From IMG/VR virus record IMGVR_UViG_3300046367_000054: 64,000 bases of DNA; one strand, 5' to 3'. Position 1 is the stretch's first letter, and every line of letters starts with the position of its first letter. The DNA is from an uncultured virus (IMG/VR IMGVR_UViG_3300046367_000054). Taxonomy: Duplodnaviria; Heunggongvirae; Uroviricota; Caudoviricetes; Crassvirales. Below, in pieces: positions 1-64,000 of this stretch. The notes under the pieces were generated by a model. The model was given only the letters and a program-made list of their open reading frames with translations, had not been told where the DNA came from and did not search any database. The translations under genes were made by a program, and so were the position numbers.

Positions 1-166
1 CTCCAGCAGCTATTCCTAAATCAGTAGCTAACTCAGCTCCTGTTCTATATTTTATAGTCCCGCCATCAGATACCAAAAACTTATCAGTATCTGTTGTGGC
101 GTTAGCTATTTGTGAAGCACTTAAAGAGCCGTCGATTTCAACGGATGTTTTTATTTTTTGGCTCAT
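1..166 (-). CDS. Partial ORF, N-terminus of a probable tail fibre (MSQKIKTSVEIDGSLSASQIANATTDTDKFLVSDGG...), running off the left edge
   Basis: Translated by hand: ATG at 166, open to position 1; follows virion genes; may be the 5' part of the fibre ending at 61475. Confidence 0.6.
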   Translation of the reverse strand, partial: MSQKIKTSVEIDGSLSASQIANATTDTDKFLVSDGGTIKYRTGAELATDLGIAAG

Positions 167-185
167 ATTGAGATTTTATTATTTA

Positions 186-1238
186 TTATCCAACCTTGCT
201 AATCAATACTCTTATTGAAGCTGTAGCTGGAGTAGTTGTGAATGAAATTGTAACTACACTATTACTAGTTCTAACAATATCAGAATAAACTGTTTCTGAA
301 GTTGTAACGTCGTACAATTCAACTCTTACGTCTTTAGTTCCCAAGTTATGAGTAACTGGTATAGAAGTAGCACCTCCTATAAATGTAGCGTAGTGAGAAT
401 CCGATCCAACTGGTATAACACTATAGTTAGTACCGTCATTTGTAAATTCCCATCTATCACTTGTTTCATTCCATCTAATATATACATTAGCTAAATCACC
501 TCTCTCTACTTCAACTCCTGCATTTTCAGTCGGTGTTCCAGTAGCATTACTATTTAAAGTTATGATGTTATCAGCTAATAAAATTGTCTCTGTATTAACA
601 GTTGTAACAGATCCATTAACAGTTAAGTTACCACCAACAACCAAGTCGTTAGTAATGTTTACATCATCAGGTAATCCTATGTTTATTTGATCTCCACTCT
701 CAGTAACTTGTATTTCACCAGTAGTACCAGAGATAGTAACTGTATCACTTCCTCCTTCATTATCTGCTAATACAATGGTAGCAGAGTTTACTCCTCCAGC
801 ACCTACAGATACACTGTATATTTTACCCTCCATAGTCTCAGTTGCTGATGTAATACCAACAATATGACCAAATGAGTCTAATGTTATATCTTGAATATAT
901 GTTCTTCCAGAGTTGTTTACAGATGGTGATGGATTTGTAGCTGGATGAGCTGTCAAATATCGACCTTCCAAACTAACATTTAAATCTGCTAGACCTCCAG
1001 ATCTACCTAAAGTTAATGTACCAGTACCAGTTGAGAAGGTTACCTCATCAACATAATTATCTGTATCTTGAATGGCAATCCATTGAGTACCATTAAAGAA
1101 GTATAATTTTTTATCTCCAGCAGAAGAGTCAAAATATATCTGACCTTCGCTAGGTCCAGAAGGAGGTGTTCCAAGTGGATGTATTACAGCATTCTGTAAC
1201 TGATTACCCGTTAAATCTAAATTACTTAAGTGTTTCAT
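186..1238 (-). CDS. Virion structural or tail-associated protein
   Basis: 350 aa, G/T/S/N-rich, beta-rich; GQIYFDS and VTHNLGT motifs typical of phage tail proteins. Confidence 0.65.
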   Translation of the reverse strand: MKHLSNLDLTGNQLQNAVIHPLGTPPSGPSEGQIYFDSSAGDKKLYFFNGTQWIAIQDTDNYVDEVTFSTGTGTLTLGRSGGLADLNVSLEGRYLTAHPATNPSPSVNNSGRTYIQDITLDSFGHIVGITSATETMEGKIYSVSVGAGGVNSATIVLADNEGGSDTVTISGTTGEIQVTESGDQINIGLPDDVNITNDLVVGGNLTVNGSVTTVNTETILLADNIITLNSNATGTPTENAGVEVERGDLANVYIRWNETSDRWEFTNDGTNYSVIPVGSDSHYATFIGGATSIPVTHNLGTKDVRVELYDVTTSETVYSDIVRTSNSVVTISFTTTPATASIRVLISKVG

Positions 1239-1251
1239 GTTTTCTTTATTA

Positions 1252-1950
1252 TTAGTTTAGATATGCTTTTCCAGAGAAAGAAGCACTAAATCTTAATGTT
1301 AATGTATTTAATGATGTGTATTCTATATCTCCAACTACGATATTATTACCCGAATCAATTATCGATACAGAAGGGTATTTATTAAGACCGTGTGTTATAC
1401 TCCAAGAGCTAGATGCTGAATTTTGAGTATATACAAAATGCTTATCTTTAGAAGAACTATCTGCTAACGAAGTTATTCCGTACACGTGTGTATCTTGTAA
1501 ACTTCCATTACCTTCTACAAATTCTAATGTTAAATTGTAGAACTTTGGATCTAATGTGTCTTGCTGTATATTTTTTAAATTATATATAGCAAATTTGTTT
1601 GGGTCTGACGTGTCGCCAATCATTATGGTGTCATTCAAGAAAGATTCAAGAACGTCTACTATATACTTTAACCCACTATTCTTTTCACTAACCTTGATGT
1701 TAGTTAACGAAGAGAAAGTGGGTGCTTGAGCTGATGTAGTTAAAGATCCAACTGGTCTTTCTCCAATAAATGTTTGATGATATTTAAAGTTTATCTGATT
1801 GACAACTCCTAATATACCAGACTCATTATAGAAATCAGCTAACTTCTGTGGTGTAAAGTTTTTAGTTATCCCTCCACTAAAATCAGTACCAATCCATTTG
1901 TCGTTAGCCGTAACAAGAGAATCTATTTCATAAGTGCTTATTCTAGCCAT
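1252..1950 (-). CDS. Virion structural protein
   Basis: 232 aa; C-terminal WSITHGLNKYPSV domain resembles the THNL domain of the adjacent gene. Confidence 0.55.
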   Translation of the reverse strand: MARISTYEIDSLVTANDKWIGTDFSGGITKNFTPQKLADFYNESGILGVVNQINFKYHQTFIGERPVGSLTTSAQAPTFSSLTNIKVSEKNSGLKYIVDVLESFLNDTIMIGDTSDPNKFAIYNLKNIQQDTLDPKFYNLTLEFVEGNGSLQDTHVYGITSLADSSSKDKHFVYTQNSASSSWSITHGLNKYPSVSIIDSGNNIVVGDIEYTSLNTLTLRFSASFSGKAYLN

Positions 1951-2295
1951 TTATTTTCTTTTAATGGATTTTACCCTACTACCCATACCAACTATGCTTT
2001 TCTCAGCTTTCTTTTTCGCTAATGCTGAAGAAGACATCTCTGATTTTGTAACAGGAGTTTTAGAAGAAACTCTTTTAGTAGGTCTGCAATACTCGTTCTT
2101 ACCACCAGCACCACAAGCTTTCCCACTCTTAGTATCTACCCAATTTTCATTCTCCCATCTCTTAAGACTAGTTCCTTTCTCTGTTTTCTTAACAGTTCCA
2201 CTAGCCTTTCTACATTTAGCAATTGCCTGAGAAGCTCTTGCCGATGGGAAAACATCATACTTAGCCTTTACTTTTTTGTAGCAACTGTCTTTCAT
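1951..2295 (-). CDS. Small basic conserved phage protein (DUF5872-like)
   Basis: K/R-rich; LKRWxxENWVD and CRPTKRVSSKTP motifs. Confidence 0.55.
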   Translation of the reverse strand: MKDSCYKKVKAKYDVFPSARASQAIAKCRKASGTVKKTEKGTSLKRWENENWVDTKSGKACGAGGKNEYCRPTKRVSSKTPVTKSEMSSSALAKKKAEKSIVGMGSRVKSIKRK

Positions 2296-2299
2296 ATAT

Positions 2300-2551
2300 T
2301 TACTTTTTTAAAGCTCCACCACGAGCTCTATTTGTCTTTGCTTTCTCTAGTTTAGTAACCTTTCCGTTAACATGACTAGCATCCATTCCATCTCCATTGC
2401 CATAAGTTCCTTTCATTCTATTGAACTTATTAGCCTCCATTCTTTTCTTAATAGCTTCAGGTTTAGCTGCTGCTTCTTTAGAAGTTTTCTGATGCTTTTT
2501 TCTAGCTTCTGGATTTTCTCTATAATACTTAGCAGTTCTACCTAGTCCCAT
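2300..2551 (-). CDS. Small basic protein, possibly a degenerate HNH-like domain
   Basis: GDGMDASH...NRARGG motif. Confidence 0.45.
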   Translation of the reverse strand: MGLGRTAKYYRENPEARKKHQKTSKEAAAKPEAIKKRMEANKFNRMKGTYGNGDGMDASHVNGKVTKLEKAKTNRARGGALKK

Positions 2552-2850
2552 TATTTACCTACTTTTTTAGCTATAACTTTAGCGTCTTCATTTTTAAAAG
2601 AATGATTCTGACCTTCCCATCTACCCATCTTTTGGAATTCAGTTTCTTGGTACATCTTTTTAGTCTGACCTTTTAATTTGTTTCTAACACCTAAATTAAA
2701 TCCAGCTCTATACTCTAGGCTGTCTTGTCTTTTAGCAGGTGTATCAGTGTATTCTCCTTCAGAGTTATTTCTAGCTGCATTAGCTTGACCAAACATTGTA
2801 AACTTTGGAGTAACTATTACTTTTGTACTTTTCTTTTTAGGCTGTAACAT
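2551..2850 (-). CDS. Hypothetical basic protein
   Basis: ORF tightly packed in the minus-strand operon. Confidence 0.55.
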   Translation of the reverse strand: MLQPKKKSTKVIVTPKFTMFGQANAARNNSEGEYTDTPAKRQDSLEYRAGFNLGVRNKLKGQTKKMYQETEFQKMGRWEGQNHSFKNEDAKVIAKKVGK

Positions 2851-2853
2851 GTA

Positions 2854-3018
2854 TTATTTCTTTTTAGATTTAGAAGCTATCATTTTTAAAAAAGCAGCTT
2901 GCTCTTTACTTTGTACTTTTTTACCCTCTGATTTCTCATGTTTCATCATAGCTTTTTTAGATGGGTATTTTTCTCCTGTTGCTTTTTCAACAACTTTTTT
3001 AGGCATTGCTTTTTTCAT
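2854..3018 (-). CDS. Small basic protein, 54 aa (MKKAMPKKVVEKATGEKYPSKKAMMKHEKSEG...)
   Basis: Translated by hand; fills the operon gap. Confidence 0.6.
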   Translation of the reverse strand: MKKAMPKKVVEKATGEKYPSKKAMMKHEKSEGKKVQSKEQAAFLKMIASKSKKK

Positions 3019-3037
3019 AATTGTTATTTATTTTTTA

Positions 3038-3622
3038 TTAATGACATCCTCCTGGGCAACCATAACCACCACCACTTCTTTGTTTTTCAGAAGTATCTCC
3101 GTTACCTACACCAATCCATCTAGAACTTTTACGCTCTGCCTTTTCTTGCGCTCTATTTTTTATTCTATAGTATTTATCCATTGCCTTTTCAGGAGTTTTG
3201 TTTGGATATTGTTTTACTACTTTTTCTTTAAGTTCATGATAAGCATCTTTTTTAGCTATTTCATTAGAAAACTTAACCATCTCTCTCCTTGTTTGTTCAG
3301 CAGTCTTTTCTTTTCTAGGAGCCATTTTAGCAATATCCTTGTTTCCTTTTAATTCTATACCCTTAGCTGGAGCTGGTTTAGGAACAACAACTTCTGAGAA
3401 TTTTCTTTCTCCAGATGTTTTTTCAACGCTTTCTTTAGCAACAGGTTTAGCAGTAGGTTTTACAACTGCTTTTTTCTCAGTTACAAAAGTATCTCTACTA
3501 ACAGGTTTTCTAACGATTGGTTGTTTTTTTTTAATTTCAGAACTCCAAGATTGGTTGAATACTCTAGCTCCAGTATCAGGATCTACAGTTACTTTTGTCT
3601 TTACAGGTGGATCAATTGCCAT
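3038..3622 (-). CDS. Hypothetical basic protein (start MAIDPP)
   Basis: ATG at 3622 lies just after the upstream stop; K/P-rich. Confidence 0.6.
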   Translation of the reverse strand: MAIDPPVKTKVTVDPDTGARVFNQSWSSEIKKKQPIVRKPVSRDTFVTEKKAVVKPTAKPVAKESVEKTSGERKFSEVVVPKPAPAKGIELKGNKDIAKMAPRKEKTAEQTRREMVKFSNEIAKKDAYHELKEKVVKQYPNKTPEKAMDKYYRIKNRAQEKAERKSSRWIGVGNGDTSEKQRSGGGYGCPGGCH

Positions 3623-3623
3623 A

Positions 3624-3755
3624 TTATTTATTTTTAGTTTTGCCAGCCTTTGACAACGCAATAGCTACAGCTTGTTTTTGTGGTTTACCATGTTTCATCT
3701 CCATTTTTATATTAGAAGATATAACTTTACTACTACATCCTTTCTTTAGTGGCAT
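3624..3755 (-). CDS. Small basic protein, 43 aa ([38 protein letters not shown]...)
   Basis: Translated by hand; matches the widespread phage MPLKKG...QAVAIALS family; fills the gap. Confidence 0.7.
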
Positions 3756-3756
3756 A

Positions 3757-3927
3757 TTATTTTTCTTTATAAAATATTTTGTTTACTAATAGATTTGGAT
3801 TGTTTAATGCTTCTTGTCTAGCTTGACATCCGCAATCTGGAACTGTTTTCTCAACTAAAGCTTTTATTCCAGTAGCTTTCGTTAGTTTCTCTATTGAGTC
3901 TCCTAATCCTTTTGATTTTCTTACCAT
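3757..3927 (-). CDS. Small conserved phage protein (GLGDSIEK...CGC..RQEALN)
   Basis: Recognisable motif; start MVRKSK. Confidence 0.6.
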
Positions 3928-3931
3928 AACA

Positions 3932-4198
3932 TTACCATTTAACTTTGTCAGCCCAATAAGCTGCACTTGATTTTCCTTTTGCTATATTCTTTCCGTGTCT
4001 TGCTTTAAATGAAGCTCTCTTTGCTTTTATACGATTACTTTCTCCAGACTTAGGCTTACCAGCAGTGCTAGCCCCTTGCTCTCCGAAACGTATAATCTTC
4101 TCATTACCATCATAACAAGCCTTTACAATATGAGACTTTGTAGGATGACCTGGAGTCCTTTTTGGACTATTGCAAGACATTTCTTTTTTATTAACCAT
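3932..4198 (-). CDS. Small basic conserved phage protein
   Basis: IRFGEQG...ASFKARH...AAYWADKVKW motif, common in aquatic phages. Confidence 0.65.
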   Translation of the reverse strand: MVNKKEMSCNSPKRTPGHPTKSHIVKACYDGNEKIIRFGEQGASTAGKPKSGESNRIKAKRASFKARHGKNIAKGKSSAAYWADKVKW

Positions 4199-4217
4199 AA
4201 CAACTTAATTATAAATC

Positions 4218-4252
4218 TTTGCAAAGTTACATATTTTTTTATTTTACATTTG
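4218..4252. promoter_or_regulatory. Divergent Bacteroidota-type promoters
   Basis: Minus-strand TAACTTTG at 4222-4229; plus-strand TACATTTG at 4245-4252 with TTTG at 4218-4221; matches the TTTG/TAnnTTTG consensus. Confidence 0.65.
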
Positions 4253-4272
4253 CAGTAATTTAATACAATATA

Positions 4273-4797
4273 ATGGGGAAAATCATTTACAGAAAAATGA
4301 ATAGGATAATAAAGGAGAAGGAAGTTGCTGTGTCAAAACGCAAACTTGGCAAACCTAAAAACTATCATTTTAACGAGAAGGCGTCGTCATACTTAAAGTA
4401 CTTTAGAGTAGCTAGAAAGTACATACAAAAGAAATACGAGTTAAGCTTATCTGAATTGGAATTACTACTATTCCTATACGATGAGAACATATTTACAAAA
4501 GAAACTTTTAATAGTTACGCATGTACTCTTGGATTCTCAACAATGAACTGGATAGACAAATTTGAAGAGAGAGAAATAGTAAAAGTATGGAGGGAAGGCA
4601 CTAGAGAAAAGAAGCTATATGTTCTTACTCATAAATACAAGATGGCATGTAATAAAATGTACAGACATCTAGAAGGAGAGGCTATACCTCAGAACGCTCA
4701 GATAAATCCTTTGTTTAAAAGTAACGTATCTTTTAGCGATAAGATGTACGCTAAATTGATTAGGCAAATGAATGAAAAAAGAAAAGGGGTAGAATAA
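4273..4797 (+). CDS. Putative MarR-like winged-helix regulator
   Basis: YELSLSELELLLFLYD helix and a wing-like KKLYVLT segment; lone plus-strand gene with its own promoter. Confidence 0.5.
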   Translation: MGKIIYRKMNRIIKEKEVAVSKRKLGKPKNYHFNEKASSYLKYFRVARKYIQKKYELSLSELELLLFLYDENIFTKETFNSYACTLGFSTMNWIDKFEEREIVKVWREGTREKKLYVLTHKYKMACNKMYRHLEGEAIPQNAQINPLFKSNVSFSDKMYAKLIRQMNEKRKGVE

Positions 4798-4805
4798 CTA
4801 CCCCT
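4785..4805. terminator. Hairpin between convergent genes
   Basis: GGGGTAG-aataa-CTACCCC. Confidence 0.55.
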
Positions 4806-4813
4806 ATAACTTA

Positions 4814-5044
4814 CTAAACTAAAAACTCATCAATCTTATCTAAGATTTTTGAAGTCGATTTAAACTCTTTGTCAAGAAGTTTCTTTTCTTTTTCTAGAGC
4901 TTCAATTTTATCTTCAACTTCAAATGCGTAATTTGCTATATCAGCAAGTACCCAATTTAATTGCTTTTGAGCAACGTAAAATACATCAAGAGCTTTGCTC
5001 TTTTTTTCTGCTAAATATTTAGCATCTTTTTTAAATCCAAACAT
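4814..5044 (-). CDS. Hypothetical coiled-coil protein
   Basis: 76-aa ORF downstream of groES. Confidence 0.55.
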   Translation of the reverse strand: MFGFKKDAKYLAEKKSKALDVFYVAQKQLNWVLADIANYAFEVEDKIEALEKEKKLLDKEFKSTSKILDKIDEFLV

Positions 5045-5055
5045 ATTAAATTAAA

Positions 5056-5313
5056 TTAAATTACGACTCTTACGTCACTTAGGTTTATAATCAAATATTT
5101 ACTTCCTTCTAGTCTAAGCTCACTTGCATTTATCTTGTCAAAGTAAAGTTTATCACCTTCTTTAAGGCTAGTAACATCTTCTCCGACCATCTTTACAACT
5201 CCAAGCTTGTATCTTATATCTCTATCATTAGCTTCTGTTATAATAAGTCCAAGCTTGTTTTTAACCTCTTCTTTTATTTCAGAGATAACTATTGTTTTTC
5301 CAAATGCTCTCAT
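5056..5313 (-). CDS. groES: Co-chaperonin GroES
   Basis: 85 aa; GLII mobile loop, GVVKMVGEDV..LKEGD; coupled to groEL. Confidence 0.85.
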   Translation of the reverse strand: MRAFGKTIVISEIKEEVKNKLGLIITEANDRDIRYKLGVVKMVGEDVTSLKEGDKLYFDKINASELRLEGSKYLIINLSDVRVVI

Positions 5314-6887
5314 TATGCTCTTTTGTTTGTAACCGTTGCTTCGGTTGTTAATAATGTAGCTGATACAGATACAGCGTTCTCAATTGCGTTTCTTACAACC
5401 TTAGTTGAATCAATTACACCCATCTTGTACATATCTCCAAACTCTTCAGTCAATACGTTATATCCAAATGAGTAATCTGTTTTCAATAGTTTTGAAGCTA
5501 CCTTAGCAGAATCAACTCCAGAGTTATCTAGTATTTGTGCAAAAGGATAGTCAAGAGACTTTAAAACAGAGTACCACCCATCATAAAAACTTTGGTTTGA
5601 GTTTTTAGGGAATTGACTTATTAATAAATTTCTTAGAGCTATTCCTCCTCCAGGCAAAATACCTTCTTCTAAGGCACTTTTAACAGCGTGTATAGCATCA
5701 TCTACCCTATCCTTCTTTTCTTTCATCTCAAGCTCGCTATTGGCTCCTACGTGTACAACAGCCACACCACCACTCAATCTACTAAGTCTATCTTTATAAT
5801 GCCACAGATTCATTCTGTTCTCTGCATTTGCTATTGACTCATTAATACTTTTCAACCTTGCGTCAATATCAACTTTGTGTTTTGGTCGGTCAACGATAAG
5901 AACTGTATCCAAACTAGTAGAGATTGATTTGATTGCTTCTCCCAAATAACTTGCGTCAACTGCTGATAAATCGTTACCAGTCTCATCAGAAGCTAATACT
6001 GAACCTGTCAAAGCGCACAAGTCTTCAAGTAGCTCAAATCTTTTTATACCAATCCCCTCTGGTGCGATTACATTAACTTTAATTACGCCCTTTGCTTTAT
6101 TAACATTCAAAGCATTCATTACAGCTGTATCAACATCTGCTATGATTAAGATACTTCTTTTGTTCTTAATAGCTACTTCCAAAACACTGGTGATATCCTC
6201 AAGACTTTTAATTTCTTGGTCTGATACAAAAACCAAGGGATTCTCTAGCACAGCCTCTTGTTTCTCCTGGTTTGTAACCATGTATGGAGATGTGTACCCT
6301 TTCTTGATTTTAGTTCCATCAATAACACTTACGTAAGTATCGTTATTCAAACTCTCCTCCATAGTAACAACACCATCCTTACCAACTTTGATGTAAGCTT
6401 CTGCAATAATATTACCTAACTCTGCATCGTTATTAGCTGATATTCTAGATACACTCTTAAGAGTTTTGTTACTAACCTTCTTACTCTTCTCTTTTAATGA
6501 TTTAACAACTGTAGCACAAGCTTCCTCCATTCCTTTCTTGAATTGAGTAATATTTGTGTTTTCGTTGATAACTTCAAATGATTCCTTGATCAAAGCCTGA
6601 GTCAACACACAAGTTGTAGTAGTACCATCTCCACTATTACGTGCGCTTCTGTCTGATGCCTGTTTAATAATACTAGCACCTAGATTCTCAACTGGATCTG
6701 ATAAGTTAATAGAGTTAGCTACTGTAACACCATCTTTAGTAACGTGAGGTAATCCTCTCTCGTCTTCGATGATTACATTTCTACCAGCAGCACCAAGTGT
6801 AACCTTTACTGCATTAGCAACCGTGTTAACACCACTAATAAGTTTTTGTTTTGCCTCTTCTTTGTAGAGGATTTCTTTTTCAATCAT
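5313..6887 (-). CDS. groEL: Chaperonin GroEL
   Basis: VKVTLGAAGRNV, VTKDGVTVA, GDGTTT, EKKDRVDDA, EEGILPGGG; no GGM tail. Confidence 0.95.
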   Translation of the reverse strand: MIEKEILYKEEAKQKLISGVNTVANAVKVTLGAAGRNVIIEDERGLPHVTKDGVTVANSINLSDPVENLGASIIKQASDRSARNSGDGTTTTCVLTQALIKESFEVINENTNITQFKKGMEEACATVVKSLKEKSKKVSNKTLKSVSRISANNDAELGNIIAEAYIKVGKDGVVTMEESLNNDTYVSVIDGTKIKKGYTSPYMVTNQEKQEAVLENPLVFVSDQEIKSLEDITSVLEVAIKNKRSILIIADVDTAVMNALNVNKAKGVIKVNVIAPEGIGIKRFELLEDLCALTGSVLASDETGNDLSAVDASYLGEAIKSISTSLDTVLIVDRPKHKVDIDARLKSINESIANAENRMNLWHYKDRLSRLSGGVAVVHVGANSELEMKEKKDRVDDAIHAVKSALEEGILPGGGIALRNLLISQFPKNSNQSFYDGWYSVLKSLDYPFAQILDNSGVDSAKVASKLLKTDYSFGYNVLTEEFGDMYKMGVIDSTKVVRNAIENAVSVSATLLTTEATVTNKRA

Positions 6888-6891
6888 CTTA

Positions 6892-7134
6892 CTAGTATTG
6901 GAAAGTTAATACTTTTACTACATTCATTTGAGCATCTAAGATGTCTCCAATAGCTTTATCAAACAATAATCTACATAATGGTCTATCTTTGTTTGGATCT
7001 GCATTATCATTTAGCAAATCAGCTAATTCAGCGCAAAGTTCTTTTGCTCTACTTACATTTTTGTCTCCTGATGGATTGAATGTTAGTCCAACTAACTTCT
7101 CTCCAAATGTCATTAATCTTTGGTCTTCTTGCAT
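6892..7134 (-). CDS. Putative Acb2/Tad1-like helical-hairpin anti-defence protein
   Basis: TFGEKLVGLTFNPSG...AQMNVVKVLT; two long helices; family call from memory. Confidence 0.45.
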   Translation of the reverse strand: MQEDQRLMTFGEKLVGLTFNPSGDKNVSRAKELCAELADLLNDNADPNKDRPLCRLLFDKAIGDILDAQMNVVKVLTFQY

Positions 7135-7161
7135 GTTTAATTTAATTTTAATTTGTTTTTA

Positions 7162-7293
7162 CTACCATGTAAACTTTAGTTCTATAAAAGCGAAGTAAAA
7201 GTTTAATTCGTTAAAATCGTAAATTTCATCTTTTTGGTACCAATCTAGTCCAAAAAGGAAGTAGTTTGGTGTTAAAGTTAAGTCAATTTCCAT
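7162..7293 (-). CDS. Small aromatic-rich protein, 43 aa (MEIDLTLTPNYFLFGLDWYQK...)
   Basis: Translated by hand; follows a promoter box at 7314-7321. Confidence 0.55.
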   Translation of the reverse strand: MEIDLTLTPNYFLFGLDWYQKDEIYDFNELNFYFAFIELKFTW

Positions 7294-7362
7294 AGTTTTT
7301 GTGTTTTGATAGGCAAATATAGTGTATTTTATTTAAAACCAACAAAAGAGATAATTTTATTT

Positions 7363-7442
7363 TACCCTATTAAAGAAAAGTTTAATACCCTATTAAAGAA
7401 AAGTTTAAAGAGAATATTAATATATATATATAAATATATATA
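7363..7442 (+). repeat. Perfect 2x23-bp tandem repeat TACCCTATTAAAGAAAAGTTTAA plus AT tract (iteron-like module, copy 1)
   Basis: Units at 7363-7385 and 7386-7408, followed by TATATATATAAATATATATA. Confidence 0.9.
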
Positions 7443-7487
7443 GACTTTTGTTATTTTTTATATATTTGTTGAATCAAATACATTGAA

Positions 7488-7730
7488 ATGAATATCGAGA
7501 CAGAAATGAATTATCTAATCTTTGGTTTTAAAGAAACAGGAGATGCAACATACTTGTTCAAGCTAAATAGAATTTTAACTGAATTTTTAAACGATGTTTT
7601 AGAGGACTATTTAGATGGTGATGGATACGAAGTATATCAGAAGAAAGAAAGTGTCTTAAAAGCTCTTATTTGGACCCAGGACAACACTTTAAAAACTGAC
7701 CTGACTTATCGTATAGGATGTCAAGATTAA
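7488..7730 (+). CDS. Hypothetical protein
   Basis: 80 aa; TATATTTG box at 7461-7468. Confidence 0.5.
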   Translation: MNIETEMNYLIFGFKETGDATYLFKLNRILTEFLNDVLEDYLDGDGYEVYQKKESVLKALIWTQDNTLKTDLTYRIGCQD

Positions 7731-7905
7731 ATTCCTTATCAAACTTACTGAATATAGCTTCGTGATTTGCAAATTGCAAATAAGTATGTATGTCTCTATA
7801 TTGTGGTCTAACACCTGTTTTATTTAATGCGTATTTTAAAAACCAAAGAGGATTTAACATTCTCTCGTTTCTCATCTCTATGTACTCGTTAATAATCTCT
7901 GTCAT
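7666..7905 (-). CDS. Hypothetical protein
   Basis: 79 aa; start overlaps the upstream gene. Confidence 0.5.
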   Translation of the reverse strand: MTEIINEYIEMRNERMLNPLWFLKYALNKTGVRPQYRDIHTYLQFANHEAIFSKFDKEFNLDILYDKSGQFLKCCPGSK

Positions 7906-8305
7906 ACATGTGTTTTTTATGTTTGATTTCTTTTGTCTTTCCGTAGTGTAAAAATGACGGGTTAACAGATACTCTGTTTGGACTAAGTACCTTGATCATG
8001 TTCTTTCGTTTTAGAGTATTGATTATTCTATTAACCTGACTTTTTGTCAATCCACTCTCTATTCTTATTTCATTTCTATCCTCAGAAGTAAGACTACAGT
8101 ATATCTCTCCTTGTACTTGTCTATTTAAAATCAATACCAGAACATATAACTCATTTGAAAAGCTTTGAATCCACTTGCCATCATCATGCGTTAGCATCAT
8201 CATAAAGAACTTCTCGTCAGCCACAGAATAAACACTCGTGTTAGTCTCTATAATCTCACCAGTATCTCTATTTACAGTGTCAATATATATCGTTTTTATA
8301 CTCAT
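7889..8305 (-). CDS. RepL-like winged-helix DNA-binding protein
   Basis: N-terminal DTGEI motif, HTH (SGLTKSQVNRIINTLKRKNMI), and VNPxxxxxG motif. Confidence 0.55.
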   Translation of the reverse strand: MSIKTIYIDTVNRDTGEIIETNTSVYSVADEKFFMMMLTHDDGKWIQSFSNELYVLVLILNRQVQGEIYCSLTSEDRNEIRIESGLTKSQVNRIINTLKRKNMIKVLSPNRVSVNPSFLHYGKTKEIKHKKHMYDRDY

Positions 8306-9193
8306 ATGGCGCATGGGATGCGTCGAAACACGCACTTTATACCCTTTTTCAATTTTATAATATTCTCAATACCAAAGTAATAAGTGTTTTTGTATCTTAT
8401 CTTCTCTTTGTACTCCACAAATATACTGTAAATTATCATTACGATACAAATAAAAAATGCACCACATATGATATATCGTATATCGCAATACCAGATATGA
8501 AAACATAATCTGCAACTGGGTAGTTTAATTTTAAATGTTAGATATCAATAGATTTTGGGTTATACCCCCATTCTACGTTCAACTTCAACAAAAGAAAACG
8601 ATTCTAAATTACCCCTCCCCGTTCGATATTTCAAATTCGGTTTTGAATTTTTTACCTTTTTGCCTAATAACTTTCAACAATACCAATTTTTAACACTATA
8701 ATCATTTCACGTTTTAATTGTGCCTATTACCTTTCACGTTGTTAGGTTAACTATTATTTATTTTGTCGCACTTGGATGCAATTGGTGTTATACCTATTTT
8801 CTTTCACATACTTTAAAAACTTTATTTCGTTTGGCGCTATTGTTTAATGTTTTGGTATTGAGTACATTATTGACTCTATTAAATTGGTATTTTGTTTATT
8901 GTTTTGGCTTGTGTTTTGGTACTTTTTCGCCTACAAAATCACCGTTTTATTAGTCTACCTATACACTAGGATACTATAAAAGCAAACATTTTGTGTTAAA
9001 TTTTGCTATTTTTTTCCCTATAATATGATAAAAATTAAGCCTATTTATTGAATAATTATTAACAAAATTGTTAATTCTATTAAATTTTAATAAAAATGCG
9101 TAAAATCGTCCCCGAAATTTTTTTATTCTATTCCTTATTATTAATATAGCCCCATCAAAATAACGGCGAAAGCCATAACCAAAAATTAGCAAA

Positions 9194-9514
9194 ATGAAAA
9201 CTTTAAAAAAATCTACACTTAAAAAGATTGAGAATATAAATTCTCTTATTGTTATTGTTAATGAATTGAATTCAATTCCTTACACGTATAACAGCGGAAC
9301 CTTTCCACATTACGTATCAATCAAACCAATTAAGGTGAATAACCAATTTGTAACGATTGAAAGCGCTATAAAAGATAATTCCTTTATTGATAAAAAAGAA
9401 AGATACAATATAAATAAAAATTCCGTTTTCGGTGACAACTATTGTGCAAAACATTTAGACTATACCTTGAATGTAATTAACAAAGCATTTCAAACCGCAT
9501 TAAAAAATAATTAA
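9194..9514 (+). CDS. Early hypothetical protein
   Basis: First gene after the non-coding divergence region; A-rich leader. Confidence 0.6.
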   Translation: MKTLKKSTLKKIENINSLIVIVNELNSIPYTYNSGTFPHYVSIKPIKVNNQFVTIESAIKDNSFIDKKERYNINKNSVFGDNYCAKHLDYTLNVINKAFQTALKNN

Positions 9515-9582
9515 TTTTCACAAACATACTATAACCAAACGCGCGAAGCCAAGCGCAATTTATAAAATTGGTACTAAAAAAA

Positions 9583-10221
9583 ATGAAAACTTTAAATTTA
9601 TTAACACAAGCAAAACAAAACACTAAAAAAATTGAAAGCCTTTCAAAAAAAGCTATTGCGAAAAGTTTGAAAGAAGCAAAACAATTTCAAGCGGCACAAA
9701 CTAAGGCGAAAAAAAGCGAAAAACAAATAGAAGCGGACAAAATCAAACTTTCATGGCTTAACGATACACAAAGCAAAACGGCGCTAGAAAAGTACGTAAA
9801 AGATAACAAAGAAAAGTTTTCTAAATTCTTAAGTACTACAAACGAATTGAATAATTCAAATATATCTATTAATCAAATTAATAAACAACTATTTAAATTT
9901 GGTTATTTGCACGAATTAAACAAATTAGATTTTGAAGGTAATATCATCGAAGCAAAATCATTTTTTAATATAGCCTATTTTGTAGTAAATAACAATAGTT
10001 TGCTAAATAGATTCGCAAAATATCAAAACGTTACAAATAGCGCATTCATTCAAGCATCCGAAAAGTCAACGGAAAACTATTTAGATAGTAAATTTTTGAA
10101 AGTTATAAAAGATGTGCAATTGAAAGGCGCAAAAAAATTAGATGTAAAGAATATTTTAGAAGATATTGAAATAGGTCGCAACAAAAAAGCGGAATTATTG
10201 AAAAAATTAGTTTCTGAATAA
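9583..10221 (+). CDS. Early basic hypothetical protein
   Basis: ATG after an A-run; begins MKTL like the previous gene. Confidence 0.6.
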   Translation: MKTLNLLTQAKQNTKKIESLSKKAIAKSLKEAKQFQAAQTKAKKSEKQIEADKIKLSWLNDTQSKTALEKYVKDNKEKFSKFLSTTNELNNSNISINQINKQLFKFGYLHELNKLDFEGNIIEAKSFFNIAYFVVNNNSLLNRFAKYQNVTNSAFIQASEKSTENYLDSKFLKVIKDVQLKGAKKLDVKNILEDIEIGRNKKAELLKKLVSE

Positions 10222-10246
10222 TACTATTTAGATTGATTCTAAATAA

Positions 10247-10293
10247 GGCGTAAAAGATAAAGTCTTTTTATTGGTTCGCTACCAATTACGCCA
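10247..10293 (+). ncRNA. Minimal tRNA-like element 1
   Basis: GGCGTA/TACGCC stem, one small hairpin, ATTGG-TTCGCTA-CCAAT T-arm, 3' ACA. Confidence 0.5.
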
Positions 10294-10784
10294 CAAAATA
10301 AGCCTTGAAAGTAGGCTTTAAAATCAACTTTCTTTTATTGGTTTTCTTTCTATTGTTTTGCAATAGTTTTATAGTTGTGTTTTGCACAATTCGAAAATCA
10401 TTGAAATGTATCTTTGAAATTCTGAAAAAAAAATAATTGCACTAATGTAGAAAATTAGTGTATACCAAAAGGTATTTTAAGCCTTTGCGCCCGTCTATTG
10501 GTGCATAAAATTACGTCTTTGTTTTTATTAATTTCAAAGAGAATTATTATAAAATTGCTTTTTAAAAAGTATGTTTATAGTAATAGGACTATCTAAGGGA
10601 AATTCGCAATGATAGTATATAAGGGAACGTGTATAGATAAACGTGTGTGTCCTTTGTATAGAAACGCCAAAAATCAACGGGTAAAGATTATTAAAAATAT
10701 TATTCACAATCACGCACTTATATAGGTGCAAATTTTATAATTTAATTAGTCACTATTATTAATTTAGTAGTGACTTTTTATATA

Positions 10785-10824
10785 GGTAGGTATGGTAAAT
10801 TGGGGTTCGATTCCCCGCCTACCA
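10785..10824 (+). ncRNA. Minimal tRNA-like element 2
   Basis: GGTAGG/CCTACC stem, TGGGG-TTCGATT-CCCCG T-arm, short GG-containing linker, 3' ACA. Confidence 0.55.
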
Positions 10825-10862
10825 CAATGCAACGAAGCAGGATTTTAAAACCAATTAAAACA

Positions 10863-11048
10863 ATGGAAGAACAAAAAACAATTGAGATGTTGCGTGAAAT
10901 AGTAGAGCAACAAAACAAGGCTTTAGTGTCGGTAAGAGTGTATATAGAAGATATGCACGAATTACAAAAACTACAAAAAGAGTATTCAGAAGTACTCGAA
11001 GAACAAGTAAAATATTATCAATTATTAAAATTATCATTATGGAATTAG
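10863..11048 (+). CDS. Early coiled-coil protein (start MEEQK)
   Basis: ATG after an A-rich leader. Confidence 0.55.
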   Translation: MEEQKTIEMLREIVEQQNKALVSVRVYIEDMHELQKLQKEYSEVLEEQVKYYQLLKLSLWN

Positions 11049-11236
11049 CACCACAAATTTTGTTGTATAGTTTCGCTGTTATGTTTGTAGCATGTGCGGC
11101 TATAGTTTTGTATTCACAAAGTCTATTTCACTTTAACAAGTATAGAGTAAAGACTTTTGCGGAGAATTTTTTAATAGTATTCTCTTTTTACACTGCTTTG
11201 ACAGTGTTTTTGTATGTAATATTTGAATTAATCTAA
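11039..11236 (+). CDS. Small membrane protein with two TM segments
   Basis: Two hydrophobic segments. Confidence 0.55.
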   Translation: MELAPQILLYSFAVMFVACAAIVLYSQSLFHFNKYRVKTFAENFLIVFSFYTALTVFLYVIFELI

Positions 11237-11253
11237 AAAAAAAACTTAAAATC

Positions 11254-11352
11254 ATGAAAAAATTAGCAAGAATGTTCGAAAAATTTTACGATTATATGTC
11301 TAACCTTATAGGAGGAGGTAAAAGTTATGCACCAAAAGAAACAAAATGGTAA
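11254..11352 (+). CDS. Small peptide, 32 aa (MKKLARMFEKFYDYMSNLIGGG...)
   Basis: Translated by hand; fills the gap; A-rich leader. Confidence 0.45.
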   Translation: MKKLARMFEKFYDYMSNLIGGGKSYAPKETKW

Positions 11353-11356
11353 TGTT

Positions 11357-11563
11357 ATGAGAAGAAGAATTAACATAAGAGTAAATGTACAGGAGTACAT
11401 AGATTTTAGTAACGCAGAAAAAGATCGTAGACGAATTGTTTTTACCGATGCTATACAAAGTATCGTAAAAGAGAAAAACGTTCGTTACAACGAAGCTAAA
11501 TCGATTCTAACCGCTAAGCTAAAGATAGATATAATGCGTAGATGTATGCAAATGGTATCTTAG
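11357..11563 (+). CDS. Hypothetical protein, likely paralogue of 14809-15012
   Basis: Shared N(E/D)AK...LKID pattern. Confidence 0.55.
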   Translation: MRRRINIRVNVQEYIDFSNAEKDRRRIVFTDAIQSIVKEKNVRYNEAKSILTAKLKIDIMRRCMQMVS

Positions 11564-11642
11564 GTATTAAAGAAAAGTTATATAGGGTATTAAAGAAAAG
11601 TTTAAAGATAATATTAATTATATATATATATAAATATATATA
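11562..11642 (+). repeat. Iteron-like module, copy 2
   Basis: TATTAAAGAAAAGTT at 11565 and 11588 (23-bp spacing), followed by the same AT tract. Confidence 0.9.
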
Positions 11643-11944
11643 TGCAAAACCAATTAAAAATGTATAAAATAGTTCAGAAATTAGAATTAAAAGAAATTCC
11701 ATTAAGTAATATAACAAACGATTGCATAATTGGTATTGAATGGAGTAGTAACCACAAATGTAAGGTTATAACTATAGATTCAAATACTTATGCGTCAATT
11801 ACCCTAAAAGACACTGACTTGAGGGCAAAATGGACAGCAAGTAGTGTAGAAAGTTATGTTAAGTCATCATTAGAGCAAGGAAATCACGTAAATGCTTATA
11901 AGTTTGACTCCGAAGAGGAATTATTAGAATGGTTATTAAAATAA
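11642..11944 (+). CDS. Hypothetical protein
   Basis: 100-aa ORF. Confidence 0.55.
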   Translation: MQNQLKMYKIVQKLELKEIPLSNITNDCIIGIEWSSNHKCKVITIDSNTYASITLKDTDLRAKWTASSVESYVKSSLEQGNHVNAYKFDSEEELLEWLLK

Positions 11945-11971
11945 AATAAAAACAATTAAATAAAAAAAAAG

Positions 11972-13033
11972 ATGAGAAAATTTGAATTACAATTAATAGA
12001 TGTTTTAAGAATCCAATCTTATAGTGGAGATTTCAAACACATGAGTAGGTTTATTTGTAAAAAGATTAATAAAATGGGTCTTACTTATACAAAAGACAGA
12101 ATGGGCAACATATACGTTGTCAAGGGCGATAGCGATGTATATCCTACAATGGTATGCCACATTGATACGGTGCACCTATTCGATAAAAACTACCAAGTTC
12201 ATCAAGCGGGGCGTAATATATTCGCAGTAAATAAAATCAATTGCGACAAGATGGGCGTAGGTGGTGATGACAAAGTAGGGGTATTTATGACACTTAAGAT
12301 GTTAGAAGAGCGTGATGTTTTCAAGGCTGCTTTCTTTGTAGATGAGGAGATAGGTTGTGTAGGCAGTAGAGCTTGTGACTTCGACTTCTTTTATAATAGT
12401 TCTTTGGTATTAGAATGTGACAGAAAAGGTGCGTATGACTTTGTAAATAGTATTAGTGGTACTAAATTGTATTCACGTGAGTTTTCAGAGGCTATAAAAC
12501 CAATTCTATTCAACTATGGTAGGACTGAGGTATCGGGAGGTATGACAGATGTATTAGAGATTGCATATAAAACAAAGATATGTGTAGCAAATATGTCTTG
12601 TGGGTATTACCATCCTCATTCAGATGATGAGTTTGTTAATATAGACGATGTATTCATGACTTACAATATGTGTAACGACATATATGATAAGTTAGGTTTT
12701 GACTTATGGAGAGTTAGTGAAGATAGAAATGAGTATGATTATTATAGTGGCTATGGTTATAGTAGTTATGGTACTGGTGGATATGCTAAGACGTTTGGCA
12801 ATCGTTCACAGTCATACCTACCTGCAAAAGAAGATGACTTCGATTTCGATGATTGGAATAAGTCGTTCGAGGTAGAGTCTGAAAGAGGTGTTAGCGATAA
12901 TTTAGAGTGCGCATTTTGTGGTGGTTTACATACTGAATTTGACGAGTACAATAGAGATGTGTATTGTCACGATTGTGGTACGTTTATGACTGAATCAGAG
13001 TATTTAAATTACATAGAAACTTTAGCAAAATAA
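11972..13033 (+). CDS. Zn-dependent peptidase (M20/M28-like) with a C-terminal Zn ribbon
   Basis: HIDTVH, GGDDKVG, DEEIGCVGS, ECDRKG, GYYHPH; CxxC...CxxC. Confidence 0.75.
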   Translation: MRKFELQLIDVLRIQSYSGDFKHMSRFICKKINKMGLTYTKDRMGNIYVVKGDSDVYPTMVCHIDTVHLFDKNYQVHQAGRNIFAVNKINCDKMGVGGDDKVGVFMTLKMLEERDVFKAAFFVDEEIGCVGSRACDFDFFYNSSLVLECDRKGAYDFVNSISGTKLYSREFSEAIKPILFNYGRTEVSGGMTDVLEIAYKTKICVANMSCGYYHPHSDDEFVNIDDVFMTYNMCNDIYDKLGFDLWRVSEDRNEYDYYSGYGYSSYGTGGYAKTFGNRSQSYLPAKEDDFDFDDWNKSFEVESERGVSDNLECAFCGGLHTEFDEYNRDVYCHDCGTFMTESEYLNYIETLAK

Positions 13034-13055
13034 CATAACATAAAATAATATAACC

Positions 13056-14816
13056 ATGGAAATTAAATTCAATATAATCAACATATCAGAAATCTTATCA
13101 CAACTTGGCAAAGATGAGGAGAGCGCTGCTCTTGACAAATTAATATCTGGAGATACTAGATGGGAAATCAATAGTGCTTATTCTTTTAGAAGATGCATAG
13201 ATAGTTTTTTAGACTATGTAAATATAAATGGAAATACTCTAGAGTATGAGTTTATGCGTAACTACAGAAATGATAAGTTATACGAAGAAAAGTTTTATGA
13301 TAAGCATTCAGACTCTTTAGATGTTATTTATTGTTTAGAAAATGCTAAGTCACAAACTATGATGATGGCTATGATTGATACAGCAAGAGTTGATTTTGAT
13401 AAGAAACTTGTATCAGATAGATTCTTGTATAAAATTCACAACATATTACAACGCACATCATTTGACAATCCAAGCGAGGCTAGATTGTTTGACTTAGAAT
13501 GGTATTACAGACTATCAATGTGCAACTTCTCAAAAGTATTTGATAGAAACTTCGACGCAAAAGAATGTGATGAGGATTTTGAGATTAGTTATATACCAAA
13601 AGGTAAAGCTACTGTGATTGGAGATAGTGGTAAATGGAGCAAAACCAATAGAATAAATGCTAAGTTCGTTAGAGGTATTAAAAAGATGCCATTCAGATAC
13701 AAGTATTCTAATAGGTTTTATGAGCAACTAAACAATGCGGTAGTGGCTTCTTATATTACTAAAATAGAGTTCAAAGTTGTATCGGGTGACGATATAGTTA
13801 AGTATTACGATGAGCGTAACTATGCCAATGAAGAAACTGCATCACTAGGTGGTAGCTGTATGCGATACGACCATTGCTCTGGGTATATACGATTCTATGC
13901 AGCTAATGAGAGTGTAGTTAAGTTAGTAGTAGCTTTAAACGATGATGATAAAGTAGTAGGTCGTGCATTGTTATGGAATACCAATTGTGGTACTGCTGTG
14001 ATGGATAGAATCTATGGTACAGATGTAACTATTGAGAAGTTCAAGAGATATGCAATAGATAATGGATATGTGCACAAAGAGAATCAATCTTACAATGACA
14101 ATGATTCATGGGTTAATACCGATGGGTGTTTCTCTGACGAGTATAGAATAACCGTTAAGAATATACGTAGTATGCCTTATATGGATACATTCAAGTATAC
14201 AGACGACATTGATTCAGATACTATGGTACTTACAAATGGTAGTGGAAGTTATGAGTTCACAGATACTGATGGTTCTCAAGAAATGTTCGAGGGTAATGAA
14301 GATGACTATGTTTATTGTGCTAGAAGTGATGACAGAATCCATATAGATGATGCTTGTTGGGTTGAGAGTCAAAGCGAGTATTACAGAGCTGAGTATTGTG
14401 TATTTGCAGAGAACTCAGGACGTGATGAGTTAAAAGAAGATTGTGTTTACCTAGAGTATAAAGGTTTTTGGGTTGACGAAGATGCTGACACTACATACAT
14501 CGATTGTGAGGAGTCTAGAAGATACGAAGAATATGTTTATATGGATGATGCTTGTTACCTTATTGACGGTACTCATTGTTTAAATGACGAGGCATACTTC
14601 AACGACTTAGACGGTGAGTATTGGTTTATAGATGGTGATGAGGTTAATGTTAAATACTTCACTAACAATAACGAGGTAAACGTTTCAGTATTCACTAATT
14701 GGTATACTAATGATGACTTAGTAGAGGCTATTAAGAGCACTACTACTGATGAATTGATTGAAGTAATCAAAGACGGAGAAGTAATATATAAAATGGAGGA
14801 AGTTATTAATGAATAA
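13056..14816 (+). CDS. Large early protein with an SCM motif and acidic Cys/aromatic C-terminal repeats
   Basis: GSCMRY, VGRALLW, MDRIYG, PYMDTF; repeated DAC-like units. Confidence 0.65.
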   Translation: MEIKFNIINISEILSQLGKDEESAALDKLISGDTRWEINSAYSFRRCIDSFLDYVNINGNTLEYEFMRNYRNDKLYEEKFYDKHSDSLDVIYCLENAKSQTMMMAMIDTARVDFDKKLVSDRFLYKIHNILQRTSFDNPSEARLFDLEWYYRLSMCNFSKVFDRNFDAKECDEDFEISYIPKGKATVIGDSGKWSKTNRINAKFVRGIKKMPFRYKYSNRFYEQLNNAVVASYITKIEFKVVSGDDIVKYYDERNYANEETASLGGSCMRYDHCSGYIRFYAANESVVKLVVALNDDDKVVGRALLWNTNCGTAVMDRIYGTDVTIEKFKRYAIDNGYVHKENQSYNDNDSWVNTDGCFSDEYRITVKNIRSMPYMDTFKYTDDIDSDTMVLTNGSGSYEFTDTDGSQEMFEGNEDDYVYCARSDDRIHIDDACWVESQSEYYRAEYCVFAENSGRDELKEDCVYLEYKGFWVDEDADTTYIDCEESRRYEEYVYMDDACYLIDGTHCLNDEAYFNDLDGEYWFIDGDEVNVKYFTNNNEVNVSVFTNWYTNDDLVEAIKSTTTDELIEVIKDGEVIYKMEEVINE

Positions 14817-15012
14817 AAGAAGAAGAAGAACGAACAGACTTTGCATCGCATTAGAGGTTATGAAGATTGACAAAAACCATTATGAAGAAATCAATCAGAT
14901 AAGAAAGATTCAATTAGAGTTGAACCTAACCTTTAACGATGCAAAGATTGTTTATAAAGAGAGATTAAAAATAGATAGTATAGAGGATTTAATATTTAAT
15001 TCACAATCATAA
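14809..15012 (+). CDS. Hypothetical protein
   Basis: Coupled ORF; likely paralogue of 11357-11563. Confidence 0.55.
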   Translation: MNKRRRRTNRLCIALEVMKIDKNHYEEINQIRKIQLELNLTFNDAKIVYKERLKIDSIEDLIFNSQS

Positions 15013-15016
15013 AAAA

Positions 15017-15268
15017 ATGGACAAAATAAAAGTAGAATATTGGAACTCAAAATGGAAAGGAGCTCCATCAGAACTATTGAGAGTTGAAGAATGGGACAAT
15101 AACACAGAGTCTTTCATTAAGTTTTACGACTTAAATAATCGATTAAAGTATTGCAATGGCACTCATTACACTTTTGTTGATGACGAAGTGAGAGATAGGT
15201 ATGTTAAAGACTTCTTTCCAAAACACAATACAATATCTAATTATTACAAAGGAGGAATTGTAGATTAA
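15017..15268 (+). CDS. Hypothetical protein
   Basis: 83-aa ORF in the operon. Confidence 0.6.
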   Translation: MDKIKVEYWNSKWKGAPSELLRVEEWDNNTESFIKFYDLNNRLKYCNGTHYTFVDDEVRDRYVKDFFPKHNTISNYYKGGIVD

Positions 15269-15288
15269 TCAATTAATAAAAACAAAAA

Positions 15289-15867
15289 ATGAGCACACAT
15301 AATATAACAAAACAGCAAATAATGCAACTATCCAAAGATTCTTTGGCTAGCAAAGTAAAGTTAAAACAATGGTTCCCTGACTTATTTGTAACAGAGGCAC
15401 CAGTATTAGAGCAAAGAGCAAATTTAGTTTCTTCAGGCGTAAATATATCTACAAATGAGTGGAGCGGAGATGGTTGGTATCTTGGTAGCTTTGAAAGTAG
15501 TGTTTCAAATTCAGAGATATTAGCTTATAAAAAGACCGAAGACCAAGTTGTTGGAGTTGGATTTTTTGGTGAAACATTTGGAGAGGATTGGACTTATCAA
15601 AGCATAAGTAACTTTAAAAGAGTAAGTAATGAATTTGTAAAGCCTTACTTATTAAATTACTTTGCTAGATTCACGCTAGAAACAACAATACCTGTTCGAG
15701 GAGTTGGAAGTGAAGATAGATTAATGAGTAGAATTAGTGAATGGTCTTATTACGAAGATGCATTAGACAGATGTTCTATGTATTCTATGCCAGAGGGGCA
15801 AGGAGGAATGCTAATGTATCAAGATGGAGAGTTTGCAAAGATTGATTATTCACAAATACAATTCTAA
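15289..15867 (+). CDS. Hypothetical protein
   Basis: 192-aa ORF. Confidence 0.6.
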   Translation: MSTHNITKQQIMQLSKDSLASKVKLKQWFPDLFVTEAPVLEQRANLVSSGVNISTNEWSGDGWYLGSFESSVSNSEILAYKKTEDQVVGVGFFGETFGEDWTYQSISNFKRVSNEFVKPYLLNYFARFTLETTIPVRGVGSEDRLMSRISEWSYYEDALDRCSMYSMPEGQGGMLMYQDGEFAKIDYSQIQF

Positions 15868-16011
15868 TGGAGAAATTAATATATATGGCTAGTACATTGA
15901 ACATGATGCCAAGGGAAGAAATAGTTTCTTTAATACCACAAGGGGAGATAAAGAAACTAGAAAATGATACAGAGTATTTAGTAATTAGTAACGATTCAAA
16001 ATCATCAGAAA

Positions 16012-16248
16012 ATGAAAGTAATTAACGGAAGATGGGTTAATGATAATGGAGATCCATTAACAACGCCACAAGAACACATTGAATTTCAAGACACTTTAAG
16101 TAGAGTAAAATTATTCTCAAGAGGTAGAAGACTGACAACCAACAAAGTACACTTGTTATTTAAAATACTTAGCACAAAACAAGAGGTAGACGATGCTTTA
16201 ACTAGTGTATTGTCTATGGATATTAACCAAATAAAAAGACTTTTTTAA
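16012..16248 (+). CDS. Hypothetical protein
   Basis: 78-aa ORF. Confidence 0.55.
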   Translation: MKVINGRWVNDNGDPLTTPQEHIEFQDTLSRVKLFSRGRRLTTNKVHLLFKILSTKQEVDDALTSVLSMDINQIKRLF

Positions 16249-16249
16249 T

Positions 16250-16489
16250 ATGAGTATAGTAAGTGATTGCTGTGGAGCTACCGAATGGGTAGAGGGTACT
16301 GGTATATGTGGAGCTTGTAAAGAACACGCTGACTTTGAAGATGACACACTTATAATTGAAAGGCTAAATTTAACCGAAGAAGAAGTGTATAAAATAGTAT
16401 TAGAGTGGTACACTAATGGAATGTGTAAAGATATATTTCAAAACGAAAATGGTGAAGATTTAGAAGAATACTTAGAAGATTATTTATAA
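16250..16489 (+). CDS. Zn-finger protein
   Basis: SDCCGA...CGACKEH. Confidence 0.6.
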   Translation: MSIVSDCCGATEWVEGTGICGACKEHADFEDDTLIIERLNLTEEEVYKIVLEWYTNGMCKDIFQNENGEDLEEYLEDYL

Positions 16490-16501
16490 AAAAACAAATA
16501 G

Positions 16502-16906
16502 ATGAATAAAGAAAAAATAGTTTACGAGAAAATGCTTGAGTATAAGCTACCTATTTTTAAATTCGGTAGTAATCATTGCATGTTCTTCTCAGGATTTAAG
16601 TTTGAGAAAGATGTTAGTGGTGATGTAGATATCTATAGGTGCTACACAACTAGAAAAACTATCTATAGAAAACTAACAGACGAAGACATGGATTATATAC
16701 TAAAACATGGGGTGTTTCAAGCATCAGCTAGAGATAGTTACAGGTCGTATGATGTATTGTTTAAGAGATACGGTACTGTTCTTACAAATAAAAAGTCTAG
16801 TAAGAAGATGATAGACAAAGCTAATAAAATATTAGAAGAATACTCTAAAAGATGTAAGAGTATTATAGACAGATACCCATCTTTAGAAAAAGAATTGTCA
16901 ATATAA
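16502..16906 (+). CDS. Hypothetical protein
   Basis: 134-aa ORF. Confidence 0.6.
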   Translation: MNKEKIVYEKMLEYKLPIFKFGSNHCMFFSGFKFEKDVSGDVDIYRCYTTRKTIYRKLTDEDMDYILKHGVFQASARDSYRSYDVLFKRYGTVLTNKKSSKKMIDKANKILEEYSKRCKSIIDRYPSLEKELSI

Positions 16907-16959
16907 TTTGCTTTTGATAATTATAAACACTAATTTTGAACTTTAAATTTAATTAAATT

Positions 16960-17505
16960 ATGGCTGTAGAAAAAACACCAAAGACAATTTCACTAGCACA
17001 GAAACTAAGTGAGATTCAGATTCGTTTCAAGGCGAACAAAAGTAGATACAATGCGTTTGCAAAGTATAACTTCAGAAGTGCAGAGGATATTCTAGAGGGT
17101 TTAAAACCTTTCAATGCTGAGTACAATGTATACTTCACAATATCAGAGATGCTAATCAATCACGATTCACCAATCATTGAGAGTGTTGCTACAATACACG
17201 ATGTAGATAGTGATGCTGTAATCAAATCATCAGCAATAGTAGGTGTAGATTTGATGCAGAAAGGTATGGCTGTACCTCAGCAGTTTGGTAGCGCATCATC
17301 TTACGCTAAGAAGTACGCACTAGGTAATCTATTACTTATTGACGACACACAAGATGCAGATGCAACTAATGACCACAAGAAACAATCTATCAGTAAAGAT
17401 AGGTTTGACAAGGCTTTAAAGTCTATTAACGAGGGTAAGTATTCTAAAGAGGCTTTGATTGGTGCATTTGAATTGACACCTGACCAACTAAAACAATTGA
17501 CATAG
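16960..17505 (+). CDS. erf: ERF-family ssDNA-annealing protein
   Basis: YNFRSAEDIL and GSASSYAKKYALGNLLLIDDTQDAD ERF signature. Confidence 0.85.
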   Translation: MAVEKTPKTISLAQKLSEIQIRFKANKSRYNAFAKYNFRSAEDILEGLKPFNAEYNVYFTISEMLINHDSPIIESVATIHDVDSDAVIKSSAIVGVDLMQKGMAVPQQFGSASSYAKKYALGNLLLIDDTQDADATNDHKKQSISKDRFDKALKSINEGKYSKEALIGAFELTPDQLKQLT

Positions 17506-17564
17506 TATGAAACAACTTGTAACATTCGTAGCGTTTTTATTAATGATGATAATAGTAGTAGTAA

Positions 17565-18236
17565 ATGGATAAACAATTTAAGATGAGATGCTCCGCACTA
17601 GGAGCTCTCTTCACTGAACCACGATCGAAGTCTGAGACCATATCAGCAACACTAAAGACACATCTAAGTAATTGGTATCTAGAGAAAACATTCGGTGTTA
17701 GAACGGATATATCTTCTAAATATACAGACAAAGGTTTGCAGTTAGAAGATGAGGCTATTAGGGCATACAACACTGTGTTCAAAACCAATCATGTCAAGAA
17801 TGACGAGTTCTTTGAGGATGATTACATTCAAGGGACACCTGACTTAATTTCTGATGACGAGGTATTAGATATAAAATGTAGCTTTTCTTTGTCTAGCTTT
17901 CCTCTATTAGAGAAAAAGATTACTAACAAGAATTATATTTGTCAGTTGCAAGGGTACATGAGATTAACTGGTAAGAAAAAAGCCAAGTTAGTATACGTAC
18001 TACTAGATACGCCTGAGGATATTATTGTTCGTGAGGCTAAGAGTATTATGTATAAAGAGAAATTGCCTGACGACTTCTTAGATGTACTTATAGAGGAAGT
18101 TAGAGAGTCTCAAACATACTCTCATATACCATTAGAGAATCGTATCAAAGTGTTTGAATTAGATAGAGATGAGGAGATGATAAATCTAATCAATGAGAAA
18201 GTAATTAAGTGTAGAGAATTTATAAGAACTATTTAG
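17565..18236 (+). CDS. YqaJ/lambda-exonuclease-like nuclease
   Basis: GxxxE, GTPD, DIKC, YxxQLQGYM motifs; next to ERF. Confidence 0.8.
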   Translation: MDKQFKMRCSALGALFTEPRSKSETISATLKTHLSNWYLEKTFGVRTDISSKYTDKGLQLEDEAIRAYNTVFKTNHVKNDEFFEDDYIQGTPDLISDDEVLDIKCSFSLSSFPLLEKKITNKNYICQLQGYMRLTGKKKAKLVYVLLDTPEDIIVREAKSIMYKEKLPDDFLDVLIEEVRESQTYSHIPLENRIKVFELDRDEEMINLINEKVIKCREFIRTI

Positions 18237-18374
18237 TATGAATAAATATTTATATTATTTGTTAATTATTTTCGTAATTGTCTTGCTAGTTATTTAATAA
18301 CTATATACATTTGCATCCGTTAAAAAGAGATACGGAAATAAAATCTCTTAGAAATTAAATTAAATAAATAAATT

Positions 18375-18713
18375 ATGGGAAGTATAAGTGCTGTCTACAT
18401 GAAGAAAGAAAGTTTAGAAACTTTATTAAAAGGTATTAATGCAAAAAATCTTAATGGAATTGAACTAACAATTTCTATTAATGATGAATCAAAAGTATTC
18501 TCTGGAGCTAAAGGAGATACTTTTCAAAACCTATCTATGTATGTATCTCAAAGCGAAGAAGATAGAAAAGCTAAGAAAGACAAATTCTATGTGGGTAACG
18601 GAAGAGTTAAATGGACCGATGGAAAGATTGTTGTAGGTGGAGATTCACAATCACAATCTGCTCCTACTCAAGCATCAAAAGTACAAGAAGTAGTAGACGA
18701 TTTGCCTTTCTAG
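18375..18713 (+). CDS. Putative single-stranded DNA-binding protein
   Basis: Acidic DDLPF C-terminus; YVGNG motif; promoter box at 18306-18313. Confidence 0.6.
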   Translation: MGSISAVYMKKESLETLLKGINAKNLNGIELTISINDESKVFSGAKGDTFQNLSMYVSQSEEDRKAKKDKFYVGNGRVKWTDGKIVVGGDSQSQSAPTQASKVQEVVDDLPF

Positions 18714-18739
18714 GACTCAATTACTAAACACACAACTAT

Positions 18740-18773
18740 AACCACCTATTGATTATTCTTTAGGTGGTTTTTT
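18740..18773 (+). terminator. Rho-independent terminator
   Basis: AACCACCTA...TAGGTGGTT followed by a T-run. Confidence 0.7.
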
Positions 18774-18787
18774 AACCCCTAAACTTA

Positions 18788-19465
18788 ATGGAGAAGCCAA
18801 ATTATTACGCAATAATACCCGCTGAAGTTAGGTATGATGAAAATCTGTCTCCTAACGCAAAATTATTGTTTGCAGAGATAACTTGTCTATGTAACAAGAA
18901 TGGTGTCTGTAACGCCTCAAATAATTACTTTTCAGACCTATATGGTGTAAGTACTGTATCTATATCTAAATGGGTTTCTCAATTAGTAAAACACGGGTAC
19001 GTTAACACTAGAATGATTTACAAAGATGGTTCTAAGGAGATAAAAAATAGGGAGATTGTTTTGCTTTTAGGTATTAAAGATAACTTAGATACCCCTATTA
19101 AAGAAAAGTTTAAAGATAATAATAATATTACTATAAATAGTAATACAGATGATATTGATTTTGACTCTTTATTGAAGTGGTTTAATCATATTACTGGGAA
19201 ACAAATTAGAACGGTAGCAGATAAGGCTAAGAAACAATTTAGAGCAAGGTTAAGAGATGGTTATACTAAATCAGATATAACTAAAGCTATAAAGAATTGC
19301 TTTGAAGATGAATTTCACCAAGCACATCCAAAGTATTTGACTCTAGAATTTATATCAAGACCTGATAAGTTTGAGAAGTATGTAAACTCTGGTAGTGCGG
19401 GTATTAGTAAAGAAGATTTAGCAGCAAGTAAAAGAAAAGAATTATTAAAATCAATGGGAATATAA
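18788..19465 (+). CDS. Replication initiator (N-terminal HTH plus conserved phage C-terminal domain)
   Basis: YYAIIPAEVRYDENLSPNAKLLFAEI HTH; RARLRDGY...KFEKYVN C-terminal domain; internal iteron-like repeats. Confidence 0.8.
   Translation: MEKPNYYAIIPAEVRYDENLSPNAKLLFAEITCLCNKNGVCNASNNYFSDLYGVSTVSISKWVSQLVKHGYVNTRMIYKDGSKEIKNREIVLLLGIKDNLDTPIKEKFKDNNNITINSNTDDIDFDSLLKWFNHITGKQIRTVADKAKKQFRARLRDGYTKSDITKAIKNCFEDEFHQAHPKYLTLEFISRPDKFEKYVNSGSAGISKEDLAASKRKELLKSMGI
19069..19128 (+). repeat. Iteron-like repeats inside the initiator gene (putative origin)
   Basis: TATTAAAGA at 19072 and TATTAAAGAAAAGTTTAAAGATAATAATAA at 19096, in the interdomain linker. Confidence 0.7.
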
Positions 19466-19715
19466 TATGCCAGTAAGAAAAGAAAGAGGTTTGAAAGAGA
19501 AGAAGAGTATTTTCGAACTAAACATTGAGTTAAAAGAAAAGGCTAAAGAATTAGCTAAGAATCACGTAGATACTAAACCTATAAAGTATATGTTAAAATG
19601 AAACAGAAAAAAAAGTGTACAGCATGTCAATGGTGGTATGCTGAAGAAAACGATACTCTTTGTAAGTCTTGTAGACCATTAATTGAACATTTTGCTAAAG
19701 AAATAAAAAAGAAAT

Positions 19716-19964
19716 ATGAAACCAATACACAAACTGAATGGAGGTAACGGTGCTACATTATGTAACATTTGCTACGGAATGATAAGTACTGGATGGATTG
19801 ATGATGTTATCTGTAATCATTGTAAAGGATATAAAGACTTAGGAAAGTTCACTAACGATGAGATAAAAGAAAAGACACTAGAAGATTTTGGGATCAAGAA
19901 GAAGAGTCTTGAAGATATGATTGATTCAGAGTCTCATCAAAACAGAGGTAACTTAAACAAATAA
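19716..19964 (+). CDS. Zn-finger protein
   Basis: GGNGATLCxxC...CxxC. Confidence 0.55.
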   Translation: MKPIHKLNGGNGATLCNICYGMISTGWIDDVICNHCKGYKDLGKFTNDEIKEKTLEDFGIKKKSLEDMIDSESHQNRGNLNK

Positions 19965-20057
19965 TACAAAATAGGTAAATAACGGTGATTATTGCCGTTA
20001 TTATATAATTGAGTAAACAAAGTGGGTATATAAGGTGGGTAGAAAAACAAATAATAT

Positions 20058-20615
20058 ATGATTTACATAAAAGATAATTTTTTAGATGACTACTTGATTG
20101 ACTTCTTAAACAAAGATGAATCAGAGTACGAGAAAGTAGATACGCCAGGAAAGTCATTTTGGGTTAAGTATCCTACTAATGATTTCATAAGAATGATATG
20201 TAATAAGATATCAGAAATAGAAGGTAACAATGTAACCAATGTACTCAGTTTCTTTAGGGAGGCTAAGGAAGGTCAGGATGATGACTGGAGAATACATAAC
20301 GATTCGATTATTAATGGAGAACAACCTGATAGAGCATTGGTTTTATTTGTATCAGACATAGAAGAGATAGGATTGAATGGTACTGCATTTTGGGAACATA
20401 AGGAACTTGGAGACACTTTCGATGGAGATGAAGATAAGTTTAATAAAATGATAGTTCACGATGCAGACTTCCCAAGTTATTGGACATTAAGAACCGTTAT
20501 TGGTCACAAAAAGAATAGAGTGGTATCTTATCCTTGTAATTACTTTCATAGTAAGTATCCTAATAAGTTTACTAATAGTAGAAAAGTATTTGTAATGTTT
20601 TATAAAATAAATTAA
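20058..20615 (+). CDS. 2OG-Fe(II) oxygenase-like protein
   Basis: HxD (IHND), GTAFW, distal FHS...R. Confidence 0.7.
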   Translation: MIYIKDNFLDDYLIDFLNKDESEYEKVDTPGKSFWVKYPTNDFIRMICNKISEIEGNNVTNVLSFFREAKEGQDDDWRIHNDSIINGEQPDRALVLFVSDIEEIGLNGTAFWEHKELGDTFDGDEDKFNKMIVHDADFPSYWTLRTVIGHKKNRVVSYPCNYFHSKYPNKFTNSRKVFVMFYKIN

Positions 20616-20770
20616 TATGAAAATAACAATTGAGTATTATGGAAAAACGATGTTTGTTGAGATACCAGATGGTAGCACTTCAACGGATGTATTAGACCAC
20701 ATGACTAACCTATTAGTAGTAGCGGGTTATCACCCAAATAGTATTAATGAATCATTAAAAGAATTATCAG

Positions 20771-21463
20771 ATGAACGAGAATAACGTAGAATTATTAGGG
20801 TATTATGGAGACGATAAAGTACACGCTCAGTCAGCTTGGACTTCAACATCAAGAGACTTGACTAACGATAAGTTAGATAGAATACCAAACCTATTGAATA
20901 TGTTGGCATCAGAGGGTCATCACACACCTTTTGAGAAAAGTCAATTACATTTCTTGGTTAATGTAGACCAAGTCACACATATACATTTACTTAAACATCG
21001 TATTGGTGTTAGTATAAATGGAGAGAGTGCTAGATATAAAGAACTCAAGGAAGACAAAATGTACTTACCTAAAGATTGGGAGTACATGAGGCTAAAAGAA
21101 GACTTATATCTAAACGATGGGGAAGAGGATATAAAGTGGAGTAAAGATTCTGAGACTTGGTATACGGTTATGAGAGATTTCTCTGTGATAGCTAATTCAT
21201 TATATCACGACTGTTTAGAAGACTTAACACCGATACTAGGTCGTAAGAGAGCTAAGGAGTCAGCAAGATTCTTTAAAACAATGAATAGCCAGATCACTAT
21301 GGATATATCATTTAACTTTAGAAGTTTTGCACACTTTCAAGGATTAAGAAACTCTGAACATGCACAGGTTGAGGTTAGAGAGTTAGCTGAGAAGATGCTA
21401 GAGTTAGTTAAGAACATAGATGGTAATCCATTTGAACACACATTAAAAGCATTTAAGTTATGA
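20771..21463 (+). CDS. thyX: FAD-dependent thymidylate synthase
   Basis: GHHTPFE, KHRIGVSINGESARY, LRNSEHAQVEVR. Confidence 0.92.
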   Translation: MNENNVELLGYYGDDKVHAQSAWTSTSRDLTNDKLDRIPNLLNMLASEGHHTPFEKSQLHFLVNVDQVTHIHLLKHRIGVSINGESARYKELKEDKMYLPKDWEYMRLKEDLYLNDGEEDIKWSKDSETWYTVMRDFSVIANSLYHDCLEDLTPILGRKRAKESARFFKTMNSQITMDISFNFRSFAHFQGLRNSEHAQVEVRELAEKMLELVKNIDGNPFEHTLKAFKL

Positions 21464-21684
21464 GATATAGAATAAAACAAGTCAGTAGCGATATTTTTAT
21501 ACCTCAATGTAGGGAGTATTTTTTCCTACAATGGGGTTCTATTGATAACATAAATAATTATGCATGGAATACAACTGAAAAATACTCTCATAATAAAACA
21601 TATGACGAAGCGTTCAAAGTAATTGAAAATTATAAAAAATATTTAAGAACAAAAAATAAATACCCTAAATATTATAAAGTGTAA
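21460..21684 (+). CDS. Hypothetical protein
   Basis: Overlapping-start ORF. Confidence 0.55.
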   Translation: MRYRIKQVSSDIFIPQCREYFFLQWGSIDNINNYAWNTTEKYSHNKTYDEAFKVIENYKKYLRTKNKYPKYYKV

Positions 21685-21687
21685 CAA

Positions 21688-23439
21688 ATGAGTAAATTAA
21701 CCATATTCGACAATCTTTTTAGATTAGACAACCCTAGATACGCAACAATAGATTATGTTCTTAATGGAATTAAAGAGGAGAGATGTAAGAAGATAGTCGA
21801 TGAGGTTCGTTCTGAGGTAGATAAGTCAAAGAGAGGCGAGATAAAGAAAAAACTTCCTTGTGTATTATTTTCTGGAGAATTCAGCAATAGAAGTGACGAT
21901 GCATTTGTTGAGCATAGTGGGTTTGTTTGTTTAGACTTCGATAACTTTGAAGATTCACAATCACTAAATAAATATAGAGACTACTTAATATCAAATGAGT
22001 ATACGTACGCTGTATTTATATCTCCATCTGGTGACGGTTTAAAGGTTATTGTAAAAATACCAAAAAGCATCGAGGATCATAGATTATATTTCTTAGGTCT
22101 TAAGGATTATTATAACTCAAAGTATTTCGATACAAGTTGTGTTAATGAGAGTAGAATTTGCTATATGAGTTCTGATAAAGATGTATTCGTAAATAAAGAT
22201 AGCGAGTTGTTTACAGACAAAGCAAAGCCTAAAGAAATAATAAAGAGAGACTTTAAGGTTGAGGTTCAAGACAATCAAAAAATCATATCTGGATTGATGA
22301 AGTGGTGGAGCGAAAGGTATGGAATGGTAGAGGGTGAGAGAAACAGAAATGCTTACATTTTAGCCATGGCATTTAATGAATTTGGTATCAGTGAGTTTGA
22401 AGCCAAGGGAATTATGATACAATTTGCTCATCATGGATTCGATGAGGAAGAGATAAAAGGATGTATAGAGAGTGCTTATAGAAAATCTCATTTATTCAAC
22501 ACTAAAAAATTTAGTGATGATGTTAAGTTTGATGACTATTCACCAGTATCTATTCAATCAGAGAAGAAAGTAAATATAAACTTTCAAAATATATACGATA
22601 GCTCATTCGTTGATGTACGTAAGAAGATTGAGTATCCACCAGTTGCTATTAGTATAGGAGAACATAGTTTAGGTACTAGAGTATTCCCCATACCTTTTGG
22701 AACATACGGAAACTTCTCTTGCATAGTTGGTGCGTCTAAATCTAAAAAGACTTTCTTAAAGTCTATGATCATGGCTTCTTATATAGGTGGTAAAACAAAT
22801 CAATACGCAGACTCAATTAAAAGCCACAGAGATAGAGATTGTTTTGTTATCGATATTGATACTGAGCAGTCAGCTTTCCACGCTCAAAACGTATTTAAAA
22901 GGGTTCTACGTATGACTGGCGATACAGAATGCGAATTCTACAAACCATTCGCATTGAGACCATACGAACCTAAGCAACGTCTTGAATTTATAGAGTGGTT
23001 GATTTATGAGAGTGATATGAAAGACAATATTGGATTGGTTGGTATTGATGGTCTTGCGGATTTAGTTGACGACTTCAATGATTTAAAAGAAAGTCAGAGT
23101 GCTATTCAAAAGATTATGAAGTGGACAGATGATAAGCAGTTTCACTTGACAACCATTCTTCACTCTAACTATGGTAGTGCTAAAGCAGTTGGTCATATTG
23201 GTAGTTCTGTTTTGAAGAAAGCAGAGACAGTTTGTTCTGTTGTTAATAACGACACGCATATTACCGCTCACTTTACACATACACGTGGATTCCCTATAGC
23301 TGACTTTGATTATTCAGTTAATGACGATGGATTACCATACATTATCGGAGAATACAATGACGATGTATCTCCTATTTATAAACCTAAAACAGAAATATTT
23401 ATCGATCCAAAAGATGCGTTCGATGATATACCATTTTAA
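21688..23439 (+). CDS. Primase-helicase (VirE-N/BT4734-like primase, PriCT, and AAA/RecA-like helicase)
   Basis: KKKLP, HSGFVCLDFD, FISPSGDGLK; GERN; Walker A GASKSKKT, IDTEQ, IDGLAD, GHIGS. Confidence 0.8.
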   Translation: MSKLTIFDNLFRLDNPRYATIDYVLNGIKEERCKKIVDEVRSEVDKSKRGEIKKKLPCVLFSGEFSNRSDDAFVEHSGFVCLDFDNFEDSQSLNKYRDYLISNEYTYAVFISPSGDGLKVIVKIPKSIEDHRLYFLGLKDYYNSKYFDTSCVNESRICYMSSDKDVFVNKDSELFTDKAKPKEIIKRDFKVEVQDNQKIISGLMKWWSERYGMVEGERNRNAYILAMAFNEFGISEFEAKGIMIQFAHHGFDEEEIKGCIESAYRKSHLFNTKKFSDDVKFDDYSPVSIQSEKKVNINFQNIYDSSFVDVRKKIEYPPVAISIGEHSLGTRVFPIPFGTYGNFSCIVGASKSKKTFLKSMIMASYIGGKTNQYADSIKSHRDRDCFVIDIDTEQSAFHAQNVFKRVLRMTGDTECEFYKPFALRPYEPKQRLEFIEWLIYESDMKDNIGLVGIDGLADLVDDFNDLKESQSAIQKIMKWTDDKQFHLTTILHSNYGSAKAVGHIGSSVLKKAETVCSVVNNDTHITAHFTHTRGFPIADFDYSVNDDGLPYIIGEYNDDVSPIYKPKTEIFIDPKDAFDDIPF

Positions 23440-23441
23440 TT

Positions 23442-23672
23442 ATGAAAACAATAAAAGAACAATACAGGAAAATAGTTTCTGGATGGAATGATGAACGCAC
23501 AGAGAATGTATCTAATAAATGTGTAGAGATAGCGGAAGATTTTGCAGTTGAGTTTGTGGAATGGTTTTATCATCACGGAATTAAGTATTGCAACCCAGAC
23601 CCAGATGAATATTTTAATATGAATGATATTTTACAACTATTTAAAAAAGAAATGAATCATGACAATAGATAA
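23442..23672 (+). CDS. Hypothetical protein
   Basis: ORF in the operon. Confidence 0.55.
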   Translation: MKTIKEQYRKIVSGWNDERTENVSNKCVEIAEDFAVEFVEWFYHHGIKYCNPDPDEYFNMNDILQLFKKEMNHDNR

Positions 23673-24042
23673 TATATACAAAGTATCTTTTCAAAACAGT
23701 TATGATAGATATTACGGTTTTCTTAGGAATGAAAAGAAATTTAATATTGGTGAATCTGTTTTTATAGCTTATGGAAATGATAATATATTCAGAGGTATAA
23801 TAAAAGGTGTAGAGCTTAACGATAGGTCAAATCCAGAGATGATATACAAAATAGAGATACCAAAAGGATTGGCTCATGATTTTATTGAAGATACTGATTT
23901 AACTACGTTAAGAATGAATTGTGATCACATATTTAATTCGTTAGAAGACGCTAAGGAATCTAGAATTAGACAAATAAATAAATTACATAAGCTAGAACTT
24001 GAAAGTGTAGATAGATTTTTTAATAAATTTAAACAAGAGTAA
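23659..24042 (+). CDS. Hypothetical protein
   Basis: ORF in the operon. Confidence 0.55.
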   Translation: MTIDNIYKVSFQNSYDRYYGFLRNEKKFNIGESVFIAYGNDNIFRGIIKGVELNDRSNPEMIYKIEIPKGLAHDFIEDTDLTTLRMNCDHIFNSLEDAKESRIRQINKLHKLELESVDRFFNKFKQE

Positions 24043-24043
24043 T

Positions 24044-24265
24044 ATGGCAAGAATAGACATTGATATAGAAGATTACTTAGACGAAGTTGGAACTTATAAT
24101 TTAATATCCGAATTAGAGGATAGAAGATTAGATAAAGAGAACACAGATAGACTTAAAGCTATAATACAAAAAGACGGTGTGATTGGTAAGTTAAACGAGT
24201 TAAGTTCATTATCATTAGCAGATTTAATGAAGCTTGAAGAATTTTTAGAAACATTAAAAAAGTAA
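24044..24265 (+). CDS. Hypothetical protein
   Basis: ORF in the operon. Confidence 0.55.
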   Translation: MARIDIDIEDYLDEVGTYNLISELEDRRLDKENTDRLKAIIQKDGVIGKLNELSSLSLADLMKLEEFLETLKK

Positions 24266-24267
24266 TT

Positions 24268-24492
24268 ATGGAAAAATTAAAAATAACACTTGAAGATTGG
24301 GACTATACTTGCGGTGATGGTTGCTGTACTTCTTACGGTACTTATCTGTATTTAAATGGAGATAAATTAGAGCATCCTAACCCACAAGTACACGACAACA
24401 GTTATATAGGAATGGATGTTGAGAATTCATTAGAAGCTGTGCTAAAAAAGTTAGGTTATGAAGTTGAATTTGAACACAAACACGAAGATTAG
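24268..24492 (+). CDS. Conserved phage protein (YTCGDGCC motif)
   Basis: Cys-cluster motif. Confidence 0.6.
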   Translation: MEKLKITLEDWDYTCGDGCCTSYGTYLYLNGDKLEHPNPQVHDNSYIGMDVENSLEAVLKKLGYEVEFEHKHED

Positions 24493-24494
24493 TT

Positions 24495-24737
24495 ATGATA
24501 TTGATATTAATATATTTAGTAATTACTATAATTGCTATTTCGGTTTGTTATTTTGACGCTAAAAAATATCACCACACTATGAAGTTTTTTTTAGAAGAAT
24601 GTTTGTTAGTTACATTTCTTTTCCCAATAACACTTATCTTTTTAGTATCTAGATTAATGGAATTTTTTAAAATTAATCTTCCTGAATTTAAAATAAACAC
24701 TGATTTCATAACTAAATTTTTAAATAAAAAACTATGA
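24495..24737 (+). CDS. Small membrane protein
   Basis: Two hydrophobic segments. Confidence 0.5.
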   Translation: MILILIYLVITIIAISVCYFDAKKYHHTMKFFLEECLLVTFLFPITLIFLVSRLMEFFKINLPEFKINTDFITKFLNKKL

Positions 24738-25459
24738 TAAAAATATGGCACATAAGTGATACGCATGGGTTTCACAGTCTATTAGATATTCCAAATGGAA
24801 TAGATATAGTAATACATTCAGGAGATTGTAGTAACTCAAGAGATCCATTTAATAATGAGAGCGAGGTTAGAAAGTTTATTGATTGGTATAAAGATATACC
24901 TATTAAAAACAAAGTGTATGTAGCTGGTAATCACGATACAAGTATAGAGAGTAAACTTGTAACTAAAGAAGATTTTCAAAAGGCTGGTATTACATACCTA
25001 GAGAATGAGTATACAACAATACTAGGTCTTAAGATATTTGGATCTCCACACACTCCAAGGTTTGGTAACTGGGCATTCATGAGAGACAGAGTAAAGTTAG
25101 AAAGATTTTGGAGGAAAGCTATGAATGAAGATTGCGACATAGTTGTTACTCACGGACCACCTAAGGGAGCTCTTGATAAATCTTATAATAGAGATGGAAG
25201 AATGGAGCACTGCGGAGATAGATCTTTATTTAATAGAGTTCGAGAGATTGAGCCAGGACTTTGTTTGTTTGGTCACATACACAACACTGAAGACATTATC
25301 AATGCAGGTGTATTAAAGTTTTCAGTTGGAGAAACATTGTATAGCAATGGGTCTGTAGTTACAGATGGTAAGTTTGGTAAGCTAAGTAGTAATGGAAATG
25401 TAATAGAAAGAAGTGAGAACTTATGGCAAAAGTTAAAAAGATATATTCCCCTACTCTAA
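24734..25459 (+). CDS. Calcineurin-like metallophosphoesterase
   Basis: DTH, HSGD, GNHD, THGPP, GHIH. Confidence 0.88.
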   Translation: MIKIWHISDTHGFHSLLDIPNGIDIVIHSGDCSNSRDPFNNESEVRKFIDWYKDIPIKNKVYVAGNHDTSIESKLVTKEDFQKAGITYLENEYTTILGLKIFGSPHTPRFGNWAFMRDRVKLERFWRKAMNEDCDIVVTHGPPKGALDKSYNRDGRMEHCGDRSLFNRVREIEPGLCLFGHIHNTEDIINAGVLKFSVGETLYSNGSVVTDGKFGKLSSNGNVIERSENLWQKLKRYIPLL

Positions 25460-25704
25460 AACAATTAGAGTATGCTAGATATTCTGTAAGCACTGGATTA
25501 GCTGTATGCATACATCCAATACCAGACAGACCAACTATGTACTGGGTAGAAAAGCATCGTCTTGAAGATTATAAAAAACCAGTGTTCTTGAGAAAAGATA
25601 CAGACAAAAGAGATTTACCAGATAATAGACAAACATTCTCAGAGTTTGACGCTTGGGACAAGGTGTTTGAAATGTACAAAATAGTTTATGATAAAAATAA
25701 TTAA
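25423..25704 (+). CDS. Hypothetical protein
   Basis: 93-aa ORF. Confidence 0.55.
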   Translation: MAKVKKIYSPTLKQLEYARYSVSTGLAVCIHPIPDRPTMYWVEKHRLEDYKKPVFLRKDTDKRDLPDNRQTFSEFDAWDKVFEMYKIVYDKNN

Positions 25705-25766
25705 CAAATCATAGTGATTTTATAACTTTATTTTATAATTTTGAATCCATTAAATAATATATAACA

Positions 25767-25934
25767 ATGGATAACAAAAAACTAGGTTACATTAACTTCA
25801 CTATGAAGGAAATTAATGACGCATCAGATGACATATATGAATCTTACTTCGATAGTACAGAAGATTTTAAATCATCAATAACAAATTTAATAACAATTTT
25901 AAATTCAATAATTAATGACTTAGAAAATGAGTAA
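25767..25934 (+). CDS. Small acidic protein, 55 aa
   Basis: Translated by hand; follows a TAATTTTG box; overlaps the next start. Confidence 0.5.
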   Translation: MDNKKLGYINFTMKEINDASDDIYESYFDSTEDFKSSITNLITILNSIINDLENE

Positions 25935-27534
25935 AAAAGAAAAAAAAGAGAGAGAATTATTTTTAAAACTAAAGGACAGAGTAGAGTTCTTGTACAGCAA
26001 TAACGAAATATCCATAACAGAAGCGGTTAAAAACGCATGTAATGATTTAGATATTGAGTTTAATGACACAAGAAGAAGGACAATGTCTAGGTTTTTAAGC
26101 AATAAAGGCGTTACAAACAGTACATCAGACAACATAGAAGAGACTGATGTATTCAAAGAAGCTAAGACAAAGGTTATTGACAAAAGTAAGAAGAAGTATA
26201 TCTTCTCTTGGTGTCAATCAGAAACTGAAATTCATCAAGATTTCTTGACTAATATTGAGGAGTATGCTAAACACATAGATGCTTCGATACATATTATTGC
26301 GGGTAGGTATAAAAATCCAACGTCAATTCAATCTAATAAAAATACCCAAGCAAAAGAAAAGAATCTTAGTAACACATGGCATCCTAGAGTGATAAAATAC
26401 TTAGACGCTAACAGACATAAAATACATGACAATCTTTGTCTACTATCAGATGTTAAAATACAACCTACTGCATCAACGCCATTATCTGGATTAAATGGTA
26501 TGACTGGTATTGAAAGTTGTATAGTTGGTCATCCAAGGGTTCACCTAAAATCATTACCTATATTAGATGGTTATCCTCATAAGTTATTACTATCTACTGG
26601 TAGTGTTTCTGTTGAGAACTATACCGACACTAAGTCTGGTAAGAAAGGTGAGTTTCACCACACTCTAGGGTTTGTTATTGTGGAGATTGACGGAAGTTCA
26701 TTTCACATAAGACAAGTTCAATGCGATGAAGATGGATCGTTCTATGATTTAAAATACTTCGTATCAGGCGGTGAGGTAATGCTTCATAGCGGTGTCGAAT
26801 CAATTATATTCGGAGACTTACACTTAGGAGAAACAAATAACAGCATACTTAAAAAGTCATTTGACTTAGCTAAGTATCTTAAATGTGAGAACGTAATCCT
26901 TCATGATGTATTCAATGGTCATTCAATATCTCATCACGAAAGACATCAGCCATTTCAACTATTAAAAAGAGAAGATGATAAAACTAATTCTCTCAATAAA
27001 GAGTTACTTCAGATGTTGGATTTCTTTTTAAAGTACAAGGAATACAACTTTGTTATGGTTAGAAGTAATCACGATGAGTTCTTGGATAGATGGTTAAACG
27101 ATGTTGATTGGAGAAAGTCTTTCAATAAGAGAGAGTACTTATCTCTATCTCACATACTAATGAACGATACTACTGGTAAAGGTGTAATACCAGCTATTAT
27201 AGAGGAAACTAAATTAGAGAATGTATATTGCCTTGGTATTGATGAGAGTTACAGAATAAAAGATTGGGAGTGTGGAATGCATGGTCATCTAGGTACTAAC
27301 GGTAGTAGAGGTGGAGTTATTCAATTCAAAAACCTCAACACTAAAAATGTTACTGGTCATACACATACACCATGTAGAGAAGACGGTCATTGTTCTGTTG
27401 GTACTCTTACATATCTAAGAGTTGGATATAATAAAGGACCAAGTTCTTGGATGAACTCGAACTTCGTTATATATCCTAATGGTAAGGGACATCACGTACA
27501 TATAATTAATAATAAATTTACAACACTTAAGTAA
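25927..27534 (+). CDS. Large metallophosphoesterase-fold protein
   Basis: GDLH, HDVFNGHSISHH, SNHD, HGH, GHTH in the C-terminal half. Confidence 0.7.
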   Translation: MSKKEKKERELFLKLKDRVEFLYSNNEISITEAVKNACNDLDIEFNDTRRRTMSRFLSNKGVTNSTSDNIEETDVFKEAKTKVIDKSKKKYIFSWCQSETEIHQDFLTNIEEYAKHIDASIHIIAGRYKNPTSIQSNKNTQAKEKNLSNTWHPRVIKYLDANRHKIHDNLCLLSDVKIQPTASTPLSGLNGMTGIESCIVGHPRVHLKSLPILDGYPHKLLLSTGSVSVENYTDTKSGKKGEFHHTLGFVIVEIDGSSFHIRQVQCDEDGSFYDLKYFVSGGEVMLHSGVESIIFGDLHLGETNNSILKKSFDLAKYLKCENVILHDVFNGHSISHHERHQPFQLLKREDDKTNSLNKELLQMLDFFLKYKEYNFVMVRSNHDEFLDRWLNDVDWRKSFNKREYLSLSHILMNDTTGKGVIPAIIEETKLENVYCLGIDESYRIKDWECGMHGHLGTNGSRGGVIQFKNLNTKNVTGHTHTPCREDGHCSVGTLTYLRVGYNKGPSSWMNSNFVIYPNGKGHHVHIINNKFTTLK

Positions 27535-27684
27535 TGATAGACGCTATTAAAAACTTACAGGAGGAATTAGCTATTATAGATGCTAAATTAAAATACCTAT
27601 TAAAGATGGGTAGTAACGATGAGTCGTTAGTTGATGATAAGAGAGAGTTACAATTACAAATAGCAATTTTAAAAGGAGAGAAGT

Positions 27685-28275
27685 ATGCACACGTTAGAAA
27701 GTATAGCTAGTATTATAGAAGATAAGTTAGGTTTAGAATTAAAAAACCAGAATAGGGAAATGCACAATGTTAGAGCAAAATCTTTATTCTATTACTTCTG
27801 TAAGAAGTTCGTACCAAATGTAAGGTATCAAGATTTAGTTGACTATGTAGGAAAGAAAAACCACAGTGGTGCTGTTTATCTAGTCAAGAACTTTGAAGAT
27901 TCATTAAAGTACAACTCAGATCTTAGAAGAGATTACAATTTAGTAGCTCCTTACTTTGAAAGAAGCAGTGTATATAACTATGATCAGTTAGAGTTTATGG
28001 TGCTGAACTGGGCTGAAGATAAAGGTATTATGGATAAAGGCAATCCTACTGGTCAGGCTTTGAAAACTCTTGAAGAATGTAATGAACTTATCGATGCTAT
28101 AGACAAAGAAGATCAGAATGAAATTATAGATGCTCTTGGAGATATATTGGTAACTATAATTATTCAGGCTAAGATGCAAGGGGTACAGTTAACAGACTGT
28201 TTAAACTCAGCATACAATGTAATCTCTAAAAGAACTGGTAAGATGGTTGATGGTCAATTTGTTAAAGACAAATAA
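27685..28275 (+). CDS. DnaA domain IV-like HTH fused to a MazG-like pyrophosphohydrolase
   Basis: N-terminal VRAKSLFYYF...VGKKNHSGAVY; C-terminal KTLEECNEL...DALGDILV. Confidence 0.65.
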   Translation: MHTLESIASIIEDKLGLELKNQNREMHNVRAKSLFYYFCKKFVPNVRYQDLVDYVGKKNHSGAVYLVKNFEDSLKYNSDLRRDYNLVAPYFERSSVYNYDQLEFMVLNWAEDKGIMDKGNPTGQALKTLEECNELIDAIDKEDQNEIIDALGDILVTIIIQAKMQGVQLTDCLNSAYNVISKRTGKMVDGQFVKDK

Positions 28276-28276
28276 A

Positions 28277-28528
28277 ATGAAGTTACAAGAAAGTATAAAG
28301 GTAAAGTTAAGCGAGAAAGGATTCAGAAAGGAATACTACAATGTAAGTTTAGACGATGATTTCGTTGTTGACTTTACCTTATACGCTTGTATAGAAGACA
28401 AAAAAATAAACATTTCTGTTTATAAAATGCAGGTGTTTAATAAAGATGGTAGGTACATGGTTCTTACCGATAGAGAGTATGTAGATTTAATTAATGAGAT
28501 AGTAAATAAAGTAAATTACGATGATTAG
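28277..28528 (+). CDS. Hypothetical protein
   Basis: ORF in the operon. Confidence 0.55.
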   Translation: MKLQESIKVKLSEKGFRKEYYNVSLDDDFVVDFTLYACIEDKKINISVYKMQVFNKDGRYMVLTDREYVDLINEIVNKVNYDD

Positions 28529-28895
28529 AAACAAGGACACACGGAAAAACGATAAAATAGAAAATCTTATTATCAATGCAGATTTGTCTATCAAACCTGT
28601 AACACAGCTAGAAAACATAACAGTGTTAAGAGCTGAGATTTTTAAGTATGCTGACAACAAAAATTCTACAGACTTAGTAATAGGTATTGATACAGATCTT
28701 TATCTAGATATGATGATTGATATTCAAAAACAAGATAAGAAGTCTTTTCATTTTACCACTAGTGTACAGTATTCGTATAATGAGGTAATTGAAAAATTTA
28801 AGAACAATGATAACTTGTATTTTAGTGACGGTATGTTATGTTCGATTGATGAGGATTTTAATTTAGAAATAATTAGAGAGAAATATTATGAGTAA
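28521..28895 (+). CDS. Hypothetical protein
   Basis: ORF in the operon. Confidence 0.55.
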   Translation: MIRNKDTRKNDKIENLIINADLSIKPVTQLENITVLRAEIFKYADNKNSTDLVIGIDTDLYLDMMIDIQKQDKKSFHFTTSVQYSYNEVIEKFKNNDNLYFSDGMLCSIDEDFNLEIIREKYYE

Positions 28896-29223
28896 TTTAA
28901 AGAATGGAATTGAGCTTTTAGTCACTCTTCAATTAGCTTTAGAGTTAATGGATGAGTACAAATTAAAAGGTAGAGCAAAGAATACTGCTAACATGTTTAA
29001 AGATGCGTTAGAGAGCGATATAATGCAAAACTACCATAGGGTTTATAAAGAAGATCCTGAGATGTTAACTAACTCTCTTAACTTTAAAAACCAAATGATT
29101 GAAGATATAGCATCTCTTAGTGAGGCTGATTCTATTTTACTATCAGACTTTATACATAAGTTTATAGAGAACATAGAAGAAGTTAGAGAAAAAAAGATAT
29201 TAATCTTTGATAAATTGATTTAA
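28888..29223 (+). CDS. Hypothetical protein
   Basis: ORF in the operon. Confidence 0.55.
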   Translation: MSNLKNGIELLVTLQLALELMDEYKLKGRAKNTANMFKDALESDIMQNYHRVYKEDPEMLTNSLNFKNQMIEDIASLSEADSILLSDFIHKFIENIEEVREKKILIFDKLI

Positions 29224-29228
29224 TATTT

Positions 29229-29236
29229 TACATTTG
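29229..29236 (+). promoter_or_regulatory. Bacteroidota -7 box ahead of the RNA cassette
   Basis: TACATTTG, with TTTG about 20 nt upstream. Confidence 0.6.
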
Positions 29237-29365
29237 TAATGATAAGCACTACGGAGTTTTTTAAAGGTAAAACACAACTCTGCGAATTCAAAAACCTAGA
29301 CCTTTTCGTCTAAAGTGCGTTTTAGGACAGTGCTGCCTAAATGACTACTAGGAAAGACTAGTAAT

Positions 29366-29439
29366 GGACTTATAGCTCAGTTGGTTAGAGCAGGACACTC
29401 ATAATGTCAAGGTCGTAGGTTCGAATCCTACTAGGTCCA
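29366..29439 (+). tRNA. tRNA with CAT anticodon, probably Ile2 (elongator Met not excluded)
   Basis: Acceptor GGACTTA/TAGGTCC, D-arm AGCTCAGTTGGTTAGAGC, anticodon loop CTCATAA, T-arm GTAGG-TTCGAAT-CCTAC; no encoded CCA. Confidence 0.9.
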
Positions 29440-29547
29440 CTAGGTTAAACATTGAATACCTTTGTAAATATAGATTGAGCCTAAGAAAAACGTGGCAGAT
29501 TAAATCGCTATCGCAATTTACATGAAGATACTATCAGTAATGGTAGA

Positions 29548-29637
29548 TGTGTTGTTCCCTTGAGAAAGGAATATATTAAGAGCTATCAATTAATTCTATT
29601 TAATAGAAGTGAACTTAACAACACAAATGAGTTCTCA
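29548..29637 (+). ncRNA. Three-way-junction RNA with a pseudoknot
   Basis: TGTGTTG/CAACACA stem; loop TGAGAA pairs with downstream TTCTCA. Confidence 0.55.
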
Positions 29638-29642
29638 GCAAG

Positions 29643-29747
29643 TAGTTAGTAAGAGGTCCTTACATTTAGTATAACTACGTGACCCTAATTATTATACAAG
29701 CTCCATAACTGATAACTCGGTAAGCTATAATAAAAGGGTGCTAACTA
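29643..29747 (+). ncRNA. Structured RNA domain
   Basis: TAGTTAGT/GCTAACTA closing stem; ACCCT/AGGGT and TTATTATA/TATAATAA inner stems. Confidence 0.45.
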
Positions 29748-29762
29748 AAGTAGTAGAGTAGA

Positions 29763-29832
29763 CTCTCTCCGTAGTTGTCCGACGGTTATGAGACTTGTTT
29801 AGCGGTGCAAGTATAAAGAGGCAACGAACCGC
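29763..29832 (+). ncRNA. Double-pseudoknot RNA
   Basis: Two hairpin loops (GTTGT, GCGGT) complementary to consecutive 3' segments (GCAAC, ACCGC). Confidence 0.5.
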
Positions 29833-29836
29833 AAAT

Positions 29837-29972
29837 GATCGAGTGGCGAAAGGCTAGGGATGTCCCTGGCGTGGTAGACGCGCACAGTATTAATAGACAA
29901 AGAAGTGATTTATATAGGCGTAAATATAAAGAAACAGTTATATAAATACAGGTTCGAATCCTGTCTCGGTCA
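29837..29972 (+). ncRNA. 136-nt tRNA-like RNA with inserted arms and no canonical anticodon arm
   Basis: Acceptor GATCGAG/CTCGGTC, Leu-like TGGCGAAA...GGTAGACGC D-arm, T-arm ACAGG-TTCGAAT-CCTGT. Confidence 0.7.
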
Positions 29973-29999
29973 CTATTATTAATCTAAATTAAATTAAAA

Positions 30000-30452
30000 A
30001 TGTTTGTAAAAATTAAAGAATTACCGAAAGATTTAAAAAAGAAAGCTCTTAAAAGAATGATAGAGCAAAGAGGTTTAGCAGATGCTAGTACAGTAGTAGC
30101 TGCTGCATTTGACTTTTCAAAAACAAAAGAGGGTATGGACTACTGGTCAGAAGTATGTAATGCTTATGGAGATGCTCTTACTTTAGAAAACTTTTATGAT
30201 ACGCTAGAGAGAGATGCTTCAGTGATATTTGGTATTGAAGGAATAAAAGTAAGAGAACCACAAGAAGTAAAAACAGATCCTATTGTTGAATCAGTTGTAA
30301 ACCAATTAAGAAATAGATCTGAAGTTGGTATTAAAAAATATGGTACTACACTGCAAGATAACAAATTATCTACACTAGAGTGGATTGAACACGCTAAGCA
30401 AGAGGCTATGGACTTCGTTTTGTACCTAGAAAAATTAAAAAGCACATTATAA
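30000..30452 (+). CDS. Protein with a C-terminal all-alpha NTP-pyrophosphatase-like domain
   Basis: RSEVGIKKYGTTL...EHAKQEAMDFVLYLEK. Confidence 0.55.
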   Translation: MFVKIKELPKDLKKKALKRMIEQRGLADASTVVAAAFDFSKTKEGMDYWSEVCNAYGDALTLENFYDTLERDASVIFGIEGIKVREPQEVKTDPIVESVVNQLRNRSEVGIKKYGTTLQDNKLSTLEWIEHAKQEAMDFVLYLEKLKSTL

Positions 30453-30904
30453 TGCGTAAAAAAGGAACGCCTTTAATCAGGGCTAAAAAGACTGAGTATA
30501 AAGGTAAAAACTTTCAAAGTCGTCTAGAGGTTTATATGTTTAAGCTTCTAGATGATAATGGAGTTAAGTGTAAGTACGAGGAAGAGAAGTTCACAATCAT
30601 AGACTCTTTCTTCTTCCCTAACCCATCTTATGAGAAAACTATTAACAGCAAGAATAACCTTGTAAATAAAGGTAATAAGAAGCACCTTGGTATTATATAC
30701 ACACCAGACTTTATTGTAGAGAACGGAGATCAACGTATAATAATAGAATGTAAAGGTCTTGCTACTGATGTATTCTCAATGAGGTTTAAGTTATTCAAAA
30801 AATGGATAGCTGACAACAAATTAAACTATGTGTTATTCACACCTAGAAACCAAGGTCAGTGTGACTTTGTATTTGAACAAGTTAAAAAACTTTTAAATGA
30901 ATAA
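30452..30904 (+). CDS. PD-(D/E)xK endonuclease (T7 endonuclease I/DUF1064-like resolvase)
   Basis: FQSRLE, YE, YTPDF, IIECKG. Confidence 0.8.
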   Translation: MRKKGTPLIRAKKTEYKGKNFQSRLEVYMFKLLDDNGVKCKYEEEKFTIIDSFFFPNPSYEKTINSKNNLVNKGNKKHLGIIYTPDFIVENGDQRIIIECKGLATDVFSMRFKLFKKWIADNKLNYVLFTPRNQGQCDFVFEQVKKLLNE

Positions 30905-30996
30905 ATTTTTTAAATATATAGAAGTCATTGGATTTTTATTTGCTACAATAATTTTATGTATATCAATATTGTCAATACCTTTTATATTATAGTAAA

Positions 30997-31033
30997 AACC
31001 CTTACAATTATTAGTTGTAAGGGTTATATTTTT
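30997..31033. terminator. Bidirectional terminator between the convergent genome arms
   Basis: AACCCTTACAAT...GTTGTAAGGGTT hairpin flanked by A/T runs. Confidence 0.75.
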
Positions 31034-34000
31034 TAAAATCTATTTATTGGTTTTTTATCTATACCTTCTATAACGGCTCTTTTTTTAGATATTTTAATCA
31101 TTCTCTTTATGACTTTCTCAACTTCTTTAGGAGCTATACCAGCTTGATTTAAGTAAAAGAAAATTCTAGCGTTTTTTAACTTTTCAATATCTTCGTCTAA
31201 CAACTTCATTTTTTGTCCTCTAGAGTCTTTAAAACTTCCATCTGAATTCATTAGTGATTCATACTCTAGTATTTGAGAAGTTCCAGTAAAACCAGCCCCT
31301 ATTGTTCCAAAATATGACAAAGTTGTTTGTCTATACGGATCAAAAGGTATTCTATCTTCTTTAGGAATATCATAATATTCTTCAGCTTTATCTATAGCAA
31401 ATTCTGCTCCTTCCTGAATTATACCATCCATAAACGGAAGTGGAGATACAAAAGAAGATGTAAAAGATAAGTATCTTGAGTTTTCTTTCTCTCTATCGGA
31501 TTTTTTCTCTTCTTCTTCAGTCTCTTCATAACCCATATAGTATTCAGTTGCTTTATTAAGCAAATCACCTATCTGTTCTTTAATTAATGTAAATACAGTT
31601 ACCTCCAATGACAATGAAGCTAGAGATCTAAGAGCTATTGATTTATCTTTAACTGTATTAGAAGTACTAAGCAGTTGTCTAAAATCATTATACTGTCTCA
31701 TTTTTTGATTCAACTGAAATTTAGCAAATGGAATTAACATACTTCTAACTATTTTAGAAGAAGAATTTTTATCAGCTAACCAATCACCTTCCATATAACT
31801 ATCAGATAAGTTTTGTTGTCTGTTTACTTGGTTCTCAGCATATCTAGCAGCTTTTTCATTTAACACGTGGTTCTTAGGATCTATTGATTCACCTTGCTCA
31901 AGCATGTATTTTTTATAATAAGATATAAAAGAAGCTCTAGCTACAAAAATATCTGGCTTTGCTAAAAATACCTTTAAATTAAACGCTTGTGCTTTTGAAT
32001 AAGAATCAATTAAAACGTCAGATGCTTTATTTATAAATCCAGATTTTGATTGCTTAAGAACACTTTCTAGATTAGAAAATTCACCCTGAGACTCAATACC
32101 TCTATTTGCTATATCGTAAGAAGAAGAATCAATCAATTTATTCCAATCACTATTAAACGCATCTATTAGATCAAATCTTCCAGAGTTTATTAATGTGTTT
32201 GAAGCTACTGGAATAGTTTGACTTATAGCTTGTTGAATACCCCCAAGTGCTCTTGCTGTACCTAATTTAGAAAGTTCATTTAAAGCTTTAGATATTTTCT
32301 TAACTTCATTAGAGCTTTCGTCGAATTCTCTTTCTCTTACTCTTTTTACATATTTTCTTACTCTATCTGAAAATAAATCCCTATCTTCTCTGTCTTCAAT
32401 TATATTTTTAAGTCCATTAGATTCTAAAAAAGTTTTAACACCTTGAATTTCTTTAGCAGTATATGTATCTACTAATGAAGTCCTCATTTTTCTATTATTA
32501 TCTAATAAAAAATCAAAGCTAATAAAAGAGTCTTTAGGTAATGTTTTGGTATTTGTTCTCTCTATAAATGTTCCAGATTTCTTATCGTAAACTTTTTTAC
32601 TTGTATTTTTCTTAACGTCACCAAGATCATCGAAGTCATTTTCTATATCTGAATTATTCTTTAAGAACTTCATTGTTATAGGAGTATAATTCTCTATATT
32701 TTTAAGACCAGAATTATATATTGATTTTGAAATTTCATTTTTCTCGTCAAATCCATTTTTATATTTTTCTATAAAATAATTAACAGTAGATATATTTACA
32801 TCGTCTGTTTTTGATTTTACATCTTCTATTGATTCTGAGTCTTTTAATATTTTATCATATACCTCTCTATGAGATTTAGCTATTTCTTTTTGATTTGAAT
32901 CTCCTTTTTCTAAATTACTTATGCTTTGACCTATTAAATTTTTTACATCTAAAAAATCTTCTTCAGTACTCATCAATAATCTTGAAAACATACCTCTTTC
33001 GTGGTCGTTAAATATATCTGTAAAAGACTTGCCATTAGGTTTGTTTTTTCCAAACTTATCAACAACATCTACATAGAAACTATCAACCTCTCTTATAGCC
33101 TTATTCTTTCCTTTGTTAACATCCAAAACTCCAGCTACATCTAACAACTCATTTCCAAGCAGTTGACTTTTCATTAAGTCCTCTGTTAACAATCCTAATG
33201 AAGATACATTTCTATTTCTAAGTCTACCTAAAACAGGTGATAAAAACAACTTTAATTTTTTAGCTTTGTTAGACTTGCTAAATTCATTAACATTTCTTAT
33301 AACTTCCGCTTTTTTATTGAATAAATCTAATCTATTAGAGTCTCCATTAACAATTATATCATTCAATATATCTATATAAAGTAATGAATCTTGCTTAGAT
33401 AAATCTTCTATATTGATATCCATTAATTCTTTAAATCTAGCTTTATCTTTATCATCAATTATCAATCTATCAAAAGAAAAACTATTTATTCTATTCTGAA
33501 TCATGTCATTAACTATAGACTTCATCTTAAAAGAAGCTTCTTTTAGTTTAGAATTTAAATTCAACCTATCATAATCTTTGAATTTATCAGAATCTTCACT
33601 TTCTTGATATATCATTTCTTGTATTTCCTCATAAGAAAAATCAGATGGATTCAATCCAGTATTATCATAAAAAGAATTCATTATATCTTGAAGTTCTAAA
33701 CTTTTAGATTTTTCAATTTCCTTATCAATATATTCAGAAAGAACTGCTTTATCTATACCTTCAGATATATTTAGTTTTCCTCCTCTAAATGTAGATCCTT
33801 TTATATTTTTATCTACATTATCTATTACCTGTATATATTTATCTACATCTTCAATCTTACTAGGTTTTATGGATACAAGTTTTTTAGCTAAATCTTTTAA
33901 ATCTGGATCTATATCTTTAGATCTTAACTTTTTCTTTACGGATGATATTAATTTATTTGCATTATCAATTTTGTCTTGATACTCAGCATTCTCAAAAACT

Positions 34001-37000
34001 TTAGTTGCGTAAGTTGTAAATTTATCTACAGAATCTTCATCAAAAACATTGGTTTTACTAAATGCAACTACTAAATTTGCAGCTTGTTTATCGGTTATAG
34101 CTCCAGATATAGCCATATCTTTCACGTCTTTGGCTATCTGTTGAGCTATTTCTTTTTGAGCCTTAACAGCATCTTTAGCAGCCTTAGCTTTATCTGTTAT
34201 TTGTTTCTTTAAAGCTGTTTTTTCACTAATTGTTATCTTCTTTACATCCTTGATGTTTCCAAGTATTCTATTGGCAGAAGGAGCGACTTTCTCTTTAATA
34301 CCAAATCTATTACGAACATCTCTAACTAAAGCCTCTCTCTGTACATCTGTTGCATCTTCATAAACTTTTGAACCAGTAACGTAACTCATTACATTATCGG
34401 CTATTTTAGCTATATTTACACGTCTCTTTTTAGACTTCTCAACAATACCATCTGTTTCTGACATCATCCTGTCATAACCTGGCAAATCTGTTTCTGTTAA
34501 TGTTTGAGTTGAATTATCTATAGGTTGCTGTTCTACTTTATTGTTGGATACAGCTTCTTGAGCAGCTTTTAATATTGTTCCTTTACCTCCAATGTTTAAA
34601 GCGTAATCTATAGCCTTTCTTTTTGAATCTATACCTTTATTGTCAGATAACCCATCATCCTCCATTATTAAGTTAGCAACAGTATTTATAGATACTCCAT
34701 TTTGTATTGCATCATCAATTGCTTGATTCAATGAGTCGTCACCAAAATCAACACTCTCTCCTTTGGCTATAGCATCCAAAACCTCTAATGTAAATGAGTC
34801 TGGAGAAGAAGCTCTTAACGAAGCTCTAACTGTGTTTAATTGGGTTTTATCTAAAACTTGTTGAGCTATTGCCTTATAATCCGACTTCGTATTATCTAAC
34901 AATGGAGAAATAAGTTTGTCGTATTTGTTATATATATCATCAAAAACAACTTGATCTTCAGTAGATAGTTTTTCTTTATCGACCTTACCTTCAGTATTTA
35001 CTTCAGCATTAGGTAATGCCTCTTTCAATTCTGTTTGTTCTTGAGAACGTAACTCTTCTACCTTAACATCGTTGTTAATAGGCTCTTCTACGGGTGTAAC
35101 CTCTTCTTGAATAGTTTGTGCAGATTCTATTTCTTTATCGTATAGTTTACTAGCTCTTTCAGACACCATATCTTTAGTGATGTCTACTTGCTCCATACCA
35201 GTTGGGTTCAACTCTGCATTTAATTCTTCAAGAGCCTTCTTGTTTAACTCGCTCTGTTTATTAATCGGTAAAGATCCAACACCACTAGTCTCTATATCAA
35301 AATCCAATGGTACTCCAGTGAAATCTGTGAAATCACCTTCTACCTTTACATCTTTTAATTTTGATAAAATTCCTCTTTTAACTTTAGCGGCTTCAACGTA
35401 GTCTTTGTATATCTCAGCAGTAGCTATTCTTTTAGCTTCTGGAGATAAAGTCTTATCTTCTTTTATGTTATCCATTGAGATAGATACCTCATCTATAACA
35501 GAATTAGTTCTTTTAAGTAAAGCTTTATCTTCTGGAGAAAGTGTTTTTAATTTCTCAATCTCTTCTCCTAAAGCTCTCTTGTTGTTAGCTATAAGTTCCT
35601 GTGATTTTATTTGAAAAATCTTTTTGCTCTCTTCACTAATTCCTTCATTATTGATTTCATTTTGAAGTCTAGCTATGGCTTTATTGGTCTTCTTTATTTG
35701 AACATATTTTTTAGAAGATATATATGCTTTAGCTCCATAGACAGAAACAGTATTCGTACTACCTAAACCTAAAGATGATAAACCAGAATTGATAGCAGAT
35801 CTACCATCAAATTCTTTTCTAATACCAGCAATGATATCATTAGCTTGCTCTCCACCATCTACAGCAGTTTCTTCAAGTACTTCACCAAAAAATCCTATTA
35901 CTGGACTTTTCATTATGTTTTTCTCAGCAAATCTTCTGAAAGAGTTAGATAATATTTTAGAACCTGCCTCCACACCTTTATCTTTAAGTATTCTTTTAGC
36001 TACAGCTCCAGAAGCTCCAGAAAAGAAATGACCTAAAGTTGACTCTAACACGCCAGAAGCGGCAGCATTCGATAGTCTTTGGTTTTGAGATAACTCTTTA
36101 TTTTGTAAGTTTTCTTGATATTTACCAGAAGCAGTCATCACTCCAATAGTAGCTAAACCAACAACTCCTCCGCCAGTAGCTATAGCTATAGCCATCATTG
36201 GTGCTGATTGAAGTGTTGATCCAGCTATTAATTTAGCAGCATCTGAATATCTACCTTGTTCAATAGCAGATAAAGGATCCCCTCCATAATCTTGACTTTT
36301 GACTTGAATTCTTTGATTCAAACCATCTATCTTTTCTTTTAATATATTAGAAGGTATATTTTCAAATCCTAGTTGCTGTTGCATTCTTTTGAATGGAGTA
36401 ACACCTGTTGCTTCAGCAATTGCTCCTTCTATTTGACCACTAGGAAGTATACTTGCTTTTGAATATAAGTCGTACATCATTTCTGGTGTATCGGCTAAGA
36501 ATTTTTCAGAAGAAAGTATACCAACCTCAGCAGTATCACTTAAGTAATCAAGGAATCCATCTCTAGGATTTTCACTAGGTTGTTGTATTACATTAGCCTC
36601 TGTCTTATTAGTAGCTTTCATCTTAGATAAGTCATCGCTAGATAACTTACCATTAAGTTTCTTCATTCCAACAGGAGCTGGTTTAGAAGGAGCTACTTTA
36701 CCGAATCTACTCTTTGTAGTTCCATTTAAAGATTCCGATTCCGAAGTTTTCTTTTGAGGCTCTGTACCCAATAAAGTACTTTGCTTTTTTGGTTTCGATG
36801 CCAATTCCAAAAGATTTTTTCGATAGGTAGATTTGGGCTCTTCTTTTTTTTTTAAGCCAAAGTCTACTTGTCCAGAATACTCTGGATATTTCTCCACCAT
36901 TTTTTTAGCCAAAGAAACATCGTCAATATCTTTATATTGTGGATACTTATCTTTTATTTTACTTGAAAACTCTTGAGGAGTTATTGGATTTAAAACTTCT

Positions 37001-37008
37001 TCTTCCAT
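31033..37008 (-). CDS. Large internal virion (ejection) protein
   Basis: 1991 aa, helical, with a G/A-rich membrane-like segment; last gene of the late operon as in podoviruses. Confidence 0.6.
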   Translation of the reverse strand: MEEEVLNPITPQEFSSKIKDKYPQYKDIDDVSLAKKMVEKYPEYSGQVDFGLKKKEEPKSTYRKNLLELASKPKKQSTLLGTEPQKKTSESESLNGTTKSRFGKVAPSKPAPVGMKKLNGKLSSDDLSKMKATNKTEANVIQQPSENPRDGFLDYLSDTAEVGILSSEKFLADTPEMMYDLYSKASILPSGQIEGAIAEATGVTPFKRMQQQLGFENIPSNILKEKIDGLNQRIQVKSQDYGGDPLSAIEQGRYSDAAKLIAGSTLQSAPMMAIAIATGGGVVGLATIGVMTASGKYQENLQNKELSQNQRLSNAAASGVLESTLGHFFSGASGAVAKRILKDKGVEAGSKILSNSFRRFAEKNIMKSPVIGFFGEVLEETAVDGGEQANDIIAGIRKEFDGRSAINSGLSSLGLGSTNTVSVYGAKAYISSKKYVQIKKTNKAIARLQNEINNEGISEESKKIFQIKSQELIANNKRALGEEIEKLKTLSPEDKALLKRTNSVIDEVSISMDNIKEDKTLSPEAKRIATAEIYKDYVEAAKVKRGILSKLKDVKVEGDFTDFTGVPLDFDIETSGVGSLPINKQSELNKKALEELNAELNPTGMEQVDITKDMVSERASKLYDKEIESAQTIQEEVTPVEEPINNDVKVEELRSQEQTELKEALPNAEVNTEGKVDKEKLSTEDQVVFDDIYNKYDKLISPLLDNTKSDYKAIAQQVLDKTQLNTVRASLRASSPDSFTLEVLDAIAKGESVDFGDDSLNQAIDDAIQNGVSINTVANLIMEDDGLSDNKGIDSKRKAIDYALNIGGKGTILKAAQEAVSNNKVEQQPIDNSTQTLTETDLPGYDRMMSETDGIVEKSKKRRVNIAKIADNVMSYVTGSKVYEDATDVQREALVRDVRNRFGIKEKVAPSANRILGNIKDVKKITISEKTALKKQITDKAKAAKDAVKAQKEIAQQIAKDVKDMAISGAITDKQAANLVVAFSKTNVFDEDSVDKFTTYATKVFENAEYQDKIDNANKLISSVKKKLRSKDIDPDLKDLAKKLVSIKPSKIEDVDKYIQVIDNVDKNIKGSTFRGGKLNISEGIDKAVLSEYIDKEIEKSKSLELQDIMNSFYDNTGLNPSDFSYEEIQEMIYQESEDSDKFKDYDRLNLNSKLKEASFKMKSIVNDMIQNRINSFSFDRLIIDDKDKARFKELMDINIEDLSKQDSLLYIDILNDIIVNGDSNRLDLFNKKAEVIRNVNEFSKSNKAKKLKLFLSPVLGRLRNRNVSSLGLLTEDLMKSQLLGNELLDVAGVLDVNKGKNKAIREVDSFYVDVVDKFGKNKPNGKSFTDIFNDHERGMFSRLLMSTEEDFLDVKNLIGQSISNLEKGDSNQKEIAKSHREVYDKILKDSESIEDVKSKTDDVNISTVNYFIEKYKNGFDEKNEISKSIYNSGLKNIENYTPITMKFLKNNSDIENDFDDLGDVKKNTSKKVYDKKSGTFIERTNTKTLPKDSFISFDFLLDNNRKMRTSLVDTYTAKEIQGVKTFLESNGLKNIIEDREDRDLFSDRVRKYVKRVREREFDESSNEVKKISKALNELSKLGTARALGGIQQAISQTIPVASNTLINSGRFDLIDAFNSDWNKLIDSSSYDIANRGIESQGEFSNLESVLKQSKSGFINKASDVLIDSYSKAQAFNLKVFLAKPDIFVARASFISYYKKYMLEQGESIDPKNHVLNEKAARYAENQVNRQQNLSDSYMEGDWLADKNSSSKIVRSMLIPFAKFQLNQKMRQYNDFRQLLSTSNTVKDKSIALRSLASLSLEVTVFTLIKEQIGDLLNKATEYYMGYEETEEEEKKSDREKENSRYLSFTSSFVSPLPFMDGIIQEGAEFAIDKAEEYYDIPKEDRIPFDPYRQTTLSYFGTIGAGFTGTSQILEYESLMNSDGSFKDSRGQKMKLLDEDIEKLKNARIFFYLNQAGIAPKEVEKVIKRMIKISKKRAVIEGIDKKPINRF

Positions 37009-37011
37009 AAA

Positions 37012-38505
37012 TTATCGTATACCTAAAGGGTCGTTTGTTTTTTTACTTTTACTGCTTGATGCTCCTCCAAAATACTTACCGTTAGGATCAGCTCTTTTTA
37101 TAGCTTCTATAACTTCTGATACGTCATTGTATTTTCTTACATTTCCATTTTCATCTTGGAAAGATAACTTAGGTATGATTGTATTAGCTACAGAAACATT
37201 AGCACCTTTTCCATTCAAAGGAATATATCTTGTTTCTGATGTACTTGTTGATTCAGAACCACCGCTAACCTTTTTATTTTCACCTACCTTAGCATAGTAA
37301 CTAATATAGAATCTTTTAGATTCATTGTCGTAACCAGTTCCTTCCAACTGAGCCTTTTGACTTCCTACAAATATGTTATCATCATTTTGATTTATCGATA
37401 ACATATATCCAGTAGCTCTTCTTCCAGTAACTTTACCTCCTTTTCTATAGGTTGTTATTTTTTCAGAAATTTCTGGAGAAACATAATTTGTTTTATCTTC
37501 TTTACCTACATTTACATTAGTAACAGTCTGCTTAACTCTATCTTCTTTATTTTCAAATCCTAATCCAGCTAACACACCATTTCTCATTGCCTTTTTAGCA
37601 AATTCAATGTCTCCATCTTTTTTATATTCATCAAGTGTTTTTGGAGATGAATATTTCTCTCTATCTAAAGAGTAAAGATAAGATGATAAATTATCATAAT
37701 TTGATAACACACCATTTATAGCATTATCAATATAACCTTCATCATCATCAGTTAAAAAAGTCCTAGTTCTAGTCAAAGTACCATTTGCATCTTTAACGCT
37801 GGTTCTTAATTTAAGATTATTTTGTATCTCATCTATAGTCTTAGTTCTGTCTAATTCTTTAATTGTATTACCAAATAAAGATCCGTTTTCTAATTCATAC
37901 TTAGTTATAGAATCTCTTTCAACACCTCTATCATTAAATTTTTTATACACTGGATTACCAGAGTCTAAAAGGTATTTTCCATCTTTATCAGTAGCTCTAA
38001 CTCTAAATAATATATCTCCATCTTCATCTTCTTCAATCTCAAGATTTCTTTTTTGAGCTATATCCTCAAATATATCAAATCTACTTTTATCTACACTAGA
38101 AAACTTACCTTCATTTGAATCTTTTGCAAAACTAGTTGCGTCTTCAGTAAATTTTTTAGCTACAATATCTAATCCTTTTAAAGTATTTTGTATCTTTTGT
38201 TGTTCGGCAGCTAGTTCTGGAGTATATCTACCTACAGCTTCAGCTTCTTTATTTATAAGTAAGTTTCTTTCAGTAAGTTTATCAACTAACCTAGTCATAG
38301 ATTGGTCATAACCACCATTACCAGTTTTAGTGTAACCTCCTTCTATGTTGTTTATCTTAAAATCATTCTTCTCTTTTTTAGGAATCATGTCTTTCATTCT
38401 TTCAAGATCAGCTTGTTGAATCTTTTGTGCATTCAAAGCTATATCTCCAAAATCAACTTTAGGACCTTCTACAGTAGCGTATGCGTTTACTTTACCTATA
38501 GCCAT
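37012..38505 (-). CDS. Putative internal virion (ejection) protein
   Basis: 497 aa; position between the pilot-like and large ejection genes. Confidence 0.5.
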   Translation of the reverse strand: MAIGKVNAYATVEGPKVDFGDIALNAQKIQQADLERMKDMIPKKEKNDFKINNIEGGYTKTGNGGYDQSMTRLVDKLTERNLLINKEAEAVGRYTPELAAEQQKIQNTLKGLDIVAKKFTEDATSFAKDSNEGKFSSVDKSRFDIFEDIAQKRNLEIEEDEDGDILFRVRATDKDGKYLLDSGNPVYKKFNDRGVERDSITKYELENGSLFGNTIKELDRTKTIDEIQNNLKLRTSVKDANGTLTRTRTFLTDDDEGYIDNAINGVLSNYDNLSSYLYSLDREKYSSPKTLDEYKKDGDIEFAKKAMRNGVLAGLGFENKEDRVKQTVTNVNVGKEDKTNYVSPEISEKITTYRKGGKVTGRRATGYMLSINQNDDNIFVGSQKAQLEGTGYDNESKRFYISYYAKVGENKKVSGGSESTSTSETRYIPLNGKGANVSVANTIIPKLSFQDENGNVRKYNDVSEVIEAIKRADPNGKYFGGASSSKSKKTNDPLGIR

Positions 38506-38508
38506 TTA

Positions 38509-39231
38509 TTAAGGGGTTTTAATTTTTACATTTGCTGTTGGAATAGTACTATAAGTCAATCCAGCAGGAGTCATTTGGGGAGATGAATAATATCCAGAAG
38601 CTATGTTTGCAGCTGTAGGTAAAACACTTGAAGCAGTATTAACTAATCCAGCTGGATTCAAACCACTTATAACTGGAGCGTTAGAACCAGCATTAAGTAA
38701 TCCACTATCCATCATTTTATTAAAGTTCTTTTGACTTTGCATCATTTGAGCACCACTAGCAACCCCTTGAGCCATTCCAGATATACCTTGCATCAAACCT
38801 TGTTGACCAGCGTTATACTGAGATGACAAAGCAGCTACATCAGCTTGATATCTCTGTTCTTGAGTCCCTTGAATTCTAGCCTCGTCTTGAGCTCTAATCT
38901 GATCTATCTGTTTTTGTTGCATATCTAAGTCAGCACCTATTTGTCTAGCAGATAAATTTTGTTGAGCATTCAGTGCTCCAAGACCACCTATAACTCCTCT
39001 TATTCCACCACTTCTTAAAGCATCTACTCCGCTTGAATATTGTTTACCAAGTTCTTCTCTTTGCAAATCAGCACCTAAAGTACTAACTTGAAGACCCTCA
39101 GCTATATTTTTTAACTCAGGTATCTTTAAATTATTTAAAGCGTCTTTAGCTTCTCTAGCTTGTTTAGCTGAACTTATAGCTTGATAAGCTCCTCCAGCTA
39201 CAGCCACAGCGGCTGATGTTATTGCTGCCAT
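38509..39231 (-). CDS. Putative ejection or pilot protein
   Basis: A/G/Q-rich with a hydrophobic N-terminus. Confidence 0.55.
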   Translation of the reverse strand: MAAITSAAVAVAGGAYQAISSAKQAREAKDALNNLKIPELKNIAEGLQVSTLGADLQREELGKQYSSGVDALRSGGIRGVIGGLGALNAQQNLSARQIGADLDMQQKQIDQIRAQDEARIQGTQEQRYQADVAALSSQYNAGQQGLMQGISGMAQGVASGAQMMQSQKNFNKMMDSGLLNAGSNAPVISGLNPAGLVNTASSVLPTAANIASGYYSSPQMTPAGLTYSTIPTANVKIKTP

Positions 39232-39232
39232 A

Positions 39233-39625
39233 TTATAATCGTTTTATGTATTCATTACAATTTTTACTTCCCTCTATAAATCCACACTCCAAATATTTGT
39301 TCTGTAGACTCTGATTTTTTAAAGACGTATAAGCTATCGTATAACCGTTGTTTTTACCTATAGAGCATAAAATGTCTATCAAACTAATTATCGCCTCTCT
39401 ACGGTCTTCTTTTTGCCTTACATTTGGATTTGAAACTATAAATTCAATCCAACATGTCTTACTATTTGTGAAATATATAAAACCAGCGCATATATCAACT
39501 CCGTCTTTGTTCACAATCACACCAGAATCTGGTAGCATTTCAATTGGAGGAGCTGGAAACTTCCAAAATTTCCACCAATCAACTAACGTTTCGTAGTCAG
39601 ACTGTTCAATATATCTAAATTCCAT
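39233..39625 (-). CDS. GNAT-like acetyltransferase-fold protein
   Basis: CAGFIY...WIEFIVSNP...YLECGF; position typical of podovirus tail-to-ejection junction. Confidence 0.55.
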   Translation of the reverse strand: MEFRYIEQSDYETLVDWWKFWKFPAPPIEMLPDSGVIVNKDGVDICAGFIYFTNSKTCWIEFIVSNPNVRQKEDRREAIISLIDILCSIGKNNGYTIAYTSLKNQSLQNKYLECGFIEGSKNCNEYIKRL

Positions 39626-39656
39626 TTGATTTAATTTATGCAAAGATACTTAATTG

Positions 39657-39733
39657 TATATATATTTATATATATATTTATTATTATCTTTAAACTTTTC
39701 TTTAATACCCTATTAAATAAATATTTAATACCT
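39657..39733 (-). repeat. Iteron-like module, copy 4 (inverted)
   Basis: Reverse complement of TATTAAAGAAAAGTTTAAAGATAATAATAA at 39678-39707, a degenerate unit 23 bp away, and the same AT tract. Confidence 0.85.
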
Positions 39734-40490
39734 ATTGAAAAGATTTAAATACTTCTGAGTTTACAGAATATAAATCTTGTGGTGTTCCAACCCCAGTTGA
39801 TGTTAATTTTACTTTAGCAAAATATCCTTTAACTCCAAAACTCTCAGCCTCTGAATTTTTAGCTATAAAATAGAAAGCATTATTTATAATTACAGTATTA
39901 GGTAATGGTGTTACGGTTGTAAGCTGAGTTTGATTAAAAGAAACCAATTTACCAATTTTTACTATAGAACCATTACTTGGATTTGAATAATATAAACAAT
40001 CTTCCTCTGATAAGAAAGAAGGTAATAAACTAAACGTATAAGTATTTCCACTTCTTGATGTTGGTGTACCTAATCCTTGAACAGATATTTGAGTGAAGTC
40101 AAGTAAATCATCTTCATCTCTTCTTATGTAAGCATAGTATTCACCCTCTCTAGTTTCAAAGTGTGTATTATCTATGTAACCAGCGTCTAGATTACTTAGT
40201 ATCTCTACATCCCAATTACTATCACTAGACTCTAATGATATTGTTTTAAAATGTTTAACATCACTCGGTTCTTGATTAAAAGCAAATTCTACATAAGAGT
40301 CGTGGTTTACCAATACGCCACTATCATTATAAAAGAAATTCTTATTACTGGTTTCTGAATGATGTCTAAATAATTGACCACATTTAAAAGAGTAAAAGTT
40401 ATTCCCTAGTCTAGCCATCCATTCTGGTTTATAAGACCAAAAAGATGTCCATCCATTATTTTTTTCATCGAAACTTATTGTTTTTGACAT
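39732..40490 (-). CDS. Tail protein resembling the C-terminal part of crAss-like nozzle (stabilisation) proteins
   Basis: TISFDE..NGWTSFWSY.PE, FN.EPS.VK.FKTISLE, REGEYYAYI, GVKGYF. Confidence 0.6.
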   Translation of the reverse strand: MSKTISFDEKNNGWTSFWSYKPEWMARLGNNFYSFKCGQLFRHHSETSNKNFFYNDSGVLVNHDSYVEFAFNQEPSDVKHFKTISLESSDSNWDVEILSNLDAGYIDNTHFETREGEYYAYIRRDEDDLLDFTQISVQGLGTPTSRSGNTYTFSLLPSFLSEEDCLYYSNPSNGSIVKIGKLVSFNQTQLTTVTPLPNTVIINNAFYFIAKNSEAESFGVKGYFAKVKLTSTGVGTPQDLYSVNSEVFKSFQ

Positions 40491-40501
40491 ATCTTAATTT
40501 T

Positions 40502-41008
40502 TTAACTACAGAATCCGTTAGTACTCCATTGACCAGCTCCACCTTCTACACTTCCAGTTATTGCACAGAAAGTATAACTACTAAATCTAGATGTGCTTAT
40601 TGACTTAGGTGTTCCGTTACAAGCTGTATATGTTATTAAAGCATCTCTACTTGCTATATGCGTGTAACTAGTACAAGCTTCTTCAGAAGAACACGTAACA
40701 GTTTCTGTAAGAGCAGGACAAGCTGTTCCGCCTCCAGAAGCTGGTGTTATTACCGTTCTCGTTCTTGTTTTAGATCCAGAAGAACAAATAGACCAGTCAG
40801 ACCATTCTGAAACAACACAATTCACAGGTACTGCTCCGCCACTACAATTAGCAACGTCTTGTAATTTACCAAAAACTTGCTTTCTATATAATCCATTAAA
40901 TGAATAATACCCATCAGGGGCTTTTGTTGTTAATGCTTGATTTGTATACACAGAAACAGCAGTATTAAAACTGCTGGAATCTATGTAATATAATGAGCTT
41001 GTAGCCAT
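40502..41008 (-). CDS. Small Cys-rich virion protein with one TSP1-like repeat
   Basis: CVVSEWSDWSIC...RTRTV...CP.L.E...C. Confidence 0.7.
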   Translation of the reverse strand: MATSSLYYIDSSSFNTAVSVYTNQALTTKAPDGYYSFNGLYRKQVFGKLQDVANCSGGAVPVNCVVSEWSDWSICSSGSKTRTRTVITPASGGGTACPALTETVTCSSEEACTSYTHIASRDALITYTACNGTPKSISTSRFSSYTFCAITGSVEGGAGQWSTNGFCS

Positions 41009-41041
41009 ATTTATTTATGTATTTTTAATTATATATTTATT

Positions 41042-44000
41042 CTAGTAAATACAAACATTTGATGATGTAAATGCAGATCCATTCCAGTATCTACTTAATC
41101 CATCAGCAGAGTACCATCCAGCACCTCTAGCAGCTAATATTCCACAACTTCTATGTAAGAAAGTAGCATCTGCCCAATCCAAAGCATTTATACCTACTGA
41201 TATAGTCGATCCCATTCCGTAGTTAGAACATGCTACACTTTCTGAAGAAGAACTATATCCAACAATGTAACTAGTACATATTGGTGTTTCTGTACAACTC
41301 TGAGTTTCAGATAGTACTGGACATGCAGCTCCTCCTCCAGATGCAGGTACTACAACTGTACGGGTTCTAGTTTGACTTCCTCCAGAACAAGTGCTCCAAT
41401 CAGACCAAGCTGAAACTTGACAATCAACTGGCATCACACATTCTTGATATTCTATTAGTGATGGGCAAGTAGCTCCTCCTCCTGACGCAGGTGTAACAAC
41501 TGTTCTTGTTCTACTTTGAAATCCATCAAAACATGTTGACCATTCGCTCCACGCTGAAACTTGACAATCAACTGGCATAGCGCAACTTTGAGTCTCTGAC
41601 AATACAGGACAAGATGCTCCACCATTTTGAGGTTGCGTTACAACTGTACGAGTTCTAGTTTGACTTCCATCAACACATGTAGACCAAGCGCTCCAATTAG
41701 ACACTACGCAATCAACAGGGAAACATGACGGTAAATAACTTTGGTACTCTCCGTATACTGTTCGAACACCACTAGCACCTACTATAAACCCAGATGTATT
41801 GTTTAACAATAATTCAATTGAAAATTCATTTCCGTAAGTAACAGAAGGGTTGAATGTTACTTCTAAGTAAGCATTTCCAGGAGTTGATACTATAGAGTAT
41901 TGTAAACCAGCATAGTTCTGTACATTTCTACTTGATATAGTATAAGTACTTGGTTGATTTGCTAATGTTATTGCAAATCGTTTTGTAACCGTACTACCAG
42001 ACTGATTATTACATGTTACAGATCCTAAATTTATACTTGAACATCCTATTGTTTCAGACAATACAGGACAAGATGCTCCACCATTCATAGATGGAGTTAC
42101 AACAGTTCTAGTTCTTGTCTGAGTTCCTTCTGAACAAGTAGACCAAGGAGACCACTCTGACACAACACAGTCAACAGCACAACTTCTACTTTCTGTTAAC
42201 ACAGGACAAGTGGCACCTCCATTTAAAGCTGGCGTTATAACTGTTCTAGTTCTAGTCTGTGTACCAGAATCGCAAGTTGACCAAGCTGACCATTCAGATA
42301 CCACACAATCTACAGGACAATCTCTCGTTTCTGTAAGTGTAGGGCACGAAGCACCTCCGCCAGTCGGTTGGGTAATTACTGTTCTAGTTCTTATCTGAGT
42401 ACCTCCATTACAATTTGACCACGCGCTCCAATCAGAAACAACACAGTCTACTGGAAAACAAGATGGTAAGAAACTTTGGTAATTACCATACATAGTTTCT
42501 GATCCACTAATTCCAACTGTATTTCCTAAAGAGTTCTTTAACAATAATTGAATAGAAAACTCATTACCATAAGTTACAGCAGGTCTAAAAGCAACTTGTA
42601 TGTAACAATCTCCAGGCGTTGATACTATAGAGTATTCAAGTCCAGCTGGGTTTATAACTGTTCCAGGTGCTGATTCAATAGTATAAGTACTAGGAGCATT
42701 ATTTAAAGCTATTCTAAATCTTTTTGTAATTGTACTACCACCATCGGTATTACATATAGTATCTGTTATATCTATACCAGAACAAGTTATTGTTTCGGTT
42801 AATATAGGACACTCGGTTCCTCCACCTGTAGCAGGGGTAATTACTGTTCTAGTTCTGGTTTTAGTTCCGTCAACACAGTCTGACCAAGCTGACCATTCTG
42901 ATACTACGCAATTAGTACAAGATCTTGTTTCACTAAGTGTAGGACACGCAGTACCTAACCAGTTAGGTTGAGTAACAACTGTTCTAGTTCTAGTAGAAGA
43001 ACCATCAACACATGCAGACCACGCAGACCATTCCGATACTGCACAGTTTACTGGAATAAGAGATGGTGCGTAACTTTGATAATCTCCGTAAAGTGTTTGA
43101 TTAACATTAGTACCAACAATATTTCCTGAAGAATTTTTAACAAATAATTCAAGAGAAATTTCATTTCCATAAGGTAACGAAGGTTTGAATACCACTTGTA
43201 TGTAAGGACTTCCAGAATTATAATCTATAACATATTGTAATCCAGCTGAATTTGTAACAACTCCTGTTGCAATTGTATAATTAACAGGAGCGTTACCTAC
43301 AGATATTGCGTATCTTTTTGTAACTGTATTTCCTCCATCAGTGTCGTTTCCTATAAGATTTGTTATTCCTATACTAGAACATGTTCGGCTTTCAGTCAAT
43401 ACTGGACAAGCTGCGCCTCCACCTGATGCTGGAGTGATTACAGTTCTACTTCTATTTTGGAAACCATCTACACAATCTGACCATTGACTCCATTCAGACA
43501 CAACGCAGTCTACAGGTGGTATACAACTTCTGCTTTCTATCAAATAAGGACAAGCTGTTCCTCCACCAACTGATGGTGTGATTACAGTACGTGTTCTGCT
43601 TTGAGTACCTCCTACACAAGTAGACCATTCTCCCCAATCAGAAACAACACAGTTAACTGGAACAACATCGCATTCACAAGCTAAAGCATAATCTGATTCG
43701 TTAAAACATAATCTTATAGGAGTAGCTTCTACATCACAATTTTCAGTATCTATGTAATCCCAAACTAAATAAAGTTTTTGAGATCCAGTTCTATTGAATG
43801 TAAATTGAATATAATTATCATCTCCAGAATTTGTGATTGCAGGATATGTAGCAGAATCTAATATTTGTTGAGGTGTTAAATCACTAGCAGTAATAACATA
43901 TCCTATTCTATTACAAGACGTAAATTGTCCAGTAGCTTTAGTAGAAGTTACTTTTATTACTGAGTTATTATAAGGTATTTCATTTTCTCCTTCACTACCT

Positions 44001-47000
44001 GTGTCAGAAATGAATCTAGTCACATTACCAACAGCAAATACGTCTAATAAAGAAGAAATTCCACTAGTAGCTGTGGTTGAATTTGTCCATTCATATTTAT
44101 TAGTCATAGATTTATTAGTGTCTGAACTATCTCCAACAACTAAAGTAATTACTTCTAACTCAGGATTTCCAATACATACGTTTTTAAGAGACAATGATCC
44201 CATTGTATTCTCTCTATTGTATATGTTTAAAACACCACTTGATACAGTTGTTGGTTTAGGAACAGTAAAATTACCAGTACCAGTTACATTTTCAAGATAA
44301 GTAGTAACTCCATTTGTAATCATTTCAAAATCAAAAATACTTCCTCCTGGAATTGTATAATTAACAAGATGATTACCTATATTGCTTCCTAATTCTATAC
44401 TATAAGAATAATAACTATTAGATGGTATGTTTAACCATTGTATTGCTTGACCACAAATAAGAGACGCTTTATAGTCTATTTTATCTGTAGCTAATGACAA
44501 AATGTAATTATCATGGATAGGATCAAACCCACCATACTTAAAGTTATTTTTGTACTGTTTCAAGTTGTTTTTAAACCAGTCGCGCATTTTATATTTAGAT
44601 ATAGGCTCTAATCCATCTCCACCTAATCTTAAAACGGCTCCTTTATTTGTATCTGTAAAATATATTGAGTTTGCATAATATGAAAAACTCTCTGGGTTTT
44701 TACTAATACCCCATTCCCCAGCAAAAGGAATTTCTTGACCAAGAACATCTTCAACAGAAGACACACTACCGCCACCTACAGCATCGAATAAAACATTTTT
44801 ATTATAAAGTATTCTATGTACTTTGTCTTCTTGGAATACTACTAAATCAGTGTCTCTAGAATGTATCTTCTGAATACTTCCGTATTTATCATCCAAGTCT
44901 TTATAGTTTGCTCTTGATAAGTTAAATTCATTTAATGAGTTATAACTTGTTGTTTTATCAAAAGGTCCGCTATAAGTTATAGAAGCTATATTTCTTACTT
45001 GTTTGTATCCATCTAATTGTACAGCATTAGGTCTTGAATGTGTAGATAAGAAATTTTTATTAAAAACATCCTTGATAATATAACTCTCTGCTCCATTACC
45101 TTGAGTAAAGCAATTAAACCAATTTAAATTAATAATAGCTGGTACATTTGAAGTTTGATCAACATCAGTTGGGTACTCTTCTTTATTAGACATGTGTAGA
45201 CCATTCTGTATAAGATAAGTATCTTGAGTCTCATAAAAAACTTCAGATGTATTATCGATAGAATCAGTTTCAAATATCAATAAACTATATCCAGTTGTTA
45301 TAGTTATTTTCGCATTTATAATTGAACGATTTTGTCCATTACCATTTAACTGGTTTTTTACTTTTAAATATAAATACCCATTAGGATTTAACATTATAGT
45401 TTCTCCAGAATTAGGTAAGTTTGTTCCAAATGTTCCAGTTCCAGTATTATAAGGTTTAGTAAATCCTCTTACAAATTCGTAGGTTTTAAAATCACCTAAT
45501 CCATCTCCTTCAGTTTGAAACCAACTCTGAAAATTAGTGTAACTATCGCTTGATATATATTCCTTTTTAAATTCTACAGTAGTAAGTCCACTTCTCTCAT
45601 TTTTTATTTCTATCTCTATTCTACTACCAGGTGTAATTGGAATATCCTCTACAACTGGAAAACTTAAAGTGCCTTTATTTATAGAAAAACCTGCTGTACC
45701 TCCAGTAAAAATAAAGAAGTTATCACCAGTATCTCTAGTTTCTTTTTTAAACTCGTAAAAGTTTTTTTCAGCTCCATCTATTGTTAATGCGGATGATGAT
45801 TTTACTTTTACATATACTCCAGAAGGCTCTACTATATCTGTACCTGCTGGATTCTTATTATCTTTAATAAAGTCTCTTGAATTTGTAGCATATTCTAAAA
45901 TTTGAAGTTTTACAACGTCATCAGCAAATCCATTTACATTCTTCTTTACTATTAGATAATCTCCTTCTTTTACTTTTTGTTTATCTTGACCTTCTAACTT
46001 TAACCAGATAAATCCTTGCTCTTCATAAGCAATAACTGAATATATAGTATGATAATTTAATTTACTATCTTTTACAAATATTTTATATCTATTAGCCCAA
46101 GCAGGCGCTTTACTTTTTATCTCTAACTTTAAGTTATTACTAGTAACACTATTCTTTATTGGTATAAAGACAGTATTATCATTACTTGTTAATATGGTAG
46201 AATATCTTCCATCTTCATCCAAATATACAATCCCAGTTTCATAACTTCTAATTGATTTACAACTAGCATAAACATTGTTATCTGAAGAAAAAACATTAAC
46301 ACTATCTACCTTTATGTGGTAGTATTCATTTTGATAATCAAATAAAGAGTCTCCTGTATCATTAGGAGTAGTATCTATCTTGTGTCTTATATACGGTATC
46401 TTTATACTTAATACATTACTTGAAGTAGCTGTTAATAATGTAAAAGGTTTATACTTATCTGGATAAGATTCTATATCATTGTTAGGCTCTGTATTATTTA
46501 AGTCAGCATTTTTAAAATTATTACTTGCTACAGTTGACAGGAAAGTGATAAACTCTTCTGATTTAGAAAGTTCAAAAGCACTAGCGTATGTTTTCTCTAA
46601 ATAAAAAGATAGATCACACATGTAGTTACCAAAGAAAGGAGTATCACTACTAGCTCTAAATGATATAGAAAGTATTTTTCCCTTTTTAATATCAGATGGA
46701 GCTAACTGTACATTTAAAACATTATCAGTAGTTTCATTGCTAGATACAGTTGTATTCAAAAAATTTTCTTTTAAATCTTCAGCAACAAAAGATGTTTTAA
46801 AATCTACATTTATTTTTTTACCAGATACATCTACAAGATCTCTACCTTCTGTGTAGTTACCAAACATAAGTCTATTACCTATAAACTCCTGAGCCTTTGC
46901 AACCACTGGTATATTATCATACAATCTATTTACTTCATCCTCTGGAAGTATAGAGTATATTTTATTATTAGAAAATAAAAAAGTTTTGTTGGCATTATTT

Positions 47001-47863
47001 CCGTACTTTTCTTTTTCTTTGTTTAAATTCTCAATAACATATATTGTTCCGCTATTACTTTCTTTAAACAACAACTGTACATCGGTTACATTTTTGTCAC
47101 CAGTATTAAAACCAATGTTTATAGCGTTAAATGAATTGACCATCCCATTATTTTCCTGAGTAGAAAAATTAAATGAGAAATCAGAAGGATAAAATTGAGG
47201 ATTACTAAATGCAGAAGTAGCACTATACTCGCCATCTAAATATCTATATCTATATCCAAAAGACAAGAACCTTTCTTTTATATTATTTTCAGTACCATCA
47301 CCAAACTGAGTAGGAGTGCATTTAGGAGCTCTAAATGGAGCTCTTTTGTATAAACTGATATCTTGTGTAGCAAAACCATTTACAGCCCAGGATTTAGCTC
47401 TATTTACGTTTATACAGCGTATAGGGTTTAAGTCGTCCGTCCATACAAGAAGTTTTTCCTTGTTAAACGAATTGTATATTACATTAGCACCAGTTATTTT
47501 ATACTTAGAATTAAAGTTTAATACGTTGGCAGAACCAGCTCTTGTGTCTGATAATATTATAGATAAAGATTCATTATCTAATATATTATACTCGTATACA
47601 AAATTACCAGCAGTTGAAGTAACAAACCAGTAAATGCATTCATTACCCTCGTCTGTTATACTTCCTATAGTAACAGCGTTAAGTGGTAAAGTTAAATTAG
47701 TTAATTTATCTAATCCATTTGATTTCTGAACAAGACCTAAACTAGAGCCTTCTGAGTTTGATACTATGATGTTCTCGGCATCAATATACTCTCCTTCTGG
47801 TATTAATCGAACATCGTAATCTTTGTTCATTAACCCACCTACAAAAGTCTTTTTTAACTCCAT
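41042..47863 (-). CDS. Tail nozzle (stabilisation) protein with a C-terminal array of 10 TSP1-like repeats
   Basis: N-terminal GLMNKD.D.RLIPEGEY.DA.N, GNRLMFGNY, YGSIQK, WGISKNPESF; repeats at 41294-43660. Confidence 0.8.
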   Translation of the reverse strand: MELKKTFVGGLMNKDYDVRLIPEGEYIDAENIIVSNSEGSSLGLVQKSNGLDKLTNLTLPLNAVTIGSITDEGNECIYWFVTSTAGNFVYEYNILDNESLSIILSDTRAGSANVLNFNSKYKITGANVIYNSFNKEKLLVWTDDLNPIRCINVNRAKSWAVNGFATQDISLYKRAPFRAPKCTPTQFGDGTENNIKERFLSFGYRYRYLDGEYSATSAFSNPQFYPSDFSFNFSTQENNGMVNSFNAINIGFNTGDKNVTDVQLLFKESNSGTIYVIENLNKEKEKYGNNANKTFLFSNNKIYSILPEDEVNRLYDNIPVVAKAQEFIGNRLMFGNYTEGRDLVDVSGKKINVDFKTSFVAEDLKENFLNTTVSSNETTDNVLNVQLAPSDIKKGKILSISFRASSDTPFFGNYMCDLSFYLEKTYASAFELSKSEEFITFLSTVASNNFKNADLNNTEPNNDIESYPDKYKPFTLLTATSSNVLSIKIPYIRHKIDTTPNDTGDSLFDYQNEYYHIKVDSVNVFSSDNNVYASCKSIRSYETGIVYLDEDGRYSTILTSNDNTVFIPIKNSVTSNNLKLEIKSKAPAWANRYKIFVKDSKLNYHTIYSVIAYEEQGFIWLKLEGQDKQKVKEGDYLIVKKNVNGFADDVVKLQILEYATNSRDFIKDNKNPAGTDIVEPSGVYVKVKSSSALTIDGAEKNFYEFKKETRDTGDNFFIFTGGTAGFSINKGTLSFPVVEDIPITPGSRIEIEIKNERSGLTTVEFKKEYISSDSYTNFQSWFQTEGDGLGDFKTYEFVRGFTKPYNTGTGTFGTNLPNSGETIMLNPNGYLYLKVKNQLNGNGQNRSIINAKITITTGYSLLIFETDSIDNTSEVFYETQDTYLIQNGLHMSNKEEYPTDVDQTSNVPAIINLNWFNCFTQGNGAESYIIKDVFNKNFLSTHSRPNAVQLDGYKQVRNIASITYSGPFDKTTSYNSLNEFNLSRANYKDLDDKYGSIQKIHSRDTDLVVFQEDKVHRILYNKNVLFDAVGGGSVSSVEDVLGQEIPFAGEWGISKNPESFSYYANSIYFTDTNKGAVLRLGGDGLEPISKYKMRDWFKNNLKQYKNNFKYGGFDPIHDNYILSLATDKIDYKASLICGQAIQWLNIPSNSYYSYSIELGSNIGNHLVNYTIPGGSIFDFEMITNGVTTYLENVTGTGNFTVPKPTTVSSGVLNIYNRENTMGSLSLKNVCIGNPELEVITLVVGDSSDTNKSMTNKYEWTNSTTATSGISSLLDVFAVGNVTRFISDTGSEGENEIPYNNSVIKVTSTKATGQFTSCNRIGYVITASDLTPQQILDSATYPAITNSGDDNYIQFTFNRTGSQKLYLVWDYIDTENCDVEATPIRLCFNESDYALACECDVVPVNCVVSDWGEWSTCVGGTQSRTRTVITPSVGGGTACPYLIESRSCIPPVDCVVSEWSQWSDCVDGFQNRSRTVITPASGGGAACPVLTESRTCSSIGITNLIGNDTDGGNTVTKRYAISVGNAPVNYTIATGVVTNSAGLQYVIDYNSGSPYIQVVFKPSLPYGNEISLELFVKNSSGNIVGTNVNQTLYGDYQSYAPSLIPVNCAVSEWSAWSACVDGSSTRTRTVVTQPNWLGTACPTLSETRSCTNCVVSEWSAWSDCVDGTKTRTRTVITPATGGGTECPILTETITCSGIDITDTICNTDGGSTITKRFRIALNNAPSTYTIESAPGTVINPAGLEYSIVSTPGDCYIQVAFRPAVTYGNEFSIQLLLKNSLGNTVGISGSETMYGNYQSFLPSCFPVDCVVSDWSAWSNCNGGTQIRTRTVITQPTGGGASCPTLTETRDCPVDCVVSEWSAWSTCDSGTQTRTRTVITPALNGGATCPVLTESRSCAVDCVVSEWSPWSTCSEGTQTRTRTVVTPSMNGGASCPVLSETIGCSSINLGSVTCNNQSGSTVTKRFAITLANQPSTYTISSRNVQNYAGLQYSIVSTPGNAYLEVTFNPSVTYGNEFSIELLLNNTSGFIVGASGVRTVYGEYQSYLPSCFPVDCVVSNWSAWSTCVDGSQTRTRTVVTQPQNGGASCPVLSETQSCAMPVDCQVSAWSEWSTCFDGFQSRTRTVVTPASGGGATCPSLIEYQECVMPVDCQVSAWSDWSTCSGGSQTRTRTVVVPASGGGAACPVLSETQSCTETPICTSYIVGYSSSSESVACSNYGMGSTISVGINALDWADATFLHRSCGILAARGAGWYSADGLSRYWNGSAFTSSNVCIY

Positions 47864-47864
47864 A

Positions 47865-48728
47865 TTATTTTATCCAGTTACTTCCACCTCTAATAGATTG
47901 TAAAATTTCATCGTAACGAATATTTGACATTCTAATTTTAGTGTTATTTCTAATTGCTCTGTATTCTACTTTAGCTCTCTGAACTATATATTCTTGAACA
48001 CCAAACTTATTCGTAAGTATCTCGTGTTTTATAAATTGATATAAAAACTTCTCAGCTAATTTATTTACTTTTATTTCGTCTTCTGACAAATCAGATAATC
48101 CATCAGAAATATATTCTATTACTATAGTTTTACCAACTAAATCAGAACTAAATCTCATAACACCTAAATTCTTGTTTATGACAAACGTTCCATTTTGATT
48201 AGCTGTTTTTCCATCTATACCAAATCTACCTCCATTTAAATAAGTAGATCCGCTGTCATTTAAATTATTTGACTTTGGGTTTCTACTATTTAGTTCTGTA
48301 GTTGAAGTACCTTCTAATGCTTGACCATTGGTATCAAAAAGTATATTATAATTATTATCTTGAAGATATGAATTTACAATACCAGACTGATTATTTTTAA
48401 TTATAGGTCTAAAATTACCGTCTTCATCAACCCAACTTATTCTAACATAATTTACATAGTCTCTTGGAACTGGTAATTGAAGATTAGTCGGTAACTCTAG
48501 CTCTATAGCTTTTACTTCCTTAGCAACATCGTAGTTTAATTCTTGAAGACCTCTCTTAGCATGAAATATAACTTCATATCTTTTGCAGTCATTTATTATT
48601 TTATCATCACCAACATACATCATATAAAAGTTATTTATAATATCTTTCAATAATACATATTGATAATTACCCCAATTCTCATCTTTAGGGTTTACCCCAC
48701 TATTCTCGTAGTATTCGAAATCAGTCAT
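47865..48728 (-). CDS. Tail ring or adaptor protein
   Basis: P.DYVNYVRIS, IEYISDG; position after the capsid genes. Confidence 0.6.
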   Translation of the reverse strand: MTDFEYYENSGVNPKDENWGNYQYVLLKDIINNFYMMYVGDDKIINDCKRYEVIFHAKRGLQELNYDVAKEVKAIELELPTNLQLPVPRDYVNYVRISWVDEDGNFRPIIKNNQSGIVNSYLQDNNYNILFDTNGQALEGTSTTELNSRNPKSNNLNDSGSTYLNGGRFGIDGKTANQNGTFVINKNLGVMRFSSDLVGKTIVIEYISDGLSDLSEDEIKVNKLAEKFLYQFIKHEILTNKFGVQEYIVQRAKVEYRAIRNNTKIRMSNIRYDEILQSIRGGSNWIK

Positions 48729-48739
48729 CTCTTATATTT

Positions 48740-49417
48740 TTATTTTGCGTCCTCTTGGTTTTCAAGTGCTATAGCAGCACCAACAATATCAGGCTCTCTC
48801 ATATTTAAACCAGCGTACTTTAATATTTTAGATATAATTTTAAACTTATCATCATACCCAATCTCTAAGTCTTGGAATCCTTGTTTAGAAGGATTAAATA
48901 TAGCGTTACCACCAATCATCTCGTAGGTCCAGTTTGGATCCTTAGGGTTTCTGAAGTATATTATTTGAACACCAGAAACAATCGTGTCTGGATATACTTT
49001 ATATTTATCTTCGTATTTTACGTATGCAGGATAGAATACACTAGGTCCAGCAACTTTATTAGTTAAGAAGTAAGATAGTTTTTCTCTAGGAACTTCTTCT
49101 ACCTCTTTACCATTGTAAATTATATTTATTGTAGTGTATAAGTTAGATGGACTGTTAAAAAATCCATTTGAAAACGTCATTGTAGTAGGAGCAACTATAA
49201 AAGCATCTATAGCTTCTTTTATTCTTGTTACAGTATCTTTATAGTTAACCCTTTGTGTTTTACCTACTATCGCTTTATTATACTCATAAAAATAATCATC
49301 AACAATCTCTTGCTGTGCCTGTTTAGCAAATGTGTTGAACTGCAAAGGAGTTATGTATCCACGGCTTTCTTTATTCAAAATAAAGTCAACTATGTTTCTT
49401 ACATCGTTAATCATCAT
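48740..49417 (-). CDS. Tail ring or adaptor protein
   Basis: LNKESRGYITP..FN.FA..AQ; Y.R.PKDP.W. Confidence 0.6.
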   Translation of the reverse strand: MMINDVRNIVDFILNKESRGYITPLQFNTFAKQAQQEIVDDYFYEYNKAIVGKTQRVNYKDTVTRIKEAIDAFIVAPTTMTFSNGFFNSPSNLYTTINIIYNGKEVEEVPREKLSYFLTNKVAGPSVFYPAYVKYEDKYKVYPDTIVSGVQIIYFRNPKDPNWTYEMIGGNAIFNPSKQGFQDLEIGYDDKFKIISKILKYAGLNMREPDIVGAAIALENQEDAK

Positions 49418-49507
49418 AATTAGTTATTTTGTGCAAAGTTAATAAAAAAAAAGCACCCCCTTTCGAGAGCGCTTTTATTATAATTGATCGTTATTTAACA
49501 CAATATA

Positions 49508-50284
49508 CTACAATTTGTTTGAAATATCAGACAATACATCCATACCTTCATCCGTCAAGAAGAAAGCCGCTAATGCTGAATAAGCATTCTCTCCAAATGG
49601 TACTGTGATAATTCTTCCTTTGTCTTTTCCACTCCAATTAACAGTTCTTCCATCAGAACTTACATTAATGATATCCATCTGTACAGCTCTAATTGCAATG
49701 TTTCTAAATTTAATAGAATCGTCATTAACTAAAGAATTAAACTCTGCTGGATTTCTACTAGCATAAATCAACATATCTCTTCTTAATTCAGAAGAAGTAA
49801 GCAATTCTACTTTACCCTTCAATACCACTCTAGCAATAGCCTCTAATTCCTCAATAGGCATTTCTCTAGCTGTAACCTGAGCATCAAGTTTAGCGGTTAA
49901 TTCATCATACTCTTCAGCTGCTTTTTCTTCAGCATCAAACTCATAATAAACATTGTTATTATCTGGATGATAGATAGATAAAAATTTCTGTAACTCTACT
50001 TGCTCTTTCTTTACAAACAAAGATCCGTTCTCAAAAATAATAGGCGTAGATACAGCATATCCATCTTGCTCATCAATAAATGGAGAAGTTTGATTATCAC
50101 TCCATCTTAAAGCACGATTAACCTTATACTCTTGATCAAAATATAAAAGGGTTTTGTTTGGTGAATGTTTAGAACGCAACATAAAAGAGATTGGGGTTGC
50201 ATTACCTTTTAAAAGATACATTCTATCTTTAAATTCAAATTCCTTTTGAGAAGGAACTTCTTTTTTTTGCACTTGCTTTGCCAT
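49508..50284 (-). CDS. Conserved protein downstream of the capsid gene
   Basis: 258 aa; preceded by a promoter box at 50312-50319. Confidence 0.6.
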   Translation of the reverse strand: MAKQVQKKEVPSQKEFEFKDRMYLLKGNATPISFMLRSKHSPNKTLLYFDQEYKVNRALRWSDNQTSPFIDEQDGYAVSTPIIFENGSLFVKKEQVELQKFLSIYHPDNNNVYYEFDAEEKAAEEYDELTAKLDAQVTAREMPIEELEAIARVVLKGKVELLTSSELRRDMLIYASRNPAEFNSLVNDDSIKFRNIAIRAVQMDIINVSSDGRTVNWSGKDKGRIITVPFGENAYSALAAFFLTDEGMDVLSDISNKL

Positions 50285-50418
50285 AATTAAATTATATTAA
50301 AATTAAAGATGCAAAAGTACAAAAAATATAAATTACAAAAAAACCGCTAAAAGACGAATCTAATAGCGGTTAAAAAAAATGAGAGTCTTTAAAACATTAC
50401 AGTACAAATATAAAACAA

Positions 50419-50443
50419 AAAGGGTAAACCGAAGTCTACCCTT
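50419..50443 (-). terminator. Terminator after the major capsid gene
   Basis: Minus strand AAGGGTAGAC-TTCG-GTTTACCCTT followed by a T-run. Confidence 0.7.
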
Positions 50444-50471
50444 AATGATATTAATAAAAACTTATTAACTA

Positions 50472-51839
50472 CTATTTCAACAACATGAAGTTGTTAGCAC
50501 CTAAAACAACTAAAGCTCTTTCAGATAAGAAGTTAACAGACATAGCATCGATGTCAGAGTTTGAAGCTCCTCCAGCAGATCCTACAATCCAAGATTTGTA
50601 TTTTCTATCTTCTGTTTCAGATTTTCTGTAACGAGTGTGTAAGAATGGACGTTTAGCATTTTTACCAAGAACTTGGTCGTAAACAGTCAATGTTCCAGCA
50701 GGAACCAATACACCATCGATGTCAGAGATAGAACCTCTAGTTGTAGCATCGTTCAAATATTTCCAGTCAGTTTTGTAGAAATCATAACCTAAGTTAAATC
50801 CTTTAAAACCAAGATTCAAAGCCATGTCTTGTTCGTTGTCAAACAATCCGTAAGAAGCTCCACTTGAACCGAAGTTATTTTGAGCAGCTAATACAGTGTC
50901 AATCTCGAAAGATGTTTTTCTGTTAACAAACAATACGTTTTCTTGAATAGCACCTTCTTTATCCAACACTTTGATAATGTTTTCTAAGTCAGTTCTATCA
51001 GTGATAGCACCTGTTCCAACGTTACCTCTGTTAGCGATTTCGTAGAACAAACCTTTAGTACCTTTGTAACCAGCAGCAGCTACAGCAGAACCAGCAGCAG
51101 CAGGCTCACCTTCAACCATTGACATTTCTAAGTAATCTTCGAAACGTAAACGAGTTTCATGCTCAGATTTCAAATACCATAAGTATCCGTCAGCACCATT
51201 TTCAGTTGTAACTTGAATCCAACCAACTTGAGCCATATCAGAACCATTAACCTCATACTTATCTTTGATGATAATTGGGTTAGTTTCTAAGATGTCAGAT
51301 TGAGCTTCCAAAGAACCAGCCATCCCGCCTGTTCCTTTTTTGAATTCAGAACCGTAAACAAATACTTTCAAAGCACCAGAAACAGTACTTAAAGCAGCTA
51401 AGTTAGCAGCGCTATAAGGAGCAACAGTAATTGTTACACCGTCAGCATCGATAGCAGTAACCAAAGCTTTAATAGTAACTCCGTTAGAAGTATCGCTAAT
51501 AACTACAGTTTGGTTTAAACGTACGTTATGAGCAGCACCAAAAGTAATAGTAGATGAAGTTGCTTTAGTAGCAGTTCCAAATACGTGAAGACGACCTTGC
51601 TCACTCCATTTGATCAAATCAGAAGTAGAAGGCATTTCAGCACCTACTAAACGTAAGAAAGATGCGATAGAACGATTTCCAAATCTTTCGAATTCTTTTT
51701 CGTAAAGGTCTGGTAATTCATGTGACAAAAAGTCAAATGTACCTACATAGTTAGTAGATAATGTAGCTTTAACTGGAGCTGGAGTTAATTGAGCTCCACC
51801 AGTAATAGCATTACTTGTAAAATTTACAGCTTGAGCCAT
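50472..51839 (-). CDS. Major capsid protein
   Basis: 455 aa after portal and scaffold; IKWSEQGRLH, GTKGLF; strong terminator downstream. Confidence 0.8.
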   Translation of the reverse strand: MAQAVNFTSNAITGGAQLTPAPVKATLSTNYVGTFDFLSHELPDLYEKEFERFGNRSIASFLRLVGAEMPSTSDLIKWSEQGRLHVFGTATKATSSTITFGAAHNVRLNQTVVISDTSNGVTIKALVTAIDADGVTITVAPYSAANLAALSTVSGALKVFVYGSEFKKGTGGMAGSLEAQSDILETNPIIIKDKYEVNGSDMAQVGWIQVTTENGADGYLWYLKSEHETRLRFEDYLEMSMVEGEPAAAGSAVAAAGYKGTKGLFYEIANRGNVGTGAITDRTDLENIIKVLDKEGAIQENVLFVNRKTSFEIDTVLAAQNNFGSSGASYGLFDNEQDMALNLGFKGFNLGYDFYKTDWKYLNDATTRGSISDIDGVLVPAGTLTVYDQVLGKNAKRPFLHTRYRKSETEDRKYKSWIVGSAGGASNSDIDAMSVNFLSERALVVLGANNFMLLK

Positions 51840-51861
51840 GTTTTGTGTTTGTGTTTAATTA

Positions 51862-52965
51862 TTATTTTCTTTTTCTAATTTTCATACCACCCTCAAAATC
51901 ATCGCTAGGAATCACTCTCATTTTAGGACCATCACCCTTTGGTGTCACATCCTTATTGTCTCTTACAGACATCTCAATGTTTTTTGCGTCTTTAATTACG
52001 TTTCCAGTTGCATCTGACTTGCCTTGTTCATAAAAGAACTTAGCGAAACCATCTGGGTCTCTAAACATAGCTAGAGCTTTGTGATACTGGTGTTCGTCTT
52101 TTAAATATCCATTCTCATCTAAATGCTTAGCGATAATACCGCTAATATCTGATTGAGCATTTTTAGTTTCTAGCACATCGCTAGGTTTGAAAACCTGTTT
52201 CTTATCTCCTAGATTAAATTCAAAACCTTTGAATTCACTATTAAATAATCTATCGGTTTTATCTAAAAATACACTAGACTTTTGTTGAGCAATCTCTGAT
52301 TCTTTCTTCGAGTTCTCGGTATATTCTTGATAGAAATTAAAAGCTTCTTTATAATCCTCTGGAACTTCAGCAGATCTAGACCCTAGATCAACCTTATATT
52401 GTTCCTTTAAATCATTTAAATAACTTTTAGCTCTAAACAATTCTTCTTTTAACGCAACCTTTTTCTTTTTGATATCTCTATCATCATCAATATCTTCATC
52501 GTAAGAATACTCTTCTTCTAATAAATAAGTAATGTCTTCATCATCTAGATGAGGTTTTGTTTGCTTGTAATATTCTTTTAGAATAGTAGCGTCATTCTCT
52601 GAGTTCCAATCCCTATTTATTTTAAGATAATTGTCAACACCAAATTCCATTAACTTCTTAATGTCTTCTGGTAACTCAGCCTTTTCTTTTTGTGTAAGAA
52701 CTTCGTCTAAAGAGTTATACTCTTTTTGATATCTTTCTTTTAAGTAGCTTAACACTCTAGCATCATCGATGTCTTGTGATTGAACATCTTCCACCTCTGT
52801 ATCTTCTACTTCTGTGTCTTCTACTTGCGTATCTTCTACTTGTGAATCATCATCAACTGTTTCTACAGTTTCTAAATCATTATCTACAACTTCTTCTTGG
52901 TTGCTAATAACTTGATTTTGCACTTCACCATCGTCATCTAAGACTTTAAAAGTAAATCCTTCCAT
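51862..52965 (-). CDS. Putative scaffolding protein
   Basis: Very acidic with VEDT repeats; FFYEQGKSDA; between portal and capsid. Confidence 0.65.
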   Translation of the reverse strand: MEGFTFKVLDDDGEVQNQVISNQEEVVDNDLETVETVDDDSQVEDTQVEDTEVEDTEVEDVQSQDIDDARVLSYLKERYQKEYNSLDEVLTQKEKAELPEDIKKLMEFGVDNYLKINRDWNSENDATILKEYYKQTKPHLDDEDITYLLEEEYSYDEDIDDDRDIKKKKVALKEELFRAKSYLNDLKEQYKVDLGSRSAEVPEDYKEAFNFYQEYTENSKKESEIAQQKSSVFLDKTDRLFNSEFKGFEFNLGDKKQVFKPSDVLETKNAQSDISGIIAKHLDENGYLKDEHQYHKALAMFRDPDGFAKFFYEQGKSDATGNVIKDAKNIEMSVRDNKDVTPKGDGPKMRVIPSDDFEGGMKIRKRK

Positions 52966-53008
52966 TATATTAAATATTAAATTAAATTTTTTGCAAAGTT
53001 ATGAATTT

Positions 53009-55432
53009 TTAAATAGTGTTGAATATATCATCAATATTACCAAAATCATCTTCTTCTTCAAAGTCTATAGCATCCTCATCTTTAGCTCTTTGTCTAATCA
53101 TTTTTGATTGTTGAGTTGCTTGTAACTTTGTTCTTTTATCTTTTCTATCCTCTCTCTCTTGTTCTTTCTGATTCAACATAGACATTTCGCTTTGTTTAAT
53201 CTCAGACTTCATTCCTTCTTGAAGCTTTATTAATTCAGCTTTCATTTCAAACTCCATTCTAAGCTTCTCCATTTCGTTTTGATGTTTCAATTGTTCTAAT
53301 TGAATATCAGATTGAGACTCTGCTTGAACCAACTGCATTTTAGATTGAGAAGTAGCTTCTGCTAACTGAGCTTGTGCTTGTGCCTGAGATTCGTAATTTT
53401 TCTTTTGATTCTCTTGGTCTCTCTCCTCTTTCTTTTTCTTTCTTACTTTTAATAATTGAGAAGCTATCTTTACATTTTTAACGTTTCTAATATCAATAGC
53501 ATCATCAATATCAATTTTACCAGCAGCTAGTGCAGCTTGTATGTTTTGATTAAGCATTTGAGTTTCTTCCTCATCTGGCATTAAATCAATATAAATACCA
53601 AAATTATATAAATGTAAATCTTTTATTTTCTCAATAACATCCATAGAACTTCCTCCAATCATATTTGCAAAGTCTTCCTTCATATCAGAATACTCTAATA
53701 CATCAGACATTCTATAGCAAATACACTCAGCAAGTCTTCTTGTTGTAAAAATACCACTTTGAAGAATATGTCTTGTGGCTGTATTTGAATTTAAAGCTGC
53801 TAATTTCTGAGTACCAACCAAACTATTTTCGTCTGGCATACTTCCATCTCTAGCCTCATTTAATCCAGTTACCGCTCTAATCATACCTAAGTATTGATTG
53901 TACATTCCTATAAGAGACTGTATCTTAGCATTAGCTCCCGAAGCGGTTAATTCTTGCACTGGTATTTTACCATTATTAAATTCACCATCTTCAGTCATGC
54001 TTCTACCGATAACACTACCAGTTTGGAAATATAAGTTTAAAGCCTCTTCTGGCGTGTAAGTCATACCGTTACCTAGGTTGATAGAATTTAATCCATCTAT
54101 ATCTAAGTAAACACCATCAGGTTTCATACTAGAAATTACTTGTTGTAATTTTAAGTGTGTTAATTGTATTTGATCAGCAAAAGGAATCATTCTTTTAACT
54201 AAAGAATCAATAGATCCTCTATACATTCTTGGAGCTGATAATACGTAAGGAGCATATACTTTTGATATAGAAGATTTTGGTCTAACCATATTCTTCATAA
54301 CCTCCCACTTAAGTATGTGGTTAGTACCCATTACCAATATACCTTCAAACCAAACATCTATTCTTTTAGATAATTTCTCAAATTGAGCTTCTCCAGTTTT
54401 AGGACCTTGGAATGAATCGTCTCTTTTAATTACTTTTTCACCACCATTACCGTTCTTTTTCTTTTTGTAAACGATATTCATATCTGTTTTAAAAGCAAAG
54501 AATAGCAACGTTGCGCTATTATTATTTAAGTTACCTCCAGTTGAATTTCCTCCTTGTATATTTTGGTATGAATCCCATTTTGAAGCTAGTTTTGATATCT
54601 CTTTAATATCTTCTTGACTTAAATTAGGATTTATTTTTTTTAATTCCGTTATATTTACATTCTTTACCTCTCCAAAATAATAGCAATCCTCAAACGTAGG
54701 ATCTTCTGTTGGAGACCAAACCATATTTGCTGGATCACAGTATTCTATCTTAATACCATTGTGAGTATCGAATGAATGTTTAGCAGCTGATATACCTAAA
54801 ACAGTTGCATCTTCATCTATTCTTCTTTTAATTAAATCATAGTTGTTTATTTTTAAAACATTATCAATAGCTTTTTCTTCAACAACCTCAACTTCATCTT
54901 TATAGAACTCCATGTGAAGATCTAATTCTTGTTTGTCAGCTGGCATGTTTTCTTCTGGTATTGGATACATATCTACACCAAGTAAATCCTTAGCATCCTT
55001 TAATATCTCTTTACCAACCATAGCTTTTTCTAGCTCAAATTTGTAAGCTCCTTTTTTCATAGAAGACATACTATCTATAGCCTCAGCTTTAACTTCGTAT
55101 TGTCTATTAGACATTCCATTAACAACAATATCTACAAACTTAGGTATAATTGGTACTGGAGTCCAGTCAACATTAAGATATGAAATATCACCATTGACAC
55201 TCATTTCTTTTTTATACTTTTGAACAGATTGCTCTCCTCTAGCGTATAATCTTAATTTGTGAAAGTGATCTCTATTTGTATAAAATCTAGAACCATTTAA
55301 AGAAGTTTTTCTAAACCACTCCCCTTGTATTGCATGTCCTACACTTCTACCATATTCTTCGCTCAACTTTTTATTGTCGTCAGCTAATTGATCTGGAAAG
55401 TATACGTTAGGTAATGAAAAGTCTTGACTCAT
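53009..55432 (-). CDS. Portal protein
   Basis: 807 aa after terL; LRLYARGEQ, PIIPKFVD, TGLNEARDG; C-terminal coiled coil. Confidence 0.8.
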   Translation of the reverse strand: MSQDFSLPNVYFPDQLADDNKKLSEEYGRSVGHAIQGEWFRKTSLNGSRFYTNRDHFHKLRLYARGEQSVQKYKKEMSVNGDISYLNVDWTPVPIIPKFVDIVVNGMSNRQYEVKAEAIDSMSSMKKGAYKFELEKAMVGKEILKDAKDLLGVDMYPIPEENMPADKQELDLHMEFYKDEVEVVEEKAIDNVLKINNYDLIKRRIDEDATVLGISAAKHSFDTHNGIKIEYCDPANMVWSPTEDPTFEDCYYFGEVKNVNITELKKINPNLSQEDIKEISKLASKWDSYQNIQGGNSTGGNLNNNSATLLFFAFKTDMNIVYKKKKNGNGGEKVIKRDDSFQGPKTGEAQFEKLSKRIDVWFEGILVMGTNHILKWEVMKNMVRPKSSISKVYAPYVLSAPRMYRGSIDSLVKRMIPFADQIQLTHLKLQQVISSMKPDGVYLDIDGLNSINLGNGMTYTPEEALNLYFQTGSVIGRSMTEDGEFNNGKIPVQELTASGANAKIQSLIGMYNQYLGMIRAVTGLNEARDGSMPDENSLVGTQKLAALNSNTATRHILQSGIFTTRRLAECICYRMSDVLEYSDMKEDFANMIGGSSMDVIEKIKDLHLYNFGIYIDLMPDEEETQMLNQNIQAALAAGKIDIDDAIDIRNVKNVKIASQLLKVRKKKKEERDQENQKKNYESQAQAQAQLAEATSQSKMQLVQAESQSDIQLEQLKHQNEMEKLRMEFEMKAELIKLQEGMKSEIKQSEMSMLNQKEQEREDRKDKRTKLQATQQSKMIRQRAKDEDAIDFEEEDDFGNIDDIFNTI

Positions 55433-55434
55433 AT

Positions 55435-57702
55435 TTATTTTAATAATTCGCTTTGTAATCCTTTATTGGAATATCTTGCAAAATTAAACAATATTTCTTT
55501 ATTATTTCTAATTGGCTTAACTACATAAGTTTGATTAGCCATAATCGCAAAACCACTACTAATAGAAGCATCAAATTTTGTTCTGTTAGAAATATCATAA
55601 TTAGCCCAATCAAGTAAAGTTCTATTGAAATACATATTACCAATTTTACCAGCTTCTCTAAACTGACCACTGTAATCGATTCCGACATATTGATCTATGT
55701 AAGCCTCAATCGCATTTGCGTGAAGCTCAATTACTTGCATAGACGAAGGTATACCTCCTAGCTCTTTCTCAGATTGACTCAAATCATTCTTGTGTTTATC
55801 TGGTCTTCTTAGACAGAACTTATCATATCCTCTATTATAAAAATACTTTAACTGACCAACCTTGTTGTTCTCAATTAATATAGGCATACTATAAAACACA
55901 CAAGCCATCAAACAATCTTCATAAAACTCTTCAGCAGTTCTAGGTCTTGCTATATATTCTAAGAAAAAGAAATTACTCGGTGCGTCCTCCATATTAAACT
56001 TTGTAAGACCATGTAATGAACCTTTAGATCCACCACCACCTACAACTCCAGATATATCATAAGTATCGCAACCGAAAGCTCCTATGTGTGCATTAGCAGG
56101 ATGTCTCCTACCATTCTTCATGTCTACAACATTCGTATTCTCTTTATTTGGAAACCAAGTTACTTTAAAGTTACCATCTCGATTTGGAGTCCATATAACC
56201 TCACTATCTTTAACACCGTTCTTCCAAGCAAATTTACCCGTGTTCACAATTTGGTTTATCTCTAATCCATCATTGTAGTCTATTTGCTCATATATCTTTG
56301 ACAAATCAAACAATGAGTTTTTAGCTTCATCTCTAAATGCATGACTCTCTGTTCTTGGGAATTGTCTATAGAATTCGTTTAAAGCGTCAGAATTGTTTTT
56401 TAAGGCACTAACTTCATTCTCCCAGTAGTCTATTACACCTGTGTAAATAAAGCCTCCCTGAATGTCTCTAATGGGCTTCTCAGGCGTTCTAAATACTGGT
56501 TGACCATATATGTCAATGTATCCTTCAAAATTCCACTCCATTGGGATAAATAAAGCATAAAGTCCACTAAGTGTCTGTCCATTTGCATTTCTCTTTGTAA
56601 CATCTGAATCGTTATATAAAGACTTGTAATTCCCCCCACCTTTTGCTATAGAGTTCGAAGTAGAACCCATCATACATTTACCAATGATTCTTCTACCTAA
56701 ACGTAAACATGTTTTAGTAACCCTCCAGTTATTTAAGATATTATTAGGAACCTCCCATTTACCACTCTCGTCATGAACTAGTCTTAATAATTTCTCCCCA
56801 TCATAACTGTTGTCTGCGGTATTCTTCCAGTCAATAGTAGTATCTAATCCATCAACATCATCCTTTAAAGACGACATATTATTCTTTGTAATTTTAGAAG
56901 CTGGTACACGATAAGCTAATTCTGTCTTTGGCTTATCCATACCATCCATAATTGGTTTAAAAAAGAATGGATAGTTACCAGAGATTGGAACAACTTTATC
57001 AGTAAACATTTTTTTGGCATCCGAACCTGTCTTAGATAGAATACCAATACGACTATCTCTTGCTAGAGTAGCTGTATTAACTAATTCTGCTGAAGACATA
57101 AATGAGAAACCAGAACGTCTATTCTTTAAATAGCACATTCCATAACTTCTTTCGTCAGCAACACATGCCTCCCAGAATAAAAAGAATACTCTGTTAGCCT
57201 CTCTAAATTCAGCGTGACCAACATCTATCTTAGTCCATTGTAGATACATGTAATGAGTACCAGTTACATAGCACGGAGTTCCGTTATTCATAAACCAGAA
57301 ACCTTCTTCTCGTCTATCAAACTCGTTCTCAATATAGTCTACGTATTTATTTTTAAACTCGTTTGGATATTCATTCCATTGAAATACAGATGTTATCTTC
57401 TGTAGTTCTTTTGGATATTCGAAAGCCTCCCAATACTGTTCCTCTTTCTTTCTATCTCTTTTATAAACACTTTTTGGTGTTGAAGGAAGTGCTATATGTA
57501 ATCCTTGAATTTCATATACCTCTCCAATAGTACCATCTTTAGATATAACAACAACATCGAACTCTGGATTGTATCCATACTTCCATTCTTTCTTCTTATT
57601 TAATCTATCAATGTCTTTAGATTGTATTTTGTTTACAATTCTAAAAATACTATTATCTTCCCTTACTTCGTTTTTCTGCAAAAGATTGGAATTTGATTTC
57701 AT
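55435..57702 (-). CDS. terL: Terminase large subunit
   Basis: LKNRRSGFS Walker A, VHDESGK Walker B, GCDTYD nuclease, IENN, FDASISSG; start uncertain. Confidence 0.9.
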   Translation of the reverse strand: MKSNSNLLQKNEVREDNSIFRIVNKIQSKDIDRLNKKKEWKYGYNPEFDVVVISKDGTIGEVYEIQGLHIALPSTPKSVYKRDRKKEEQYWEAFEYPKELQKITSVFQWNEYPNEFKNKYVDYIENEFDRREEGFWFMNNGTPCYVTGTHYMYLQWTKIDVGHAEFREANRVFFLFWEACVADERSYGMCYLKNRRSGFSFMSSAELVNTATLARDSRIGILSKTGSDAKKMFTDKVVPISGNYPFFFKPIMDGMDKPKTELAYRVPASKITKNNMSSLKDDVDGLDTTIDWKNTADNSYDGEKLLRLVHDESGKWEVPNNILNNWRVTKTCLRLGRRIIGKCMMGSTSNSIAKGGGNYKSLYNDSDVTKRNANGQTLSGLYALFIPMEWNFEGYIDIYGQPVFRTPEKPIRDIQGGFIYTGVIDYWENEVSALKNNSDALNEFYRQFPRTESHAFRDEAKNSLFDLSKIYEQIDYNDGLEINQIVNTGKFAWKNGVKDSEVIWTPNRDGNFKVTWFPNKENTNVVDMKNGRRHPANAHIGAFGCDTYDISGVVGGGGSKGSLHGLTKFNMEDAPSNFFFLEYIARPRTAEEFYEDCLMACVFYSMPILIENNKVGQLKYFYNRGYDKFCLRRPDKHKNDLSQSEKELGGIPSSMQVIELHANAIEAYIDQYVGIDYSGQFREAGKIGNMYFNRTLLDWANYDISNRTKFDASISSGFAIMANQTYVVKPIRNNKEILFNFARYSNKGLQSELLK

Positions 57703-57946
57703 CTACTTCTTCTTTATCTGTACCCTCAAGTATTTTTTGTTCGCTCTCTATCTTTGATAATATATAGAATGCGTCATCTAAAGCTGTTTTTTTAGCCAAC
57801 ACAGCGTTCCTCATTTTATCAGCTGACACATCATCTATGTTATCGTCAGATATAATTTCATCAGCCAATACTTTAACTAACTCGATTACAGACTTATAAG
57901 CAGCGTCTATAATCATTTGCTTTAATTCTTGATGGTTATACAACAT
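57653..57946 (-). CDS. Putative terminase small subunit
   Basis: Helical 97-aa ORF directly upstream of terL. Confidence 0.5.
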   Translation of the reverse strand: MLYNHQELKQMIIDAAYKSVIELVKVLADEIISDDNIDDVSADKMRNAVLAKKTALDDAFYILSKIESEQKILEGTDKEEVDEIKFQSFAEKRSKGR

Positions 57947-58517
57947 AATTATTTAATTCGATTACAACGTCTCTATCGTACATTCTGTACATTTTCAGAT
58001 CATCTATCTCAAACTCATACTCGCTATTCTTGGTGAAAGCCACCATATCTCCGCTATTTAAGTTTAAATTTTTTATTTGATTTTTACTAGGATAAACAAT
58101 TATCCCAACATGTTTCTCTTCTTTGTCTACTATGTGAAGACTTTCATTCTGTATAGTAGCAATTGGTTTTACAAAACAATAGTTTAAATGTGAGTTCCAT
58201 ATACCGTTTCTTTTGTATAAATAAATCCTTTCTGGACTTAGTATATACAAGTCATCTCTAAAAAACTCTGGAGATTTAGTTTGTCTACCCTTCATATCGT
58301 GATAAGTTCTAAATACATTGTGATGTATTACAACTACGTCACCAGGTTCTACATCTCCATTATAATGATGAGGTGTCTCTATTACTACAGCTAATCTATT
58401 AACATACTTAGCAGATTCTAGAGATGTGTTTATTATAACATCTTTTCCACCTATGTTTTTAGTATTGTTGTAATTATCCCCAAGAGGAGATACTATAAAG
58501 TTATATGGAGATCTCAT
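57936..58517 (-). CDS. Putative tandem GroES-like protein
   Basis: Two halves with GroES-like patterns (AVVIETP...VEPGDVVV; FVKP...GIIVY...GDMVAF...YEFEID). Confidence 0.5.
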   Translation of the reverse strand: MRSPYNFIVSPLGDNYNNTKNIGGKDVIINTSLESAKYVNRLAVVIETPHHYNGDVEPGDVVVIHHNVFRTYHDMKGRQTKSPEFFRDDLYILSPERIYLYKRNGIWNSHLNYCFVKPIATIQNESLHIVDKEEKHVGIIVYPSKNQIKNLNLNSGDMVAFTKNSEYEFEIDDLKMYRMYDRDVVIELNNYVV

Positions 58518-58732
58518 TAGAAATTGATATTAAATTCTAAAGCCATAGGAACATAATTGTTTATCTCTTTCCAACAAACAACTTCCTTGTCTTTTTCTAT
58601 CCAGATTAATATACCAGTCTCTGATCTTTGTATTGTGTGTATTACGTAATTACCAAACACAGTTTGACCAACAACATAATGCATAGAGTTTTTGTAGTCA
58701 TTCCCTATGCTGACTTTTCTTATTTCTTGCAT
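58517..58732 (-). CDS. Conserved hypothetical protein
   Basis: IRKVSIG.DYK..MHY.VGQ. Confidence 0.6.
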   Translation of the reverse strand: MQEIRKVSIGNDYKNSMHYVVGQTVFGNYVIHTIQRSETGILIWIEKDKEVVCWKEINNYVPMALEFNINF

Positions 58733-58774
58733 TGTATTAAATTTTAAAAGCCATCGGTTAGGATGGCTTGTTTT

Positions 58775-59053
58775 CTATTCTTCTGTAACCTCTTTAACGG
58801 TATAGACTCCAGTAGTCAAATCTATATCAATATCTCCGTATTGATCTTTTAAATCTGACTTAAGTTTTTGGAAGTCTTTGTCAAGCTCTGCGATTTGAGC
58901 TAATAAAGAAGATTTTTGAAACTCATATTGAAGAGTCATTCCTCCAACCATATCTCTGCCTTTAGCAAATGATTCTTCGAAGTTACGTAACTTTCCTAAT
59001 TGGTGTTCTGTGATACGATTTTCAACCATATCTGAAATTTTTTTGTCTTTCAT
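58775..59053 (-). CDS. Hypothetical coiled-coil protein
   Basis: YGDIDIDLTTG; promoter box at 59079-59086. Confidence 0.6.
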   Translation of the reverse strand: MKDKKISDMVENRITEHQLGKLRNFEESFAKGRDMVGGMTLQYEFQKSSLLAQIAELDKDFQKLKSDLKDQYGDIDIDLTTGVYTVKEVTEE

Positions 59054-59092
59054 GTGTTTATTTAATTAAATTAGTATGCAAATATAGTTATT

Positions 59093-59575
59093 TTATTTAA
59101 AAAACTTTAAAAACGGAAATAGATACTTACCATATCTTTCTAATAACCATATTAATACTACAGGTAATAAAAACCAAAGATACATCCAATAGTTTGCTTT
59201 CTTGTCTACCTTCTTAACAAACACTTTTTTAGATCCCTCTCTTTTTACATTTAACTTTTTTACAGAAGAGACTTTAGCTATATCTTTGGTTTTATCTATC
59301 TTAACAGTCTTTTTCTTCTTTGACTTTATAATAGTATTAGTATAAGACTTACCATCAATAACCATAGGTTTTAAACTATCGATTGGTTTGTATTCTAATT
59401 CTTCTTCAGTTTCTACTGTAGCTACGTTTGCTTCTTTAACATAAGTGCCGTCAACTTTAACAACAACAGAACTATCTACTTTTGTTTCGATAGCTATTTT
59501 TGATACATCGACTTTTCTAGAAGCACAAGAAACTAATAGTAATAAACTAATAATTAATATAAGACGTTTTGCCAT
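59093..59575 (-). CDS. Lipoprotein, candidate unimolecular spanin
   Basis: Start MAKRLILIISLLLLVSC (lipobox) plus a C-terminal TM helix; follows the endolysin. Confidence 0.65.
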   Translation of the reverse strand: MAKRLILIISLLLLVSCASRKVDVSKIAIETKVDSSVVVKVDGTYVKEANVATVETEEELEYKPIDSLKPMVIDGKSYTNTIIKSKKKKTVKIDKTKDIAKVSSVKKLNVKREGSKKVFVKKVDKKANYWMYLWFLLPVVLIWLLERYGKYLFPFLKFFK

Positions 59576-60005
59576 TTTTTCTGATTGCTTTAAGTATTTG
59601 TTTTCTTTGCTTACCAGTTGACTCATAAGACACGTGAACCCAGTCTGGATTTTTATCTGTACCAAACTCCCATATCAATTGATCGAATACCAAATTATCT
59701 TTTATATAATTAAATATTTGAGCATTTGTAATGCTTGTCCCATCCATATCAATATCCATAGCTTCGCCCGAACAGTGCTGACTTGTCGCAGCACCTTTTA
59801 TAGCCTTATTAAGGGCTAAACTTCTGTAACCTGAAGATATACGTATCGGAGACTTAAAGTGCTCTCTAATGGGCTGAAATACGTTATCAGATAGCTTTTT
59901 CATATTAGCTAAATGATCTTGTGTAGGGTTGTTAGAAATCCCTCTTCTTTTTGCTTCGTAACTAATAGTCATTTCAGCTAGTGATAGATTTTTAGATAAT
60001 TGCAT
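59547..60005 (-). CDS. Endolysin, peptidase M15 family
   Basis: SSGYRS, SQH..GEA.D, WVHVS. Confidence 0.85.
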   Translation of the reverse strand: MQLSKNLSLAEMTISYEAKRRGISNNPTQDHLANMKKLSDNVFQPIREHFKSPIRISSGYRSLALNKAIKGAATSQHCSGEAMDIDMDGTSITNAQIFNYIKDNLVFDQLIWEFGTDKNPDWVHVSYESTGKQRKQILKAIRKNGKTSYINY

Positions 60006-60439
60006 TAGCTTGTTAATTGATTTATATCGTCTTTAGTTTCTTTAGCTCTATTCAATGCTTTTTTTAACAATGCCCATATATCAATGCTAAATGTTTCCTC
60101 TATATTTTCTTTAACAGATACAAGCTCTACAAATATTAATACAATCGCACAAACCTTTGTAAACATAAAATCAAAACCAAATGCATGTTTTACAAACTCA
60201 TTCAACACATACTTGTCCATAAGGAATAAGAACATTATACATATTTCATATAAAGCCATTTTACTTATCACGTTTGATAGTTTTCTACTTCTTATACTAG
60301 ACCAACCATGTAGTTTAATACTTTTAAATATACCAGTAAATGTATCTAATATTATAGAAGCTCCAACTGCTACAAGTAAACCATATATAGGCATGAATAA
60401 TAACAGTATTGATGTTGCGATGTAGTTAATATATTTCAT
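60005..60439 (-). CDS. Holin
   Basis: Several TM segments; DTFTG, SRKL, ELVSVKEN; upstream of the endolysin. Confidence 0.75.
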   Translation of the reverse strand: MKYINYIATSILLLFMPIYGLLVAVGASIILDTFTGIFKSIKLHGWSSIRSRKLSNVISKMALYEICIMFLFLMDKYVLNEFVKHAFGFDFMFTKVCAIVLIFVELVSVKENIEETFSIDIWALLKKALNRAKETKDDINQLTS

Positions 60440-60576
60440 TATCTTCCTTGACCTTTATATGTTTTCTTATAATTCTTAGAGTCTTTCAGTTTTGATGTCT
60501 TTGCTTTTGAATGAACACCAGGACGACTTATTTTTTTATTTTCTAACTTAACTGATTCGTTTTTTGCTTTTGCCAC
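60439..60576 (-). CDS. Small basic peptide, 45 aa (...RPGVHSK...KNYKKTYKGQGR)
   Basis: Translated by hand; GTG start; the YxGQGR ending is common in aquatic phages. Confidence 0.65.
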   Translation of the reverse strand: MAKAKNESVKLENKKISRPGVHSKAKTSKLKDSKNYKKTYKGQGR

Positions 60577-60589
60577 TTTATATTATTTA

Positions 60590-61102
60590 TTATAAGTTAT
60601 TATTTGCTGTCATAAATATTTGATAATAAGAAACATTTCCTTGTCCTATAGTAAAAGTATAAGATGCGCTAGTAGTTCCTACGTTACTACCCAAGAACAC
60701 TCCGTTAACATAAACAGATACCTCTGCATATCTAACCCCACCAGCTGGAGAAGTAATAGATGCAACTACAACATCTCCAGTTACAGAAGAAAAAGTACCA
60801 GTTGCGTTACTTGATGTTCTTATAATCCTAACTCCATTTTCTGTTATGTTGGCTAACCCTCCAAAAGGAGCAAATGTTATATCATAACTTACATTTATCT
60901 GAGAACTTGCATTATGGTTATAACTATACCATTCAGATAATGTAGCAGGATTACTAGCACTAGGTTTACTACCACTTGCTTGATTTATAGCTCCATATCC
61001 TCCATTTTCTGCTGTATCTAATGATATTGTAGCAGTACTAGCACGTCCCAATTCAGTATTGATTTGAGACATACTAATAGTACCTGATGCTGGCATTGTC
61101 AT
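60590..61102 (-). CDS. Tail-fibre-associated protein, possible adhesin
   Basis: PASGTISMSQINTELG N-terminus plus a beta-rich C-terminal domain. Confidence 0.55.
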   Translation of the reverse strand: MTMPASGTISMSQINTELGRASTATISLDTAENGGYGAINQASGSKPSASNPATLSEWYSYNHNASSQINVSYDITFAPFGGLANITENGVRIIRTSSNATGTFSSVTGDVVVASITSPAGGVRYAEVSVYVNGVFLGSNVGTTSASYTFTIGQGNVSYYQIFMTANNNL

Positions 61103-61103
61103 A

Positions 61104-61475
61104 TTATACCTCTGGTTCTACAACTGGTTCTACAACTGTTTTAGCTGGAGCCCAAGGAGCGTCAATACCAACATACTTAGGGGTAACAATAGCTTCTATT
61201 TGCTTAGCTATCCTTTCTTGCATGTGAGTTTTATCAGCCGTATCTTCTAACCAAGAAACAATATCTTCTGGTGTTAATTCTTCAAAAGGCTTGTATCCTT
61301 CGGCGTTTGGAGCAGGCATAGGAGTAGCCCCGTTAAAAGTTCCTTCATTACCATTTTCATCTACACCAACATAGTTGTATCTTACTCTAGTAATTACTTT
61401 TTCTAATCCATTTAATTGCGGAGCCATTTCTAGCTTCATTGTGTCGTCTGTTAAAAATGTGTAAGTGATTGCCAT
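61104..61475 (-). CDS. Putative tail fibre accessory protein
   Basis: PFEELTPEDIVSWL...APW; follows the fibre gene. Confidence 0.5.
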   Translation of the reverse strand: MAITYTFLTDDTMKLEMAPQLNGLEKVITRVRYNYVGVDENGNEGTFNGATPMPAPNAEGYKPFEELTPEDIVSWLEDTADKTHMQERIAKQIEAIVTPKYVGIDAPWAPAKTVVEPVVEPEV

Positions 61476-64000
61476 TATTTATTTATTAATTTATTTACTA
61501 ATTGTTTTAGCTCTTCTATTTGTGTTTGTTGTTCTTTTATTGCTTCGATTAGTACAGCTGTTATATTTCCATAAGCTACATTGTACATGCCATCAGTATC
61601 TTTTCCTACAACCTCTGGTAATACTTCTAGAGTTTCTTGCGCAATAACTCCTACTTTTCTTTGTTTATCTTCAGAATCTATTCTAGTATAGTATACACCT
61701 CTTAGGTTATTTACTTTGTCTAAAGCGTTATCAATAGTGTGTATGTTTTCTTTTACTCTTCTATCTGAGTATGCTGTTACATCTCCAGTGGCAATCGCAT
61801 TTCCAGAGTCATCACATCTAAGTCTCCATCCTCCTCCTGAGGTTAAGAAGCCTATGTTATTTGATGTATCTGCATAAACATACCCTCGTATTGTAGAGTT
61901 ATGATTAGATCTAAATTGTAGCTCTATATTTCCACCACTTCCTGTTATACTCCAAGCACTTCCTGTTTGAGGGTAAAAGTGTACACCATAATCTTGTCCG
62001 TATAACCCTGTATTACCTTGTGCTCTGAACCAGTTATTTGCATACATAGCTGAGACCTGAGAATTACCTGCTGGATCTATGTAATAGCCTGTATTGTTAT
62101 TATCATAAAAAATAGGAGCTCTCATGTCGTCTCTTGCTCTTGTACTCCCTGTTAAAGAAGCTAGCCAAGTCCCGTTCTCCATAGCTAACAAACCATGAGT
62201 ATTTAGATTTCCAGCAACTCCACCTGCATTAGGGTGTGACCAAGCCAATCCGTAAAGAGATCCAGTTGAAGTTCCATCAGTTGGTAACTTGTAAGAATCA
62301 CCCATGGCAAAAACTCCTTGGTATCTTGTTGAGCTATAAACTCCTACAACAGTATTACCGTAATTATTATCTATATATACATTATTATATGTTTTTAATG
62401 AATCGGCATTAATAGTCCCCATTCTAGATGCTCCATTTGGGTCTACGTAATAACTTGTATTATTACCATCATAATATATACCAGCGTATAAAGCGTTTCC
62501 TCCATAATCTCTGTAACCTGTATAGTTACTGCTATCTAAAGCTGTTCTCCAGCCTTGCCAACCTCCATTATATCTTCTAAAATATAATTGGTCATCCCAC
62601 ATGTTTTGTACGATCTGGAATCCATACGCTTGATCACCTGGATTTGATCCTATTGATATACCATTAGAGTATCCTGCACTTGCATTATTAGCTTGTCCTA
62701 TGTTCCAAGAATAGAATGGTCTAATACCAAATCCTGGGTGAGAGTCATTAGGACTTTGAGCGTAAGGCGTTGCTAGTCTATCAGCATAAACAGTGTTTAC
62801 CCTTGAATCACCGGTAGGGTCTACGTAGTATCCTGTATTGTTATTGTCGTAGTATATTGGTGATCTAGTTGATACTAAGTTAAATATGTTACCTGAAGTA
62901 TCCATTCTTAACCCTGTAGTACCATTATAGTTATCAATACCGTTATGTGGATTCCAATTTGCGTTGGATGATGTACCGATTTCTAATCTAGAACCATTTC
63001 CACTACTACCAATTACAAACTGATTACCTACCCCATTTGATGTAAACTGTACGGTTCCACCATGAGAACCATTTGATGTTACCGTATGGTTTAGCGTTAA
63101 AACAGGATAAGCACCTGTAGCTTGTATAATTGGACGTAAGTTTGTATCTTGTAATGAGTACTGTACCGAAGTATTTCCTACAACTAATTCATTACCATAA
63201 TTACCTGTTCCGCCACCTGATATTGTTAAATATCTACTTTGTCTAGTACCTCCTGTACCATCAAAATAATATGTTGTATCATTTGAGTCATAAAATATAG
63301 GTGCTCTCATAGACGTTCTAACTTGTAAGTACCCGCCTGAATTATCTAAAAATGCCTCTTCTTGATTTGTAGTATAATTATACCATCTATATCTACCTTG
63401 ATAATGATAAGTCTCCCATTTGTTTACACCAGCTTCTTGAGCAAACCATCCTGATGCACCTCCACTATATGTATTTATTTTTAATTGATTATCATGACCA
63501 TAAAGACTAAGTAATGCTAAATTACTAGAAGAAGCTGGATCTACGTAATATCCTGTATTGTTTGAATCGTAAAACAAAGGAGCTCTAAAAGATCCTAAAG
63601 CTTCCGCATTCGAGTTGAATATTCTTACTTGTTCATTTGCATTTGCTGATATACTAAAGTAATCACTTCCATTATTATATCTTATTCTTCCTCCGTAGTC
63701 TGTGCCATTAGCTTTACTAAAATCAATCCAGCTTCCGTTTGTGTCTGCTGTAGATAAATCTATAAATGCGTATGTGTCAACATACATTCCGATATTCACA
63801 GATGGTGTAGAAGGGGCATTATTAGCTGATCCAGCAGAAGTTATACTAACGCCAGATGTTACTGTTCCGCTTACTGTAAAACTTCTGTTAGCTGATAAGT
63901 CTTGCGTTGTACCGTTAATAGTTATTGTTCTTGATGAAGGTACGGCGTATGAACCAACATTAGCAGAAGTAATAATTGTTTGCCAAGATCCTTTACCTCC
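61475..64000 (-). CDS. Long tail fibre with a C-terminal S74 intramolecular chaperone (5' truncated)
   Basis: Frame checked open to 64000; SDRRVKENI, GVIAQE and a terminal coiled coil; 5 internal repeats. Confidence 0.85.
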   Translation of the reverse strand, partial: GGKGSWQTIITSANVGSYAVPSSRTITINGTTQDLSANRSFTVSGTVTSGVSITSAGSANNAPSTPSVNIGMYVDTYAFIDLSTADTNGSWIDFSKANGTDYGGRIRYNNGSDYFSISANANEQVRIFNSNAEALGSFRAPLFYDSNNTGYYVDPASSSNLALLSLYGHDNQLKINTYSGGASGWFAQEAGVNKWETYHYQGRYRWYNYTTNQEEAFLDNSGGYLQVRTSMRAPIFYDSNDTTYYFDGTGGTRQSRYLTISGGGTGNYGNELVVGNTSVQYSLQDTNLRPIIQATGAYPVLTLNHTVTSNGSHGGTVQFTSNGVGNQFVIGSSGNGSRLEIGTSSNANWNPHNGIDNYNGTTGLRMDTSGNIFNLVSTRSPIYYDNNNTGYYVDPTGDSRVNTVYADRLATPYAQSPNDSHPGFGIRPFYSWNIGQANNASAGYSNGISIGSNPGDQAYGFQIVQNMWDDQLYFRRYNGGWQGWRTALDSSNYTGYRDYGGNALYAGIYYDGNNTSYYVDPNGASRMGTINADSLKTYNNVYIDNNYGNTVVGVYSSTRYQGVFAMGDSYKLPTDGTSTGSLYGLAWSHPNAGGVAGNLNTHGLLAMENGTWLASLTGSTRARDDMRAPIFYDNNNTGYYIDPAGNSQVSAMYANNWFRAQGNTGLYGQDYGVHFYPQTGSAWSITGSGGNIELQFRSNHNSTIRGYVYADTSNNIGFLTSGGGWRLRCDDSGNAIATGDVTAYSDRRVKENIHTIDNALDKVNNLRGVYYTRIDSEDKQRKVGVIAQETLEVLPEVVGKDTDGMYNVAYGNITAVLIEAIKEQQTQIEELKQLVNKLINK

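What the first reader, a model, noticed from the sequence alone, without database searches (positions are those of the whole stretch)
29229..29975. Promoter-led ~730-nt cassette of back-to-back structured RNAs
Seen: after a TACATTTG box, the ORF-free interval is tiled with folds: a junction closed by GCACT/AGTGC (29246-29318), TTTAGG/CCTAAA and TACTAG-GAAAGA-CTAGTA hairpins, tRNA(CAT), a GTAA-tetraloop hairpin (29531-29546), a pseudoknot RNA, a ~105-nt domain, a double-pseudoknot RNA and an oversized tRNA mimic. Known: phage tRNA regions host large ncRNAs (GOLLD, ROOL) and ribozymes; I could not match these folds to any of them. Inference: a polycistronic ncRNA operon processed at the tRNA-like units, possibly an RNA-based counter-defence or translation-control system.
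Basis: partly seen in the sequence, partly recalled or inferred. Interest (0 to 1): 0.8.

Follow-up and report, generated by a model that had tools for sequence, protein, structure and literature searches.

The report
Phage RNA cassette with swappable domains
This gene-free stretch of a freshwater phage is a row of separate folded RNAs around a tRNA; related phages swap both the RNAs and the small domains they carry, and what they do is still unknown.

Summary
Behind a conserved Bacteroidota-type promoter lie a pseudoknotted RNA C (29241-29343), a hairpin, tRNA(CAU), one 302-nt scaffold RNA A (29443-29744), a double pseudoknot D and a tRNA-Leu-like carrier TL whose anticodon arm is replaced by other sequence. 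A has 70 distinct full-length members here, covarying stems and a copy in Cellulophaga phage phi14:2; this scan already found A on other DNA. New here: A's four variable slots reassort independently (57 of 59 allele-sharing pairs share one slot only), and the same inserts move between slots, into TL and into other carriers. The four closest phages fill this same intergenic slot with different RNA sets or an HNH gene. C and D had no earlier notes. Nothing but tRNA matched Rfam; GOLLD, HDV-like and RT tests were negative. Freshwater RNA libraries hold A-region contigs at depth 10^3 to 7x10^4 against 0 to 82 over the flanking genes (relatives pooled). Best reading: a recombination-shuffled polycistronic RNA cassette of stable carriers displaying variable domains. 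A decoy or counter-defence role is plausible but untested.

The parts
29206..29236 (+). Bacteroidota-type sigma-A promoter (-33 element 29206-29209, -7 element 29229-29236, 19-nt spacer); consensus recalled
   Evidence: 6 in the window vs 2.0 expected; kept upstream of the same slot in L556-L559 (read by eye).
29241..29343 (+). Module C, a compact multi-pseudoknot RNA: 29245-50 with 29329-34; stem 29252-56/29278-82; 29273-75 with 29315-17; terminal hairpin 29321-26/29336-41; weaker 29265-68 with 29294-97
   Evidence: 6 other distinct copies, one more in L557. on 6 sequences: 91.7% of cells paired vs 78.2% shuffled; 23 two-sided cells vs 9.7 (0/500); the count of covarying pairs is not significant (104/500); the 29265-68 helix is only 62.5% paired in this alignment.
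29342..29363 (+). Hairpin H, a short leader in front of tRNA, tmRNA or tRNA-like genes
   Evidence: z -5.15. Copies in L194, L408, L454 and L557, each a few bases before such a gene.
29366..29440 (+). tRNA with CAU anticodon, non-initiator type (paired first position); elongator Met or lysidine-Ile not distinguished; CCA end not encoded
   Evidence: A CAU tRNA with three different bodies occupies the slot in the window, L556, L557 and L558; the L557 one is atypical, was read by eye and is missed by ARAGORN.
29443..29744 (+). Scaffold RNA A: conserved multi-junction core with GNRA hairpin (29531-46), pseudoknot (29560-66/29632-38) and four variable slots V1 29469-514, V2 29572-617, V3 29649-671, V4 29688-734
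   Evidence: 70 distinct full-length members, 217-552 nt. Covariation. phi14:2 copy. Slot reassortment. High-depth contigs in RNA libraries.
29769..29832 (+). Module D, a predicted double pseudoknot (29769-72/29782-85; 29774-79/29820-25; 29793-97/29808-12; 29802-06/29828-32), always just 5' of a tRNA-like unit
   Evidence: 7 other copies, nearly invariant; one compensatory change (L453) and one G-C to G-U change, read by eye. The structure is only weakly tested.
29837..29972 (+). TL, a tRNA-Leu-like acceptor/D/T frame with no anticodon arm; hairpin inserted in the D-loop (29852-70); cargo 29881-29948
   Evidence: 82 TL-like units of 69-189 nt in the fetched loci. Its cargo stem matches the V4 allele of A in L194. 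Its D-loop hairpin matches the V1 insert of L139 and shows compensatory changes in L556 and L558 (by eye).
28888..29223 (+). Upstream flanking ORF (phrog_6590, unknown function), left border of the variable slot
30000..30452 (+). Downstream flanking ORF (unknown function), right border of the slot
16960..18236 (+). Erf single-strand annealing protein and YqaJ/RecE-like exonuclease: candidate machinery for short-homology exchange (role inferred)

Best explanation
A hypervariable RNA cassette of a phage of Bacteroidota. Host RNA polymerase transcribes it from the conserved promoter as one precursor (inferred). Host tRNA-processing nucleases cut at the tRNA and the tRNA-like frame and release stable RNAs (inferred). 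A and TL are carriers: a conserved, covarying frame that displays exchangeable domains in fixed slots (shown comparatively). Whole modules and single domains are reassorted between phages (shown), most likely by recombination in the short conserved blocks through the phage Erf/YqaJ system, with HNH homing endonucleases invading the same site (mechanism inferred). The most likely purpose is to supply a tRNA(CAU) plus abundant RNA ligands or decoys for host RNA-binding proteins, such as tRNA-targeting or other RNA-sensing defences. Probability about 0.85 for the architecture and 0.35 for the decoy role.
For: Architecture: (22 of 70 members aligned; 96.6% of cells paired vs 88.4% shuffled; 22 of 41 pairs with two-sided change vs 6.1; 0/500). 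Reassortment: (65 members; 59 pairs share an allele at 80% identity or more, 57 at one slot, 2 at two, none at more; given 90% at one slot the other slots have median identity 0.45). Cargo crosses carriers: (window V4 inside another carrier in L427 and L441; L205 V3 in slot V4 of L438; L405 V1 outside A in L088, L154, L187). Shared alleles keep their pairs: 36 of 45 substitutions at paired sites vs 35% expected, closing stems included. The same intergenic slot holds different content in four close phages. Abundance: and the phi14:2 passage. Recombinase genes. HNH ORFs inside A.
Against: No test of function. Cargo interiors without their closing stems fold no better than shuffles (median z +0.14 to -0.70 for the main slots; coding control -0.23), which also fits neutral filler. 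L559 has no RNA at this slot and L557 lacks A, D and TL, so the modules are dispensable. Depths are contig depths summed over all organisms sharing the conserved blocks, without strand or ends; module C sits at the level of the flanking genes. No + strand terminator-like site is found before 30997. The member set was collected with fixed sequence anchors, which inflates conservation.
Confidence: 0.55

Rival explanations
1. Selfish or neutral diversity: the frames have a housekeeping role or none, and the slots tolerate small mobile hairpins spread by recombination and HNH homing.
For: Cargo interiors are not more folded than shuffles. HNH ORFs interrupt A or replace the cassette (L557, L559). 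Slot V3 is absent in 13 of 65 members.
Against: Shared alleles keep base pairs and recur at 85-100% identity in different carriers. Abundance in RNA libraries is very high.
Confidence: 0.2
2. GOLLD/ROOL-like assembly: A oligomerises through its near-invariant pseudoknot helix used between molecules, and the variable domains decorate a cage or lattice.
For: The 7-bp helix shows 1 two-sided change in 65 members while neighbouring stems covary. Its core persists when the loop is rewritten and in a shorter sister family where the partner sits in a hairpin loop. GOLLD and ROOL form cages through kissing loops, and GOLLD env-38 lies downstream of a Met-tRNA (10.1101/2024.12.08.627333, section 5 and passages).
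Against: No GOLLD match even at E 10. A is much shorter (median 316 nt). Invariance can equally mean protein recognition or catalysis, and is partly imposed by my search anchors.
Confidence: 0.12
3. One or more modules (C, D or A) are new self-cleaving ribozymes that trim tRNA ends, as theta ribozymes do.
For: C starts right after the 3' end of a tRNA-like unit in 5 of 7 other copies; D always ends a few bases before one. Both are compact and pseudoknotted. Theta ribozymes sit within 5 nt of phage tRNA 3' ends, mostly in phages of Bacteroidota (PMC10879173, passages).
Against: No Rfam ribozyme family matched at permissive thresholds. My HDV-like descriptor gave one chance solution that depends on the non-conserved D-loop insert. 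In the window, L454 and L557, C sits directly behind the promoter with no tRNA before it.
Confidence: 0.1
4. One giant ornate RNA of about 730 nt with an embedded tRNA, like some GOLLD RNAs.
For: No gaps between the units; GOLLD linkers can hold tRNAs.
Against: Modules occur alone and in other orders. No other phage record covers more than 12% of the stretch. Whole-region fold z -1.27.
Confidence: 0.03

Closest known systems
Unexplained 'long non-coding RNAs' of Cellulophaga phage phi14:2 (10.1101/2020.03.07.982082, passages read)
   Same: phi14:2 carries a full copy of A starting at KC821624 position 2911 (E 5e-6; sequence), followed by a tmRNA gene. The paper reports two intergenic regions transcribed above most genes throughout infection.
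   Different: The paper gives no structure, family or function. That A lies in its g004-g005 junction is my inference from gene order, as the paper uses another numbering and its supplements are closed.
GOLLD (RF02032) and ROOL RNAs
   Same: Large structured phage RNAs near tRNAs, abundant, of unknown function.
   Different: No covariance-model match. A is shorter, and has four independently swapped slots rather than one variable linker or 5' domain. Cage formation was not tested.
UG27 reverse-transcriptase ncRNA arrays (PMC9226505 passages; 10.64898/2026.09.22.753630 passages)
   Same: Phages of Bacteroidota; variable sequence inside a conserved fold; units gained and lost between close relatives.
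   Different: UG27 arrays are repeats of one ~150-nt fold beside an RT and two accessory genes. Here the units are unrelated folds, and RVT_1 was found in 0 of 10 carrier records, 6 of them at least 90% complete.
Theta (minimal HDV-like) ribozymes (PMC10879173)
   Same: Small pseudoknotted RNAs abutting phage tRNA 3' ends.
   Different: HDV topology is not met.
Engineered tRNA scaffolds, and T4-type PeSL gene-shuffling cassettes
   Same: An RNA of interest placed in the anticodon arm of a tRNA frame; exchange of cassettes between short conserved blocks.
   Different: TL is natural. The exchanged units here are RNA domains, not genes.

Membership tests
GOLLD (RF02032) | Match of the conserved 3' domain to the covariance model | tested here: not met
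   No hit in 29100-30100 at E up to 10; 0 matches in the nearest record G001 at E up to 10.
GOLLD/ROOL kind | Phage-borne, near tRNAs, abundant | tested here: met
   A tRNA was called in 14 and a tmRNA in 7 of 70 member loci, many with short flanks.
GOLLD/ROOL kind | RNA-only homo-oligomeric cage | not testable with these tools
   Needs cryo-EM or mass photometry.
ROOL, Flavo-1 and other Rfam families | Score at or near the gathering cut-off | tested here: not met
   Window and 40 scans of homologue loci (20, 12 and 8): only tRNA and tmRNA reached cut-offs.
HDV-like / theta ribozyme | Nested double pseudoknot P1-P2-P3-P1.1-P4 with catalytic C | tested here: not met
   Own descriptor on 29201-30000, both strands: one solution in two registers, relying on the non-conserved insert. 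The descriptor was built from recalled consensus.
HDV-like / theta ribozyme | 5' end within 5 nt of a tRNA 3' end | tested here: inconclusive
   True for C in 5 of 7 other copies but not in the window. A starts 3 nt after the annotated tRNA end in the window, but most members have no called tRNA within 60 nt.
Self-cleaving ribozymes (any) | Self-scission in vitro | not testable with these tools
   Experiment needed.
UG27 RT-ncRNA array | Adjacent RT plus two accessory genes | tested here: not met
   No RT family among the window ORFs scanned; RVT_1 in 0 of 10 records. A divergent RT could be missed.
Functional tRNA (for TL) | Anticodon arm with a 7-nt loop | tested here: not met
   Not called by ARAGORN; about 62 extra nt between D and T arms in the Rfam alignment; the interior is unrelated among 82 units.
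tmRNA | Tag ORF and tmRNA model match | tested here: not met
   None in the window; real tmRNAs lie beside A in other phages.
Group I intron (for the HNH-bearing inserts in relatives) | Catalytic core around the endonuclease ORF | tested here: not met
   Only about 55 nt before and 65 nt after the ORF in L143; no intron family matched L143.
Guide or antisense RNA array | Variable segments complementary to phage or host sequence | tested here: inconclusive
   Best match of window cargo elsewhere in the window is 13 nt. 26 of 401 genomes of a Croceivirga-centred family sample gave only scattered 23-50 nt hits, best E 3e-4. The true host is unknown.

The most novel reading that the evidence does not exclude
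Phages of Bacteroidota run a combinatorial RNA display system: several unrelated stable carriers (scaffold A, its short sister family, natural tRNA scaffolds) share a pool of small folded RNA domains. Recombination reshuffles these into libraries of protein-binding decoys or aptamers against host defences, an RNA counterpart of hypervariable anti-defence protein loci.
Probability: 0.3. Interest if true: 0.9.

Novelty: new variant of a known kind. Interest (0 to 1): 0.66.

Why it matters
Large phage RNAs near tRNAs (GOLLD, ROOL, the phi14:2 transcripts) have no known function. This cassette gives a family with a cultured carrier (phi14:2 on Cellulophaga baltica), a covariation-based structure, and natural domain-swap variants that separate frame from cargo, so function becomes directly testable. 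Domain-level shuffling of RNA parts between unrelated carriers, including natural tRNA scaffolds, did not turn up in my paper searches. If the cargo binds host proteins it would be a new class of RNA counter-defence and a source of natural RNA display scaffolds.

Tried and rejected
GOLLD with an embedded tRNA: no model match.

A T-arm pattern returned mostly ordinary tRNAs. A loose 5' pattern gave 21 true starts of A in 119 stretches. D patterns gave 3 true of 9 and 3 true of 85.

The GTDB scan with the core pattern gave 10 hits, 1 true, on a 1,958-base contig of a MAG. The pattern limited V2 length, so this is not proof of absence from cellular genomes.

The HDV-like descriptor and recalled hammerhead, twister, pistol and hairpin core words gave nothing credible. 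The sigma-70 scan was not above chance (12 vs 7.9).

Candidate 5' helices of A (29444-46 with 29637-39; 29450-53 with 29626-29) are complementary but show no two-sided change, so they are unproven.

Rows dropped: 3 of 70 members did not parse; L407 (mis-parsed) and L240 (near-duplicate) were removed; per-helix subsets are 48-65.

Low contig depth over C in four RNA runs is not evidence of silence.

Paper searches with no relevant hit. The alignments of the 10,000-candidate viral RNA catalogue (PMC10690425) could not be searched: no motif hit in the files that were read; files 1, 2, 4 and three oversized files were unread. These modules may be listed there. Further copies of the modules elsewhere in the window were not searched with module patterns.

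Full report
Setting. The window is a tailed phage with terminase, portal, GroEL/GroES, Erf and YqaJ-like recombination genes and a ThyX. Its terminase matches 91 phage records, 68 from Flavobacterium and 15 from Cellulophaga phages, so the host is probably a Bacteroidota. The finding fills the gap between ORFs ending at 29223 and starting at 30000. Rfam finds only tRNA(CAU) at 29366-29440 and a sub-threshold tRNA-like hit at 29837-29972. GOLLD, my first guess, did not match.

Promoter. A Bacteroidota-type -33/-7 pair (consensus recalled) lies at 29206-29236. It occurs 6 times in the window against 2.0 expected and, read by eye, precedes the same slot in four relatives with changed free positions. 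It puts the start near 29240, where module C begins. No + strand terminator-like site occurs before 30997, so the 3' end would come from processing at TL (inference).

Scaffold A (29443-29744). From these I parsed 104 full-length copies, 70 distinct, 217-552 nt. Five conserved blocks alternate with four variable slots; some members have further inserts and 13 of 65 lack slot V3. On an alignment of 22 of the 70, 96.6% of cells pair against 88.4% in shuffles and at most 46% when slid; 22 of 41 pairs show two-sided changes (0/500). The six nested helices covary. The pseudoknot helix is almost invariant: one two-sided change in 65. In 61 distinct stretches anchored only at the 5' end, 47 keep the exact loop word; most of the other 14 keep its core, and the rest are cut short or interrupted by an ORF. 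A shorter sister family shares the core but carries the partner strand in a hairpin loop. The only cultured phage with a significant match is phi14:2, whose paper reports two abundant unexplained intergenic RNAs (10.1101/2020.03.07.982082, passages). I took that lead from earlier notes of this scan, which had found A on other DNA, and confirmed the sequence match; the mapping to the paper's gene numbers is inferred. One of 10 GTDB hits was real.

Reassortment inside A. Slots hold 55, 60, 43 and 42 alleles among 64, 65, 51 and 60 members. Of 59 pairs that share an allele, 57 share one slot, 2 share two and none more. The window shares V1 and V3 with L436, V4 with L169, L221, L238 and L415, and V2 with none. 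Inserts also cross carriers: the window's V4 sits in a different frame in L427 and L441, V3 of L205 sits in slot V4 of L438, and V1 of L405 occurs outside A; four V2 matches link A with the sister family, and the window's TL cargo matches V4 of L194. Substitutions among shared alleles keep pairing in 36 of 45 cases against 35% expected, closing stems included. Against a strong reading: interiors without closing stems fold no better than shuffles. They match nothing longer than 13 nt elsewhere in the window and only scattered short hits in 26 of 401 genomes of a Croceivirga-centred family sample, so a guide role has no support.

Module C (29241-29343). Six other distinct copies and one in L557. 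The sample is small and related. C follows a tRNA-like unit directly in five copies and the promoter in three, the window included. Module D (29769-29832) has seven other, nearly identical copies, always just before a tRNA-like unit; its double pseudoknot rests on complementarity and one compensatory change. Neither C nor D had earlier notes or Rfam matches, and an HDV-like descriptor gave only a chance solution.

TL (29837-29972). It keeps the acceptor stem, a Leu-type D arm and the T arm, but the anticodon and variable arms are replaced. 82 such units of 69-189 nt with unrelated interiors occur in the fetched loci, which were partly selected with a T-arm word.

The slot itself varies. Nine loci encode a relative of the upstream ORF. 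In the four closest (83-99% identity), the gap before the same downstream ORF holds: another module, the same tRNA, an extra TL, A with two different slots, a further module and TL (L556); C, H, an atypical CAU tRNA and an HNH gene (L557; Pfam HNH_3); C, H, a different CAU tRNA, another module and TL (L558); only an ORF resembling that HNH gene (L559). HNH genes also interrupt A in L124, L131 and L143, and similar ORF starts do so in L418 and L428; in L131, L143 and L418 a diverged copy of the core follows the ORF, as expected for homing into a conserved site (inference).

Expression. Four freshwater metatranscriptomes from four studies hold contigs over A at mean depth about 10^3 to 7x10^4, against 0-82 over the flanking ORFs, except near A's 3' end, where three runs drop to 8-470. 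An 84-base contig identical to the window's 5' end and V1 has depth 5,663. One contig spans A, D and the 5' half of TL at depth 2,785, and another spans tRNA and A at 1,042. These are pooled contigs of relatives without strand or ends, so they show presence in RNA libraries and are compatible with high abundance; they do not rank genes. C lies at background depth.

Mechanism. Shown: separate conserved RNA modules, covarying frames, and independent exchange of modules and of domains. Inferred: one precursor, host RNase P and 3' trimming at tRNA and TL, exchange through 15-55-base conserved blocks by Erf/YqaJ, and HNH homing. For function I favour supply of tRNA(CAU) plus display of variable RNA ligands or decoys for host proteins (0.35), because high abundance, dispensability and fast swapping are the usual marks of arms-race loci. 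Neutral cargo, cage assembly and new ribozymes remain open. No RT was found in 10 carrier records, which separates this from UG27 arrays.

Verdict. Real, uncatalogued in Rfam, partly seen before by this scan (A), with new comparative evidence for domain-level shuffling and two further families. Novelty in print rests on searches, and on incomplete access to the PMC10690425 supplements. Interest 0.66.

Noticed in passing
L121-L243 (for example L218, L145, L168): A short sister family of A: same core stem and loop, variable insert, partner strand in a hairpin loop, often directly before TL units; 48 cargo-bearing copies were counted.
   Followed up: partly
L143:1077-1700, L131:1085-1900, L418, L428: HNH or NUMOD4-HNH genes inserted inside scaffold A at two sites, in three cases followed by a diverged copy of the core; no room for an intron core.
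   Followed up: partly
L427 and L441, downstream of A: A further uncatalogued carrier frame that holds the same domain as the window's slot V4.
   Followed up: no
L556:2180-2300, L517:40-165, L245: Another conserved ~125-nt module directly before tRNA(CAU), replacing C and H.
   Followed up: no
L245, L250, L523, L235, L186: A conserved ~85-nt module directly upstream of D or A.
   Followed up: no
L557:2276-2365: Atypical tRNA-like gene with a CAU anticodon loop and odd arm layout, missed by ARAGORN and Rfam.
   Followed up: no
window 7314-7346 and 8418-8450 (- strand), 16907-16938 (+): Further Bacteroidota-type promoter matches; the last sits before the Erf gene.
   Followed up: no
window 40502-41008 (-): ORF in the structural module with a thrombospondin type 1 domain match (Pfam TSP1_spondin, E 3.6e-12), unusual for a phage.
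   Followed up: no
window 5313-6887 and 57936-58517 (-): Phage-encoded GroEL and GroES-like genes at separate places.
   Followed up: no
window 29734 to 29441, run X3: One contig (depth 211) joins the V4 region back to the start of A through 19 other letters; it may be a tandem arrangement in a relative or a V4-like domain upstream of A.
   Followed up: no
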